Source of the DNA: Chloroflexota bacterium
Lineage (GTDB): Bacteria > Chloroflexota > Limnocylindria > QHBO01
NCBI GenBank assembly: GCA_039932375.1
Contig: JBDTQD010000004.1
Coordinates: 1-60,102 of the forward strand
Direction of reading: 5' to 3'
Length of the DNA stretch: 60,102 nt
Positions 1-60,102 of the stretch are shown here, one piece after another; within the stretch, counting starts at the first letter, position 1, and each line of letters begins with the position of its first letter. A model generated the notes under the pieces. The model had not been told where the DNA came from and searched no databases. It worked only from the letters and a program-made list of their open reading frames with translations. The translations under genes and the position numbers were made by a program.

Positions 1-481
1 TCGCGGTGCTGCCGGGCCGGGGAGTCTGGCGAGCGCCGGTTCGCGGCGAGGGGCCCGGCGGCCCGAAGGCGACGAAGCTCTCTCCCGGCGACGGCGCGAT
101 CCCGGCACCACTCGGCTGTGCGGTCGCCGTCTGGCCAAGGATCCCCTGGTCGGGCGTCTGGGAAGCCAGCGCGATGGCCCCATTCCCACGAGTCAGCGAG
201 ATCAGCCGAGAAGCACCGGTGCCCAGGAGGACGGCCCCGAACAGCACCGCAGTCGCCATTCCTGCCACGCGGGCTGATGGCACCAGCCGGCTATTGCGCG
301 CCCTCGCTGGAATCGCCGGCACGCGGGCGCGCCCGGGATCGACGCCGGCGATCAGATCCAGCGCCGCGATCGATTGCCGGCAAGCGGCACAAACCGATGC
401 GTGAACCGCCGCGTCGCGCGGCGGTTCGCCCTCCGCTCCGGCGGTCAGCCAATCCTGGAAGCGCTGGTGCCCCTCGTTCAT
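1..481 (-). CDS. Zinc-binding anti-sigma factor (ZAS), membrane-anchored; runs off the window edge
   Basis: Translated by hand (not in the ORF track): MNEGHQRFQDWLTAG...AVHASVCAACRQ (HxxxCxxC), then a hydrophobic segment (MATAVLFGAVLLGTG) and a Pro/Ser/Thr-rich region, with no stop before base 1. ATGA overlap with the upstream sigma-like gene. Confidence 0.75.
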   Translation of the reverse strand, partial: MNEGHQRFQDWLTAGAEGEPPRDAAVHASVCAACRQSIAALDLIAGVDPGRARVPAIPARARNSRLVPSARVAGMATAVLFGAVLLGTGASRLISLTRGNGAIALASQTPDQGILGQTATAQPSGAGIAPSPGESFVAFGPPGPSPRTGARQTPRPGSTA

Positions 482-1077
482 CGGCGCTCCGCTTCCGACG
501 ACATGGCCCGCGATGCCACTGCTTGAACGCGCCGGGCGAGCTCACCGTAGGCATCGGCCGGCGATGCGCTCGGCATCTCCGACGGCCGCTCGCGAACGCT
601 GCGCAGGTAGCGATCGCGGGCACGCGCAACGATGCGCCCCGTCGCAGCCGGTGAAGCCTGCAGGATCGTCTCGATATCGATCCGTGCAAAGCGCTCGATG
701 GCGGACGCCACGAGGGCGGCACGGTCCCGGATGCTCATTGCCGCCAACCGCTGATAAACCGCGTTATCGACGCCCAGGGCTGCCAGGGCTTCTCGCCTTT
801 CGGCGGCGCCGGCCGGCGCCCCGCCAGAGAGGTGGGTCAACGCGCGAAGCGTTCTCGCTCGCAGCCAGGCGGCGGCCCGCTCGGGGTGACGCAGCGCAGC
901 GGCCTGCTCCGCGCCTGCCGCGAGCGCTGCACCTGCTGCGCGCTCGGCTGCCTGGCCGGCGTTGAGCGAGACGAGCATCGCAAAGCCGTGCAGACGCCGT
1001 CCGTGCAGGTCGCAGAACGCCTCGGCCAGCGTGGCGTCGTCGGGCGACGCGTGGGCAGTGCGGGGTGCGACGGTCAG
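478..1077 (-). CDS. Divergent ECF-type sigma factor-like protein
   Basis: Region-2-like (AFCDLHGRRLHGFAMLV...AAAWL) and region-4-like (LAAMSIRDRAALV...IETIL...ARARDR) segments. Probable CTG start at 1077 just after GGAGGA. Coupled to a ZAS gene. Confidence 0.6.
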   Translation of the reverse strand: MTVAPRTAHASPDDATLAEAFCDLHGRRLHGFAMLVSLNAGQAAERAAGAALAAGAEQAAALRHPERAAAWLRARTLRALTHLSGGAPAGAAERREALAALGVDNAVYQRLAAMSIRDRAALVASAIERFARIDIETILQASPAATGRIVARARDRYLRSVRERPSEMPSASPADAYGELARRVQAVASRAMSSEAERR

Positions 1078-1268
1078 ATCTCCTCCATGACGAAACGGCG
1101 CCCAGCGGACCGGTTGGCGAGCAAGTGTAGGCTCTCGGGGCAATCCGCCCGACCGGGTCGGTGGGGTGCGGATCCGAGTTCCCGCACTTGACTTCGTGCT
1201 AGAATAGCCGCGTCCCACTTGACAAGCCCTTGACAAAGCGCCGCCCTGGCGCGGGATTGCTCAGCCGC

Positions 1269-3110
1269 ATGACCTCATCCGGCATCACCGCCGAGATCAA
1301 ATCCAAGCTCCCCGTGCTCGACGTGGTGGGCGAGACGGTCGCCCTCAAGCGGGCCGGATCCGCCTACAAGGGGCTCTGCCCCTTCCACGCCGAGAAGACG
1401 CCGTCCTTCATCGTGAGTCCAGACCGCGAGACGTGGCGTTGTTTTGGCTGTGGCGAAGGCGGCGACATCTTCACCTTCCTGATGCGGCGCGACGGGATCG
1501 ACTTCCGCGAGGCGCTCTCCCGGCTTGCCGAGAAGGCTGGGGTCGAGCTCTCGGCGCAGACCGCCAAGGATGACCGACATCGGCGCCGATTGCGCGAAGC
1601 CCTCGAGGCGGCGATCGCCTGGTACCGCGAGGTGCTCCTCCAAGTGACCAAGGCCGACGCGGCGCGCCTCTACCTCGCTGAACGCGGCCTCACGCCGGAG
1701 ACGCTCGAACGCTTCGCAGTCGGGTACGCGCCGACCAGCTGGGACGCGCTGACTCGCCGTCTCGTCGGTCGAGGCTTCAACAACGACGAGCTGATTGCCG
1801 CCGGCCTCGCCTCTCCCTCGAACCGCGGTGGCGTGATCGACAAGTTCCGAGGCCGGATAATCATCCCGATCCGGGACGCGTCAGGGCGGCCGGTGGGGCT
1901 TGGCGGACGAATCATGCCGGGCGCCGAGGGGCCGAAGTACCTGAACTCGCCAGCCGGGCCGCTCTTTGACAAGAGCCGCACGCTGTACGGCCTCGACCTG
2001 GCCAAGGCGGCGATCAGGCGCGAAAAGCTGACCGTGATCGTGGAGGGCTACACCGATGTGATGGCCGCCCACCAGGCAGGCTTCCTCAACGTGGTGGCCA
2101 GCCTTGGCACGGCGCTGACCAGGGGACAGATCGAGCTTGCGACGCGGTACGCCGATGCCATCGCCCTTGCATACGACGTCGACCTCGCCGGCGAGGCCGC
2201 AACGCAGCGAGGGTTGATCGAGGAGCTGGGGCCAGATCAGTCGGTGAGCAAGGTGCGCGTCGTTCGGATCCCGGCGGGGAAGGACCCAGACGAGCTGATC
2301 CGCAACGATCCGGAGGCCTGGCGCACCGCGGTCGCCGACGCGAAGCCCGTCATCGACTACTTCATGGATCGAACCGCGGCCGAGGTTGACCTGGACAGCA
2401 TCACCGGCAAGCGCGAGCTCACTGGACGTGCCCTTGCCCTGCTCAAGCGCGTTGGCGATCCGGTCGAGCGGAGCCTCTATCTGCAACGACTGGCGCGGCT
2501 GGTGAACGTGGAGGAGCGGGTGCTGCTCGAGGCACTTGCCCGCGAGCCCATGCGGCGTGCCCCGCGCCTTGCGCCGGTGCCGGTCGGCCCGGCCACCGGA
2601 GAGGCGAGCGGATTGGGTCCCGGCCCGGAACGCGAGGCGCTTGGCCTCCTGCTCCGATACCCGGCGCTGGTGGCAGAGCTCCCAGCCGATGAGCCGCTGC
2701 CTTTCGGGGATGCGGCTGCCGGCGCTCTTATTGCCGCCTGGCGCGAGCGGGTCGGCCAGGGAGCTGCCACCGCTGCCGACCTGGAGGCCTTCGTCGGCAG
2801 CCTCGACCCGGCCACCGCTGGCCTGGCGCGCGACCTGCTCGGGCACCTGGCGGCCAACGGCGACACCGCTCAGCTCGATCCGGAAGCGGCCCGTAACGAG
2901 CTGCGCACCTGCTTGCTGCGACTCCGCGCCGCGCGCGTCGAAGAGGCAATCCACGATGGACAGCTCCTCCTCGTGGAGGCTCAGCGCGACGAGGATGTCG
3001 AGCTGCTGCAAACGCTCAAACAACAGATCAACCAGCTCGGCCGTGCGAAGGCCGACCTCAACAAGGCAATGGAAGGCCCGGCCCACGCGGTCGGCGCGAG
3101 GAGGAACTGA
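1269..3110 (+). CDS. dnaG: DNA primase
   Basis: CPFH..EKTPSF and CFGC zinc finger; PKYLNSP; TOPRIM motifs VEGYTDV and YDVDLAG; directly upstream of rpoD. Confidence 0.97.
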
Positions 3111-3112
3111 CC

Positions 3113-5179
<2,067 letters not shown>

Positions 5180-5216
5180 TTTCCGTGGCCGCCTCCGGGC
5201 CGCAGTTTCGCGCATA

Positions 5217-5253
5217 GGTCAGGCCGCTGTTCCCTCGGGGCAGCGGCCTGACC
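5217..5253. terminator. Strong hairpin after rpoD
   Basis: GGTCAGGCCGCTG...CAGCGGCCTGACC 13-bp inverted repeat; no U-tract. Confidence 0.55.
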
Positions 5254-5687
5254 ATGTGGGCGGCGCTGATGCATCGATGCGACCAGTGCGTACTTCAACC
5301 AGTCGAGGCCTGCCCAAGCAGCCGGCCCGCGCGACCGGGAGATCCATCGGTCGCGACGACCTGATCGCCGGAGGGAGCCTATGGCCGGACACAGCTCGCC
5401 CAGGGACGAGATCATTCGGGCAAAACGAGGCAGCCCGCAATGCGTTCATCCGGTCCGGGGAGCAGACCGAGGGACAGCTCGACGAGCGCGAGTCCGAGCT
5501 TCGGCGGGATGCCAGGGTGCACCCGGGGGTCGGCGCGACACTGCCTCCCACCTGCGGCACCTGACTGCGATGCAGATGGGAGCCGTAGCCCGGGGGGCCG
5601 CGGCTCCCCCGCAACATCGGCACCGCAATCCTTCAGCACGGACGCTATCGCCCAGATCAAGAAGGAGATACGGATGGATCTTCGCGC

Positions 5688-5712
5688 GATCGACTTGCGA
5701 TTCGCGCCCGTA
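5688..5712 (+). promoter_or_regulatory. Candidate ECF-sigma promoter for the DUF4331 operon
   Basis: GATCG-N16-CGTA, ending 32 nt before the ATG; resembles GATCC/CATCC-N16-CGTA ECF promoters. Confidence 0.35.
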
Positions 5713-5744
5713 CCACACATCAGAGTTGAGGAGTACTGATCACC

Positions 5745-6854
5745 ATGCGCACTTCTGTACTACGCACCATCGGCGGACCGATTGCGATCCTGCTCGCAGC
5801 GCTGGCGCTCGTCGTCGGCTCCGCGGCCTTCCGCGTCGGTGCCTCCGACCATCTCGACGCGCCCACGGTTCGCGCCGACGGGCGAATCGACATCAACGAT
5901 CTCTATGTCTTCCAGGGACACAACGCGTCCCACACCGTGCTGGCCATGACGGTCGACCCAGCCGCCGGAATCCTGTCCCCGACCAGCTTCCGCCCCGGCG
6001 CGCTGTACCAGTTCAACATCAGCACGAATGGCGACACGATCCCGGAGATTGCGTACCGTGTGAAGTTCGGGGGCATTGGCTCCAAGGGCACCCAGCACGT
6101 CTCGGTGCACCGCGCCGATGGGGCTAGCAAAGCGGCCTCTGGCGCTGGCGGCAAGGCGATCGGCTCCGGCACGTCATACCAGACCATCAACCTTGCCGGT
6201 GGTGGCTGGGCATGGGCCGGCCTGCGCGACGATCCATTCTTCTTCGATCTGGATGCCTTCAAGCATTTCAAGGCGACCCTGCTGGCAGGTGGCGGGCTGG
6301 CCGACCTCGGCGGCCTTGTCAACTGCAGCCGTACGAACCCCAAGCCGACCGACTTCTTCCTCGGGTTCAACGCGATGGCAATCGTCCTCGAGGTGCCGGA
6401 TTCGGCGCTCGGCAGTGGAACCATCAAGGTCTGGGCCAACACCCTGGTCGACGAGAATGGCCAGCTGACCCAGGTCGACCGGGTGGGCCTGCCCGGCATC
6501 AACACGATCTTCAATCACACCGATGCCACCAAGGAGGCCTACAACCGAGCCAATCCCAAGAACGATGTGGCTAACTACACCGGTGCTGTGGCTGGCGTGG
6601 TCAACTTGGTCACGACCCTGGCCGGCACGAACGTGGCTGGCTATCCGGCTGCGATCGCCGCGGCCCTGCTGCCGGATGTCCTCACCTACAACACCGCAAC
6701 GCCGGCGAACTTCAACAACCTCAACGGTCGCACTCTTTCGAACGATGTGATCGATAAGGCGCTGACGGTGGTCGCCAACACGACGCTCACCGACTGTGTC
6801 CCGAACGACTCAACGTTCTTGCCCAGCTTCCCGTACCTCGGCGTTCCGAACTGA
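5745..6854 (+). CDS. Secreted DUF4331-family protein
   Basis: Signal peptide; ASDHLDAP..DINDLYVF, G.RDDPFFFDL, QVDRVGLP, NGRTLSNDVID, FPYLG motifs. Confidence 0.85.
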   Translation: MRTSVLRTIGGPIAILLAALALVVGSAAFRVGASDHLDAPTVRADGRIDINDLYVFQGHNASHTVLAMTVDPAAGILSPTSFRPGALYQFNISTNGDTIPEIAYRVKFGGIGSKGTQHVSVHRADGASKAASGAGGKAIGSGTSYQTINLAGGGWAWAGLRDDPFFFDLDAFKHFKATLLAGGGLADLGGLVNCSRTNPKPTDFFLGFNAMAIVLEVPDSALGSGTIKVWANTLVDENGQLTQVDRVGLPGINTIFNHTDATKEAYNRANPKNDVANYTGAVAGVVNLVTTLAGTNVAGYPAAIAAALLPDVLTYNTATPANFNNLNGRTLSNDVIDKALTVVANTTLTDCVPNDSTFLPSFPYLGVPN

Positions 6855-6868
6855 TCGGCGCCACCATT

Positions 6869-6897
6869 CCCCGTGCCGGGTCATCCCGGCACGGGGC
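6869..6897 (+). other. Intercistronic hairpin
   Basis: CCCCGTGCCGGG-tcat-CCCGGCACGGGG. Confidence 0.6.
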
Positions 6898-6932
6898 TCA
6901 ATCCACCGGTTCCTGAGATCGGACCCAGACCG

Positions 6933-8345
6933 ATGACCAATCGACCATCAACCTCGCGAGTCGCCGGTCGCGCCTCGCAGCGGCGCGGCTTTCTCTTCCT
7001 CGCGGCCGCCATGCTCGTGGCGGGGGGCAGCTACCTCGTTGTCCCATCCAACGCCAAGCCAGGCGGCGCGCATACCTCGGTTCCCGCCTTGGGCGCCCCG
7101 GGCTCGCCGTCACTCGACGCCATCGCGTCGAGCGCATCCGGCGGACTCGCGCCGCCCGCGGAGCGCGTCGCCTTCTGGGAGCGGCGCGTCTCCGCAGGTG
7201 GCAGCACGCCAAGCTACCTGAACCTTATCTACCTGGCTGACGCCTATCTCGACCACAGCCGCGCCACCGGTGCGCTGGACGACCTGAAGCGCGCGGAGAC
7301 CGCGTTGGGCCGAGCCGAGACGAGCACACCAGACCCGAAGGCGGTGCAGGCCCGCCAGGCCCTCGTCGCTTTTTCGCTGCATGAATGGGGGCGGTCACTG
7401 CAGATCTCGGGCGATCTGCTGGCCAAGGATCCGCACAACCTCGCCGCGCTCGGCGTCTCCGGCGACGCGCTCCTGGAGACGGGGCGAATCGACGCGGCGC
7501 GGGCGCGGTACGCGATCCTCGAGCAGCTTGTCCCATCGCCGGCGGTGTGGAGTCGCCTCGGACGCGTCGCATTCCTCACCGGCGTGCCAGAGACCGCATT
7601 GCGGCTCGTCGGACAGGCTGTTTCCGGAGCGGTCGATGAGGGATATCCGGACGCGATCGCCTTCTACCGATTCCAGCTCGGCGAGCTCGATCGGCAGACC
7701 GGACAGCGGGAGCAGGCCGCTCGCAACTACGAGGCGGCCCTCGCGGCGCTCCCTGACTACGTGCCTGCCACCGTTGGCCTTGCGCGGGTCCGTGAGGCAC
7801 AGGGACGGCGCGCCGACGCGATCAAGCTTCTGCAACGCGCGGTCGCACGCCTGCCGCAGCCCGAAACAGTGGCCATGCTCGGCGACCTATATGCCCTCGA
7901 TGGCGACACGCTCCGGGCCGAGCGGGAGTACGCGCTAGTCGACCGCATCGGCGACGTGGCCCGTGCGACGGGGTCTGTCTACGACCGGCAGCTGACCCTG
8001 TTCGCCGCCGATCACGATCGCAACCTCGCCGACGCGGTGGTGCGTGGGCGTGCCGAGCTGGCTCTGCGCCCCGACGTCTACGGCTACGACGCGCTCGCCT
8101 GGGCCCTCTTCAAGTCTGGCCACCTCGAGGAGGCGGCGGCGGCGGCGCACAGCGCGCTCGCGCTGGGAACACCCGACCCGCGGATCGCATATCACGCGGG
8201 CATGATCGCTGCCGCCCAAGGGCGTGCCAGCGAGGCGCGCACCCTGCTGCGACGAGCCGTTGACGGCGCGATCATGCTCCCACCGCTCCAGGTGTCCGTG
8301 GCGCGCGACGCTCTCGCCGCCTTCGACACGAGCGCGGCGCGATGA
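6933..8345 (+). CDS. Membrane-anchored tetratricopeptide-repeat protein
   Basis: N-terminal TM helix followed by helical TPR-like repeats (YDALAWALFKSG, YHAGMI). Confidence 0.85.
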   Translation: MTNRPSTSRVAGRASQRRGFLFLAAAMLVAGGSYLVVPSNAKPGGAHTSVPALGAPGSPSLDAIASSASGGLAPPAERVAFWERRVSAGGSTPSYLNLIYLADAYLDHSRATGALDDLKRAETALGRAETSTPDPKAVQARQALVAFSLHEWGRSLQISGDLLAKDPHNLAALGVSGDALLETGRIDAARARYAILEQLVPSPAVWSRLGRVAFLTGVPETALRLVGQAVSGAVDEGYPDAIAFYRFQLGELDRQTGQREQAARNYEAALAALPDYVPATVGLARVREAQGRRADAIKLLQRAVARLPQPETVAMLGDLYALDGDTLRAEREYALVDRIGDVARATGSVYDRQLTLFAADHDRNLADAVVRGRAELALRPDVYGYDALAWALFKSGHLEEAAAAAHSALALGTPDPRIAYHAGMIAAAQGRASEARTLLRRAVDGAIMLPPLQVSVARDALAAFDTSAAR

Positions 8346-9814
8346 GGCGCCGGCACCGGACCCTGGCAACGCTCCCTCTGGCAATGCTGGCTGCTGTCGT
8401 CTGGGCCGGTGTGGCGAGTGCCCATCCGCTGGGCAACTACACCGTCAATCGGGCGGTGATCGTCCGGCTAGCTCCAGCTGAGGTGGCGCTGCGCTACGTG
8501 GTCGACATGGCCGAGATCCCCGCCTTCGGCGAGCTGCAGGCGATGGACACCAACGCCGACGGTCACACCGATGCCGCGGAGATGGGCACCTATGCGGGTG
8601 CCACCTGCGAGGCCTCTCGCCGGGCGCTCACCGTGCAACTCGACGGTGCGGCAGCGGAGGTCCGCCTGCGTGCGACCCCACAGCTGTCCTTTCCAGCCGG
8701 AGCCGGCGGACTCCAGACTCTGCGCTTGGTCTGCTCGTTCGGCGTGCAGCTGCCCGCAGGTGGGACCGCGCGGACCATCCACGTCGCCGACACAACCAAC
8801 GATGGCCACGTCGGCTGGCACGAGGTGATCATCGCTGCCGCGCCCGGCGTCTCGGTAGTCCACTCGGACGCTCCCGCCAAAAGCCGATCGGAGGAGCTGA
8901 CTCGCTATCCGATCGACTCGCTCCAGAGCCCGCCGGACATCCGGGCCGGGAGCGCAACATTCCAGGTTGCCACCGGTGCGAGGGGGAGTGGCAGCGTGAT
9001 GGATCCAGCGGCTCCCCTGGCTCGCGCGAGCGCCAACGACCCGCTCGCTGCGCTGGTCGGTGGCCCTTTGAGCCCGCTGCCAGTGGTGCTCGGCATCCTG
9101 CTGGCGGCCGGACTCGGTGCGGCGCATGCTGTCTCGCCCGGGCACGGCAAGACGCTGGTGGCCGCCTACCTGATCGGATCGCAAGGGTCGCGGCGGCACG
9201 CCGCCACCCTCGGGCTGACGGTGGCCGTCACACATACCGCGGGGGTCTTCCTGCTCGGCGCGGTGACGCTGCTGGCCGGCCAGTTCCTGGTGCCGGAGCG
9301 CGTCATCGGCTGGCTCACGATCGGCTCGGGGTTCCTGGTGGTACTGCTTGGCGCTGGCCTCGTCCTGCGCGCGGTGCGCGGCTCACGCACTGGGCCCGAC
9401 CACCCTCACGCCCATAACCACGGTCATGACCACGCCCACCAGCATCCCCACCCGCTCCCGATCGCCCATGCACATGCGGCGGAGCTGCGTGCGCGGAACG
9501 TCGTCGCCCTGGGACTGGCGGGCGGCATGGTGCCGAGCGCATCGGCTCTGATCGTGCTGCTTGTCGGGATCACCACCGGCCGGCTCGCCTTCGGGCTGAT
9601 CCTCATCGTCGCGTTCGGCGTCGGCATGTCGCTCGTCCTTGGAGGTCTGGCCGTGGCCACCACCATGCTGAGAGGAGCACTGGCGGCATCCGGCGGGATC
9701 GCCTCGCATCCCATCGTGCGCCGTGCGGCCGGGCTGGTTCCCCTCGTCTCGGGCATCGCCGTCCTGATGGCCGGGCTCGCCGTAACGATCGGGGCCATCA
9801 GCCGTGGCGCCTGA
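8342..9814 (+). CDS. Ni/Co transporter (NicO/RcnA-like) with N-terminal extracytoplasmic domain
   Basis: Signal peptide ending AHPLGN; GAAHAVSPGHGKT motif; His-rich loop (HPHAHNHGHDHAHQHPH); GMVPS; several TM helices. Confidence 0.85.
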   Translation: MRRRHRTLATLPLAMLAAVVWAGVASAHPLGNYTVNRAVIVRLAPAEVALRYVVDMAEIPAFGELQAMDTNADGHTDAAEMGTYAGATCEASRRALTVQLDGAAAEVRLRATPQLSFPAGAGGLQTLRLVCSFGVQLPAGGTARTIHVADTTNDGHVGWHEVIIAAAPGVSVVHSDAPAKSRSEELTRYPIDSLQSPPDIRAGSATFQVATGARGSGSVMDPAAPLARASANDPLAALVGGPLSPLPVVLGILLAAGLGAAHAVSPGHGKTLVAAYLIGSQGSRRHAATLGLTVAVTHTAGVFLLGAVTLLAGQFLVPERVIGWLTIGSGFLVVLLGAGLVLRAVRGSRTGPDHPHAHNHGHDHAHQHPHPLPIAHAHAAELRARNVVALGLAGGMVPSASALIVLLVGITTGRLAFGLILIVAFGVGMSLVLGGLAVATTMLRGALAASGGIASHPIVRRAAGLVPLVSGIAVLMAGLAVTIGAISRGA

Positions 9815-9826
9815 CCCCCATCGTCT

Positions 9827-9856
9827 TTGACCGCTCGCGACGAGCACGGGTATCAT
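9827..9856 (+). promoter_or_regulatory. sigma70-type promoter for tRNA-Asn
   Basis: TTGACC-N18-TATCAT. Confidence 0.6.
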
Positions 9857-9896
9857 CGGCCGGTCCCACCGGCCTTCCCGATCGGCCGGCGCACGT

Positions 9897-9971
9897 TCCG
9901 GCGTAGCTCAGTGGTAGAGCGGGCGGCTGTTAACCGCTTGGTCGTAGGTTCGAGTCCTACCGCCGGAGCCA
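9897..9971 (+). tRNA. tRNA-Asn(GTT)
   Basis: TCCGGCG/CGCCGGA acceptor stem, CT-GTT-AA anticodon loop, GGTTCGAGTCC T-arm, encoded CCA. Confidence 0.97.
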
Positions 9972-10013
9972 CCCTTGAAGGAACCCAGCACTCGCTCCCG
10001 GCGTCCCGAGGAC

Positions 10014-10688
10014 ATGACAAGCCCAATCCGTACCACGCTCGTCGTCATGGCCATTACCGTGGCCGTGGCGATCGGCGCATGCTCGATCTTCCCCGCTGCC
10101 TCCAGCCAGTCGACCACCGCCGCCCAGGCAGCGCGCCTCGCTCTCGCCCAGCAGGCTCGGTTCGCGGGGATCGGCCCATTCGACCAGAAGCTGATCGGCC
10201 AGGCAGCCTGGTACAAGGTCGCGGCCTCGGGTGATGGCTGGGAGGTGCTGGTCCGGATCGGTTGGGGTGACTGCCCGGCAGGCTGCATCAACCAGCACCG
10301 CTGGACCTACTCCGTCGCCCGGAACGGGAGCGTCAAGCTCGAGGATGAAGCGGGTGATCCTCTACCCGCCGCGACCGGTGTGCGAGGCACGGTGACCGCC
10401 GGTCCGACCTGTCCGGTGATCAGGGACCCGCCGGATTCCAACTGCGCCGACCGTCCGGTGGCCGGGGCGATTCTGGCCTTCAGCGACGCGACCGGCACCG
10501 AGGTGGCTCGGGTCACATCAAACGAGGAGGGAACCTTCGTGGTCGAGCTTGCGCCCGGCTCGTATCGCGTCGCCGTTAACCCGGTCGAAGGATACATGGG
10601 TACGCCGACGCCGATGGACGTCGAGGTCGAGGCCGGTCAGCCAATGGCGGAGCTGCAGATCTCATTCGATACCGGGATCCGCGGCTGA
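10014..10688 (+). CDS. Putative lipoprotein with a C-terminal carboxypeptidase-regulatory-like beta domain
   Basis: Lipobox-like IGAC; GWGDCPAGC; GPTCPV...C..RP motif; LAPGSY. Confidence 0.65.
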   Translation: MTSPIRTTLVVMAITVAVAIGACSIFPAASSQSTTAAQAARLALAQQARFAGIGPFDQKLIGQAAWYKVAASGDGWEVLVRIGWGDCPAGCINQHRWTYSVARNGSVKLEDEAGDPLPAATGVRGTVTAGPTCPVIRDPPDSNCADRPVAGAILAFSDATGTEVARVTSNEEGTFVVELAPGSYRVAVNPVEGYMGTPTPMDVEVEAGQPMAELQISFDTGIRG

Positions 10689-10706
10689 TTGCCCGCGGAC
10701 CGCCGG

Positions 10707-10916
10707 CTAGCGCCGCTTCGGCTCGAAGTCGGGGTCGATCGGTGCGGTGGGACCCTCGTTTTCGGCCGTGGGGAGCAGGACCCAGGTAAAGACCGCCATC
10801 GCCGCTGCGAAGATGAGAAGGAGGGCCGATCCGGCCGGCTCGCCGTGGGTCACCCACAGGTAGACGACGCCGACCAGGGCGATCAGCGCCGGGAGGGCGA
10901 GGACGCGGATCAGCAT
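10707..10916 (-). CDS. Small 2-TM membrane protein (weak resemblance to actinobacterial CtaF N-terminus)
   Basis: Two hydrophobic helices around YLW...EPAGSALL; TATCAT 7 nt before the ATG. Confidence 0.6.
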   Translation of the reverse strand: MLIRVLALPALIALVGVVYLWVTHGEPAGSALLLIFAAAMAVFTWVLLPTAENEGPTAPIDPDFEPKRR

Positions 10917-10990
10917 AGTCGCGATGATAGCCGACGGCCGCGTCGAGCTCCCGCCTTGGTCGCGCGCAATAATCTATGCATAGCTATGAC

Positions 10991-11551
10991 TCAGACCAAC
11001 CAGCCGCAGTCGGTGCGAGCGACCGCCCGCTGGTCGCCCGGCCGGATCCCCGTCACGGGCTCGTTGGCCTTCACAAGCGGGCCACCGCCGAGCAGCTCCC
11101 GCTCCGCCAGGGAGGCGCGGCGGACGGCGGGATCGGTGACAGGAGCCTCCCCTTCGGTCACGTCGGGGGGGGCCGACCGCGGACCGGGGATCGGCGGCCG
11201 GCTGACCGCCGGGCGGGCGGTGACCAGCTTGCCATCGGGATAGGCGAGCCACAGGCCCCGCATACGGGCGATGAAATGCTCGGGCATCCCCGGCACCAGC
11301 AGATCGACCTGCCCGGAACGGCTGCGGCGGTAGCCACGCGGACGCTCGTCGGCCCGCACGCGGTCCACGAACGACGTCGCCAGGAGCTCGTTGACCGCCA
11401 CCGCGATCGCCTGTGGCGCATCGACCTCCGACGTACCGTCGCGGAAGGTTGCGGTGCCAACGACTGCCTGCTGATCGCTCCCCTGGCTGCCCTGCAGCAG
11501 CTCGTAGACGATCGTGTCCTCGGTCCGCAGCCGCACGATGGGATCGATCAC
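10991..11551 (-). CDS. Hypothetical protein
   Basis: Protein-like composition from GTG 11551 (IDPIVRLRTEDTIVYELL...); TATCCT 6 nt upstream of the start. Confidence 0.6.
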   Translation of the reverse strand: MIDPIVRLRTEDTIVYELLQGSQGSDQQAVVGTATFRDGTSEVDAPQAIAVAVNELLATSFVDRVRADERPRGYRRSRSGQVDLLVPGMPEHFIARMRGLWLAYPDGKLVTARPAVSRPPIPGPRSAPPDVTEGEAPVTDPAVRRASLAERELLGGGPLVKANEPVTGIRPGDQRAVARTDCGWLV

Positions 11552-11659
11552 GGCCGCAGGATAGCCGATGCGGCGGGCGGATCGAGGGCGCATGCGTGCA
11601 CGCCGCCGCCGGGTTCGCTTCGCTAGAATCGCCGGGCCAATGCCGCACGGAGGAGCCGA

Positions 11660-12016
11660 GTGAGCGCGATCGACGAGCGCACCTATCGGGCCATGGTCGA
11701 AGCGCAGAGCGACCAGCAGATCGATACCTGGGCGGCCGACCTCTTCATCGACTTCGCCAAGCGGATGGGGGTCGGCACAGCGATCGCCGCGTTCTGCAAA
11801 GTGGCGGGCCTGGACGCCAAGGCTTTTCAGCGGGTGTTCCTTGTCGGCGGGGGACCGGACCATGTGGTCGGGATCGACACCGCCGGGGCCGTGGCAGCCC
11901 CGATCTTCGAGCTTCCTCGCGCGGTCGCGGGCCTGCGCCGCATTGATCCCGATGCGCGCCGCAAGCTGGTCGGCTTCCTCGTCGGTCAGCGCGGGGTGAT
12001 GAGCTACACCCCCTGA
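11660..12016 (+). CDS. Hypothetical protein
   Basis: GGAGGAG RBS, TAGAAT upstream, typical codon usage. Confidence 0.75.
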   Translation: MSAIDERTYRAMVEAQSDQQIDTWAADLFIDFAKRMGVGTAIAAFCKVAGLDAKAFQRVFLVGGGPDHVVGIDTAGAVAAPIFELPRAVAGLRRIDPDARRKLVGFLVGQRGVMSYTP

Positions 12017-12040
12017 CCCTGTGGGTCGGCGCGCCTGGAC

Positions 12041-13009
12041 CTACGCTTCGCGGGTGGCGCGGATGATGGCGATGGCGTTCTCGAGCTTCAGCTTGGTGAC
12101 GGTCAGGTATCGGGCCAGGTTGTCCCGGTTCGTGTCCGGGATCTCGTCGATCACTTCGCGGTTGCTGATGATGTCGACCAGCTCATCGATCGCGCCGGCC
12201 AGCCGGACGCGGTTGTTGACCAGCGCATCGTCGGCATTCCGGGCTGCGACGACCTGTCCAGCGACCGTACGGGCGCGGCGCTTGGGGGCGGCCGGCTCGT
12301 GCTTCGTCGCAGGCTCCCCGCCGGTGATGGCTCGCAGCCGCGAGAGGGTCAGCTCGCCGGCCGCCACCTTCTTGGCGAGGCGCCGGCGTGTCCGCTCGTC
12401 CTTGATCTTCATCAGCTCGTAGGCGTGGCTGAGGGTGTCTTTGCGCAGGGACACCAGCTCGCGAATCTCGGCCGGGGCCTCGGCGAGCCGGATCCGATTC
12501 TCGACATAGCCCTTGTCCTTGCCGATCTTCTGCGCCAGCTGACGCACCGAGTAGCCGAGGTCCGTCATCTTGCGGAACATCGCCGCCTCCTCGAGCGGCG
12601 AGACATCCTCGCGCTGCAGGTTCTCGATGATCGACACTTCGAGGGCCGTCTCATCATCGAACTCGACGACGATGGCGGGGATCGACTCGCGCTGTGCCAT
12701 CCGCGATGCGCGCCAGCGTCGCTCACCGGCGATCAGCTCGTACTGGGCGCCGACCGGGCGTACAAGGATCGGCTGCAGTACCCCGTGCTCACGGATCGAA
12801 TCGGCCAGCTCGGTGAGCGAATCCTCTTCGTAGGAGAGGCGCGGCTGAGCTGGGTTTGGCAGGATCCTCGAGACCGGAACCTCACGGATCTGGGCATGCG
12901 TCGCGCGTGACTCGATGAGCGACACGATGCCGGGCGCCAGGTCTGTCGCCTGTGCCTCGTCGAAGAGTCGGTGGATGTTCTCGCTGAATGCGGGTCGCTT
13001 GCTAGCCAA
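12041..13009 (-). CDS. parB: ParB/Spo0J CTPase partition protein with atypical recognition residues
   Basis: NPAQPR, GVLQPILVR, ELIAGERRWRA, IENLQRED, HTH; overlaps the parA stop. Confidence 0.92.
   Translation of the reverse strand: MASKRPAFSENIHRLFDEAQATDLAPGIVSLIESRATHAQIREVPVSRILPNPAQPRLSYEEDSLTELADSIREHGVLQPILVRPVGAQYELIAGERRWRASRMAQRESIPAIVVEFDDETALEVSIIENLQREDVSPLEEAAMFRKMTDLGYSVRQLAQKIGKDKGYVENRIRLAEAPAEIRELVSLRKDTLSHAYELMKIKDERTRRRLAKKVAAGELTLSRLRAITGGEPATKHEPAAPKRRARTVAGQVVAARNADDALVNNRVRLAGAIDELVDIISNREVIDEIPDTNRDNLARYLTVTKLKLENAIAIIRATREA
12434..12455. promoter_or_regulatory. Palindrome copy 1 (candidate non-canonical parS) inside parB
   Basis: GGTGTCTTTGCGCAGGGACACC; the core matches GTCTTTGCGCAAAGAC at 14/16. 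Confidence 0.55.
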
Positions 13010-13769
13010 GTTCAATTACCTCGCGCGCCAGGTCTCGGAACGATCGGGCGGCGGCCGAGTTGGTGGCGTATTCCGTGATTGGCTTGCCGGTGAGCGGCGC
13101 CTCTCCGAGCTTCACGGTCTGCTTGATCATGGTCGAGAAGACCCGATGGTCGCCCAGCTCCCGCAGATTCTGGAGCATCTCGCGGGCAAGCACCGTGCGG
13201 CCGTCATAGAAGGTGGCCAGCAGCCCAAGGATTTCCAGGTCGTGGTTGAGCTTGATCTTGATGGTGTTGATCACCTTGATCAGCGCGGTGAGCCCCTTGA
13301 TGGCGTAGTACTGGGTCTGGACCGGAATGATGACGCGGGAGCTGGCGACCAGTGCATTGATCGTCAGCAGCCCCAGCGTCGGCGGCGAATCGATGATGAC
13401 GACGTCGTACTGCCGTTCGGCCCAGCCATCGAGCGCGTCCCGCAGCACCATCTCGCGACCGATGGCGGTGAACAGCTCGACCTCCGTCGAGGCGAGGTCG
13501 AGGGTCGACGGTGCAACCGAGAGACCTGGCATCTCCGTCTGTCGGACGATGTCGTCCAGCGGCACACGGTCTTCCGAAAGCACATCGGCCATCGAATGGT
13601 GGACATCGGACAGACTGATACCGAGTCCCACCGTGAGGTTCGCCTGCGGGTCCATGTCGATGCAGAGGACCCGGTAACCCAACTCGGCGAGCGCCCCGCC
13701 GAGGTTGATAGAGGCGGTCGTCTTCCCGACGCCGCCCTTCTGGTTCGCGATCGAAATTACCTTGGTCAC
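13002..13769 (-). CDS. parA: ParA/Soj ATPase
   Basis: [37 protein letters not shown]. Confidence 0.95.
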
Positions 13770-13861
13770 AAGCTCACCTAGCAACGGCCTGGGCGGGAAG
13801 GAATCGTCGCGACTGCGACCCGTCGATCATACGCGCCGGGGATCGTCCGCGACCATCCGAG

Positions 13862-13870
13862 TTATCCACA
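13862..13870 (+). promoter_or_regulatory. DnaA box in the parA/tRNA divergent promoter region
   Basis: Perfect TTATCCACA; degenerate TTGTCCACC at 13923-13931. Confidence 0.65.
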
Positions 13871-13888
13871 AGCTGGCGGAATGTCGAT

Positions 13889-13904
13889 GTCTTTGTGCAA
13901 AGAC
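13889..13904. promoter_or_regulatory. Palindrome copy 2 (candidate non-canonical parS/operator)
   Basis: GTCTTTGTGCAAAGAC, 15/16 match to the consensus. Confidence 0.6.
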
Positions 13905-13939
13905 GAGCCCGTATACTCGAAGTTGTCCACCATTCCATC

Positions 13940-14012
13940 GGGCCCATAGCTCAGTGGTTAGAGCATCCGGCTCATAACCGGCGGGTCGCAGGTTCGATCC
14001 CTGCTGGGCCCA
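13940..14012 (+). tRNA. tRNA with CAT anticodon, most likely tRNA-Ile2 (lysidine)
   Basis: GGGCCCA/TGGGCCC acceptor stem, CT-CAT-AA loop, A discriminator; paired 1-72 so not fMet; TATACT -10 at 13912-13917. Confidence 0.9.
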
Positions 14013-14032
14013 CTACAGCTCGGAGGATGCCC

Positions 14033-15583
14033 ATGTCGACGGCCGACAAGCTCGCGCATCTTCGCCAGCTGCGTGACGAGGCGAAGCTGGGTGGTGGCGA
14101 GCAGCGCATCGCGCAGCAGCACGAACGAAACAAGCTGACCGCACGCGAGCGGCTCGAGCTGCTGCTCGACGAAGGGTCGTTCGTGGAGCTGGATGCATTC
14201 GTGACGCATCGCGCCACCGACTTCGGCCTGGATCAAGAGCACTACCTGGGCGATGGGGTGGTGAGCGGTCACGGGCGTATCGATGAACGCCTCGTTTTCG
14301 TCTACGCGCAGGACTTCACAGTCTTCGGCGGGTCCCTCTCCGAGGCGCACGCGGAGAAGATCTGCAAGGTGATGGACCTGGCGATGGCGACGGGTGCACC
14401 GATCATCGGTCTCTCGGACTCGGGCGGCGCGCGGATCCAGGAAGGGGTTGCCTCGCTGGGCGGGTATGCCGAGATCTTCTTGCGCAACACACTGGCGTCG
14501 GGTGTGGTCCCGCAGATCTCGGTGGTGATGGGGCCGTGCGCGGGGGGCGCCGTATACTCGCCGGCGATCACCGACTTCACGGTCATGGTGGATGGCAGCA
14601 GCTACATGTTCGTCACTGGCCCCACCGTTGTGAAAACTGTGACGCACGAGGAGATCGACTTCGAGGGGCTCGGCGGTGCGCGCGTTCACAATGAGACGAG
14701 CGGCGTGGCGCACTTCCTGGCGGCGGGGGAGCCGCAGGCGATGGAGCTGACGCGACAGATCCTCGGTTACATGCCACAGAACAATGTCGATCCACCGCCG
14801 ACGCGCGAAGAGTGGAAGCCACCCGAGGTGGATGGCGCAGAGCTTGACGCCCTGGTCCCGGACTCGGCGCAGCGCTCCTACGACATGCATCGGGTCATCG
14901 CGGGCATTGTCGACGCTGGATCGTTCAACGAGGTTCACGCGCTCTTCGCGCGCAACATCATCTGCGGCTTCGCGCGGATCGAGGGACGCAGCGTCGGCAT
15001 CGTGGCGCAGCAGCCCGAGGTACTGGCCGGGGTGCTCGACATCGATGCGTCGGACAAGGCAGCGCGCTTCGTTCGCTTCTGCGACTGCTTCAATATTCCG
15101 CTCGTCACTCTGGTGGACGTCCCGGGATTTCTTCCCGGAGTCGACCAGGAGCACCGCGGCATCATCCGGCATGGGGCGAAGCTGCTGTACGCCTACTGCG
15201 AGGCGACGGTACCGAAGGTGACGGTCATCACGCGCAAGGCATATGGCGGCGCGTACGACGTCATGAGCAGCAAGCACGTCCGGGGAGACCTGAACTTCGC
15301 ATGGCCCACGGCGGAGATCGCGGTGATGGGCGTCGAGGGCGCCGTCAACATCATCTTTCGCGATCGCATCGCCGCCGCTGATGCGCCCGACGAAGAGCGA
15401 GCGAACCTGGTCGCCGAATACGAGGCGCGATTCGCGAACCCGTACATCGCTGCGGCGCGCGGCTATGTCGACGAGGTGATCCTGCCGTCGGAGACACGGG
15501 TGAGAGTCGTCGACGCGCTGGCGATGTTGGAGGGAAAGCGACAGTCGGTTCCCGCCCGGAAGCATGGCAACATCCCGCTCTGA
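14033..15583 (+). CDS. pccB: Acyl-CoA (propionyl-CoA) carboxylase carboxyltransferase subunit
   Basis: [55 protein letters not shown]. Confidence 0.93.
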
Positions 15584-17150
15584 CGATCCGTCTTTGCGCA
15601 AAGACGGGGGCCTGAATGTTTCGAGCGGTCCGCCCTTTCGGCGGCTCCTGATCGCCAACCGTGGAGAGATCGCGGTGCGCGTCATCCGCGCGTGTCGCGA
15701 GCTGGGGATCGAATCGGTCGCCGTCTACAGCGACGCAGACGTCGATGCGCTCCACGCCAGGATCGCGGACCGGGCGGAGCGGATCGGGCCAGCCCCGGCG
15801 GCTGACTCGTATCTCTCGATCGATGCGGTGCTCGATGCGGCGCGCCGCTCCGGTGCCGAGGCGATCCACCCTGGCTACGGGTTCCTGTCCGAGAACGCGG
15901 ACTTCGCCAGGGCCGTCGAGGGAGCAGGTCTGGTCTTCATCGGTCCGCCCCCGGCCACCCTGGCCGCGCTGGGCGACAAGCTCGCTGCGCGACGGAGCGT
16001 CGCGGCGGCAGGGGTGCCGATTGTTCCCGGCCTCCTGGTCCCGCTGCTCGTTGACTCGGACGGCACGCTACCGGCCGACGTGGCCGAGGTCGGCTTCCCG
16101 GCGCTCCTGAAAGCTCGGGCTGGCGGTGGCGGGCGCGGCATGCGACGGGTCGACCGGCTCGAGGAGGTCGGCCCGGCGCTGGCGAGTGCGAGCCGCGAGG
16201 CGCTGGCGGCATTCGGCGACGGCACCCTCTACATGGAGCGCCTGATCGACCCAGCGCGGCACGTCGAGGTCCAACTGCTCGGTGACCGAACGGGGGCCCT
16301 GGCGGTGCTCGGCGAGCGCGAGTGCAGCGTCCAGCGCCGCCACCAGAAACTGGTCGAAGAGTCGCCGTCGCCGGTCGTCACGCCCGAGCTGCGCAGCAGG
16401 CTGGCCGACAGCGCGCGCCTGGTCGCGGGCACGGTGACCTTCCACAACGCCGCGACCGTCGAGTTCCTGCTGGACGCCAACGGCAACCATTACTTCCTGG
16501 AGATGAACACCAGGCTGCAGGTCGAGCATGGCGTTACCGAGCTGGTGACCGGCCTCGACCTGGTCGCCTGGCAGATCCGTATCGCGGCGGGGGAACGGTT
16601 GCCGCCGGACATGCTCGCGATCGATCCGCGCGGCCACGCGATCGAGGTGCGGATCTATGCCGAGAACCCGCACCAGGCCTTCGCCCCCGTGGCCGGCGCG
16701 ATCTCCGCCTGGCGGATGCCCGCCGGTCCGGGCGTGCGGGTGGATGCCGGCATCGGCGCCGATGCGGCCCTACCAGTCGAATACGACCCGCTCCTCGCGA
16801 AGCTGCTGGTGCATGCCGACGACCGCTCTGCCGCGATCGCGCGCCTGCGTCGCGCCCTGGCTGAGACCCTCATCGGTGGCCTGCAGACCGACCTCTCGTT
16901 CCATCGCTGGCTGGTCGACGAGGCCGGCTTCGTGGCGGGGGAGTACGACACCGGCCTGATCGACGATCGCTGGGGCAAGGGGCCGGCGCTGACCGCCGAC
17001 GAGCGATCGCTGGCGGCGTGGGTCGCGCTCCAGGCGCGGACGCAAAACGGAGCTGAGCGCCCTCCCGAGGAGGCTCGGTCGCCCGCAGGCGACACTGCCT
17101 GGGCGGCCCTCGCGCGCCGAGAGGCGGTCGACAGGCGGCGAAGCCGATGA
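15564..17150 (+). CDS. Biotin carboxylase subunit (start uncertain; alternative CTG at 15612)
   Basis: [52 protein letters not shown]. Confidence 0.92.
15588..15607. promoter_or_regulatory. Palindrome copy 3 (candidate non-canonical parS)
   Basis: Perfect 20-bp palindrome CCGTCTTTGCGCAAAGACGG just after the pccB stop. Confidence 0.6.
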
Positions 17151-17611
17151 CTGACCTCCGGCTGGCGATCGATGGAGCCACGATCGAGCCCGCCACGGGG
17201 TGGACGATCGCCTGGATTGATCCGGGGGCAGGGATCGCCCAGCTGACCGACGGATCGCGCTCGGAGCTCTGCCTGGTCGAGGGGTCGGGGAGCGACTGGG
17301 TCGTGACCCTGCGCGGGCGTCGGATCGAGGTCTCTGCTCGCACCTGGCGTGAGCGGGTGCTTGCCGAGGCGGAGTCGGCGTCGGGGACTCGGGGCGGCCC
17401 GATCGAGGTACGCGCGACCCTGCCGGGGCTGGTGGTGGCGGTCGCTGTCCAGGATGGGGACGTGGTGGCCGAGGGCGAGACCCTGCTCACCATTGAGGCG
17501 ATGAAGATGCAGAACGAGGTCCGCTCGCCCCGAGCTGGGCGAGTGGCGGCGCTCGCGGTTGCGGCCGGTCGGACGGTCGCGCCCGGGACCCCGCTGCTGC
17601 GCATCGAGTGA
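17147..17611 (+). CDS. Biotin carboxyl carrier protein
   Basis: EAMKMQNE biotinylation motif. Confidence 0.92.
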
Positions 17612-17649
17612 CGTGGCTGGTCGGGCCACGCGGGTCGGTACAATCGGCC

Positions 17650-19251
17650 GTGATGAGCGAGCCCGAGCGCGCCGACCGGCCTCCGCATTGGTCCACGTCG
17701 GGGATCGAGATCCGGCCTGTCTACGTGGCCAGCGACCGGGCTGAAAGCAACGCGGCCGAGACAATCGGGGAGCCCGGCGCCTACCCCTTCACGCGCGGCA
17801 TCCACCCCGACGGGTACCGCACCCGGCCGTGGACGATGCGCCAGTACGCAGGGTTCGGGTCAGCGGCCGAGACGAATCGGCGCTTCAAATACCTGCTCGC
17901 CAGCGGCCAGACCGGCCTCTCGGTGGCCTTCGACCTGCCGACCCAGATGGGCTACGACAGCGATGACCCGATGGCGGCCGGCGAGGTGGGGAGAGTTGGC
18001 GTCCCGATCGACACGATCGCAGATATGGATGCCCTCTTCTCCGGGATCCGCCTCGACGCGGTCAGCACCAGCATGACCATCAACGCCACCGCCGCCATCG
18101 TGCTGGTCCTGTACGAGACGGTCGCCCGTCGGCAGGGGATCGAGCCGTCGGGCCTACGGGGCACGATCCAGAACGACATTCTCAAGGAGTACATCGCGCG
18201 GGGGACATATATCTATCCGCCGGAGCCCTCGATGCGGCTGGTGACCGACACCTTCGCCTATTGCCGGACCGAGATGCCTGCCTGGAACACGATCAGCATC
18301 AGCGGGTATCACATGCGCGAGGCGGGTGCGACGGCCGTGCAGGAGGTCGCCTTCACCATCGCCGATGCAATCGCCTACAGCGAGGCCGCGATCGCCGCCG
18401 GCATGGCGTTCGACGAGTTCGCCCCCCGACTCTCCTTCTTCTTTGCGGCCCACAACGACCTGTTCGAGGAGGTCGCCAAGTTCCGTGCCGCGCGGCGTGC
18501 CTGGGCGCGGGTGGCGCGCGACCGCTTCGGCGCCCGCGAGCCGCGCAGCATGGCGCTGCGCTTCCACGTCCAGACCGGCGGCAGCACGCTGACCGCCCAG
18601 CAGCCGGAAACGAACGTGGTCAGAACCACGGTGCAGGCGCTGGCCGCCATCCTGGGCGGCGCGCAGAGCCTGCACACCAACGCCTCCGACGAGGCGCTCG
18701 GCCTGCCCACCCCGGCGACGGCTCGGCTGGCGCTCCGGACTCAACAAGTGTTGGCTGCAGAATCGGGCGTCAGCACCCCGGTCGACCCGCTTGGTGGGTC
18801 GTACTACCTCGAGACCCTCACCGACGAGATCGATCAGCGGGTGGTTGCCGAGCTGGCCGAGATCGACCGTCGCGGCGGTACGCTGGCAGCGCTGGGCGAC
18901 GGTTACCAGCAGGCCGCCATTGCGGATGCGGCCTATGCGGCGCAGCGCGCGATCGAGGCGGGGAACCTGATCGTGGTGGGGGTGAATGCCTTCGTGGAGC
19001 AGGGCGATGAGCTCCGGCCGCAAGCCCAGGCGATCGACCCGCAGGCCGAGGCGGAGCAAGCGGAACGGACTCGCTCGGTCCGGGCCGGTCGCGACGCGAC
19101 GCGTGCTGCGGGGGCCACGAAGGCGCTCGCCACGGCCGCCGCGGGCACCGAGAACGTCCTGCCACGGATCCGCGCCGCCATCGAGGCACAGGTCACGCTG
19201 GGCGAGATCAGTGGCGTTCTGCGGGGCGTGTGGGGGGAGCATCGGCCGTGA
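17650..19251 (+). CDS. Methylmalonyl-CoA mutase, catalytic (N-terminal-domain) subunit
   Basis: [57 protein letters not shown]; no DxHxxG B12-binding domain. Confidence 0.92.
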
Positions 19252-19667
19252 CCATCGGCCCGATCGACCACGTCGCCGTGGTGGTCCGCTCCATCGACGA
19301 GGCGCTGCCGCGCTATCGCGCCCTCTTTGGCTGGCAGCCGCTCGACGAACCGCGCATCTTCGCCTCCCAGCGCGTCCGCCTGTGCTTCCTGCCGACGGGC
19401 CCCGACCCGGCCGCCAGGGTCGAGCTGGTGGAGCCGATCGACAACGAGAGTGGCGTGGCCCGCTTCCTGGCGACCCGCGGCGAGGGGCTGCACCATGTCT
19501 GTCTACGCAGCGACGACCTGGCCGCCGACCTGGGGGCGCTGGCCGCCGCCGATGCCGAGCTGATCAACAGCGAGCCGAGGCCCGGGGCGCATGGCCAGGT
19601 TGCCTTCATTCATCCGCGGACGCTCAACGGCGTGCTGTGGGAGCTGCTCCACCGCGAGAATCCATGA
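19248..19667 (+). CDS. mce: Methylmalonyl-CoA epimerase (VOC fold)
   Basis: [34 protein letters not shown]; coupled to the mutase. Confidence 0.88.
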
Positions 19668-19674
19668 GGAGACG

Positions 19675-20256
19675 ATGACCGAGCCTGTCACGCCGCCAAT
19701 TCCGGAACGTCCCCTGCTCCACGGGGAACGGGTCTGGCTCCGCCCGATGGAGGAGCGCGACCTGCCCGCCTACGTCGCCGGCATCAACGACACCGAGGTC
19801 GGCGGCTGGGCCGGCTACCGGATGCCCTTCAGCCTGGAGCAGGCCAACGCCTGGCATACCCACAATCTCGAGCAGTCCCGGTCTGGCGAGGCATTCTTCT
19901 TCGCTGTCTGCGAAATGGGAGACGACCGTTTCATCGGCACCATCTGGTTCAAGGAGATCAACAGGCTCGACCTCAACGCTGAGCTCGCCATCTACATGGA
20001 CCACGACCACCTCGGCGCCGGATGGGGGAGCGATGCGCAGCGCACCCTCCTGGCGTTCGGGTTTGGAACCCTGGGCCTGGAGCGGATCTGGTTGACAGTG
20101 ATGGCCGACAACGCCCGCGCGATCCGCTCGTACGAGAAGGTCGGGTTTCGGCGCGAGGGGGTCATGCGCCGCTCATTCCGTGTACGGGGGACCCTGACGG
20201 ACAGCCTCATCATGGCGATCCTGCGCGACGAATGGGAGGCTGGCCCAAAGGGTTAG
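19675..20256 (+). CDS. GNAT acetyltransferase (RimJ/RimL-like)
   Basis: [29 protein letters not shown]. Confidence 0.88.
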
Positions 20257-21131
20257 CGGACGCCGGCCTCACGCAGCAGCGCCGGGATCTGCGACGGTGA
20301 ATCGGCGACCCGGATGCCGGCCGCCTGGAGCGCCTGCCGCTTCGATTCGGCGGTCCCGGCGCCTCCCGCGATGATCGCTCCGGCGTGCCCCATGCGGCGT
20401 CCAGGCGGGGCGGTTCGGCCCGCGATGAAGGCAGCGATCGGCTTCCGCACCTCGCGCGCGCAGTAGGCGGCCGCGCGCTCCTCCTCATCGCCGCCGATCT
20501 CGCCGATCAGCACGATCGCCTCGGTCTGCGGATCGGCATTGAACATCTCGAGGACGTCCATGAAGGTCGTGCCCACGATCGGGTCGCCGCCGATCCCGAC
20601 GCAGGTCGTCTGTCCGACTCCGGCATCGGTCATCGCCTGCACCACCTCGTAGGTGAGGGTGCCGGAACGGCTGACCAGCCCCACTGGCCCCGGGCGGTGG
20701 ATGTTGCCGGGGATGATCCCGACCTTCGCCCCGCCGACGGTCGTCACGCCGGGACAGTTCGGGCCGATCAGGCGCACCCCCTGCCCCCGCAGCACCTCGT
20801 GCACGCGCAGCATGTCGAGCACCGGGATCCCCTCGGTGATGCAGATGATCAACGGCACGCCGGCGTCGCCCGCCTCCAGGATCGCATCGGGAGCGAAGGG
20901 TGCTGGCACGAAGATGCAGGCGGCATCGGCCCCGGTCTGGGCAACCGCTTCGGCGACCGTGTCGAACACGGGCACGCGCCCGTCGACCGCTGCCTGTCCG
21001 CCCTTGCCGGGGGTCACCCCGGCCACGATGTTCGTGCCGTAATCGAGCATGGCGCGGGAGTGGAATTCGCCCTCGCGCCCGGTGATCCCCTGCACCAGCA
21101 GGCGGGTCTGCCCGTCGACCAGGATGCTCAA
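20253..21131 (-). CDS. sucD: Succinyl-CoA ligase alpha subunit
   Basis: [37 protein letters not shown]. Confidence 0.96.
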
Positions 21132-22267
21132 GCGCCCGATCCCGCCGCCGCGACCGCCTTGCGGGCGGCGTCGTCCAGGCTGTCGGCCGTGATCAGGTTG
21201 GCGGCTCGCAGGATCTCGGCCGCCTCGGCAGCGTTCGTGCCGACGATGCGGACCACCATCGGCACCTGTCGGCCGAGCGAGGCCCGCGCCTCGACGATCC
21301 CGCGCGCCACCTCGTCGCCACGGGTGATGCCGCCGAAGATGTTGATGAGGATCGCGCGCACATTCGGATCGTCCAGGATGATCCGGAAGGCGGCCGCCAC
21401 CCGCTCTGCCTTTGCCCCGCCGCCGATGTCCAGGAAGTTGGCCGGCTCGCCGCCGACGAGCTTCACGAGGTCCATGGTCGTCATCGCCAGGCCGGCGCCA
21501 TTCACCATGCAGCCGATGCTCCCCTCGAGCTTGATGAAGTTGATCCCTGCCTCGCGGGCGGCTATCTCGGACGGTTCCTCCTCGCCGAGGTCGCGGAGCG
21601 CCTCCAGGTCCGGGTGCCGGAAGAGCGCCGAGTCGTCGAGCACCATCTTGGCGTCGAGGGCCATCAGCTCTCCCTGCTCCGTCACGACCAGCGGATTGAT
21701 CTCGGCCAGGTCGGCATCCGACTCCACGAAGGCAGCGTGCAGCCCGCGCAGCATGGCAGCGAATTCCTTGCGCAGGTCGGCGGGGAGGCCGAGGAAGAAG
21801 GCCACCCGTCGCACCTGGTATTCCTGGAGGCCGATGAGCGGATGGAGCGGCAGGCGCAGGATTGCCTGGGGGTTGGTCGCCGCCGTCTCCTCGATCTCGA
21901 CGCCGCCCTCGGCGCTGGCGATGAGGGTGATCGCCTGCCCGCCACGGTCGAGGATGAATGCGACGTAGTACTCCTTCGCGATGTCCGCGGCGGGGGCGAC
22001 CAGCACGGTCCGGACCGTCACGCCCTTGATATCCAGGCCGATGATCTCGGCGGCGCGCTGTGCCGCCTCATTGGGCGTGGCTGCCAGCTTTACTCCTCCA
22101 GCCTTGCCGCGACCGCCGACCAGCACCTGCGCCTTGACCACGACCGGCCCGCCGGTGCGCTGCGCGGCCGCGCGCGCCTCCTCCGGAGTGGTGGCGACCT
22201 CGCCGACCGCAACCGGGACGCCGTGCCGAGCCAGGATCTCCTTGCTGCGGTACTCCTGGAGCTTCAC
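21128..22267 (-). CDS. sucC: Succinyl-CoA ligase beta subunit
   Basis: [43 protein letters not shown]. Confidence 0.96.
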
Positions 22268-22391
22268 CCGGTGAGTCTACCGGCGCGACCTCCATCGGGA
22301 GCCCACATCGTCGGCGCGCCGCCCGGCCCCGACCTACACTGACCCGCGCACCCGCCGGCGCTGTGACCGGCGCGTACCGGAGCACCAGCAC

Positions 22392-23402
22392 GTGACCTAT
22401 ACCGTCACCCTGATCCCCGGCGATGGGATCGGCCCAGAGCTCAGCGAAGCGACCGTCGGCGTCCTGGAGGCGACCGGCATTGCCTTCGCTTGGGAGGTGC
22501 AGGAGGCGGGCGAGGCGAGCATCGCCCGCGAGGGGACCCCGCTCCCCGAGCGGGTGATCGAGAGCATCCGACGCAACGGCGTGGCGATCAAGGGGCCGAT
22601 CACGACCCCGGTTGGCAGCGGCTTCCGGAGCGTCAACGTCGGGCTGCGGCTGGCGCTCGAGCTGTATGCCAACGTGCGGCCGGCGCGCAGCATGGTCGGC
22701 GTCGAGTCGCGCTACAGCGACGTCGACCTGATCATCGTCCGCGAGAACACCGAGGACCTGTACGCAGGAGTCGAGCATCGCGTTGGCCCCGATGCCGCGG
22801 AGAGCATCAAGATCATCACCCGCGCCGCTTCACAGCGGATCGCGCGCTACGCGTTCGAGTACGCGGTGCGCAACGCGCGGCGCAAGGTGACCGCCGTCCA
22901 CAAGGCCAACATCATGAAGCTCTCCGACGGCCTCTTCCTGGAGAGCTGCGGCCAGGTGGCAGCCGAGTACGCGGGACGGATCGAGTTCGAGGACCGGATC
23001 GTGGACAACATGTGCATGCAGCTGGTCCAAAAGCCGGAGCTCTACGACGTCCTCGTCCTTCCGAACCTGTACGGCGACATCGTCAGCGACCTCGCGGCAG
23101 GCCTGGTCGGAGGGCTCGGCGTGGCTCCCGGCTCGAACATCGGCGAGAAGGCGGCGGTCTTCGAGGCGGTCCATGGATCGGCGCCCAAATACGCCGGGCA
23201 GGACCGGGCCAACCCGACCGCCCTCATCTTGTCGGGGGCCCTCATGCTTCGCCACCTGGGCGAGACCGCGGCCGCCGATCGGGTCGAGGCTGCCGTTCGC
23301 GGCGTGATCGCCGAAGGGCAGACAACGACCCACGACCTGGGCGGGAAGGCTGGGACTCGCGAGTTCGCCGCGGCCGTGGCGGACCGGGTCCGCGGCGCCT
23401 GA
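22392..23402 (+). CDS. icd: Isocitrate/isopropylmalate dehydrogenase family, probably isocitrate dehydrogenase
   Basis: [49 protein letters not shown]; TCA-cycle context. Confidence 0.85.
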
Positions 23403-23425
23403 CCCGGGCGAGTCGCGGCCAGCCC

Positions 23426-23794
23426 ATGTTTGGCTATCGGATCAGTTGGTCGCAGCTGGCCTGGTTCGGGCATCGGCTGTCGGGGGTCGGCGTCCTGGTC
23501 TACCTCTTCATGCACATCGTCGAGAACGCCACGCTGGCGTTCGGGCCGACCGTCTACAACACCACCCAGACCTGGTTCCACAACCTGCCAGTGCGGCTCG
23601 GCGAGATCCTGTTGATGGCGGCGCTCGTCTACCACTCGCTCAACGGGCTGCGCGTGGTCGCCATGGATTTCTGGCCCTCGACCACGCGCTGGTACCGGCC
23701 GCTCACCTACGCGGTCATCATCGGCACCGTGGTCGCCATGGTCCCGCTGGGGCTGATCATGATCACGCCGTACGCGCCCTGGAACGGTCGCTGA
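23426..23794 (+). CDS. sdhC: Succinate dehydrogenase cytochrome b subunit
   Basis: [13 protein letters not shown]; 3 TM helices. Confidence 0.88.
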
Positions 23795-24255
23795 TGGTGA
23801 TCGGGCGCAAGATCTGGCCGGTCCACGGCGACCCGCTGCGACGCAACCCATCGCGCGCCGCCAGGCCGCGGCCGAGCGAGCCCGGCTTCGAGCGCTGGAT
23901 GTGGTATTTCACCCGGATCAGCGGTCTGCTGCTGGTCGTGCTGGCGATGGGGCACATGCTGATCATGCACGTGCTGGTACAGCTGACCGGCCAGGAGATC
24001 AGCTTCGCCTTCGTCACCAGCCGCTGGGGGACCCCGTTCTGGCGGATCTACGACCTGCTCCTGCTCGTGCTGGCGCTGGTCCACGGTGTGAACGGCGCGC
24101 GGATCATCATCGGCGACTACATCGAGCGCGGCGGCCTGCGCAACCTGCTGATTGGGATGCTGCTGGTGGTCACCTTCATCTGGCTCCTGCTCGGGATCTT
24201 CGTCATCGTCACCTTCAATCCCAATGGCGCGCCGGCCATCGGGCCGTTCTCGTGA
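23794..24255 (+). CDS. sdhD: Succinate dehydrogenase membrane anchor
   Basis: W.FTRISG, GH, HGVNG.R..I.DY. Confidence 0.88.
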
Positions 24256-26045
24256 GCCTTACCCCGAGTGCCGGAAGCGCGCGACTTCGGCCGCGGACAC
24301 ATGACCTGGATGCGGTGGTCGTCGGGGCCGGGGGGGCCGGGCTGTACGCCGCCCTCGAGCTGAAGCGGGACCTTGGGCCGGAGGCCCGCATCGGCGTCAT
24401 CAGCAAGCTGTACCCCTCCCGCTCGCACACCGGGGCAGCCCAGGGAGGCGTCTGCGCCGCGCTCGGCAACACCGAGGAGGACCACTGGGAGTGGCACTGG
24501 TTCGACACGGTCAAGGGCGGCGACTACCTGGTCGACCAGGACGCCGCGGAGGTGATGTGCCGGGATGCGGTGGCGACGGTGATTAACCTGGAGCACCTGG
24601 GGCTGCCGTTCAACCGCACCCCGGAGGGGCTGATCGACCAGCGGCGCTTCGGTGGCCACACCCGCGACTACGGCGCGGGGCCGGTGCGTCGGGCCTGCTA
24701 TGCCGCCGACCGGACCGGGCACGAGATCCTGCAGACCCTCTTCCAGCAGTGCATCAAGCACGATGTCCTCTTCTACGACGAGTACCAGGTCCTGGACGTG
24801 GCCATGCCGGCCGGCGCGAGCGGCCCGGTGAGCGGGGTGGTGGCGCTGCAGCTGGCGACCGGGGAGATCCATTCCTTCCGCGCCGGAGCGGTCCTGTTCG
24901 CCACCGGCGGCTTCGGCAAGATGTTCAAGGTGACCAGCAATGCCCACACCCTGACCGGCGACGGGGTCGCGATCACCTATCGTCGCGGACTGCCACTCGA
25001 GGATATGGAGTTCTACCAGTTCCATCCGACCGGCATGTACAAGCTTGGCTTCCTCCTCTCCGAGGCGATGCGCGGCGAGGGGGGCTTCCTGGTGAACGGC
25101 AAGGGGGAGCGCTTCATGGAGCGCTACGCGCCCACTATGAAGGACCTGGCCAGCCGCGACGTGGTGAGCCGGGCCATCTACAACGAGGTCGCGGCAGGGC
25201 GGGGGGTCGACGGCGAGGACTTCGTGCACCTGGACGTTCGGCACCTGGGCGCCAAGGTGCTGAACGAGAAGCTGCCCGACATGAGCGGCTTCATCCGCAC
25301 CTACTTCGGGATCGATCCGCTGACGGAGCTCGTCCCGATCCAGCCGACCGCCCATTACGCCATGGGTGGCATCCCGACCGACGTCGATGGGCGCGTCCTG
25401 GCCGATGAGACCGGCAGGGTGGTGCCGGGCTTCTTCGCGGCGGGGGAGTGCGCCTGCGTGAGCGTGCACGGCGCCAATCGGCTTGGCACCAACTCGCTGC
25501 TCGACATCCTCGTCTTCGGGCGCAGAGCGGGGATCGCGATGGCCACCGAGCTGCGTGGCGCGCCTCGGCCTGAGGCGGATCCTGGGGCCGAGACGGCGGT
25601 CGCCGACGGAGTCCGGGAGCTGCTGGCCCGAACCGAGGGCGAGCGTCCGGCGCCGATCCGCGAGGAGCTGCAGGCGCTGATGTTCGCAAAGTGCAGCGTC
25701 TTCCGCTCCGGGCCGCAGCTCGACGACGCATGGGACGAGGTCCAGGCCCTGCGCGAGCGAGCGCGACACCTGGTCGTGCAGGACAAGGGGCATCGGTACA
25801 ACACGGACCTGGAGGAGGCGCTCGAGCTCGGCTTCCTGCTCGACTGCGCCGAGGCCACCGTCCGCTCCGCCCAGGCACGCATGGAGAGTCGAGGCGCGCA
25901 CGCGCGCGAGGACTACCCGGACCGCGACGACGTCAACTGGCTGAAGCACACCTTCGCCTTCCGCTGGTCCGACGGAGCTCCGCCGCGGCTGGCCTACCGC
26001 CCTGCCACCATCACCCGCTTCGAACCGAAGCCGCGGACCTACTGA
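24252..26045 (+). CDS. sdhA: Succinate dehydrogenase flavoprotein
   Basis: [45 protein letters not shown]. Confidence 0.96.
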
Positions 26046-26048
26046 TCA

Positions 26049-26750
26049 GTGGAAGTACAGCTGCGCATCCTGCGCTTTGATCCCGAGCGCGACGCCAGTC
26101 CGCACTGGGAGGCGTACACCGTGCCGGCAGAGCCGTCGGACCGGGTCCTCGACCTGCTGCACCAGGTGAAGTGGTACCAGGACGGATCGCTCACCTTCCG
26201 GCGTTCGTGCGCTCACGGCGTGTGCGGCTCGGATGCGATGCTCATCAACGGCCGCAATCGGCTGGCGTGCGAATACCTGGTCAAGGACGCCGGGTCCGCG
26301 ATCAGCGTCGAGCCCGTACGCGGCTCGCCGGTCATCAAGGACCTCCTGATCGACCTCGACGGCTTCTGGGAGAAGTACCGCTCGGTGATGCCCTACCTGG
26401 TCAACGATGACCTGCCCGAGGATGGCCGCGAGCGACGCCAATCGCAGGAAGAGCGGGACCGGTTCGAGGACACCAGCAAGTGCATCCTGTGCGGCGCCTG
26501 CACCACCGCCTGCCCGTCGTTCTGGGCGAACCCCGATTACGTGGGGCCGGCTGCGATCGTCAACGCCCATCGCTTCATCTTCGACAGCCGCGACCAGGCG
26601 GCGGAGGAGCGGCTCGAGATCATGGCCGACGCCGATGGTGTCTGGCGCTGCCGCACCATCTTCAACTGCGTGGAGGCGTGCCCGCGCGGCATCAATATCA
26701 CGCGGGCCATCATGGAAGTCACGCGCCAGATCGAGTCACGGCGCGGGTGA
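26049..26750 (+). CDS. sdhB: Succinate dehydrogenase Fe-S subunit
   Basis: SCAHGVCGSD, CILCGACTTACP, CRTIFNCVEACP. Confidence 0.96.
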   Translation: MEVQLRILRFDPERDASPHWEAYTVPAEPSDRVLDLLHQVKWYQDGSLTFRRSCAHGVCGSDAMLINGRNRLACEYLVKDAGSAISVEPVRGSPVIKDLLIDLDGFWEKYRSVMPYLVNDDLPEDGRERRQSQEERDRFEDTSKCILCGACTTACPSFWANPDYVGPAAIVNAHRFIFDSRDQAAEERLEIMADADGVWRCRTIFNCVEACPRGINITRAIMEVTRQIESRRG

Positions 26751-27172
26751 GCCCCGAGGCGGCTGGCCGACGCCTGCTGATCTACACCGATGGCGCCGCC
26801 CGCGGCAACCCGGGCCCGGCCGGACTGGGCGCCATCCTGCGCGAAGCCGAGAGCGGCGCGGTGGTCGCCGAGCTGGCGCGCTTCCTCGGGGTCCGCACCA
26901 ACAACTACGCCGAGTGGACCGCGGTGGAGGATGCTCTCAGTGAGGCGCTGCGGCTCGGCGCCACGCACGTGGACCTGCGCATGGATTCCGAGTTGGTTGC
27001 GCGCCAGATCACCGGCCGGTATCGGGTCAGGCACCCCGACCTCAAGCCGATTCACGCCAGCGTGATGGCGATGCTCGCCAAGCTGGCCGGCTACACGGTC
27101 GGCCACGTGCCGCGGGAGCTGAACAAGGACGCCGATCGGCTCTCGAACGTGGCGATCGACGAGCTCCGCTAG
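26747..27172 (+). CDS. rnhA: Ribonuclease HI (archaeal/Gram-positive type)
   Basis: YTDGAARGNPG, TNNYAEW, DSELV, HVPRELNK.ADRL. Confidence 0.9.
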   Translation: MSPEAAGRRLLIYTDGAARGNPGPAGLGAILREAESGAVVAELARFLGVRTNNYAEWTAVEDALSEALRLGATHVDLRMDSELVARQITGRYRVRHPDLKPIHASVMAMLAKLAGYTVGHVPRELNKDADRLSNVAIDELR

Positions 27173-27193
27173 CACCGGCGCTAGAATGCTGGT

Positions 27194-27513
27194 CCCTGGA
27201 GGCGGCTGGACGGCCGCGGGCGCGATCGCCGAAAGGCGGCGTCCGAGGAAAGTCCGAGCTCCATAGAGCAGGTTCGCGGGTAACGCCCGTCCGCCGTGAG
27301 GCGAGGACCAGCGCCACAGTGACGATGCCCGCGCAAGCGGGAGTGAAACGCGGCAAGCTCGAGCCGGAGCAAGACCGAATAGGAGGGCGCAAGGCGGCGT
27401 TCGCGCCGCAGCAGGCTGCTCGCTCAGCCCTCGGGTAGGTCGCTCAGATGGATGGCCGTCGCGGCGCCGCAAGGCGCCGGCACAGAACTCGGCTTACAGG
27501 CCGCTCTCCAGGG
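27194..27513 (+). ncRNA. rnpB: RNase P RNA (reduced form)
   Basis: GAGGAAAGTCC, AGCGCCACAG, GTGAAAC, GGAGCAAG, GGGTAGG, ACAGAACTCGGCTTA; P1 pairing CCCTGGAG.GCGGC/GCCGC.CTCCAGGG; TAGAAT -10 at 27182. Confidence 0.95.
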
Positions 27514-27634
27514 ACTCATCACAGGGCGTTCGAGCAGAAACCATCCCAACGGAACGATGTGGGCGCGCCCGGTGCCGCCCGCAGGCTGTCGCGGGAGCCA
27601 GCCAAAGGTGGCAGCCAGCGCGCCAGACATCGGC

Positions 27635-27871
27635 CTAGTCCTCGTCGGCCCGCCAGATGGTGGTGGCCGTGCAGGCGTTGCAGATGGCGCGTGCCTCATC
27701 CATGGTGCCAAGGGGCAGCGGGTGGTCGGGACCGCCAAGGAGGCAGTCGACCTGTACGCGCGCGTCCTTTCCGGCGGGCAGGATCGAGACATGGCGCACG
27801 CGACAGCGTCGGATGCGCCCCTGACGGGGGATCGGGATCCGTGGGCGGGATTCGAGCGGTTCAACCGCCAT
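27635..27871 (-). CDS. Small 4-Cys hypothetical protein (78 aa)
   Basis: Purine-rich RBS before ATG; Cys pattern C...C...CxxC (ICNAC). Confidence 0.65.
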   Translation of the reverse strand: MAVEPLESRPRIPIPRQGRIRRCRVRHVSILPAGKDARVQVDCLLGGPDHPLPLGTMDEARAICNACTATTIWRADED

Positions 27872-28075
27872 GTTCGACCTTCCCCTCGTTGACCGGCCGT
27901 GTTTGCGTCCGGTCGGCGACCAGCGTAGTGAGGGTTCGGTCCCGCTCTCAATGGCGCGTTGGTACCATCCCGCGCTCGGGCCCCGCCCGCGTGTAATGCG
28001 GCTGCATGCGGCCGCGCTACACTCGGCCGAGGTCATGCCGCAGGCGCGGCAGCATGAGACGAGGGTGCCAGCGCA

Positions 28076-29014
28076 TTGTTTGGGCGTCGAAACCGGGAGA
28101 CCAAGGAGGCCCGCGAGGCTGCCGAGCGCGAGCAGAGCCGTCGCGCCCTCTTCGAGGAGCTTGCCAAGCGGCCACCAGACATCTGCCCATTCCTGGGCCT
28201 GGCCAGCTCCCAGACCGAATACCACACCGGCGTCACCCGTGAGCATCGCTGCTATGCCTTCGGGGAGCCGGCCGAGCTTTCCGCCGAGCAGCAGGAGCGA
28301 GTCTGCCTTGGCCGTGGCTACGGCAACTGTCCGCGCTACCTGCGCGGCGTGCTCGTCATCCCGACCGAGGAGCTGGAGGCGTTGCGCCGGCCGCTCCCGC
28401 CCGCTCCGGTCCGACCACCGGCCCCGCCCACTCCTCCGCCTCCGATCGCTCAAGCCAGCGGGGATCGCGGCAGGCGTGCCCCGCTCCTCATCGGGCTCCT
28501 GCTATTGCTCGCCGTGGCCGGTGCGAGCGGGGCCTTCCTATTCCTGAGAAATGGAGGGACCGGCGTCCTCCCGACGACGACGCCGACCCCCAGCCTCAGC
28601 AGCGCGCCCAGCTCGAGCGGTACCGCCTCGCCCAGCTCGGCGCCAACGGCCACCCCGATCGGCGCCAGCCAGACACCGTTCCCGGAGACGCCAAAGCCCG
28701 ATCCCACGCCGCTGCCCGGCGACACGTTCATCGGCTACGAGGTGACCGTGCTGGAGGGGCAGAACACCCTCTTCGAGATCGACGCTGGCGGCAACGTCGT
28801 GAGCCAGGTGATCGCCCACTACGATCGATTCTCAAAGGCGGCGGTCGATCGGATCGAAGCGCCCAACGGCCTCCTGCACTGGCGGACCGCGGCGGGGTTC
28901 TTCAAGGGGCTCTCGTACGTCCACGGCAACTCGGGTCCCTTCTTGATCCGCAAGAAATACCAGGGCACGGACGGACAGCTGCGCTACATCGTCCTCAAGG
29001 ACAGCGAGACCTGA
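28076..29014 (+). CDS. Single-pass membrane protein with N-terminal Cys cluster and Pro/Ser/Thr linker
   Basis: ICPFLG...HRC...CL...NCPRY, TM LLIGLLLLLAVAG, PTTTPTPS linker. Confidence 0.8.
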   Translation: MFGRRNRETKEAREAAEREQSRRALFEELAKRPPDICPFLGLASSQTEYHTGVTREHRCYAFGEPAELSAEQQERVCLGRGYGNCPRYLRGVLVIPTEELEALRRPLPPAPVRPPAPPTPPPPIAQASGDRGRRAPLLIGLLLLLAVAGASGAFLFLRNGGTGVLPTTTPTPSLSSAPSSSGTASPSSAPTATPIGASQTPFPETPKPDPTPLPGDTFIGYEVTVLEGQNTLFEIDAGGNVVSQVIAHYDRFSKAAVDRIEAPNGLLHWRTAAGFFKGLSYVHGNSGPFLIRKKYQGTDGQLRYIVLKDSET

Positions 29015-29110
29015 CCGCCACCTGACGCACTGAGCGGACGCTGGGGCGGCCCTGCCTCGCGGGGCGAGGGTCCCGGGACGATCGTCCCTGAATTTCGAGC
29101 GCGAAATCCC

Positions 29111-29138
29111 TTGACGGCCCGCCCATGCCCTGTACAAT
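29111..29138 (+). promoter_or_regulatory. dcw (mraZ) sigma70 promoter
   Basis: TTGACG-N16-TACAAT. Confidence 0.75.
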
Positions 29139-29146
29139 GGCGCCCA

Positions 29147-29180
29147 GTGGCCCAAAGTGGGGCTAAATGGGGAGCAGTGG
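29147..29180 (+). promoter_or_regulatory. MraZ-binding direct repeats
   Basis: GTGG/GTGG/ATGG/GTGG at exact 10-bp spacing (29147, 29157, 29167, 29177). Confidence 0.85.
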
Positions 29181-29192
29181 TAGAAACCGCGC

Positions 29193-29642
29193 ATGCAACC
29201 GTCCGCCTTCCTGACCGGCGAGTTCCGGCACACGCTCGACGACCGCAGCCGCGTGGCGGTCCCGGCGCGTTTCCGGCCACGCCTCGGCCAGGGAGCCACG
29301 CTTGCGCGTTGGCTGGACAACTGCCTTGGTCTCTTCCCGCAGGACACCTGGAATGAGCTCGCAGCCAAGCTCGCGGCGCTGCCGGTCACGAATCCGAGCG
29401 CGCGGGAGTTCGGGCGCTTCATGTCATCCGGCGCGGTCGAGGTCGAGCTGGACAAGCAGGGCCGGGTCCTGGTCCCGGGTTACCTGCGGGAGTACGCCGG
29501 CCTCGCCGAGGGTGAGGTCATCGTGGTCGGGGCGCTGACGCGCCTCGAAATCTGGTCGCCGGCAGCCTGGCTGCCCTACCGCTCCAGGATCGAGGACGAG
29601 CCAGAGGCGCTCGCCGAACACCTCGCCGATCTCGGGATCTGA
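29193..29642 (+). CDS. mraZ: Transcriptional regulator MraZ
   Basis: F.GEF.HTLD...R..VPARFR; DKQGRVLVP. Confidence 0.93.
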   Translation: MQPSAFLTGEFRHTLDDRSRVAVPARFRPRLGQGATLARWLDNCLGLFPQDTWNELAAKLAALPVTNPSAREFGRFMSSGAVEVELDKQGRVLVPGYLREYAGLAEGEVIVVGALTRLEIWSPAAWLPYRSRIEDEPEALAEHLADLGI

Positions 29643-29733
29643 GGACGCGACGCTATGACGCACGCCGCGACCCTCCATTCATGCGTCTCCGGGCCGATCG
29701 GCCCGTCGTCCGACAGGAAAGGTGCGACCGCGA

Positions 29734-30696
29734 ATGGGAGAAGGGCACCTGCCGGTCCTCGTCGACGAGGTTCTTGCCTCGTTGGCGGTGGCTCCCGGCA
29801 GCTCCGTCGCAGACTGCACAGTCGGAGGCGGTGGGCACGCCGAGCGGCTTTTGGAGGCCTCGTCTCCGGATGGCCGTCTGCTCGGCCTCGACGCCGATCA
29901 GGCGGCCATCCTGGAGGCGCAACGAAGGCTCGCACGCTTTGGCGATCGGGTCGTGCTGCGCCAGGCGAACTTCTCGGCGATCTACGACCAGGCCCGCTCG
30001 GCCGACCTGATCCCGCTCGACGCAGTCCTCTTCGATCTCGGCCTTTCGAGCTACCAGCTGGCCGATCTCGAGCGCGGCTTCAGCTTCGCGTCGGACTCGC
30101 CGCCGGACATGCGATTCGATGAAGATCGTGGCCTATCGGCGCTCGATCTCATCGACCGATCGTCGCAGCGAGAGCTCGCCGGAATCCTCGCGACGTTTGG
30201 TGAAGAACGCCGTGCAGGCCGCATCGCGACGGCGATCCTGGCGGCGCGTGCGGAAGGGCGGCTCGTGACCGCTGCCGACCTTTCTCGCGTCGTCTCCGAG
30301 GCCGTACCACTCAGCCGCGCCGATGCGGGCCGCATCCACCCGGCCACGCGCACCTTCCAGGCGCTGCGCATCGCGGTGAACGGCGAGCTCGAGGTGCTTG
30401 CCCCCGCGCTGGCGGGCGCGCTGGCGGCCCTGCGCCCAGGCGGGCGCCTGGCGGTGATCAGTTACCACTCGGGCGAGGACCGCATCGTCAAGCGCTTCAT
30501 CGCCCGCGAGAGCCGCGATTGCGTGGAGGAGCCGCTTCCTCCCGTCTGCCTGTGCGGCCATCGGGCGCAGCTGCGCCCGCTCAGCAAGCGGGGGATCACG
30601 CCGACCGCCGAAGAGGTGGGTCGGAACCGACGCGCCCGCAGCGCCCGGCTGCGTGCGGCCATCAAGCTCGCGCCCGTCGGCGCGCAGGACAGCTGA
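29734..30696 (+). CDS. rsmH: 16S rRNA m4C1402 methyltransferase
   Basis: HLPVL, DCTVGGGGH, DLGLSSYQL, RGFSF, HPATRTFQALRIAVN, NRRARSARLR. Confidence 0.95.
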   Translation: MGEGHLPVLVDEVLASLAVAPGSSVADCTVGGGGHAERLLEASSPDGRLLGLDADQAAILEAQRRLARFGDRVVLRQANFSAIYDQARSADLIPLDAVLFDLGLSSYQLADLERGFSFASDSPPDMRFDEDRGLSALDLIDRSSQRELAGILATFGEERRAGRIATAILAARAEGRLVTAADLSRVVSEAVPLSRADAGRIHPATRTFQALRIAVNGELEVLAPALAGALAALRPGGRLAVISYHSGEDRIVKRFIARESRDCVEEPLPPVCLCGHRAQLRPLSKRGITPTAEEVGRNRRARSARLRAAIKLAPVGAQDS

Positions 30697-30710
30697 AGGA
30701 GGGTCTCTGG

Positions 30711-30920
30711 ATGAGTCGAGGACGCCCGCGTCATCAGTCGAGTCGCCGCCGCATGTACAGCCCCCGCCAGCGCGACGTCCGCGAGCGGAGAAACCAGCAC
30801 CTCGCCGCCTCCGCTCCCGCCGCCGAAGAGGCCGCCCCGCTCGAGGTCGATGAGAGTATCGAGTTCGAGTCGCCATCAGGCTGGGGCTTCCGGCTCGGCC
30901 CGCGAGCCAGCGCCGCCTAG
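30711..30920 (+). CDS. Small hypothetical protein (69 aa) within the dcw cluster
   Basis: AAGGAGG RBS; fills the rsmH-ftsL gap; its TAG abuts the ftsL ATG. Confidence 0.6.
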   Translation: MSRGRPRHQSSRRRMYSPRQRDVRERRNQHLAASAPAAEEAAPLEVDESIEFESPSGWGFRLGPRASAA

Positions 30921-31340
30921 ATGGCTGTCATCGGGGCTCGCCCGGCAACCGGGATCGGGGTCCTAGGCCGCCGGCCGCGCGCTCGGCTGCGCCCCATCGC
31001 CCGCCGACGGCCGCGCACGCAGCGTCACCTGGCCGGCCGCCGCAACGCCGTGGCCAGCCTTTCGAGCGTGTTGGTGGCGATCGCCGCTGCTGCCGGGCTG
31101 GGCCTCTTCTACCTGAGCCAGTCGACCCACGTCGCCGCCATTGGCTACCAGATCGACACCCTGCAGGCGCAGGTCGCGAAGCTGCGAGCCGAGCAGCAGC
31201 AGCTCACCTTCCAGATCGGCGAGGCGCGCTCGCCGAGCACCGTGGCGGTGAAGGCGGGCGAGCAGCTGCGGCTGGTCGTGCTCGATCCCGCCGCCGTCCA
31301 GTTTGCGTCTCGATCGATTGACCCTCGCACCTTGAAGTAA
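30921..31340 (+). CDS. ftsL: Cell division protein FtsL-like
   Basis: Basic N-terminus, one TM, coiled coil (GYQIDTLQAQVAKLRAEQQQL); positioned before ftsI. Confidence 0.75.
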   Translation: MAVIGARPATGIGVLGRRPRARLRPIARRRPRTQRHLAGRRNAVASLSSVLVAIAAAAGLGLFYLSQSTHVAAIGYQIDTLQAQVAKLRAEQQQLTFQIGEARSPSTVAVKAGEQLRLVVLDPAAVQFASRSIDPRTLK

Positions 31341-31376
31341 TTCGGCCGGGATCGACCCCCTGCCGATGGAGTAGCC

Positions 31377-33200
31377 GTGCTCGCCAGGACTGACAGCCGT
31401 GCCCGCGCCCTGTTCCTGTTGATCATCGCGACCATGATCGCCACCACCGTCGGCGGACGGTTGGTCTGGTGGCAGGTCGCCGACCGGCAGCGCCTGGCGA
31501 CCATGGCGCTGAGCCAGATGGCGCAGAACGAAGAGATCCCCGCCGCGCGCGGCGAGATCCGCGATGCGAATGGCGTGCTGCTGGCCATCTCGGTCGGGGT
31601 GCAGTCGGTCTATGCCATCCCGCCGACCGTCCACAATGGCGACCCCGAGGGCGCAGCGTCGCTCCTCGCCCCACTGTTGGGCATGGACGTCGTCGATCTG
31701 CGAGCCCGGCTGACGAGCAAGAACCCGTGGGTCTGGCTGAAACGCCGTATCGACCCCAAGGTCGCTCAACAGGTCACGGCGCTCCACATTCCGGGAATCG
31801 GCATGCTGCCTGAGACACGGCGTATGTACCCGGTCAGCGGGGTGGCTCCCGACACCACGCTCGGGGCGCAGCTGCTCGGCTTCGTGAACGTCGACGGCAA
31901 GGGACAGTACGGGATCGAGGGGGCGCAGAACGGCCTGCTGGCCGGCCTCCCTGGCTCGGTCAGCGCCCAGGCGGACGTGATCGGGCGCCGCATCGGCGAC
32001 TCGGTGTACGAGCTGCGGCCGCCCGTCGATGGAGCCGATCTGACGCTCACCCTGGACGCTGGATTGCAGCACATTCTCGAGACCGCCATGTTCGGCAACT
32101 ACGAGAAGAACCATGCCCAGGGAGTGACAGGGCTGGTGATGGACGCCCACACCGGGGCGATCATGGCGATGGCCTCCTTCCCGACCTTCGACGGGAACAC
32201 CTATGCCAAGGCCAAGCCCGAGCTGTTCACCGAACCGGCGGTGAGCCGCCAGTACGAGCCCGGCTCGGTGATGAAAGCCTTCACCATCGCCGCGGCGCTC
32301 GACGCCGGCGCGATCGACCTGCAGACCACCGTCCTGGACGATAACAACCTGCGCATCGCCGGCGTCCGAATCCAGAACGCTGACCGCTACACCAAGCCCT
32401 ATGGCAACGGCGCGATCACCGCCGGCGACGTGCTCAAGCTGTCCGACAACGTCGGCGCGGCCAAGATCGGCCTCCTGCTCGGGCGCCAGCGGCTGTACGA
32501 GGCCTTCAAGCGCTTCGGCTTCGGGACGCCAACCGGGGTCGACATCGCCGGCGAGGCGTCGGGCGTGGTCTGGAACCCGGATGGGCCGAACGCCACCGGC
32601 GACCTGACCGCAGCGCAGAATGCGTTCGGGCAGGGGCTCAGCGTGACGGCCGTGCAGCTGGTGGCCGGCTATGCGGCGATCGCCAACGGCGGGACGCTCG
32701 TGACGCCGCACGTCATCGCGGGCTGGACCGGCCCCGATGGGGTCTATCACGCCACCGACGTGAAGCCCGGCGAGCGGATCATGCGTGAAGAGACCGCCAA
32801 TACCATGGTTCACCTGCTGACCGATGCTGTCGACCTCGGCCGGGCACAGCCGGCCAGGATTCCCGGCTACTCGATCGCAGGAAAGACCGGGACGGCAGAG
32901 ATTGCAGGCCCGCAGACCGAGCAGGTGCAGGTCGGGACCGATCCAGCCGGAAAGCCGATCTACGCGCTCCGGACCCACCTCGTCTATCAGCACGGCTGGA
33001 TCGACTCCTCGTTCATCTCGATCATGCCGGCGGACCACCCGCAGTACGTGACCCTGATCCTCATTCATCGACCGGCGACCTGGGGGCTGTACAAGATGGC
33101 GCAGACGCCGGTCAGCCTGTTCAGGAGCCTGGCGCCGCAGGTCTTCGACTACCTGGCCGTCGCGCCGGACCGAATCGTGGAGCCGGTGGCTGCCAGGTGA
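31377..33200 (+). CDS. ftsI: Class B penicillin-binding protein
   Basis: RGEIRD; YEPGSVMK (SxxK), SDN, GKTGT. Confidence 0.92.
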   Translation: MLARTDSRARALFLLIIATMIATTVGGRLVWWQVADRQRLATMALSQMAQNEEIPAARGEIRDANGVLLAISVGVQSVYAIPPTVHNGDPEGAASLLAPLLGMDVVDLRARLTSKNPWVWLKRRIDPKVAQQVTALHIPGIGMLPETRRMYPVSGVAPDTTLGAQLLGFVNVDGKGQYGIEGAQNGLLAGLPGSVSAQADVIGRRIGDSVYELRPPVDGADLTLTLDAGLQHILETAMFGNYEKNHAQGVTGLVMDAHTGAIMAMASFPTFDGNTYAKAKPELFTEPAVSRQYEPGSVMKAFTIAAALDAGAIDLQTTVLDDNNLRIAGVRIQNADRYTKPYGNGAITAGDVLKLSDNVGAAKIGLLLGRQRLYEAFKRFGFGTPTGVDIAGEASGVVWNPDGPNATGDLTAAQNAFGQGLSVTAVQLVAGYAAIANGGTLVTPHVIAGWTGPDGVYHATDVKPGERIMREETANTMVHLLTDAVDLGRAQPARIPGYSIAGKTGTAEIAGPQTEQVQVGTDPAGKPIYALRTHLVYQHGWIDSSFISIMPADHPQYVTLILIHRPATWGLYKMAQTPVSLFRSLAPQVFDYLAVAPDRIVEPVAAR

Positions 33201-34645
33201 GGCTGCTAGACTCGGCCGAAGCCTCTGCGGGGAGCAGCGTGCCACCGTCGATCCGCCTCGAAGACCTCCTGGCCGCCACCCACGGCCGCCTCCTCGGGAC
33301 GACGAAGGTCACCTCCTTCAGCTCCGCCGCGATCGACTCGCGCCGTATCGTCCCGGGCTGCTGCTTCGTCGCCCTGCAGGGGGAGCGCGAGGACGGCCAT
33401 CGGTTCGTCGCGGATGCCGTGCGGGCTGGTGCCAGCGTCGTCCTGGTGGCGCGGCCGGTCGAGCTCCCGCCCGGGCATGAGTCAGCGGTCGTCCAGGTCG
33501 CGGATCCGCTGACGGCCCTTCAGGAGATGGCGGCCTGGTGGCGCGCCCGATCGAGGGTACGGGTCGTGGGGATCACCGGCTCGACGGGCAAGACGATCGC
33601 CAAGGAGATCGTGGCGGACGTGCTGGGGCGGAGCATGCACGTGCTCCGCAACGAGGGGAACCTGAACAGCGAGACCGGACTGCCCATGACGCTCCTTAAC
33701 CTCGAGCCGTCGCACGAGGCCGCCGTTCTCGAGATGAGCATGTACACCGAAGGCGAAATCGCCCGCCTGGCGGAGATCGCGAGGCCGGAGGTTGGCGTGG
33801 TGCTCGCCGTGCACCCGACCCACCTGGAGCGCGCAGGCAGCCTGGACGCAATCGCCCGGGCCAAGGGGGAGCTGCCAGCCGCATTGCCCGCCGACGGGCT
33901 CGCGGTCCTCAACGCCGATGACCCGCGGGTGGCGGCCATGCGCGCCGCCACGGCGGCGCAGGTGCGGACCTTCGGGCTCGGCCCGACCGCCGACGTGCGA
34001 GCCACCGACGTCGAGTCGCACGGCGCGGCAGGCACCTCCTTCACGTTGCGTGCTCCCTGGGCGCAGCGCCGTCTCCAATCCGGAACCCCGGGGCGGCACC
34101 TGGTTCCGCACGCCCTCGCCGCCGTTGCCGTGGCCGAGCACTTCAACGTGCCGCTCGACGAGGTCGTGGCGGCGCTGGCGCAGGGGAGTCGCGCCCCGCA
34201 TCGGATGGCGGTGGTCGACTCGACGGGCGGGGCGGTGGTGATCGACGACACCTATAACGCATCGCCAGTCTCGGTCGCAGCGGCCCTGGATTTCCTTGCG
34301 GAGAGTCCCGTGCCGGCCGGCCGGAGCCGCTACGCGGTGCTCGGCGACATGCTCGAGCTCGGTCCAGACGAGGAGCGCCTCCATCGGGAGATCGGGACCA
34401 GGGCGGCAGGCATCGCTGATGCGCTGGTGACGGTCGGCGAGCGCGGACGCTGGATCGCCGACGCGGCGAAAGCTGCGGGGCTGGTCCGGGTGACCGAAGT
34501 TCGGGATGCCGACGAGGCCCTGTCGGCGGTGGAGCGCGACATGGCACCCGGCGTCGGCGACCTGCTGCTGGTCAAGGGGTCGCGGGGCATCGAGCTCGAG
34601 CGGCTGGTCGCTGCGCTCACGGGCGCGCACGAGGCGCACGGATAG
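33197..34645 (+). CDS. murF: UDP-MurNAc-tripeptide--D-Ala-D-Ala ligase
   Basis: DSR, DGH.F, GITGSTGKT, IDDTYNASP, LGDMLELG, VKGSRG. Confidence 0.93.
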   Translation: MRLLDSAEASAGSSVPPSIRLEDLLAATHGRLLGTTKVTSFSSAAIDSRRIVPGCCFVALQGEREDGHRFVADAVRAGASVVLVARPVELPPGHESAVVQVADPLTALQEMAAWWRARSRVRVVGITGSTGKTIAKEIVADVLGRSMHVLRNEGNLNSETGLPMTLLNLEPSHEAAVLEMSMYTEGEIARLAEIARPEVGVVLAVHPTHLERAGSLDAIARAKGELPAALPADGLAVLNADDPRVAAMRAATAAQVRTFGLGPTADVRATDVESHGAAGTSFTLRAPWAQRRLQSGTPGRHLVPHALAAVAVAEHFNVPLDEVVAALAQGSRAPHRMAVVDSTGGAVVIDDTYNASPVSVAAALDFLAESPVPAGRSRYAVLGDMLELGPDEERLHREIGTRAAGIADALVTVGERGRWIADAAKAAGLVRVTEVRDADEALSAVERDMAPGVGDLLLVKGSRGIELERLVAALTGAHEAHG

Positions 34646-34647
34646 CC

Positions 34648-35649
34648 ATGCTGCCGATCGTCGTTGCGCTGCTCGCCGCCTTCGGCGGGGTCGTGCTCCT
34701 GGGCCCGGTCTACATCGGCCTCCTGCAGCGACTGGGCTTCGGCCAGCAGATCCGCTCCGACGGCCCAGAGGGGCACATGGGGAAGGCGGGGACGCCGACC
34801 ATGGGCGGGATGCTGGTGGTGGTGGTGGTGATGTTCCTTGCGATGGCGATGCGCATTGAGGACGTCTACACCCTGACCCCGATGCTGGCCCTCGTCGGCG
34901 TCTCGATCCTGGGCGCCATCGACGACTTCGTAAACGTACATACCGGGATCGGGGTGCGCGGTCGCTTCAAGCTCGTGTGGCAGACCGTGGTGGCGCTCCT
35001 GGCCGCCATCTACATCCAGCGTCACTTCGCGCTCCCCGAGGTGAACATCTCGTTCATCACGGTGCCGATCCCGTTCGCCGGCGACATCGTCATCGGCGGC
35101 CTCCTCTTCGTCCTGTTCGTGGCCTTCGTCATCGTGGGGACGAGCAATGCCGTCAACCTGACCGACGGGCTCGACGGCCTGGCCGGCGGAGTCCTCATCT
35201 TCAGCTTCGTGGCCTACCTGCTGATCGCCCTGGTGGCAGTCCACGGCGGCAAGCCGTCGCAGCCGAACCTGGCTATCTTCTGCGCCCTGATCATCGGCGC
35301 GCTGATGGGCTTCCTGTGGTTCAACGTGCACCCCGCACAGCTCTTCCTGGGGGACGCCGGCGCGCTGTCGATGGGCGCCACCCTGGCGGTGGTCGCAACC
35401 ATCACCGCTCAGCTGCCGCTGCTTGCGGTGATCGGTGCCGTCTTCTTCGCGGTCATCATGAGCGTCGTGCTCCAGGTCGCCTCGTTTCGGCTCCGCGGGC
35501 GGCGCATCTTTCGCATGGCCCCGCTGCAGCACCACTTCGAGCTGATCGGGTGGGCGGAGGAGAAGATCACGATGCGCTTCTGGATCGTCGGGGCGCTCGC
35601 CGGCGTGCTTGGCTTCAGCCTCTACCTCGCCACCGTGAACGGGCTCTAG
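34648..35649 (+). CDS. mraY: Phospho-MurNAc-pentapeptide transferase
   Basis: KAGTPTMGG, SNAVNLTDGLDGLA, FLGD.G, MAPLQHHFEL. Confidence 0.95.
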   Translation: MLPIVVALLAAFGGVVLLGPVYIGLLQRLGFGQQIRSDGPEGHMGKAGTPTMGGMLVVVVVMFLAMAMRIEDVYTLTPMLALVGVSILGAIDDFVNVHTGIGVRGRFKLVWQTVVALLAAIYIQRHFALPEVNISFITVPIPFAGDIVIGGLLFVLFVAFVIVGTSNAVNLTDGLDGLAGGVLIFSFVAYLLIALVAVHGGKPSQPNLAIFCALIIGALMGFLWFNVHPAQLFLGDAGALSMGATLAVVATITAQLPLLAVIGAVFFAVIMSVVLQVASFRLRGRRIFRMAPLQHHFELIGWAEEKITMRFWIVGALAGVLGFSLYLATVNGL

Positions 35650-35657
35650 CGAGACCG

Positions 35658-37085
35658 ATGACCACCATGACCGCCCCGATTGCCACGCTCGACGACCTCC
35701 GCGGGCGCCGCGCCCTGGTCCTCGGCCTGGCTCGCTCGGGGACCGCGGTGGCGCGCCTGCTGGCCGACGCCGGAGCGATCGTGACGGCCTACGATCGGCG
35801 ACCGCCCGAGCAGTTGACCGACGCGGTCCAGACGCTCGGCAAGCGCCCGGTGCGGCTGGCGCTGGGTGTGCCACCGGAGGAGGCGCGCGCCCTGGTCGGC
35901 GCGGCAGACCTCCTGGTCACGAGCCCGAGCATCTCGCCGACGATGCCGACCACCGATGCCTGGCTTCGCGCCGCCATCAACGAGGCCCTCGAGCGCGGCG
36001 TTGAGCTGGTCAGCGAGGTCGAACTCTTCCTGCGGCTCACCCAGGCGCGCGTGCTGGCGGTCACCGGCACCAAGGGAAAGACCACCACGACCGCCTTGAT
36101 CGGCGCGATCCTGGAGGATGCCGGCATGTCGCACCTCCTCGGCGGCAACATCGGGCGGCCGCTGATCGAGGAGGTCGAGCGCCTCGGCCCCGGCGACTGG
36201 GCCGTCCTGGAGCTCTCCGAGCTGCAGCTGCCGACCATCTCGCGCGGCGCGGAGATCGCCGTCTACACCAACATCGGCGCCGACCATCTCGATCGCCACG
36301 GCACGCTGGAGGCGTATCAGGCGGTCAAGGCGCGGCTCGCCGAGCTGAGCGTGCTACATGGCCGCGTCGTCCTGAACGCGGACGATCCGGGCTGCCGCGA
36401 GCTGGGGGCCCGCCTGCCCGCGGCATCGATCGCCTGGTATGGGCTCGAGGCGGATGAACCCTGGCTTGCGGCACGCCTGGCCGACGGCTGGCTCACCGTC
36501 CGCGGCGAGCGTGTGCTGGCCGCCGCGGAGATGCCAATCCCTGGCCGCCATTCGTTGGCCGATGCCCTGGCCGCCGCGCTGGCAACGTCGCTGGCCGGCG
36601 CCTCGAACGAGGCGATCGCGAGCGGGATCCGTGACTTCGGCGGCGTCCCGCATCGGCTCGAGCGGGTGGCGACGCGCAATGGGGTGGCGTGGGTCAACGA
36701 CTCGCAGGCGACCATCCCGATCGCCGCCATCGGGGCGCTGGATGCCTTTGCGCCGGCGCCGGTGGTGCTGATCGCCGGCGGCAAGGACAAGGGGCTCGAC
36801 TACGACGCGCTGGCGAACGCGATCGCGCGGCGCTGCCGCGCGGCGATCCTGATCGGTGAGACGGCCGGCGAGCTGGAGCGACTGATCGCTCGCCGCGTGC
36901 CGGTAGTCAGGGCAGGCACCATGCCCGAGGCGGTCGCCGCGTCCGCCGCCTGGGCACAGTCGGGGGACGTGGTGGTGCTGGCTCCGGCGGCGGCCTCGTT
37001 CGACATGTTCGACGACTACGCGGCCCGCGGCGATGCCTTCCGGCAGGCGGTCCGTGCGCTGGATGCCCCGGAGCCGCAACGATGA
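35658..37085 (+). CDS. murD: UDP-MurNAc-L-Ala--D-Glu ligase
   Basis: GLARSG, VTGTKGKTTT, DHLDRH, HRLE, NDS, APAAASFDMF. Confidence 0.93.
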   Translation: MTTMTAPIATLDDLRGRRALVLGLARSGTAVARLLADAGAIVTAYDRRPPEQLTDAVQTLGKRPVRLALGVPPEEARALVGAADLLVTSPSISPTMPTTDAWLRAAINEALERGVELVSEVELFLRLTQARVLAVTGTKGKTTTTALIGAILEDAGMSHLLGGNIGRPLIEEVERLGPGDWAVLELSELQLPTISRGAEIAVYTNIGADHLDRHGTLEAYQAVKARLAELSVLHGRVVLNADDPGCRELGARLPAASIAWYGLEADEPWLAARLADGWLTVRGERVLAAAEMPIPGRHSLADALAAALATSLAGASNEAIASGIRDFGGVPHRLERVATRNGVAWVNDSQATIPIAAIGALDAFAPAPVVLIAGGKDKGLDYDALANAIARRCRAAILIGETAGELERLIARRVPVVRAGTMPEAVAASAAWAQSGDVVVLAPAAASFDMFDDYAARGDAFRQAVRALDAPEPQR

Positions 37086-38350
37086 CCGCCGTCGTCGCCA
37101 TCGCGGCGCGCCGCACGGCCCGCACCACGCGCACTGGCGTGCGGAGAGAGCGTCACCAGGTTGCCTATCCGCTGCTGGTCGCCGTCATCGCGCTGGTCGC
37201 CATCGGCGTGGTGATGGTCTACTCGGCCTCGAGCGTGCGCGCCTACATCTCGACCACCGATCCGGCCAGCCAGGGTTTCCAGCAGGGGATCTGGGCGTGC
37301 CTGGGGCTGGCGGCCATGCTCGTCGCCAGCCGCATCGATTTCCGTCTCCTGCGCTACGTGGCGATCCCGGTCTTCGTGCTGACCCTGGCCCTGCTGGCGG
37401 TGGTCCTGATCCCCGGCATTGGCACGGCGGCCTTCGGGTCGCGGCGCTGGCTCTTCGTTCCGGGGATCGGCGGCTTCCAGCCGGCCGAGCTGGCCAAGCT
37501 GGCGATCTGCCTCTACCTGGCGCATTGGCTCGACCGGCGTGGGACCGATGCGCGTGGGCTGATGAACGGGCTGGTCCCGTTCGTACTCCTGGTCGCGCCC
37601 GGCTTCCTGCTGATCGCCCTGGAGCCCGACCTCGGGACGGCAGGCGTCTACATGGCCGCCGCGCTGGCGATCTTCTTCATGGCCGGCGCGAACCTCCTTT
37701 ATCTGGGCGTCACCGGCTCGGCGGTGGTCGGGGCGGCCTATCTGATGGTGACCAGCAACGCGTACCAGCTGCGGCGGGTGGCAGGGTTCCTGGACCCGTT
37801 CCGCGACCCGCTGCACACCGGCTACAACGTGGTCCAGGCGGTGATGGCGCTCGCCCTGGGCGGGATCACAGGCGCCGGCCTGGGCGCGAGCCGGCAGAAG
37901 TTCTTCTACCTGCCTTCCCCGTCGACGGACTTCATCTTTGCCATCATTGGCGAGGAGTGGGGCCTGATCGGCACCCTCACGGTGCTGGCCCTGTTCGTGG
38001 TGGTCGCCTACCAGGGCTATCGGATCGCGATCAACGCGCCGGATACGTTCTCGGGCCTGCTGGCCGCGGGGATCACCACCTGGCTGGTCGTCCAGGCCTG
38101 CATCAACATGATGGTCGTCACCGCCCTCCTGCCGGTTACCGGCATCCCGCTCCCGTTCATCAGCTACGGCGGTTCGGCCCTCATCATCAACCTCGCTGCG
38201 GTCGGCATCCTGCTGTCGATCTCGCGCGAGACCACGCAGACAGGATCATTGCTTGATGCGGTGTTCGGTGTCGGGCGGCGGAACAGGCGGGCACATCTAC
38301 CCCGCGCTGGCCGTCGCACGGGCGCTGCGCGACGCGCAGCCCGGGCTTGA
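37082..38350 (+). CDS. ftsW: SEDS peptidoglycan glycosyltransferase
   Basis: VYSAS, FQPAELAK, EPDLGT, TDFIFAIIGEE, TGIPLPFISYGGS. Confidence 0.93.
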   Translation: MTAVVAIAARRTARTTRTGVRRERHQVAYPLLVAVIALVAIGVVMVYSASSVRAYISTTDPASQGFQQGIWACLGLAAMLVASRIDFRLLRYVAIPVFVLTLALLAVVLIPGIGTAAFGSRRWLFVPGIGGFQPAELAKLAICLYLAHWLDRRGTDARGLMNGLVPFVLLVAPGFLLIALEPDLGTAGVYMAAALAIFFMAGANLLYLGVTGSAVVGAAYLMVTSNAYQLRRVAGFLDPFRDPLHTGYNVVQAVMALALGGITGAGLGASRQKFFYLPSPSTDFIFAIIGEEWGLIGTLTVLALFVVVAYQGYRIAINAPDTFSGLLAAGITTWLVVQACINMMVVTALLPVTGIPLPFISYGGSALIINLAAVGILLSISRETTQTGSLLDAVFGVGRRNRRAHLPRAGRRTGAARRAARA

Positions 38351-39380
38351 GGTCAGCTATATCGGCGGCGCCCGTGGTCTCGAGCGCAGCCTGGTGGCTG
38401 GCGGCGAGCTGCCCTACCACCAGCTGGTGGTCCGCTCGCTGCGCAGCAGCGGCGCCGACCGCCACCTCGTGCTCGACCCGCTCCGGCTGGCGGCATCCGC
38501 CCCGCAGGCGTGGTACCTGCTCGGCCGGCTCCGGCCGGCTGCCCTCTTCACCACCGGCGGCTACCTCGCCCTGCCGCTCGTCGCGGCGGCGCGGGCCCGC
38601 GGCATCCCGAGCCTGCTCTGGGAGGGGAACGTGATCCCGGGCAGGGCGACCGCCGCGGTGGCGCGCCTTGCCACACGCGTGGCCGTCTCCTTCCCGCCGA
38701 CACTGGCCGCCTTCCACGGCCGAAGCTTCATGTCGGGCACGCCGATCCGCTCCTTCGAGCACGTCGATCGGACGGCGGCGCGCGGATCCTTCGGCGTGGC
38801 CGCGGACGATCGCCTGCTCCTCGTCTTTGGTGGCTCGCAGGCGGTCGCCCGCCTCACCGCCGCCCTCGACGCGGCGCTGGAGCGGCTGCTGGTCGACTGG
38901 CGCGTGCTGCACTTGACCGGCAGCGCGGGCATCTCCGCCGCCGAGGCGATTCGGGACAGCCTGCCGGCAACGCTGCGGGGCCGCTACGAACCGATCGCCT
39001 TCCTGACCGATCGGATGGCCGACGCCCTGGTGGCCAGCGACCTGGTGCTCGGCCGCGCCGGCTCATCGACCTGCGCCGAGGTGGCGGCCGCGGGCGTCGC
39101 CTCGATCCTGGTCCCGTACCCCCATGCGGCCGGCCACCAGCAGGCCAACGCGGCCTGGCTCGCCGATCAGGGAGCCGCCGTGCTGGTTCGCGATCAGGAG
39201 CTCGACGGGGAGCGGCTCCTCGCCGAGGCGACAGCGCTCCGCGACGATGGGCGGCGTGGCGGGATCGCCGCGGTCGCCCGCAGCCTCGCCCGCCCGGACG
39301 CGGCACGGCTGCTCGCCGACGTGCTGCTGGCGATGGCCGAGCGGCGTCCGCTGCCGTCGCTCGCCGGGACGGCGGGTTGA
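38256..39380 (+). CDS. murG: MurG glycosyltransferase
   Basis: [29 protein letters not shown]. Confidence 0.93.
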
Positions 39381-40336
39381 GCGCGGTGGCGACGCCCGTC
39401 AACGGGGCGCATCTCGATCGACTCGACGTTCTCGCTGCCGAGCGGGGGATCGACCTGGCGATCGACGCCCCGATGGCTCCCTTCACCACGTTGCGTGTCG
39501 GCGGCCCGGCCGACCGCCTGGTCGCGCCACAGACCCGAGACGATCTCCTGGCTGCGCTCCGCCTGGCGCGTGATGCGGCCTCTCCGTACCTCGTGATCGG
39601 CAACGGCAGCGACCTGGTCGTCGCGGACGCCGGGATCCGCGGCCTGGTGATTCGCAACCGGGCCAGAACGGTGACCGTTGATGGCGTGCAGCTGACCGCG
39701 GATGCTGGCGCGCCGATAGCCCTCCTGGTGCGGCGCTGCACGGCGGCGGGGCTCGCCGGCCTCGAGTTCGGGACCAGCATCCCCGGCACGCTGGGCGGCG
39801 CGGTCTGGGCCAACGCCGGCGCCCATGGCGGCGACATGGGCGACGTCATTCGAAGCGTCGAGGCATGGGATCCGGACGAAGGCGCCGTCCAGAGCCTGGA
39901 CGGCGATGCCTGCGCCTTTGCCTATCGGGAATCGCGATTCAAGCACGGCCGTGAAGTGGTCGTGTCGGCGTCGCTCGAGCTGCGTGGTGACCTCCCCGCG
40001 ACGATCGCGGCACGGGTCGCTGTCAACCAGGCGGAGCGTATCGCCAGCCAGCCGCTCGCCGACCAGAACGCCGGGAGCGTCTTTCGCAACCCACCCGACG
40101 ACCACGCCGGGCGGCTGATCGATGCCGCCGGCCTGAAGGGGATGCGGGTCGGCAGCGCGGCTGTCAGCGATCTGCATGCCAACTTCATCGTGACCGATCG
40201 CGGCGCCAGCGCCGCCGACGTGCGTTCACTTGGTGACCGCGTGCGCGCCGTGGTCCTGAAGCGCTTCGGCGTCGAGCTGGCGTACGAGATCGAGTTCGTC
40301 GGTGACTGGCCTGGCGCGAACGGGGCCGGCACATGA
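39377..40336 (+). CDS. murB: UDP-N-acetylenolpyruvoylglucosamine reductase
   Basis: [34 protein letters not shown]. Confidence 0.93.
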
Positions 40337-41484
40337 CTGGGCGACTCCGGGTCGGCATCTTCGCCGGCGGCCGGTCGGCCGAGCACGAGGTGAGCGTCAG
40401 CTCTGCCGACGCTGTGCTGCGCGCCATCGACCGCGAACGGTTCGAGCCGTACCTCGTCTACATCGACCGCGAGGGGCGCTGGCACCTGCCGGCAGTTCCT
40501 GCGCCGCTCCTCGGCGACCGCCCCCTGGCCCAGCTGCTCGGAGCGGCGACCCCGGCGGAGCAGACGACCGTCCTGCAGGCGCATGCCGAGCTGCCGGTCC
40601 CGACAGCCAACGATCGGACCGAGCTCGCGCCGCGTGCGATCCTGCGCTCGTTGGCCGAGGCGATCGACGTTGCCTTCCTGGTCCTGCATGGGCCGTTCGG
40701 CGAGGACGGCACCCTGCAGGGATTTCTGGAGATGGCTGGCGTGCCCTACATCGGGGCCGGGGTACTGGCCAGCTCGGTGGCGATGGACAAGGTCGTCTTC
40801 AAGGACCTGATGCGCGGCCACGGCCTGCCCGTGGTGGAGTACGTCCCCTTCCAGCGCGCCGCATGGCGCGTGGCGCCTGAGCGCGTGCTGCGCGACGTGG
40901 CCGAGCGCATTGGCGAGCGCTCGGTGGTCAAGCCTGCCCGGCTCGGCAGCAGCGTCGGCATGACCCTGGTCCATCGTCCCGGCGAGCTGGCGGACGCACT
41001 GGACGAAGCCTTCCGCTACGACAGCAAGGTGATCGTCGAGGCCTACGTGGCCGATGCGCGGGAGCTCGAGTGCGGGGTCCTCGGCAACGACGATCCGATC
41101 GTCTTCGAGCCGGGCGAGGTGGTGAGCCACCACGAGTGGTATGACTACGAGGCCAAGTACGTGCCCGGCCTGGCTGATGTCCTGCCGCGCGCGCGGATCG
41201 ATCCCGAGCTGGCGGATCGTGTCAAGGCTTTGGCCCTCGAAGCCTACCGGGCGGTCGACTGTGCCGGCCTGGCGCGGGTCGACTTCCTGGTCCCCCCCGG
41301 GGCGGTCTACCTCTCCGAGATGAACACCCTGCCGGGCTTCACCGCCACAAGCATGTACCCGAAGCAGGCCGAGCTCGCCGGGGTCACCTTCCCCGACCTG
41401 ATCGCGCGGCTGATCGAGCTCGGGCTCGAGTCGGACCGCGAGGGGCGCACACCGGGCGACCGCGCCGTCGACGCGGACCGATGA
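40333..41484 (+). CDS. ddl: D-Ala--D-Ala ligase
   Basis: GGRSAEHEVS, LHGPFGEDG, GSSVG, YDYEAKY, EMNTLPG. Confidence 0.95.
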   Translation: MTGRLRVGIFAGGRSAEHEVSVSSADAVLRAIDRERFEPYLVYIDREGRWHLPAVPAPLLGDRPLAQLLGAATPAEQTTVLQAHAELPVPTANDRTELAPRAILRSLAEAIDVAFLVLHGPFGEDGTLQGFLEMAGVPYIGAGVLASSVAMDKVVFKDLMRGHGLPVVEYVPFQRAAWRVAPERVLRDVAERIGERSVVKPARLGSSVGMTLVHRPGELADALDEAFRYDSKVIVEAYVADARELECGVLGNDDPIVFEPGEVVSHHEWYDYEAKYVPGLADVLPRARIDPELADRVKALALEAYRAVDCAGLARVDFLVPPGAVYLSEMNTLPGFTATSMYPKQAELAGVTFPDLIARLIELGLESDREGRTPGDRAVDADR

Positions 41485-42353
41485 CCCGCCGCGGCGCCAG
41501 GCAGGGGCGCGTCGCCAAGCCACGGCGAGCCGCGGCGCACGCGCGGCGGCCGGGGCCGAACCTCCGCCACCGGATGCGACGGACCCTGCCGGCGCCGGGC
41601 CGAATCGCCGCCGGCCTGCTGGCCGGCGCCTTGATCGCCGCGGTGTTGGCGCTCAACAACGGCCCGTGGCTACGGGTCGGGCGGATCGCCTGGGCGGGGG
41701 AGCGCTACACGACGGCGAGCCAGCTGCGGAGCGTCCTCGCCGCCCTCGACGGGACCGCGCTGCTCACGGTCGACGCGAGCGGCGTGGCGGCCAGGCTCGC
41801 GCGCCTGCCGGCCGTGGCGGAGGCCCGCGTCGAGGCAATGGTGCCGGATTCGGTCAAGGTCACCATCGTCGAGCGGCCGGCCGCCTTCGTGTGGCAGACC
41901 AGTGCAGTCCGCCTGCTTGGTGCCGCCGATGGCACACTGATCGGCCAGCTCGCGCTGCAGGCCGACCTTCCCAGAGACCTGGCCGCCCTGCCGTTGGTTG
42001 ACGATCGCCGGGTCGAGAGCCACCAGATGATCGTCGGGGACCGGATCGACCCCGCCACGTTGGCCGCGGCCGTGCGCCTGGTGGCGGTCGACCCGGCCGC
42101 GCTCGGCTCGACCGCGATCCACCTTGCGCTGCGCGTCACCCATGACGATGGGTTCGTGCTGGTGTCGGGCCAGCCGGCCTGGCTGGCCGACTTCGGCTTC
42201 TACCCACTCCTCGACGAGCAGGACTTGACGGCCCTCGACCAGCGCATCGACGCGCAGGTCGCGGCCGTGCGCACCCTCTTCTCCGTTCAGCCCGAGGGGA
42301 AGGTCAGCTGGGTGGATGTACGCGATCCGGGGAGGGTATATTGGCGGCCGTAG
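41481..42353 (+). CDS. ftsQ: Cell division protein FtsQ/DivIB
   Basis: One TM, POTRA-like LPAVAEARVE...P..V.V.IVER, C-terminal VDVR; position after ddl. Confidence 0.8.
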   Translation: MTRRGARQGRVAKPRRAAAHARRPGPNLRHRMRRTLPAPGRIAAGLLAGALIAAVLALNNGPWLRVGRIAWAGERYTTASQLRSVLAALDGTALLTVDASGVAARLARLPAVAEARVEAMVPDSVKVTIVERPAAFVWQTSAVRLLGAADGTLIGQLALQADLPRDLAALPLVDDRRVESHQMIVGDRIDPATLAAAVRLVAVDPAALGSTAIHLALRVTHDDGFVLVSGQPAWLADFGFYPLLDEQDLTALDQRIDAQVAAVRTLFSVQPEGKVSWVDVRDPGRVYWRP

Positions 42354-42407
42354 GAACCGCGGCTCGGTCGAGACCGACCGGCGCGGCAGGCAGGGGATGC
42401 GTCTCTG

Positions 42408-42731
42408 ATGTGGCTCGCCCTGGTGGGCCTCGCCCTTGGTGTCCTGCTCGGCCTGGCGCTGAACGTGAACGTCAGCCCGGACCTGGCGCGCTACAGCGCG
42501 GTCGGCATCTTGGCCGGCCTCGACTCGGTGCTGGGCGCCATTCGGGCCGAGCTGGATGCCCACTACGACAACCGAGTCTTCATCTCCGGATTCGTGACCA
42601 ACGCCCTGGTGGCGGTGGCCCTCACCTTCGTAGGGGATCGGCTCGGCATCGACCTCTATCTGGTTGCGCTGTTCGCCTTCGGGCTGCGCATCTTCCAAAA
42701 CGTGGCACTCATTCGCCGCCACTTCCTGTAG
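42408..42731 (+). CDS. sbp: Small basic protein (DUF1290)
   Basis: Y.AVGILAGLDSVLGAIRA, FISGF.TN, FGLRIFQN.A.IRR. Confidence 0.88.
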   Translation: MWLALVGLALGVLLGLALNVNVSPDLARYSAVGILAGLDSVLGAIRAELDAHYDNRVFISGFVTNALVAVALTFVGDRLGIDLYLVALFAFGLRIFQNVALIRRHFL

Positions 42732-42782
42732 GCTCGGGCACACCCGTGCCGCGGAAGCGCGGCGGGACCTACGGGAGGTAGC

Positions 42783-44021
42783 TTGGACAGGGAGACCGTG
42801 CTGGTCGGCATCGATGCCGGCACGACCAAGGTGACGACGCTGATCGGCGAGGTCAGCCGCGACGGCGACGTCAACATCATCGGCTATGGCATTGCGCCGT
42901 CGGTCGGGATGAAGAAGGGGATGGTCGCCAACATCGACCAGACCGTGAACTCGATCGCCGCCAGCCTGGAGAAGGCGGAGCGCCTGTCGGGCTACAAGAT
43001 CAGCTCTGCCTTCGTGTCGGTGGGTGGCAGCCACATCAGCAGCCAGAACAGTCGCGGCGTGGTCGCCGTCTCGGGCCACAAGCGCGAGGTCAGCCGTGAG
43101 GACGTGGCGCGAGCCACCGAGGCTGCCAAGGCGATCCAGGTCCCCTCCAATCGCGAGATCCTGCACGTCATCCCGCGCGGCTACATCGTCGACGGGCAGG
43201 AGGGCATCAAGGACCCGCTCGGCATGAGCGCGGTGCGCCTGGAGGTGGAGACGCACATCGTCGCCGGGGCCGCGACCTCGATCCAGAACCTGTCCAAGTG
43301 CATCGCCAACGCCAACGTCCAGATCGACGAGCTGGTGATCAGCTCCCTGGCGTCCGCCGAGGCGACCCTGACCGACACCGAGAAGGAGCTGGGCGTGATG
43401 GTCGCCGACATCGGCGGCGGCACGACCGACCTGGCCATCTTCACCGATGGCGCCGTCTACCACTCGGCGGTCCTGCCGGTGGGCGCCATCAACGTCACCA
43501 ACGACGTGGCGATCGGCCTCCGCACCAGCCTCGACCTGGCCGAGGAGATCAAGATCAAGCATGGCTCGGCCAACCTGGCGGAGATTGCGCCGGAGGAGCT
43601 GCTCAACGTGGCGGTCCTGGGCGAAGGTGGCGGCCAGACGATCCAGCGTAAGAAGCTGTGCGAGATCATCGAGGCTCGCATGAGCGAGATCTATTCGCTC
43701 ATCGGCGAGGAGGTCAAGCGCTCCGGCCATGCCGGCCTGCTGCCCGCGGGGGTGGTCCTCACCGGCGGAGGGGCTCGCCTCGGCGGCGTCGCCGAGCTGG
43801 CTCGCGAGGTGCTGCAGATGCCGGTCCGGGTCGCATCGCCGCAGGGCGTCGGCGGCCTGATGGACCAGCTCTCGAACCCCGCCTTCAGCACCTCGATCGG
43901 GCTCCTGCTGTGGGGCGCGCGCCACATCGGCAGCGAGCCAATCGTTTTCGCCGCCGGGTCGCCGATGAGCGGCGGGCTCGGCCGCGTGATGGACTGGATC
44001 CGGGGCCTCTTCCCCGGCTGA
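42783..44021 (+). CDS. ftsA: Cell division protein FtsA
   Basis: GIDAGTTK, DIGGGTTD, VVLTGGG, C-terminal amphipathic helix (WIRGLF). Confidence 0.95.
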   Translation: MDRETVLVGIDAGTTKVTTLIGEVSRDGDVNIIGYGIAPSVGMKKGMVANIDQTVNSIAASLEKAERLSGYKISSAFVSVGGSHISSQNSRGVVAVSGHKREVSREDVARATEAAKAIQVPSNREILHVIPRGYIVDGQEGIKDPLGMSAVRLEVETHIVAGAATSIQNLSKCIANANVQIDELVISSLASAEATLTDTEKELGVMVADIGGGTTDLAIFTDGAVYHSAVLPVGAINVTNDVAIGLRTSLDLAEEIKIKHGSANLAEIAPEELLNVAVLGEGGGQTIQRKKLCEIIEARMSEIYSLIGEEVKRSGHAGLLPAGVVLTGGGARLGGVAELAREVLQMPVRVASPQGVGGLMDQLSNPAFSTSIGLLLWGARHIGSEPIVFAAGSPMSGGLGRVMDWIRGLFPG

Positions 44022-44052
44022 CGCGGCGTCTCCCGCAGCCCCGACCCGCGGG

Positions 44053-44122
44053 TGTGGACAAGCGGGAGTCCCTCCACCGCGATTTCCGGGTTGTGCACAA
44101 CTCGGGCACCGGATGTGGATAA
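44053..44122. promoter_or_regulatory. Cluster of three DnaA boxes upstream of ftsZ
   Basis: TGTGGACAA 44053-44061, palindromic TTGTGCACAA 44091-44100, TGTGGATAA 44114-44122; TAGAAT at 44152-44157. Confidence 0.75.
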
Positions 44123-44224
44123 ATCGGCCCACGTCGGATGGGTCCGGTCGCTAGAATCGGTTGCACCCGCGCGAGCTCCGGGTCCGCCAGCCACCAGCCA
44201 GCCAACCGCGCAGGAGAATCCCTC

Positions 44225-45475
44225 ATGCCGCTCCGTTCTGACGCAGAGCATTTCGCACTCATCAAGGTCATCGGCGTGGGTGGCGGCGGTTCGAATGCCG
44301 TCAATCGCATGATTCGCGCGGAGATGATGGGCGTCGAGTTCATCGCGGTGAACACCGATGCGCAGGCGCTCCTGCAGAGCGATGCGCCGCACAAGATCCG
44401 CATCGGCGACAAGCTGACCAGGGGCCTCGGTGCCGGCGCTGACCCGGGGGTCGGGCAACGGGCCGCCGAGGAGGACAGCGAGAAGATCTACGAGGCGCTC
44501 AAGGACGCCGACATGATCTTCATCACCGCCGGCATGGGGGGCGGCACGGGCTCGGGAGCCGCGCACGTCATCGCCGAGATCGCCAAGGACCTGGGCGCCC
44601 TGACGGTCGGCGTCATCACCAAGCCCTTCAGCTTCGAGGGCGTGCGCCGCAAGCTCGTCGCCGAGCAGTACTCCGAGCTGCTCAAGGACAAGTGCGACAC
44701 CCTGATCACCATCCCCAACGATCGGCTGCGCGAGGTGGTCGACAAGAAGACGAGCATCCTGGATGCCTTCCGCGTGGTCGACGATGTCCTGCGCCAGGGC
44801 GTGCAGGGGATCAGCGACCTGATCACCGTGCCCGGCCTCATCAACCTGGATTTCGCCGACGTCAAGACGATCATGCGCGACGCAGGCTCGAGCATGATGG
44901 GAATCGGGATCGGGACCGGCGACAACCGCGCCGTGGAGGCCGCTCGCGCCGCCGTCATGAGCCCGCTGCTTGAGGTCAACATCACCGGCGCGCGCGGGAT
45001 CCTGTTCAACGTCACCGGCGGCAGCGACCTGGGCCTGTTCGAGGTCAACGAGGCGGCGGAGGTGATCAAGGAGGCCGCGGATCCGGAGGCGAACATCATC
45101 TTCGGGACGGTGATCGACGACCGGATGCGCGACGAGGTCAAGGTGACCGTCATCGCCACAGGCTTCGACGCCACCCGCAAGCCGCGGGCGCCGGGGCGCG
45201 CCGTGACGGCCGCGGGAGGGGTGGCGACCGGGATCGAGGCCTCGCTCGACGAGCGGAGCCGCGAGATCCTGGCCGAGATCGAACGCGACCGGGCCGAGCG
45301 GCAGTCGCTCGAGGATCAGATGCCAGAGAACTCGCCTTTCGCGGCGGGGGAGAAGCCGGCAGCCAAGGCCGAGGAGCGGCAGGCGATCCCGGTGCGCGGC
45401 AACGGCCTCGATCGCCCGTCGTACGGCGAGACTGACCTGGATATCCCCTCGTTCCTGCGCCGCAAGAGCGAGTAG
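44225..45475 (+). CDS. ftsZ: Cell division protein FtsZ
   Basis: [38 protein letters not shown] tail. Confidence 0.98.
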
Positions 45476-45494
45476 CCACCGGACTGGACCGATG

Positions 45495-45529
45495 CGCCCC
45501 GGCCCCACGGCCGGGGCGTTCGTATTCTT
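45495..45529 (+). terminator. Probable intrinsic terminator after ftsZ
   Basis: CGCCCCGGCC-ccac-GGCCGGGGCG followed by TTCGTATTCTT. Confidence 0.65.
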
Positions 45530-45545
45530 GGAAAGCTGAGCCGCG

Positions 45546-46280
45546 ATGTTTCCGATCGATGAGCCGCCGCTCGACGCAGAGCTGATCGGCTCCCGGTTCA
45601 GCCTCCTCGTCGAGCGCCTGCGGGCAGTCGCCGAGGCCTCTGGCCGGGACCCCGATGCGGTCCGGGTCGTAGCGGTCACCAAGGGCTTTGACCTTCCCGT
45701 GGTGCGCGCCGCGGGCGCAGCAGGGCTGACGCGCTTCGGCGAGAACCGGCTCCAGGAGGCGATCCCCAAGGTGGCCGCCCTGCCGGATGCCGAGTGGCAC
45801 CTGGTCGGTCGTCTGCAGGCCAACAAGGCACGGCAGGCGGTGCGCGCGTTCCGCGTCATCCACTCGGTCGACTCGCTGGAGCTGATGCGTCGCCTCGACC
45901 GCATCGCGGCCGAGGAATCGCTGGCGCCGACCCTGCTGCTGCAGGTCAACGTGACCGGTGAGGAGACCAAGGCCGGCTTTGCGTTGCCCTGGTTCGAGGA
46001 TCAGCTTCAACGAAGCGGCCAGCTGGCAGCTGCGGTCGCTCAGGCGGGCGCCGCGCGCGTGACCGGGCTGATGACGATTGGCCCGGCCCGCGGCGATGGT
46101 CGCGAGGCGGGGGCCACCTTTGCCACGCTGCGACGCCTGCGCGACGCGCTCGAGCAGCTGACCGGCGATCCGCTTCCCGAGCTGTCGATGGGGATGACCG
46201 CCGACGCCGACGCCGCGGTCGCCGAGGGAGCCACGCTGGTGCGGGTCGGGACCGCCATCTTCGGTCCCCGTCCCGGTTGA
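45546..46280 (+). CDS. yggS: PLP homeostasis protein
   Basis: VAVTK, FGENRLQE, WHLVGRLQANK, ELSMGM, VRVGTAIFG. Confidence 0.93.
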   Translation: MFPIDEPPLDAELIGSRFSLLVERLRAVAEASGRDPDAVRVVAVTKGFDLPVVRAAGAAGLTRFGENRLQEAIPKVAALPDAEWHLVGRLQANKARQAVRAFRVIHSVDSLELMRRLDRIAAEESLAPTLLLQVNVTGEETKAGFALPWFEDQLQRSGQLAAAVAQAGAARVTGLMTIGPARGDGREAGATFATLRRLRDALEQLTGDPLPELSMGMTADADAAVAEGATLVRVGTAIFGPRPG

Positions 46281-46307
46281 ACGGCGCTGCTATCCTCCTC
46301 GACCGAG

Positions 46308-46559
46308 ATGCCGCTCGTGATCGTCAACTTCCTGCAGCTGCTGATCAGCGCACTGATGCTGCTGGTGATCGCTCGGGTCGTCGTCAGCTGGATGGCCCCC
46401 ACTGGCGGCGGGGGGCTGGTCGCATTCATCTACCAGGCGACCGAGCCGATTCTGGCCCCGATCCGGCGCGCGGTGCCGCCCAGCGGAGGCCTGGACTGGG
46501 CGCCGCTGATCGCGATGCTGGTGCTGGGGCTGCTGCTCCGCTTCGTGGTGCAGCTCTAG
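46308..46559 (+). CDS. yggT: YggT/YlmG membrane protein
   Basis: SW...ATEPILAPIRR..P..GGLDWAPL. Confidence 0.9.
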   Translation: MPLVIVNFLQLLISALMLLVIARVVVSWMAPTGGGGLVAFIYQATEPILAPIRRAVPPSGGLDWAPLIAMLVLGLLLRFVVQL

Positions 46560-46581
46560 GCCGGCGGCGATTGGCCCGCAA

Positions 46582-46610
46582 TTGAGGCTGCCGGAGCCCA
46601 TCGCTATACT
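46582..46610 (+). promoter_or_regulatory. sigma70-type promoter for tRNA-Val
   Basis: TTGAGG-N17-TATACT. Confidence 0.6.
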
Positions 46611-46623
46611 GCGGTCCCCGCGT

Positions 46624-46701
<78 letters not shown>

Positions 46702-46732
46702 TCTAACTTCCCCACTGCGGAGGGACGGACCG

Positions 46733-48016
46733 ATGCGGCCGCTCCTCGCGCGTCTCCTCCGGATCGGCATCGCGCGGCCCCTCACCGAACGCGACTACGC
46801 GATGCTCACGGTGGGGTCGCTGATATCGCTGCTCGGGGACGGCTTCTTCTTCGTGGCGTTGGCCTGGCAGGTCTACCAGATCAGCAACGTGCCCACTGCG
46901 ATGACCGCGGTCGGCATCGCGTGGACCCTGCCCCTGATCGCCACCATCCTCCTCGGCGGCGTCCTCTCCGACCGCTACGACCGCCGCTGGCTGATGGTCG
47001 GCGCCGACCTCCTGCGTGGCGTCGCGATCGCGGCGATGGGGATCCTGTCGGTGGCGGGGGTGCTGGAGCTGTGGCACGTGGTGGCGCTGATGGCGGTCAT
47101 CGGGCTGGGCGACGCGATCTTCAACCCGGCATCGGTGGCAATCGTGCCCGACCTGCTGACCGACGACCTGCTGCCGCCGGCGAATGCCCTGCAGGGCACG
47201 GTCCGGCCGCTCATGGCACAGCTCGCCGGGCCGGCCATCGCCGGCCTGGTGGTCGCCGGGATCGGCCCCGGCGCTGCCTTCCTGGTCGACGCGGCCACCT
47301 TCGGCGCATCGGCGCTGGCGGTTGCGAACATCAGGCACCGCTCGCGGAAGCATGAGGCCGCCCGCGGCATCGGGGCGACCTTCCGGGAGATCGGGGAAGG
47401 GCTGGCCTTCGTGCGCGGGCAGGCGTGGATCTGGGCCACCCTGGTCTCGGCGATGCTCAGCCTGCTCGTCTTCGTCGGCCCGCGGCAGACGCTCGTTCCA
47501 TTCCTGATCAAGAACCGACTCGGCCTCGGCCCCGAGGCGCTCGGCGCGACCTTCGCCGCCGGCGGGGTGGGGGCGATCCTGGCTGCACTGGTGATCGGCC
47601 AGGTCGGCCTGCCCGCCAGGCGCGTCACGGTCATGTACGCCGCCTGGGCGGCCGGCGTGGCGCTGATGGCGATCTACGGCGTGATGACCCAACTCTGGCA
47701 AGCCCTGGTGGTGAGCTTCGTGATCCACGGGCTCTTCGAGCTGGGCCAGATCATCTGGACCACCCTTCTGCAGCAGCGCGTCCCCCGCGGCATGCTCGGC
47801 CGGGTGTCGAGCCTCGACTGGCTCGTCTCGATCGGCCTGGTCCCCGTCTCGTATGCACTGACCGGCCCGGTTGCCGGGGCCTTCGGGGCCACCACCACCA
47901 TGGTCGGTGCGGGGCTCCTGGGCGCCGTCCTGATGGGCGGGCTCCTCTTCTTCCCAGGGGTGCGGGATCCCGAGCGTGAGCGGGCCTCGGCCCTCGGTGG
48001 AGAGGCGACCGAGTGA
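46733..48016 (+). CDS. MFS transporter (DHA3/macrolide-efflux-like)
   Basis: About 12 TM helices; GGVLSDRYDRR motif A; LLQQRVP..MLGRV. Confidence 0.9.
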   Translation: MRPLLARLLRIGIARPLTERDYAMLTVGSLISLLGDGFFFVALAWQVYQISNVPTAMTAVGIAWTLPLIATILLGGVLSDRYDRRWLMVGADLLRGVAIAAMGILSVAGVLELWHVVALMAVIGLGDAIFNPASVAIVPDLLTDDLLPPANALQGTVRPLMAQLAGPAIAGLVVAGIGPGAAFLVDAATFGASALAVANIRHRSRKHEAARGIGATFREIGEGLAFVRGQAWIWATLVSAMLSLLVFVGPRQTLVPFLIKNRLGLGPEALGATFAAGGVGAILAALVIGQVGLPARRVTVMYAAWAAGVALMAIYGVMTQLWQALVVSFVIHGLFELGQIIWTTLLQQRVPRGMLGRVSSLDWLVSIGLVPVSYALTGPVAGAFGATTTMVGAGLLGAVLMGGLLFFPGVRDPERERASALGGEATE

Positions 48017-49224
48017 GCGAGAGGCTCCGCATCGCGATCTTCGGCGAGTCCTACCTGCCGTACCTCTCCGGTGTGACCGTCTCGACCGAAGCCCTCGCTC
48101 GCGGACTGCGAGCCGCCGGTCACGAGGTGCTCCTGGTCGTTCCACGGCCCGCTCGCGGCGCCGAGGCGGGGACCGCCGGAGCCCTCGGGCCGGACCCGCA
48201 GATCGCCTGGTTGCCCTCGTTCCAGGTGCCGGGGCCAGCGCCGACGAGCTACCGGGTCCCATGGCCGATCCCCTCCGCCGCCCCGCGCGCTGCCGCGGCA
48301 TTCCAACCGCAGATCATCCACGCCCAGTCCCCGTTCACCTCTGGCGTCATGGCGCGACGCCTCGCCCGGCGGCTCGGTGCCCCGCTGGTCTTCACCCATC
48401 ACACCCGCTTCGACGACTATGGCCACTACCTCGGACCGCTGGCTCGGCCGGGCGCGGCGCTGCTGGCCGCCTATCTGCGCCGGTTCTGGCTCGGTTGCAC
48501 CGCCGTGGTCGCGCCCGGCAGCGAGCTGGCCGCCGAGATCCGCGACCTGCTTGGCGCTCGACATCGGCCGCTGGTGCGCACCATCCCGACCGGGATCGAA
48601 GTTTGGGCAATCCGCGCGCTGCCGGCCGTCGACCCGCGCTCGCTCGCCGGCTGGCCGTCAGACGCCGTTGTCGTGGCCGGGCTCGGCCGGCTCGCGCCGG
48701 AGAAGAACGTCGAGCTGCTGGTCGAGGCCTTCGCCGAGGTCGCAGCTGGTGATCCGTCTGTTCGGCTCCTGCTGGTCGGCGGCGGACCGTCCGAGGCAGC
48801 CCTGCGCGCGCGGGCCGATCAGCCCGACCTGGCCAGGCGCGTCTACCTGAGTGGGATGCGGCCCCGCTCGCTTGCCCTGGCGCTGATCAAGGGGGCCGAC
48901 CTGTTCGTGGCCACCTCCCAGACCGAAACCCAGGGCTTGGTGCTGGCCGAGGCGCTCGCCGCGGGACTGCCGGTGGTGGCGCTGGAGGGGCCGGGGGTGG
49001 CGGACTCGGTGCGCGACGGGGTGGACGGCATGATTGTCGCAGCGGAGCCGACCGGCGAGCGGCGCGACCGCCTCGCAGCGGCGCTGCGCGGCCTCATCGC
49101 TGACTCCGACCGTCGGTCCGCGCTCGCCGCAGAGGCCCTCGCCGGCGCCGGCCGCTTCAGCATCGAGACGCGCATCGGCAGCATGATCGAGTTGTATCGC
49201 GAGCTGCTCGCCGGGCGGAGATGA
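48013..49224 (+). CDS. GT4 glycosyltransferase (diacylglycerol glucosyltransferase-like)
   Basis: ESYLPYLSGV, GRLAPEKN, SQTETQGLVLAEA. Confidence 0.88.
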   Translation: MSERLRIAIFGESYLPYLSGVTVSTEALARGLRAAGHEVLLVVPRPARGAEAGTAGALGPDPQIAWLPSFQVPGPAPTSYRVPWPIPSAAPRAAAAFQPQIIHAQSPFTSGVMARRLARRLGAPLVFTHHTRFDDYGHYLGPLARPGAALLAAYLRRFWLGCTAVVAPGSELAAEIRDLLGARHRPLVRTIPTGIEVWAIRALPAVDPRSLAGWPSDAVVVAGLGRLAPEKNVELLVEAFAEVAAGDPSVRLLLVGGGPSEAALRARADQPDLARRVYLSGMRPRSLALALIKGADLFVATSQTETQGLVLAEALAAGLPVVALEGPGVADSVRDGVDGMIVAAEPTGERRDRLAAALRGLIADSDRRSALAAEALAGAGRFSIETRIGSMIELYRELLAGRR

Positions 49225-49275
49225 CGATTGGTGCAATGGCTTGCGCGGGGACCGGGGCCGCGTACAATGCCAGCC

Positions 49276-49545
49276 ATGCGCGTGAGTCTCACGGCCCGCT
49301 TCGTCTCCCACCCGTCGATCGACTTCGGAGCGCGCCGTGCGGCCGGCCGTCGTCGCCGCCTGGGCCTTGATGCCATGTCACTGACCTACCACCCGTCCGC
49401 CGCGGCGCGCCACCGCGCACCGACGATCGCTTCCCTCCGTTCGCAGACGAGCCGGTTCCGCTTCCCGTCGGTAGGCAGCGTTGGCCGCGTCAGCCCGCGC
49501 CGCGCCCTCCTGCCGCTCGGGCTCCCGCGCGCCCGCCGCTCGTAG
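49276..49545 (+). CDS. Possible leaderless Arg-rich small protein (89 aa)
   Basis: TTGCGC-N16-TACAAT with ATG 7 nt downstream; fills the gap up to the NUDIX gene. Confidence 0.4.
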
Positions 49546-49553
49546 CGGCGCGG

Positions 49554-50017
49554 GTGTCCGCGCTGCGCACCGCGCGAGCCACCTCGGCCGGCGGGGTCGT
49601 CCATCGGTCTGACGCCGGCCACCTCGAGATCGTCCTGGTCCACCGTCGCCAGCCTCCGCTCTGGGCGCTGCCCAAGGGGACACCGGATTCGGGTGAGACC
49701 CTCGCCGAGACGGCGATCCGCGAAACGCGCGAGGAGACCGGCCTCCAGGTCGAGATAGAGGAGCCGGTCAGCTCCATCACCTATTTCTTCGTCCACCGCC
49801 GGACGCGTTTCCACAAGACGGTGCACTTCTTCCTGATGCGGCCGTTCGGCGGGCGCCTCGAAGATCACGACCACGAGTTTGACGAGGTGCGCTGGGTCCC
49901 GATCGACGAGGCGCTGCAGGTGATGACGCACGCCACCGAGCGGGGGGTCGTCGACCGCGCAATCGAGCTGCTCGCCGCACGGAGCGAGCCGCAACCTGCC
50001 GTGACCGGCGCCCTTCC

Positions 50018-50021
<4 letters not shown>
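49554..50021 (+). CDS. NUDIX hydrolase
   Basis: [25 protein letters not shown] Nudix box. Confidence 0.92.
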
Positions 50022-51142
<1,121 letters not shown>

Positions 51143-51176
51143 CGCCGGACGGCCGCACCCATGAGCGAAGGAGCCG

Positions 51177-51563
51177 ATGTCCACCAATCTGCCCGCCGAC
51201 CTGCACTACTCCAAGGAGCACGAATGGGTTCGCCTCGAGGGCTCGACCGCCATCATCGGCATCACCAGCTTCGCCGCCGGTGAGCTGGGCGACATCGTCT
51301 ATGTCGAGCTCCCCGAGGTCGGCGCCCGGCTGACCCAGTTCGCCAGCTTCGGCGTGGTCGAGAGCGTCAAGGCGGTGAGCGACCTCTTCGCGCCCATCTC
51401 CGGTGAAGTGACCGAGGTCAACGCGGACCTGCACAACGGTCCGGAGCTGCTGAACAGCGACCCGTTCGGGGCGGGCTGGATCGCAAAGCTCACGCTCTCG
51501 AATCCGGAAGAGCTCGACAAGCTCCTGGACGCGGACTCATACGCGGAGCTCACCGCCGGCTGA
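51177..51563 (+). CDS. gcvH: Glycine cleavage H protein
   Basis: HEW, LGDIVYVELP, VESVKAVSD. Confidence 0.96.
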   Translation: MSTNLPADLHYSKEHEWVRLEGSTAIIGITSFAAGELGDIVYVELPEVGARLTQFASFGVVESVKAVSDLFAPISGEVTEVNADLHNGPELLNSDPFGAGWIAKLTLSNPEELDKLLDADSYAELTAG

Positions 51564-52906
51564 TGGCCTACTCGCCGCACACCGCTGACGACCGGGAGCA
51601 GATGCTCGCGGCGATCGGGGTCGGGTCGGTCGACGACCTCTTCGCCGATATCCCGGCCGCCGTCCGCGCGACCCGCTTCGACCTGCCCGCACCGTTGGTG
51701 GAGCAGGAGGTCCGCGCCGAGCTCACCCGCCTGGCGGGGCGGAATCGGATCCCACGCGTCAGCTTTTTGGGCGCCGGGGTGTATCGGCACCTGATCCCGT
51801 CGGTGGTGAGCGAGGTGATCGGCCGCGCCGAGTTCTCGACCTCCTACACGCCGTACCAGCCTGAGGTCAGCCAGGGGACCCTGCAGAGCATCTACGAGTT
51901 CCAGTCCCTGATCTGCGAGCTGACCGGCATGGAGGTCGCCAGCGCCTCCCACTACGACGGGGCGACCGCCACCGCCGAGGCGGCGCTGATGGCCTGCCGC
52001 CTCACCAGGCGCTCGAAGGTGGCCGTCTCGACCGCCGTGAATCCCCAGGTCCGCCGCGTGCTCGCCACCTATTGCGCGGGACCGGGGATCGACGTGACCG
52101 ATGTGCCGGCCGACCTGGCCGAGGGGGGCAGCGGGCTGACGACGCCGGAATCTGTCAAGCAGGTGCTCGGGGAGGAATTCGCCTGCCTGATTGCCCAGCA
52201 GCCGAACATGTTCGGCTGCATCGAGCCGATGGCGGAGCTGGCCGATGCGGCGCACGCTGTTGGCGCACAGATGGTGGCCGTGGTCGAGCCGACCTCGCTG
52301 GCGCTGCTGGCTGCGCCCGGTAGCTACGGGGCAGACATCGTTGCCGCCGAGGGGCAGCCGCTCGGCATCCCGCCCTCGTATGGCGGGCCGTACGTGGGGC
52401 TCATGGCGTCGCGCATGGAGTCGGTGCGCCAGATGCCCGGCCGCCTGGTGGGGGGTACGCGCGACGGGCAGGGCCGCCGTGGGTATGTGCTCACGCTGCA
52501 GGCCCGTGAGCAGCACATCCGCCGTGAGAAGGCGGCCAGCAACATCTGCACCAACCAGGCGCTCTGCGCGCTGGCGGCGACCGCGTACCTGTCTGCCGTC
52601 GGGCCGGAAGGGCTGCGCGAGGTTGCCGAGCTGTCGGTCACCCAGGCGCGGCACGTAACTGCGGCCATCGAGGCGGCCGGCCTTGGCGAGCGGCGCTTCA
52701 GCGCCCCCTACTTCGCCGAGGTGGCAATCCGCGTCCCGGACGCAGCGCGCCGGCACGCTGCCCTGGCCGAGCAGGGGATCGTGGCCGGATTCATGCTGGA
52801 GCGCGACTACCCGGAGCTCGAGGACACGCTGCTGCTGGCGGCCACCGAGCTGACCAGCGACGCCGATATCGCCGCGCTCGTCTCGGCCCTGGGGGCGACT
52901 CGATGA
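51563..52906 (+). CDS. gcvPA: Glycine dehydrogenase subunit 1
   Basis: FLGAG, YTPYQPEVSQG.LQ, REQHIRREKA.SNICTNQ. Confidence 0.95.
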   Translation: MAYSPHTADDREQMLAAIGVGSVDDLFADIPAAVRATRFDLPAPLVEQEVRAELTRLAGRNRIPRVSFLGAGVYRHLIPSVVSEVIGRAEFSTSYTPYQPEVSQGTLQSIYEFQSLICELTGMEVASASHYDGATATAEAALMACRLTRRSKVAVSTAVNPQVRRVLATYCAGPGIDVTDVPADLAEGGSGLTTPESVKQVLGEEFACLIAQQPNMFGCIEPMAELADAAHAVGAQMVAVVEPTSLALLAAPGSYGADIVAAEGQPLGIPPSYGGPYVGLMASRMESVRQMPGRLVGGTRDGQGRRGYVLTLQAREQHIRREKAASNICTNQALCALAATAYLSAVGPEGLREVAELSVTQARHVTAAIEAAGLGERRFSAPYFAEVAIRVPDAARRHAALAEQGIVAGFMLERDYPELEDTLLLAATELTSDADIAALVSALGATR

Positions 52907-54582
52907 GCGTTGTGGAGCGGCCGACAGCCGGCGATGCATCGGGTCGCGGAGCTGCGTTCCACTCCCCGGAGGGCGGGGAGCGGCTGACGGTCGTCGAGCC
53001 GCTCATCTTCGAGTCTTCGCGTCCCGGCCGCAGGGCGGTGCGCTTTCCCTCCCCGTCGAGCGACGCGCTTGCCGCTGCAGCCGGGCAGCCTGGGATCCCG
53101 GCTGCCGCCGCGCGGGAAGCGGCGCCCAGCCTGCCCGAGGTTGCGGAGCTCGACCTGCTGCGCCACTTCAATCGGCTCAGCCACCTGAACCACGCCATCG
53201 AGCTGGGCTTCTACCCGCTCGGCTCGTGCACCATGAAGTACAACCCCAAGGTCAACGAGTGGGCCGCGCGGCTGCCGGGGCTGGCCGACTCGCACCCCCT
53301 CGATCCTGACAGCCTGGCGCAGGGCAGCCTCGAGCTCGAATGGCTGCTGGCCGAGCTGCTCAAGGAGATCAGCGGCTTCGCGGCGATCAGCCTACAGCCC
53401 GCCGCCGGCGCCCACGGCGAGCTGACCGGCCTGCTGATGGCTCGTGCCTACCATCGGTCGCGCGGGGAGGGTGAGCAGCGCACCAAGGTGCTGGTCCCCG
53501 ACAGCTCGCACGGGACCAACCCGGCGACCGCGACGATGGTCGGCTACACGGCGGTCACGATCCCGTCCAACCCCCGCGGTGGGATTGACCTCGATGCGCT
53601 GCGCGCCGCCCTCGGCCCGGATACCGCCGCGCTGATGATCACCAATCCCTCGACCCTCGGCATCTTCGAGGACCAGATCGACCAGGTCATCAGGGCGGTC
53701 CGGGAGGCTGGTGCCATCGCCTACATGGATGGAGCCAACCTGAACGCCATCCTGGGGCGCTTCCGGCCCGGCGAGGCGGGATTCGACGTGATGCACTTCA
53801 ACCTGCACAAGACCTTCTCGACGCCGCATGGCGGCGGGGGACCCGGGGCCGGCCCGGTCGGGGTGAGCGAACGCCTCGCCCCCTTCCTGCCCACCCCGCT
53901 CCCGCTCCTGGTCGCGGGCGACCCGGACCAGGTCCGTCGCAACGCGTGGGCCGGCCGCTCGACGCCGGATGCGCGCTTCGCGCTCGAGGGGTCCGAGGAA
54001 CGGCCGACCAGCATCGGCAGGGTGCGCGCGCACACCGGCAACTTCGGCATGTTCGTGCGCGCCTACACCTACATCCGCAGCAATGGCGCCAGCGGGCTGC
54101 GCCAGGTGAGCGATGACGCCGTGCTTGCGGCGAACTACCTGCGCGTGCGCCTGGCCGATGCCTACGACCTGCCCTACGACCGCATCTGCAAGCACGAAGT
54201 GGTCTTCTCAGGCCGCAGGCAGAAGCGGCAGCACGGGATCAGCACGTTGGATATCGCGAAGGCGATCCTCGATCACCGCATCCATCCGCCTACGATCTAC
54301 TTCCCGCTGATCGTGGAGGAGGCGCTGATGATCGAACCGACCGAGACGGAGACGCTCGAGACGCTCGACAGCTTCGTCGAGGTGATGCATCAGATCGCGG
54401 AGCAGGCGGCGAACGATCCCGATGCCGTGCGCCGGGCTCCGATCACGACTCCGGTCGGTCGCCTCGACGAGGCCGCGGCGGCGCGCCGGCCCGACCTAAG
54501 GCACGATTTCAGCATCGCGTCGAGTGGCGCCTCGATTATGCGGGAGGCGGGTGCTCGACCTCCGGCGGCTGGAACGGGGTAG
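52903..54582 (+). CDS. gcvPB: Glycine dehydrogenase subunit 2
   Basis: YPLGSCTMKYNP, HGTNPA, HFNLHKTFSTPHGGGGPG, MIEPTETE. Confidence 0.95.
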   Translation: MSVVERPTAGDASGRGAAFHSPEGGERLTVVEPLIFESSRPGRRAVRFPSPSSDALAAAAGQPGIPAAAAREAAPSLPEVAELDLLRHFNRLSHLNHAIELGFYPLGSCTMKYNPKVNEWAARLPGLADSHPLDPDSLAQGSLELEWLLAELLKEISGFAAISLQPAAGAHGELTGLLMARAYHRSRGEGEQRTKVLVPDSSHGTNPATATMVGYTAVTIPSNPRGGIDLDALRAALGPDTAALMITNPSTLGIFEDQIDQVIRAVREAGAIAYMDGANLNAILGRFRPGEAGFDVMHFNLHKTFSTPHGGGGPGAGPVGVSERLAPFLPTPLPLLVAGDPDQVRRNAWAGRSTPDARFALEGSEERPTSIGRVRAHTGNFGMFVRAYTYIRSNGASGLRQVSDDAVLAANYLRVRLADAYDLPYDRICKHEVVFSGRRQKRQHGISTLDIAKAILDHRIHPPTIYFPLIVEEALMIEPTETETLETLDSFVEVMHQIAEQAANDPDAVRRAPITTPVGRLDEAAAARRPDLRHDFSIASSGASIMREAGARPPAAGTG

Positions 54583-54620
54583 GATTCGCAATAGGGCGGC
54601 CCATCGTAAGCGGGGTAGAC

Positions 54621-55208
54621 GTGGTGACGGAGCAGCCGGACGGGCTTGTCGCGCGCATGAGGTTGGGGGATCCCGTCGCATTCGAAGAGTTCTTCACGAC
54701 GTATCAGCGGCCGGTCTACATCACCGCGCTCGCGATCACCCGCGACCCATCCCTGGCCGAGGAGATCCTGCAGGACTGCTTCGTCAACGCCTATCGCTGG
54801 AGGCATCGGCTGCGAACTGATCGCTCTCCCCTGCCGTGGCTCCACCGTGTGGCCACCAACCTGTCCTACAGCCGCATTGCCCGCCGCAGGCTGATCTTGG
54901 AGCCGATCACCGCGGTCATCACCAACCTGCTGGCGGACCTGACCGCCAGACCGGACCAGGTGGTCGAGTCGCGGGAGATCATCGAGGTGCTGCAGCGCGC
55001 CATTGACACGCTCCCTGCCAAGCAGCAGACCGCCGTCATCCTTTACTACCTGCACGGATATTCGCTCGCCGAATCAGCCGAGATCGCGGGCTGCAACGTG
55101 GGCACCATGAAGTCGCGGGTCCACTACGCGCTCAAGTCGCTGCGATCCCGGGTCCCGGAGGAGCGGCGTGCGCCGGCCGGTGGGAAGGTGTCGGTGCGTG
55201 AGCTGTAG
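54621..55208 (+). CDS. ECF sigma factor
   Basis: AEEILQDCF, PWLHRVATN, LPAKQQ...YSLAESAE...GTMKSRVHYA. Confidence 0.9.
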   Translation: MVTEQPDGLVARMRLGDPVAFEEFFTTYQRPVYITALAITRDPSLAEEILQDCFVNAYRWRHRLRTDRSPLPWLHRVATNLSYSRIARRRLILEPITAVITNLLADLTARPDQVVESREIIEVLQRAIDTLPAKQQTAVILYYLHGYSLAESAEIAGCNVGTMKSRVHYALKSLRSRVPEERRAPAGGKVSVREL

Positions 55209-55755
55209 ACAGGCGCGTCGCGAGCTGCTGGAGCACTTCCTCCTCGGCGAAGAGCTCGGGTCACGCTCCGCCCCGCTTCTGGCACACCTGGACTGCTGCG
55301 CCGACTGTCGCCGGGAGATGGGCATCGACCGAGAACTCGTCGAGAACCTGCGTCATGCGTTACGCGAGCGGGTGGAGGGTGGCGCTGCATCTGCATCGAG
55401 TTGGGGGCTGGTTCGCCGTCGGACGGTCGACCGCTCCGTGCGGCCGTGGACGGTCCGCGTGCTGCACTGGGGAGGGATCGCGTCCGCCGCCGCCGCCGGC
55501 ATCGTGATGTTCGCCGTTGCCACGGCTCCCGAGATGTGGCTATTTCCCGGGCCCCAGCCGCCGTTCGTCGCCTCTGCGGCCAGGAGGGCGGTCTCGCCGG
55601 TCGAGGAAGCCCGTGGCTGGCCTCTCACAGACGCAAGCACGTACCGTGCGGCGCAGGTGGAACCCCCGTTCCCGGGCTGGCCGATGCAGCCGCAAATGCC
55701 AGATACGGCTAGGGGGCGCGACGGGGAACCCCCGATCAACGGACGGATGCGGTGA
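55198..55755 (+). CDS. Zinc-binding anti-sigma factor
   Basis: SCRQAR...HLDCCADC (HxxxCxxC), one TM; overlaps the sigma stop. Confidence 0.75.
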   Translation: MSCRQARRELLEHFLLGEELGSRSAPLLAHLDCCADCRREMGIDRELVENLRHALRERVEGGAASASSWGLVRRRTVDRSVRPWTVRVLHWGGIASAAAAGIVMFAVATAPEMWLFPGPQPPFVASAARRAVSPVEEARGWPLTDASTYRAAQVEPPFPGWPMQPQMPDTARGRDGEPPINGRMR

Positions 55756-55895
55756 CGCTGGGACCGCGGGAGATGAACCTGGCAGGCCTTGGAGAGGTAC
55801 TAGAGATGTGGCATAGTCAGCGCGATTGAGCGCGTGCTTGACCCAATCTTGCGGCGCGAAACGAACAACCGTACCAGAGGGACACTCTCGCAGCC

Positions 55896-56870
55896 ATGGC
55901 CGTCGTTCAGGGCTTTGTCGACGCCCCTGTTGCAGCCGCATCGAGCGGCCGAAGTCTGCGCGAGATCGTCTGGGCGCGTCTGCGCCGCGACCGTATCGCG
56001 ATGATCTTCTTGTTTGTCCTCGTGGCGATGTATCTCATCGCGATCGTCGGTCCGTTCGTCCTTGCGCTCATTGGCCTCGATCCCTACAAATTCGATGCGG
56101 CGGCGATCAGCGATATCGGCGGTAAGCCGTTCGGGGAGTGGGGCGGCGTCAGCCCGTCGCACCTGCTCGGGGTGGAATGGGGGACGGGGCGGGACATCCT
56201 CGCCCAGCTGGTCTACGGCCTCCGCATCTCGCTCATCATCGCGACCAGCGCCACTGCAATCACGGTTGCCATCGGGACCACGATCGGCATCATCGCCGGC
56301 TACACCGGGGGCTGGACTGACACCCTCATCGGGCGGCTGATGGACCTCGTCCTGGCATTCCCGTTCCTGCTCATCATCCTGGCACTCTCCGGGGTCCTCA
56401 CGCAGCGATTGACCCAGCTGGGCGTCCCCGATGGCAACCCATCGCGGATCACCTATCTCATTATCGTACTGAGCGTCTTCGGCTGGCCGTACCTTGCCCG
56501 CATCGTGCGTGGACAGGTACTCAGCATGCGCGAGCGCGAATTCGTCGAAGCGGCGATCGCCATGGGGTCGAGCAAGCGCCGGATCCTGTTCACGGAGATC
56601 CTGCCCAACCTGTGGGCGCCGATCCTGGTCTATGCGACGCTCACGCTGCCGGCCTACATCGGGCTCGAGGCTACCCTCTCGTTCCTCGGCGTCGGCGTGC
56701 TGCCGCCCGAGACGACGTTCGGCGCGATGCTCGCCAATTCGGTGAGCTACTTCAATGTCGTCCCGTCGTACCTGTTCATCCCGGGCACCGTTCTCGTTGT
56801 CCTGGTGGTCTCGTTCAACCTGCTGGGCGACGCCCTCCGGGACGCACTGGACCCGAAGAGCAGCCACTGA
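55896..56870 (+). CDS. oppC: Oligopeptide ABC permease (OppC/DppC)
   Basis: HLLG...GRDI, ARIVRGQVLSMREREFVEAA, FNLLGDALRDALDPK. Confidence 0.92.
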   Translation: MAVVQGFVDAPVAAASSGRSLREIVWARLRRDRIAMIFLFVLVAMYLIAIVGPFVLALIGLDPYKFDAAAISDIGGKPFGEWGGVSPSHLLGVEWGTGRDILAQLVYGLRISLIIATSATAITVAIGTTIGIIAGYTGGWTDTLIGRLMDLVLAFPFLLIILALSGVLTQRLTQLGVPDGNPSRITYLIIVLSVFGWPYLARIVRGQVLSMREREFVEAAIAMGSSKRRILFTEILPNLWAPILVYATLTLPAYIGLEATLSFLGVGVLPPETTFGAMLANSVSYFNVVPSYLFIPGTVLVVLVVSFNLLGDALRDALDPKSSH

Positions 56871-56965
56871 GTTTAGGCTGCACCACCCACTTGACGCCGT
56901 GTCTCCTCGCGTATCTACTATCATGGATTCACCGGGACGTTCCGGCAACTCGTTGGAGGATGGAA

Positions 56966-58759
56966 ATGGTCAGATCACACGCACGGTTGTATCGTGCCTC
57001 GGGGTTAGTCTTTGCGGCCGCTCTTACACTCGCGGCATGCAGCGGCTCGAGCCCAAGCCCGTCTGCCGGCGGTAGCTCGGGTGGCTCCCAGCCTCCGGCA
57101 TCGGGTGCCCCTCACGTTGGCGGAACGATCTACCTGCTGACTCCGACTGCAGTGCCGCAGTTCGACCAGATGGATCCGCAGCGCGCATATACCGGCGAGG
57201 ATCTCGCCTTCTTCTCGGCGACCCTCCTTCGTTCGCTGACCGCATATACGCTCTCGCCCGACGACACGAAAGCGGCCACGCTCATGCCGGACCTGGCAAC
57301 CGACCTCGGCACCCCGAGCGCGGACGCCAAGACCTGGGACTTCACCCTCCGCGATGGCATCACCTTCCAGGATGGCTCGCCGATCACGTGTGCTGACATC
57401 AAGTACGGCGCATCGCGAACATTTGCGACAGACGTCATCAGCGGCGGTCCGACCTACGCGATCGCCTACCTTGCCATCCCGTACGAGGCGGATGGGCAGA
57501 CCTCGCAGTATCCGGGGCCGTACAAGGCGACTCCGGCTCAGCAGACCCTCTTCGACAAGGCGATCGATTGCTCCGCCGACGGGAAGAAAATCACCTTCCA
57601 CCTGAACCAGCCGGTTCCGGACTTCGCCTACACCCTGACGCTCGGGTGGTCGCCGGTCCCCAAGGCCGCCGACACTGGCGAGACCTACGGGTCGCCCGCG
57701 CACCCTATCGTTTCCTCTGGCCCGTACAAGATCGACAGCTACACCACCGACGCCGGTGGCAAGCTGGTCATGGTCCGAAATACGGCTTGGACCCAGGCGA
57801 GCGACTCATACCGGACCCCGTATCCGGACAAGTGGGAAGTCGATTTCGCCGTCGACAATAAGGTCATCGACCAGCGGCTCCTCGCGAGCTCTGGCGCTGA
57901 CGAGACTGCCATCCAGTACGGCCAGATGCAGCCTGAGAACCTCGCCACCGTCTTCACGGATCCGAAGACGGTCAACGCTGATTTCACGGGCCGCGCAGTC
58001 AGCGGCTATGACATCTACTCCCTCTACCTCTGGATCGACGCCAAGAAGGTGCCGAACGTAAAGATTCGCCAGGCCATGGCGGTGGCTCTCGACCGGGATG
58101 CCCTCCGCAAGAATGCCGGTGGGGTGTTCGTCGGTGACTTTGCCGACGGCGTCATCAAGCCGAACATCGGCCCCGACTACGCCGCGACCGGGATGTGGAC
58201 GGACATGTTCGGACAGGCAGTCCCGGACACCGGTAATCCGGATCTGGCCAAGCAGTTGATCAAGGATTCGGGCGAGGCCGCCCCGTCGCTGACCTATGAC
58301 TATTCGCCTTCTCCGGTCGCTGACCGGGCGGCGGCGATCATCAAGACCTCGCTCGAAAGGGTTGGCTTCAAGATTGCGCTCAACCCGATCGCGGCGCACT
58401 ACTACACCGTGGTGTTCGGCAAGGGTGCGCACGAGTTCGGTCGAGGTGGTTGGGGCGCTGACTGGCCAAACGCCAAGACGGTCGTGGCACCGCTCTTCAC
58501 CCAGAAGGGCGGCTGGGACCTCTCACGGGCGGATGACCCTGCCTTCAATGCTGCAGTCGACGCGGCTTCGGTCGAGACCGACCGCACGAAGCAGGAGGGC
58601 ATGTGGCAGGCGCTTAACAAGCAGGCGATGCAGAACGCTTGGGTCATCCCGACCTTCTTCGAATTCCAGCAGCGTCTGACTGGGTCGAAGATCGGAAACG
58701 TCTACATCTGGGGGCCATACGGCTCCTGGGGGTATGGCGCCATGTACGTCAAGCCCTAG
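56966..58759 (+). CDS. oppA: Peptide ABC substrate-binding lipoprotein (family 5)
   Basis: LAAC lipobox; PDLA...WDFTLRDGITFQDG; SGPYKI; WGADWP. Confidence 0.9.
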   Translation: MVRSHARLYRASGLVFAAALTLAACSGSSPSPSAGGSSGGSQPPASGAPHVGGTIYLLTPTAVPQFDQMDPQRAYTGEDLAFFSATLLRSLTAYTLSPDDTKAATLMPDLATDLGTPSADAKTWDFTLRDGITFQDGSPITCADIKYGASRTFATDVISGGPTYAIAYLAIPYEADGQTSQYPGPYKATPAQQTLFDKAIDCSADGKKITFHLNQPVPDFAYTLTLGWSPVPKAADTGETYGSPAHPIVSSGPYKIDSYTTDAGGKLVMVRNTAWTQASDSYRTPYPDKWEVDFAVDNKVIDQRLLASSGADETAIQYGQMQPENLATVFTDPKTVNADFTGRAVSGYDIYSLYLWIDAKKVPNVKIRQAMAVALDRDALRKNAGGVFVGDFADGVIKPNIGPDYAATGMWTDMFGQAVPDTGNPDLAKQLIKDSGEAAPSLTYDYSPSPVADRAAAIIKTSLERVGFKIALNPIAAHYYTVVFGKGAHEFGRGGWGADWPNAKTVVAPLFTQKGGWDLSRADDPAFNAAVDAASVETDRTKQEGMWQALNKQAMQNAWVIPTFFEFQQRLTGSKIGNVYIWGPYGSWGYGAMYVKP

Positions 58760-58778
58760 GCAAGAACCAGCGTCCACT

Positions 58779-58815
58779 GTCCCCAGGGGAGCGGCGCCGC
58801 CGCTCCCCTGGGGAC
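58779..58815 (+). other. Intercistronic hairpin after oppA
   Basis: GTCCCCAGGGGAGCGGC...GCCGCTCCCCTGGGGAC. Confidence 0.7.
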
Positions 58816-58846
58816 GCACCATTCACACCGAGGGAGGGCATCCTGC

Positions 58847-59839
58847 GTGACGGCGTACCTGATCCGCCGGGTTCTCCTGATGGTCGTCCTTCTGGCGCTC
58901 CTGAGCGTCACGGTCTTCCTGCTCTTCAACCTGCTGCCGGGTGATCCTGCCCGGCTGACGTGCGGGAAGGCCTGCACTCCGTCGATCATCGAGGCAAACC
59001 GACATCGCCTTGGTCTCGATGAGCCGCCCCTGACCCAGTACGTCAAGTTCGTGTCGGGAATCTTCGTCGGACGCACTTTTTCGCCGGACTCGCCCGAGCC
59101 GATCGAATGCCACGCCCCTTGCCTCGGCTATTCGTTCACGCGGCACGAGGAGGTGATGACATTGATCACGCGTGCGGCTCCGGTCACTTTCTGGCTTGCG
59201 ATCGGCGCGTTCATCCTCTGGATTGTCGCGGGGGTCTCGCTCGGCATATTCGCCGCGCTCCGTCGTGGACGGTGGCCGGATCGGCTGGTGATGGGTGTCT
59301 CGATGATCGGCTACTCGCTGCCGTCCTTCTTCATCGGGCTCGTCCTCATCTTCTTCGTCATCATCAAGTGGAAAATGCTGCCGTTCCCCCGCTACGTGTC
59401 GCCGTTCGTGAACCCCGCTCAGTTCCTCCAGGTGATGATCCTGCCATGGATCGTCTTAGCGACGCTGAATGCGGCGTTCTACATGCGCCTCACCCGCAAC
59501 CAGGTACTGGAGGTCCTTGGCGACGACTACGTGCGCACTGCCAGGGCGAAGGGCCTGCCGGAGCGCGTCGTGGTAGTCAAGCACGCCCTCAGGGCAGGTC
59601 TGACGCCGATCATAACCGCCGCCGGGCTCGACCTCGCCTACCTGCTCGGTGGAGCCATCATCTCCGAGAACATCTTCAGCCTTCCGGGGCTCGGCTCGCT
59701 CACCATCAGCTCGATCATTAACTCGGACCTGCCGGTGATCACCGGGATCACCCTCCTGACGGCGACGATCATCCTCTTCGCGAACCTCGTCGTCGACCTC
59801 CTCTACGCCGTGGTCGACCCACGGGTGCGGATCACGTGA
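58847..59839 (+). CDS. oppB: Oligopeptide ABC permease (OppB/DppB)
   Basis: [35 protein letters not shown]. Confidence 0.93.
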
Positions 59840-60102
59840 CGGCACCCAGCATGTCGCTCGAACACGTGTCGCTCGAGCGGCCGTTCCTGTCGGTGACCGA
59901 CCTTGCGGTTGCGTTCCCCACCGAAGACGGACTGGTCCGAGCCGTCGATGGGGTCTCGTTCACCCTTGAGCGCGGGCAGACGCTCGCGATCGTCGGGGAG
60001 TCGGGCTCCGGCAAGAGCGTGACCGCCCAGGCGATCATGGGCCTCATCAACCGGAGGTCCGCCAAGGTTTCGGGCGAGATCTGGCTCGACGGACAGGAGC
60101 TG
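59836..60102 (+). CDS. oppD: Oligopeptide ABC ATPase (partial, runs off the window edge)
   Basis: RAVDGVSF...[10 protein letters not shown] Walker A. Confidence 0.9.

What the first reader, a model, noticed from the sequence alone, without database searches (positions are those of the whole stretch)
12041..15607. ParABS variant: re-coded ParB recognition residues plus a new 16-bp palindrome GTCTTTGCGCAAAGAC in three nearby copies
Seen: the palindrome occurs at 12437-12452 (GTCTTTGCGCAGGGAC, in parB), 13889-13904 (GTCTTTGTGCAAAGAC, parA promoter region) and 15590-15605 (perfect, extending to 20 bp). All three lie within 3.2 kb around parAB. By eye I found no other full copy in the 60 kb and no canonical parS (TGTTTCACGTGAAACA). 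The ParB keeps the CTPase box GERRWRA, but its HTH reads GKDKGYVENRIRLAEAP...SLRKDTLSHAY. Established: parS versus NBS specificity is set by four residues (Caulobacter ParB R173/T179/A184/G201; Noc Q/K/K/R). A gap-free manual alignment gives K/R/E/S here, matching neither set. Inference: this is a third specificity class of ParB clamp with its own 16-bp centromere or operator.
Basis: partly seen in the sequence, partly recalled or inferred. Interest (0 to 1): 0.85.

Follow-up and report, generated by a model that had tools for sequence, protein, structure and literature searches.

The report
Second ParABS system with own centromere-like site
This soil Chloroflexota genome and its whole class carry, besides the usual chromosome-partition genes, a second ParA/ParB pair surrounded by its own conserved 16-base palindrome, which looks like a separate, non-cross-reacting centromere-like system on the same chromosome.

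Summary
The three palindromes are at the stated coordinates; chance predicts 0.17. The whole 1.84 Mb genome holds one more copy.

The window pair is therefore a second system, "ParAB2", not a re-coded only system.

- **Distribution:** ParB2 is conserved across the class Limnocylindria and lies on the same chromosome as dnaA, about 760-800 kb away.
- **Sites:** in two families the palindrome occurs 1-5 times per genome, clustered around parAB2 wherever positions were listed.
- **Selection:** the in-gene copy is held by synonymous-codon choice (AAA Lys 56/70 against 4% elsewhere).
- **Protein:** ParB2 keeps the CTP boxes. It changes seven DNA-contact positions, lacks the LGRGL ParA motif, and has a different, helical C-terminal domain predicted to dimerise.

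ParB2 binding to the palindrome is inferred, not shown. Three other families keep ParB2 but lack the motif near it.

Verdict: a new variant of ParABS, moderately to highly interesting.

The parts
12041..13015 (-). parB2: 324-aa ParB paralogue (P0001). ParB_N domain with Box I-III, HTH_ParB, and a non-canonical helical C-terminal domain.
   Evidence: Pfam ParB_N 1.7e-33 and HTH_ParB 4.7e-16. The AF2 model has pLDDT 78 and a helical hairpin at 251-323. Foldseek top hits are ParB, Noc and KorB. Identity to the genome's canonical ParB is 40% over 186 aa only.
13002..13784 (-). parA2: 260-aa deviant-Walker-A ParA (P0002), in an operon with parB2 and overlapping its start.
   Evidence: Pfam AAA_31 1.1e-59 and CbiA 3.3e-27. 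The KGGVGKT motif is present. Identity to ParA1 is 43%. parA2 lies beside parB2 in 30 of 30 first-round loci, L005-L034.
12437..12452 (.). Site 1: GTCTTTGCGCAGGGAC, inside parB2 codons V-S-L-R-K-D.
   Evidence: A site occupies this position in 75 of 80 related loci. Synonymous codons are constrained: AAA Lys 56/70 against 4% elsewhere, and TTG Leu 18/27 against 4.7%.
13889..13904 (.). Site 2: GTCTTTGTGCAAAGAC, between parA2 and the divergent tRNA-Met.
   Evidence: A site occupies this position in 74 of 80 related loci, with GTCTTTGCACAAAGAC in 58 of the 74.
15588..15607 (.). Site 3: perfect GTCTTTGCGCAAAGAC (20-bp palindrome with flanks), between the carboxyltransferase stop codon and the conserved start of the biotin carboxylase domain.
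   Evidence: A site occupies this position in 64 of 80 related loci. The flanks vary (64 distinct sequences) while the core positions are 92-100% conserved.
13940..14013 (+). tRNA-Met, a syntenic neighbour divergent from parA2. It marks the conserved locus and is not claimed as a functional part.
   Evidence: ARAGORN and Rfam tRNA 70.9 bits. tRNA-Met lies beside parA2 in 6 of 7 loci of families f2 and f5; in the seventh, L116, it lies about 1.3 kb away.
11660..12016 (+). orf118 (P0273): a conserved small protein of unknown fold, convergent with parB2. A possible accessory; membership is uncertain.
   Evidence: tblastn hits in 112 of 125 loci (f1, f3, f4) and none in 13 loci from 8 genomes of f2 and f5. 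No Pfam hit. AF2 pLDDT 94.5. No Foldseek PDB match, best E 1.8.

Best explanation
The window encodes a second, orthogonal ParABS-type system, here called ParABS2. It has been inherited vertically through the class Limnocylindria (Chloroflexota) and coexists on one chromosome with a canonical ParAB-parS next to dnaA. The proposed mechanism has four steps. First, ParB2 dimers, held together by a novel helical C-terminal domain, recognise the 16-bp palindrome GTCnnTGC(G/A)CAnnGAC through a re-coded helix-turn-helix. Second, they load there as CTP-dependent clamps and spread over the few kilobases around the parA2-parB2 operon. Third, the resulting complex is acted on by its own ATPase, ParA2, through a non-LGRGL N-terminal peptide. 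This keeps the system insulated from ParA1/ParB1/parS. Fourth, the site upstream of parA2 probably also gives autoregulation. Shown here: the existence, conservation, clustering and DNA-level selection of the sites; the two-system genome; the same-chromosome, non-origin position; and the domain and motif content of the proteins. Inferred: that ParB2 is the binder, that CTP is used, that ParA2 is the partner, and that the output is positioning or segregation of this chromosome region.
For: **Sites are real, exclusive and clustered.**
- The window has 3 matches against 0.17 expected.
- The 1.84 Mb genome has 4 matches at up to 3 mismatches, 3 of them within 3.2 kb.
- Five of 5 near-complete genomes of the genus have exactly 3 sites at up to 2 mismatches. 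All are at the parAB2 locus, and the reversed control gives 0.
- In 151 genomes of the class the motif (up to 1 mismatch) is found in f1 48/50, f3 44/44, f5 1/1, f2 5/49 and f4 0/6. In the rows listed the sites lie a few kb apart on one contig.
- In 80 loci the sites sit at three fixed positions, with counts of 75, 74 and 64.

**Selection acts on the DNA.**
- Core positions are 92-100% conserved within variable flanks.
- Rare synonymous codons are kept at the in-gene site.
- Changes in the two arms are not compensatory. For example, GTCCGTGCGCAAAGAC is the in-gene core in 35 of 75 sites. That fits half-site recognition by a protein, not a hairpin.

**A canonical system exists elsewhere in the genome.**
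- It lies on C8 as parS-parA1-parB1-gyrB-gyrA.
- In 5 of 5 genomes a canonical parS (0-2 mismatches) lies beside parAB1. It is the only hit in four of them; G005 has one further 2-mismatch hit elsewhere.

**ParB2 looks like a clamp but is re-coded.**
- Box I (N54, P58, R59), Box II (G97-A103) and Box III (E131-D137) are invariant in 25 orthologues.
- The four specificity positions read K/R/E/S, against R/S/D/G in ParB1.
- Jalal 2020 report an invariable R173 in parS-specific variants, and Q (R allowed) in NBS-specific ones (passages).
- Of the six contact residues that paper calls conserved between ParB and Noc (passage), ParB2 keeps the G170, K171 and N178 equivalents. It replaces Q162 with V/I, S172 with D, and R204 with Y.

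**Motif presence follows the ParB2 residue state.**
- f1 and f3, which have the motif, carry [ED]179, [KR]192 and H197.
- f2 and f5 carry [STNG]179, Y/H192 and A197. f4 carries H179 and S192. None of these has the motif at the locus.

**Partner and dimerisation.**
- parA2 is adjacent in 30 of 30 loci.
- The C-terminal domain homodimer (residues 245-324) scored 0.50 against a best control of 0.00. That mark was reached by 20 of 30 solved homodimers and 1 of 23 solved single chains. The runs agree in at least 93% of contacts, and the partner's pLDDT is at least 73.

**Vertical inheritance.**
- ParB2 is one clade (SH-aLRT 98) and ParB1 another (97), with matching internal family order.
Against: - No binding, CTPase or localisation data exist. 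The link between ParB2 and the palindrome is correlative and rests on only two or three independent evolutionary transitions.
- Families f2 (motif in 5/49, about what chance gives by my estimate), f4 (0/6) and f5 keep ParB2 but have no motif within 10 kb of it. I could not find a replacement palindrome there.
- In f4, 4 of 5 genomes (91-93% complete) keep ParB2 but yielded no ParA2 orthologue. ParB2 therefore has some role that does not need ParA2.
- The locus is not near the origin. It lies 34-38% of the circle from dnaA in three assemblies, an unusual place for a segregation centromere.
- ParB2 lacks the LG(R/K)GL motif, so stimulation of ParA2 is assumed, not evident.
- Site 2 lies in a divergent promoter region, so an operator role alone could explain that copy.
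- orf118 co-occurs with the motif in f1 and f3, and is an untested alternative binder.
Confidence: 0.6

Rival explanations
1. Operator only. ParB2 is chiefly a KorB-like or autoregulatory transcription factor. The palindromes are operators controlling parA2-parB2 and the neighbouring tRNA-Met / propionyl-CoA carboxylase / methylmalonyl-CoA mutase genes. There is no segregation or positioning role.
For: - Site 2 lies between the divergent parA2 and tRNA-Met/pccB genes.
- Further sites fall at gene boundaries of the adjacent carboxylase operon, in f3 up to 4-5 sites about 1.6 kb apart.
- ParB2 gives weak KorB and RepB Pfam matches.
- In f4, 4 of 5 genomes keep ParB2 without a detectable ParA2.
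- Known ParB-fold CTP clamps such as KorB and BisD regulate transcription (abstracts listed).
Against: - The best-conserved copy is inside the parB2 coding sequence, far from any promoter, and is maintained by synonymous-codon selection.
- A dedicated ParA2 is adjacent in f1, f2, f3 and f5.
- The KorB Pfam score is below the curated cut-off (21.5 against 22.3).
- No sigma-70-like promoter was detected around site 2, although the scan is crude.
Confidence: 0.17
2. Another protein binds the palindrome. The candidate is the conserved orf118 downstream of parB2, or an unlinked regulator. ParB2 recognises some other, unidentified sequence.
For: - orf118 is present in f1 and f3, which have the motif, and was not found in the f2 and f5 loci, which lack it.
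- ParB2 persists in three families without the motif.
- No direct evidence ties ParB2 to the site.
Against: - f4 has orf118 but the motif was found in 0 of 6 genomes. The ParB2 residue state ([ED]179 with [KR]192) matches the motif distribution in all five families.
- orf118 has no Pfam family, and no DNA-binding fold match.
- A 16-bp palindrome in 2-5 clustered copies, one of them inside parB itself, is the known pattern for ParB-family sites. That pattern is recalled general knowledge. The parS next to parA1 in this genome is a local example.
Confidence: 0.1
3. Relic of an anciently integrated secondary replicon or plasmid partition cassette. It is retained but no longer has a role in DNA positioning.
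For: - ParB2 is not a recent duplicate of ParB1. It falls in a separate deep lineage with three unnamed representatives, split from all canonical ParBs with SH-aLRT 100.
- A related K-type parA-parB pair exists in another Chloroflexota family, on a 4-kb contig.
- Replicon-specific ParABS systems with their own parS are known, for example on V. cholerae chromosome II (listing).
Against: - The proteins, the sites and the synteny with tRNA-Met are conserved class-wide, with co-divergence of ParB1 and ParB2.
- The sites are under purifying selection.
- Among the ten neighbouring ORFs scanned, the seven with Pfam matches are housekeeping or metabolic, and no replication-initiator or mobility gene was seen.
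- The best plasmid homologue has only 40.5% identity.
Confidence: 0.08
4. The palindrome acts as an RNA or DNA hairpin (terminator, attenuator or REP-like element), not as a protein-binding site.
For: Site 3 directly follows a stop codon and can form an 8-bp stem.
Against: - RNA folding energies are unexceptional, with z-scores of 0.30, 0.03, -0.33 and -1.22.
- There is no T-tract terminator and no Rfam family other than the tRNA.
- Arm changes are non-compensatory.
- The copies lie in different transcriptional contexts and orientations.
Confidence: 0.02

Closest known systems
Canonical chromosomal ParABS (Spo0J/ParB-parS, e.g. B. subtilis, C. crescentus, T. thermophilus)
   Same: - It is a parA-parB operon.
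- ParB has the N-terminal CTPase fold with Box I-III plus an HTH.
- The cognate-looking site is a 16-bp palindrome in a few clustered copies, one inside parB and one upstream of parA.
   Different: - The site differs from parS at 5 of 8 half-site positions.
- The specificity positions read K/R/E/S instead of R/x/x/G. The equivalents of Q162, S172 and R204 are replaced.
- There is no LG(R/K)GL motif.
- The C-terminal domain is a helical hairpin, not the canonical one.
- The locus lies about 760-800 kb from dnaA and coexists with a canonical system.
Noc-NBS (Firmicutes nucleoid occlusion)
   Same: It is a ParB paralogue with changed DNA specificity, living beside a canonical ParB. The best NCBIfam match of ParB2 is the Noc model (187 bits). 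Noc structures are among the top fold matches.
   Different: - The score is far below the Noc cut-off of 315.
- The residues are K/R/E/S, not Q/K/K/R.
- The sites are clustered at one locus, not scattered.
- ParB2 has its own ParA in most families.
- ParB2 is not a duplicate of the resident ParB1.
- The NBS sequence and Noc's membrane helix are known to me from the literature. Only the passages cited were read.
Replicon-specific ParABS of multipartite genomes (e.g. V. cholerae ParAB2-parS2, Burkholderia, Deinococcus)
   Same: A second ParA/ParB pair has its own distinct centromere sequence. This allows two systems to work in one cell without cross-talk (search listing; the rest is recalled).
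   Different: Those systems sit on separate replicons next to that replicon's origin. Here both systems are on one contig or chromosome in 3 of 3 assemblies where this could be judged. The second one is far from dnaA, with no initiator gene seen among the neighbouring genes scanned.
KorB-OB (RK2) and other regulatory ParB-CTP clamps (BisD, VirB)
   Same: It has the ParB-CTPase fold plus an HTH, palindromic sites, and a possible operator copy in a promoter region. KorB structures match the fold.
   Different: The KorB Pfam score is below the cut-off. No KorA- or TrbA-like partner was identified. Most copies are not in promoters.

Membership tests
ParB-CTPase DNA clamp (broad family) | N-terminal ParB fold with the CTP-binding Box I (QPR), Box II (GERRxRA) and Box III (ENxQRE) | tested here: met
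   Pfam ParB_N 115 bits against a cut-off of 26.3. N54, P58, R59, G97-A103 and E131-D137 are invariant in 25 orthologues.
ParB-CTPase DNA clamp (broad family) | Central HTH DNA-binding domain | tested here: met
   HTH_ParB 59.2 bits against a cut-off of 22.6. HMMER alignments to the Spo0J and Noc DNA-binding domains. Foldseek matches.
ParB-CTPase DNA clamp (broad family) | C-terminal dimerisation domain closing the clamp | tested here: inconclusive
   There is no sequence similarity to the ParB1 C-terminal domain, and no Pfam family covers residues 228-324 at E<=0.001. AF2 gives a helical hairpin. The homodimer model scored 0.50 against a best control of 0.00. That mark was reached by 20 of 30 solved homodimers and 1 of 23 single chains; contact agreement is at least 93% and pLDDT at least 73. 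This supports dimerisation but does not show it.
ParB-CTPase DNA clamp (broad family) | CTP binding and hydrolysis, with site-dependent clamp closure | not testable with these tools
   Only motif conservation is available.
Canonical chromosomal ParB (parS-binding Spo0J type) | Recognition residues R173 and G201 (C. crescentus numbering), plus the conserved contacts Q162, S172 and R204 | tested here: not met
   ParB2 has K, S, V, D and Y at these positions. The residue rules come from Jalal 2020 passages. ParB1 of the same genome has R173, S172, G201 and R204.
Canonical chromosomal ParB (parS-binding Spo0J type) | N-terminal LG(R/K)GL ParA-interaction motif | tested here: not met
   ParB2 reads L-A-P-G-I-V-S-L at the aligned place, preceded by a family-specific helix. 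ParB1 has (G/A)LGRGL in 13 of 13 relatives and in G000. The motif definition comes from a passage of PMC12704722.
Canonical chromosomal ParB (parS-binding Spo0J type) | Cognate TGTTNCACGTGAAACA sites near the gene and near oriC | tested here: not met
   No such site occurs in the window. The genome's only one lies beside parAB1. parAB2 is 757-802 kb from dnaA.
Noc | Q173/K179/K184/R201 residues and NBS sites spread over the chromosome | tested here: not met
   The residues are K/R/E/S. The sites are confined to one locus. The NCBIfam Noc score is 187, below the cut-off of 315.
Noc | Orphan gene (no dedicated ParA) with an N-terminal membrane-targeting helix | tested here: inconclusive
   ParA2 is adjacent in f1, f2, f3 and f5, but was not found in 4 of 5 f4 genomes. 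A helix at residues 10-23 is predicted at low confidence, pLDDT 35-43. Its function was not tested.
KorB-type regulator | KorB domain match, with operator sites at many promoters | tested here: not met
   Pfam KorB scored 21.5 against a cut-off of 22.3. Only one of the three site classes is in a promoter region.
Secondary-replicon ParABS | Encoded on, and specific to, a separate replicon next to its origin | tested here: not met
   ParB2, ParB1 and dnaA are on one contig in G168 (a complete 2,086,592-bp chromosome), G169:C2 and G170:C7. No initiator or mobility genes were seen among the neighbouring genes scanned.

The most novel reading that the evidence does not exclude
Limnocylindria chromosomes carry two insulated centromere systems. 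One is a canonical ParABS1 at the origin. The other is an ancient, orthogonal ParABS2 whose ParB2-CTP clamps load at GTCTTTGCRCAAAGAC about two-thirds of the way down one replication arm. ParABS2 actively positions, or loads condensin on, that region. This would be a natural two-centromere bacterial chromosome. The ParB2-site pair has itself drifted in specificity between families (f1/f3 against f2/f4/f5). In streamlined lineages ParB2 has become a ParA-independent factor.
Probability: 0.3. Interest if true: 0.8.

Novelty: new variant of a known kind. Interest (0 to 1): 0.62.

Why it matters
- **A new recognition class.** If ParB2 binds this palindrome, it is a naturally evolved third recognition class in the ParB/Noc HTH scaffold. 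It changes seven contact positions, where Noc changes four. That extends the best-studied model of how DNA-binding specificity diversifies.
- **An unexplained chromosome architecture.** A complete second ParA/ParB/site set on the same chromosome, far from the origin, has been kept through a whole class of abundant, uncultured soil and freshwater bacteria. Current models of ParABS-driven origin segregation do not explain what it does.
- **A possible tool.** An orthogonal ParB/site pair would add to the ParB/parS systems used to label DNA loci in live cells. Titles of such tool papers appear in the listing.
- **Natural experiments.** Family-level turnover offers useful comparisons: the motif is lost in f2, f4 and f5, and ParA2 was not found in 4 of 5 f4 genomes.

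Tried and rejected
**1. Replacement site in families f2, f4 and f5.** I searched 20-kb loci of 8 genomes for shared palindromic half-sites, AT-richer palindromes, the motif at up to 4 mismatches and its half-sites, conserved blocks upstream of parA2, repeated k-mers and GTC-N10-GAC palindromes. Nothing was shared. The recurrent CATCTACAAGAAGATG is simply the IYKKM codons of parB2.

**2. Origin and terminus from GC skew.** Twenty 20-kb samples of the complete chromosome G168 gave a weak, noisy skew. Gene-strand bias in the same samples was clearer. It places the convergence point near 1.35-1.5 Mb. parAB2, at 1.077 Mb, is therefore in neither the origin nor the terminus region. Resolution is about 100 kb.

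**3. The extra site on C17.** GTATTTGCGCAAAGAC lies between a CcdA-like gene and trxB. That locus is about 900 kb or more from parAB2 in four relatives. It carries no site in five genus genomes. I treat it as strain-specific or chance; by my estimate about 0.015-0.03 such 1-mismatch hits are expected per genome.

**4. Recent plasmid origin.** The best match among 72,556 plasmid records has 40.5% identity.

**5. RNA element.** Rfam, the terminator scan and folding energies gave nothing.

**6. Expression.** No RNA holder was listed for the locus. This says nothing about expression. No reads were laid.

**7. Names for homologues.** The 120 proteins listed are all close relatives (89-94% identity) with generic ParB names.

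**8. Literature.**
- 'Limnocylindria' with 'ParB' found 1 unrelated paper.
- 'ParB, parS, Chloroflexi' found 18 papers; none of the 12 listed is on this topic.
- 'second ParABS / ParB paralog / ParB2 / non-canonical parS' returned only multipartite-genome, plasmid and tool papers among the 25 listed.
- The 2025 survey of the ParB-CTPase fold (PMC12704722) has 0 occurrences of 'Chloroflex' or 'paralog' in its main text.

**9. orf118 fold.** Foldseek found no match in the PDB.

Full report
**Observation.** The three palindromes are at the stated coordinates.
- 12437-12452 reads GTCTTTGCGCAGGGAC and lies inside parB.
- 13889-13904 reads GTCTTTGTGCAAAGAC. It is 105 bp upstream of parA and 36 bp from a divergent tRNA-Met.
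- 15590-15605 is perfect, and is a 20-bp palindrome with its flanks.

Allowing up to 3 mismatches, the 60-kb window has only these three copies. Shuffles give 0.17 on average, and 0 of 100 reach three. No canonical parS is in the window.

The window is contig C4 of a 1.84 Mb, 133-contig assembly with 69% GC and 90% completeness. Genome-wide, the palindrome (up to 3 mismatches) occurs four times: the three above, and one isolated 1-mismatch copy on C17.

The genome has a second ParB_N gene, on C8. There the order is a perfect TGTTTCACGTGAAACA, then 85 bp further parA1 (255 aa), parB1 (285 aa), gyrB and gyrA. ParB1 has the LGRGL N-terminus, R/S/D/G at the four specificity positions, and a typical C-terminus. 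The window pair is therefore a paralogous second system. ParB2 and ParB1 share 40% identity over 186 residues, and their C-terminal parts do not align. ParA2 and ParA1 share 43% identity.

**Taxon and distribution.** Record titles of 80 related loci name Chloroflexota, mostly 'Candidatus Limnocylindria'. All are metagenome-assembled genomes from soil-type projects.
- Among 41 relatives including the window's genome, a ParB2-type match (E <= 1e-60) was found in 37. The four without are 62-83% complete.
- In a phylum-wide draw of 251 genomes, matches at E <= 1e-45 occur in all 29 Limnocylindria (the window's genome, f1 14/14, f3 13/13, f4 1/1) and in 1 of the 222 others.
- The 120 proteins listed for ParB2's homologues carry only generic ParB names.

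**Same chromosome, not at the origin.** The positions in three assemblies are as follows.

| Assembly | dnaA | ParB1 | ParB2 |
|---|---|---|---|
| G168 (complete chromosome, 2,086,592 bp) | 275 kb | 253 kb | 1,077 kb |
| G169:C2 | 1,741 kb | 1,762 kb | 969 kb |
| G170:C7 | 777 kb | 756 kb | 1,534 kb |

ParB2 is thus 757-802 kb from dnaA, or 34-38% of the circle. GC skew in G168 is too weak to use. Gene-strand bias in twenty 20-kb samples switches near 1.35-1.5 Mb. This puts parAB2 roughly two-thirds of the way down one arm. A canonical parS (0-2 mismatches) lies beside parAB1 in 5 of 5 genomes. It is the only hit in four of them; G005 has one further 2-mismatch hit elsewhere.

**The palindrome is a conserved, locus-bound element.**
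- Five of 5 near-complete genomes of the genus have exactly three copies (up to 2 mismatches). All are at the syntenic parAB2 positions, and the reversed-pattern control gives none.
- Across 151 genomes of the class, GTCTTTGNNCAAAGAC (up to 1 mismatch) is present in f1 48/50, f3 44/44, f5 1/1, f2 5/49 and f4 0/6.
- Where positions were listed, the copies lie a few kilobases apart on one contig. There are up to 4-5 copies in f3. The reversed control hit 4 genomes once each.
- By my estimate, the f2 rate of about 0.1 per genome is what chance gives for this pattern.
- In 80 f1 loci, 55 have three sites, 16 have two, 6 have one and 3 have four. The sites fall in three position classes: in parB2 (75), upstream of parA2 (74) and after the carboxyltransferase gene (64). 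Two lie elsewhere.
- The consensus is GTC-nn-TGC-(G/A)CA-nn-GAC. The outer and inner triplets are 92-100% conserved, positions 4-5 and 12-13 vary, and the flanks are unconserved.
- Changes in the two arms are not compensatory, which argues against a hairpin. Folding energies, the terminator scan and Rfam also give nothing.

The in-gene copy is held by codon choice. At the site Lys is AAA in 56 of 70 genes, against 4% of 1,073 other Lys codons in the same genes. Leu is TTG in 18 of 27, against 4.7%. Arg is CGC in 67 of 73, against 50%. These genes are related, so the counts are not independent. At 73-92% protein identity, however, synonymous sites would otherwise have drifted.

**The protein.**
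- Pfam finds ParB_N and HTH_ParB. The best NCBIfam match is the Noc model, at 187 bits, far below its cut-off of 315.
- In 25 orthologues from five families, Box I, Box II (GERRWRA) and Box III (ENLQRED) are invariant.
- HMMER alignments to Spo0J (6sdk) and Noc (6y93) place K168, R174, E179 and S196 at the positions called 173, 179, 184 and 201 in C. crescentus ParB.
- Passages of Jalal et al. 2020 (PMC7383237) state that parS-specific variants have an invariable R173. NBS-specific ones favour Q173 with K/R at 179/184 and R201. [quoted passage not shown]
- ParB2 keeps the G170, K171 and N178 equivalents. It has V/I, D and Y at the Q162, S172 and R204 equivalents. D167 and Y199 are invariant in the family.
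- The N-terminus lacks LG(R/K)GL and has a family-specific segment, predicted as a helix at residues 10-23 with low confidence.
- After a disordered linker, the C-terminal 75 residues form a confident helical hairpin. No Pfam family covers this part.
- A homodimer model of residues 245-324 scored 0.50 against a best control of 0.00. That mark was reached by 20 of 30 solved homodimers and 1 of 23 single chains. The runs agree in at least 93% of contacts, and pLDDT is at least 73. This supports dimerisation but does not show it.
- In the 1.84-billion-protein representative library, matches that extend into the C-terminal part (to about residue 320) occur in only about six of the 150 listed clusters.

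**Link between ParB2 and the site.** The evidence is correlative. f1 and f3 have the motif. Their ParB2s share only about 50-56% identity overall, yet have the same recognition residues ([ED]179, [KR]192, S196, H197, Y199).

The lineages without the motif at the locus differ at exactly these positions. f2 has [STNG]179, Y192 and A197. f5 has T179, H192 and A197. f4 has H179 and S192. On the tree this amounts to two or three transitions only.

A small conserved ORF downstream (orf118) tracks the motif less well. It is present in f1, f3 and f4, and was not found in f2 or f5.

**Origin.** ParB2 forms one clade (SH-aLRT 98). Three unnamed clusters are its sisters, and the group is split from all canonical ParBs, including the ParB1 clade (97), with support of 100. 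Within both paralogue clades the families branch alike, which indicates vertical co-inheritance (quick search, midpoint root, background of 42 hand-picked representatives).

One other Chloroflexota genome (G192) has a related parA-parB pair on a 4-kb contig. Its ParB has a K-type HTH and a Tyr at the R204-equivalent position. The best plasmid homologue has 40.5% identity. The neighbouring genes with Pfam matches are metabolic: carboxyltransferase, biotin carboxylase, BCCP and methylmalonyl-CoA mutase.

**Complications.**
- f2 keeps parA2-parB2 and the tRNA-Met synteny but has no recognisable site.
- In f4, whose genomes are about 1.0-1.4 Mb, ParB2 is present in 5 of 5 genomes, but a ParA2 orthologue in only 1 of 5.
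- Either the site has turned over with the recognition residues, or ParB2 has a role beyond ParA2 and this palindrome.

**Conclusion.** The most likely reading (about 0.6) is an orthogonal second ParABS-type system, with the palindrome as the ParB2 loading site. Whether it segregates or positions a chromosome region, only autoregulates, or does something Noc-like is open. I found nothing in print on it in the searches, or in the passages.

Noticed in passing
window 11660-12016 (+): orf118 (P0273) is a 118-aa protein convergent with parB2. It is conserved in families f1, f3 and f4 (37-89% identity) and was not found in the f2 and f5 loci. It has no Pfam family. Its AF2 model is very confident (pLDDT 94.5, mostly helical) and has no Foldseek match in the PDB.
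   Followed up: partly
G000 contig C17:11922-11937 (L004:5923-5938): A fourth, isolated copy of the palindrome (GTATTTGCGCAAAGAC) lies in the 44-bp gap between a CcdA-like membrane protein gene and trxB. In relatives that locus is about 900 kb or more from parAB2, and it carries no site in five other genomes of the genus.
   Followed up: partly
G000 contig C8:24995-25010 (L003:6996-7011) and L003:7096-14058: This is the canonical partition locus of the genome. It has a perfect parS 85 bp upstream of parA1, then parB1, gyrB and gyrA. mreD-like, PBP2-like and RodA-like ORFs are read upstream from their translations only.
   Followed up: partly
f4 genomes G032, G064, G076, G085, G124 (L121): In the small-genome family f4 (about 1.0-1.4 Mb), ParB2 and orf118 are kept. 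A ParA2 orthologue was found in only 1 of 5 genomes, and the palindrome in 0 of 6. In L121, methylmalonyl-CoA mutase directly precedes parB2.
   Followed up: partly
L164 (G192:C452), positions 1241-1258 and 3010-3025: The related K-type parA-parB pair of another Chloroflexota family has its own palindromes. An 18-bp CGTATTTCTGGAAATACG lies inside its parB, and TTTCACTATAGTGAA lies about 260 bp upstream of its parA. These may be the sites of a further specificity variant.
   Followed up: no
G168 chromosome samples (L123-L142): GC skew is weak. Where it is visible, it is positive on the strand opposite to most genes (1.56-1.98 Mb). Skew here therefore seems to follow gene orientation inversely rather than mark the leading strand in the usual way.
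   Followed up: no
window 15564-15620: The longest ORF of the biotin carboxylase gene starts at an ATG that overlaps the end of the carboxyltransferase gene. Read this way, site 3 would be translated as S-L-R-K-D, the same residues as the in-parB2 site. The conserved domain starts only at residue 25, and an in-frame TTG lies inside the palindrome, so the true start is unclear.
   Followed up: no
window 13940-14013 (-): An Rfam 'Plastid-ycf2' match lies antisense to the tRNA-Met, at 55.1 bits against a gathering score of 65.7. It is most likely an artefact of tRNA-like sequence.
   Followed up: no
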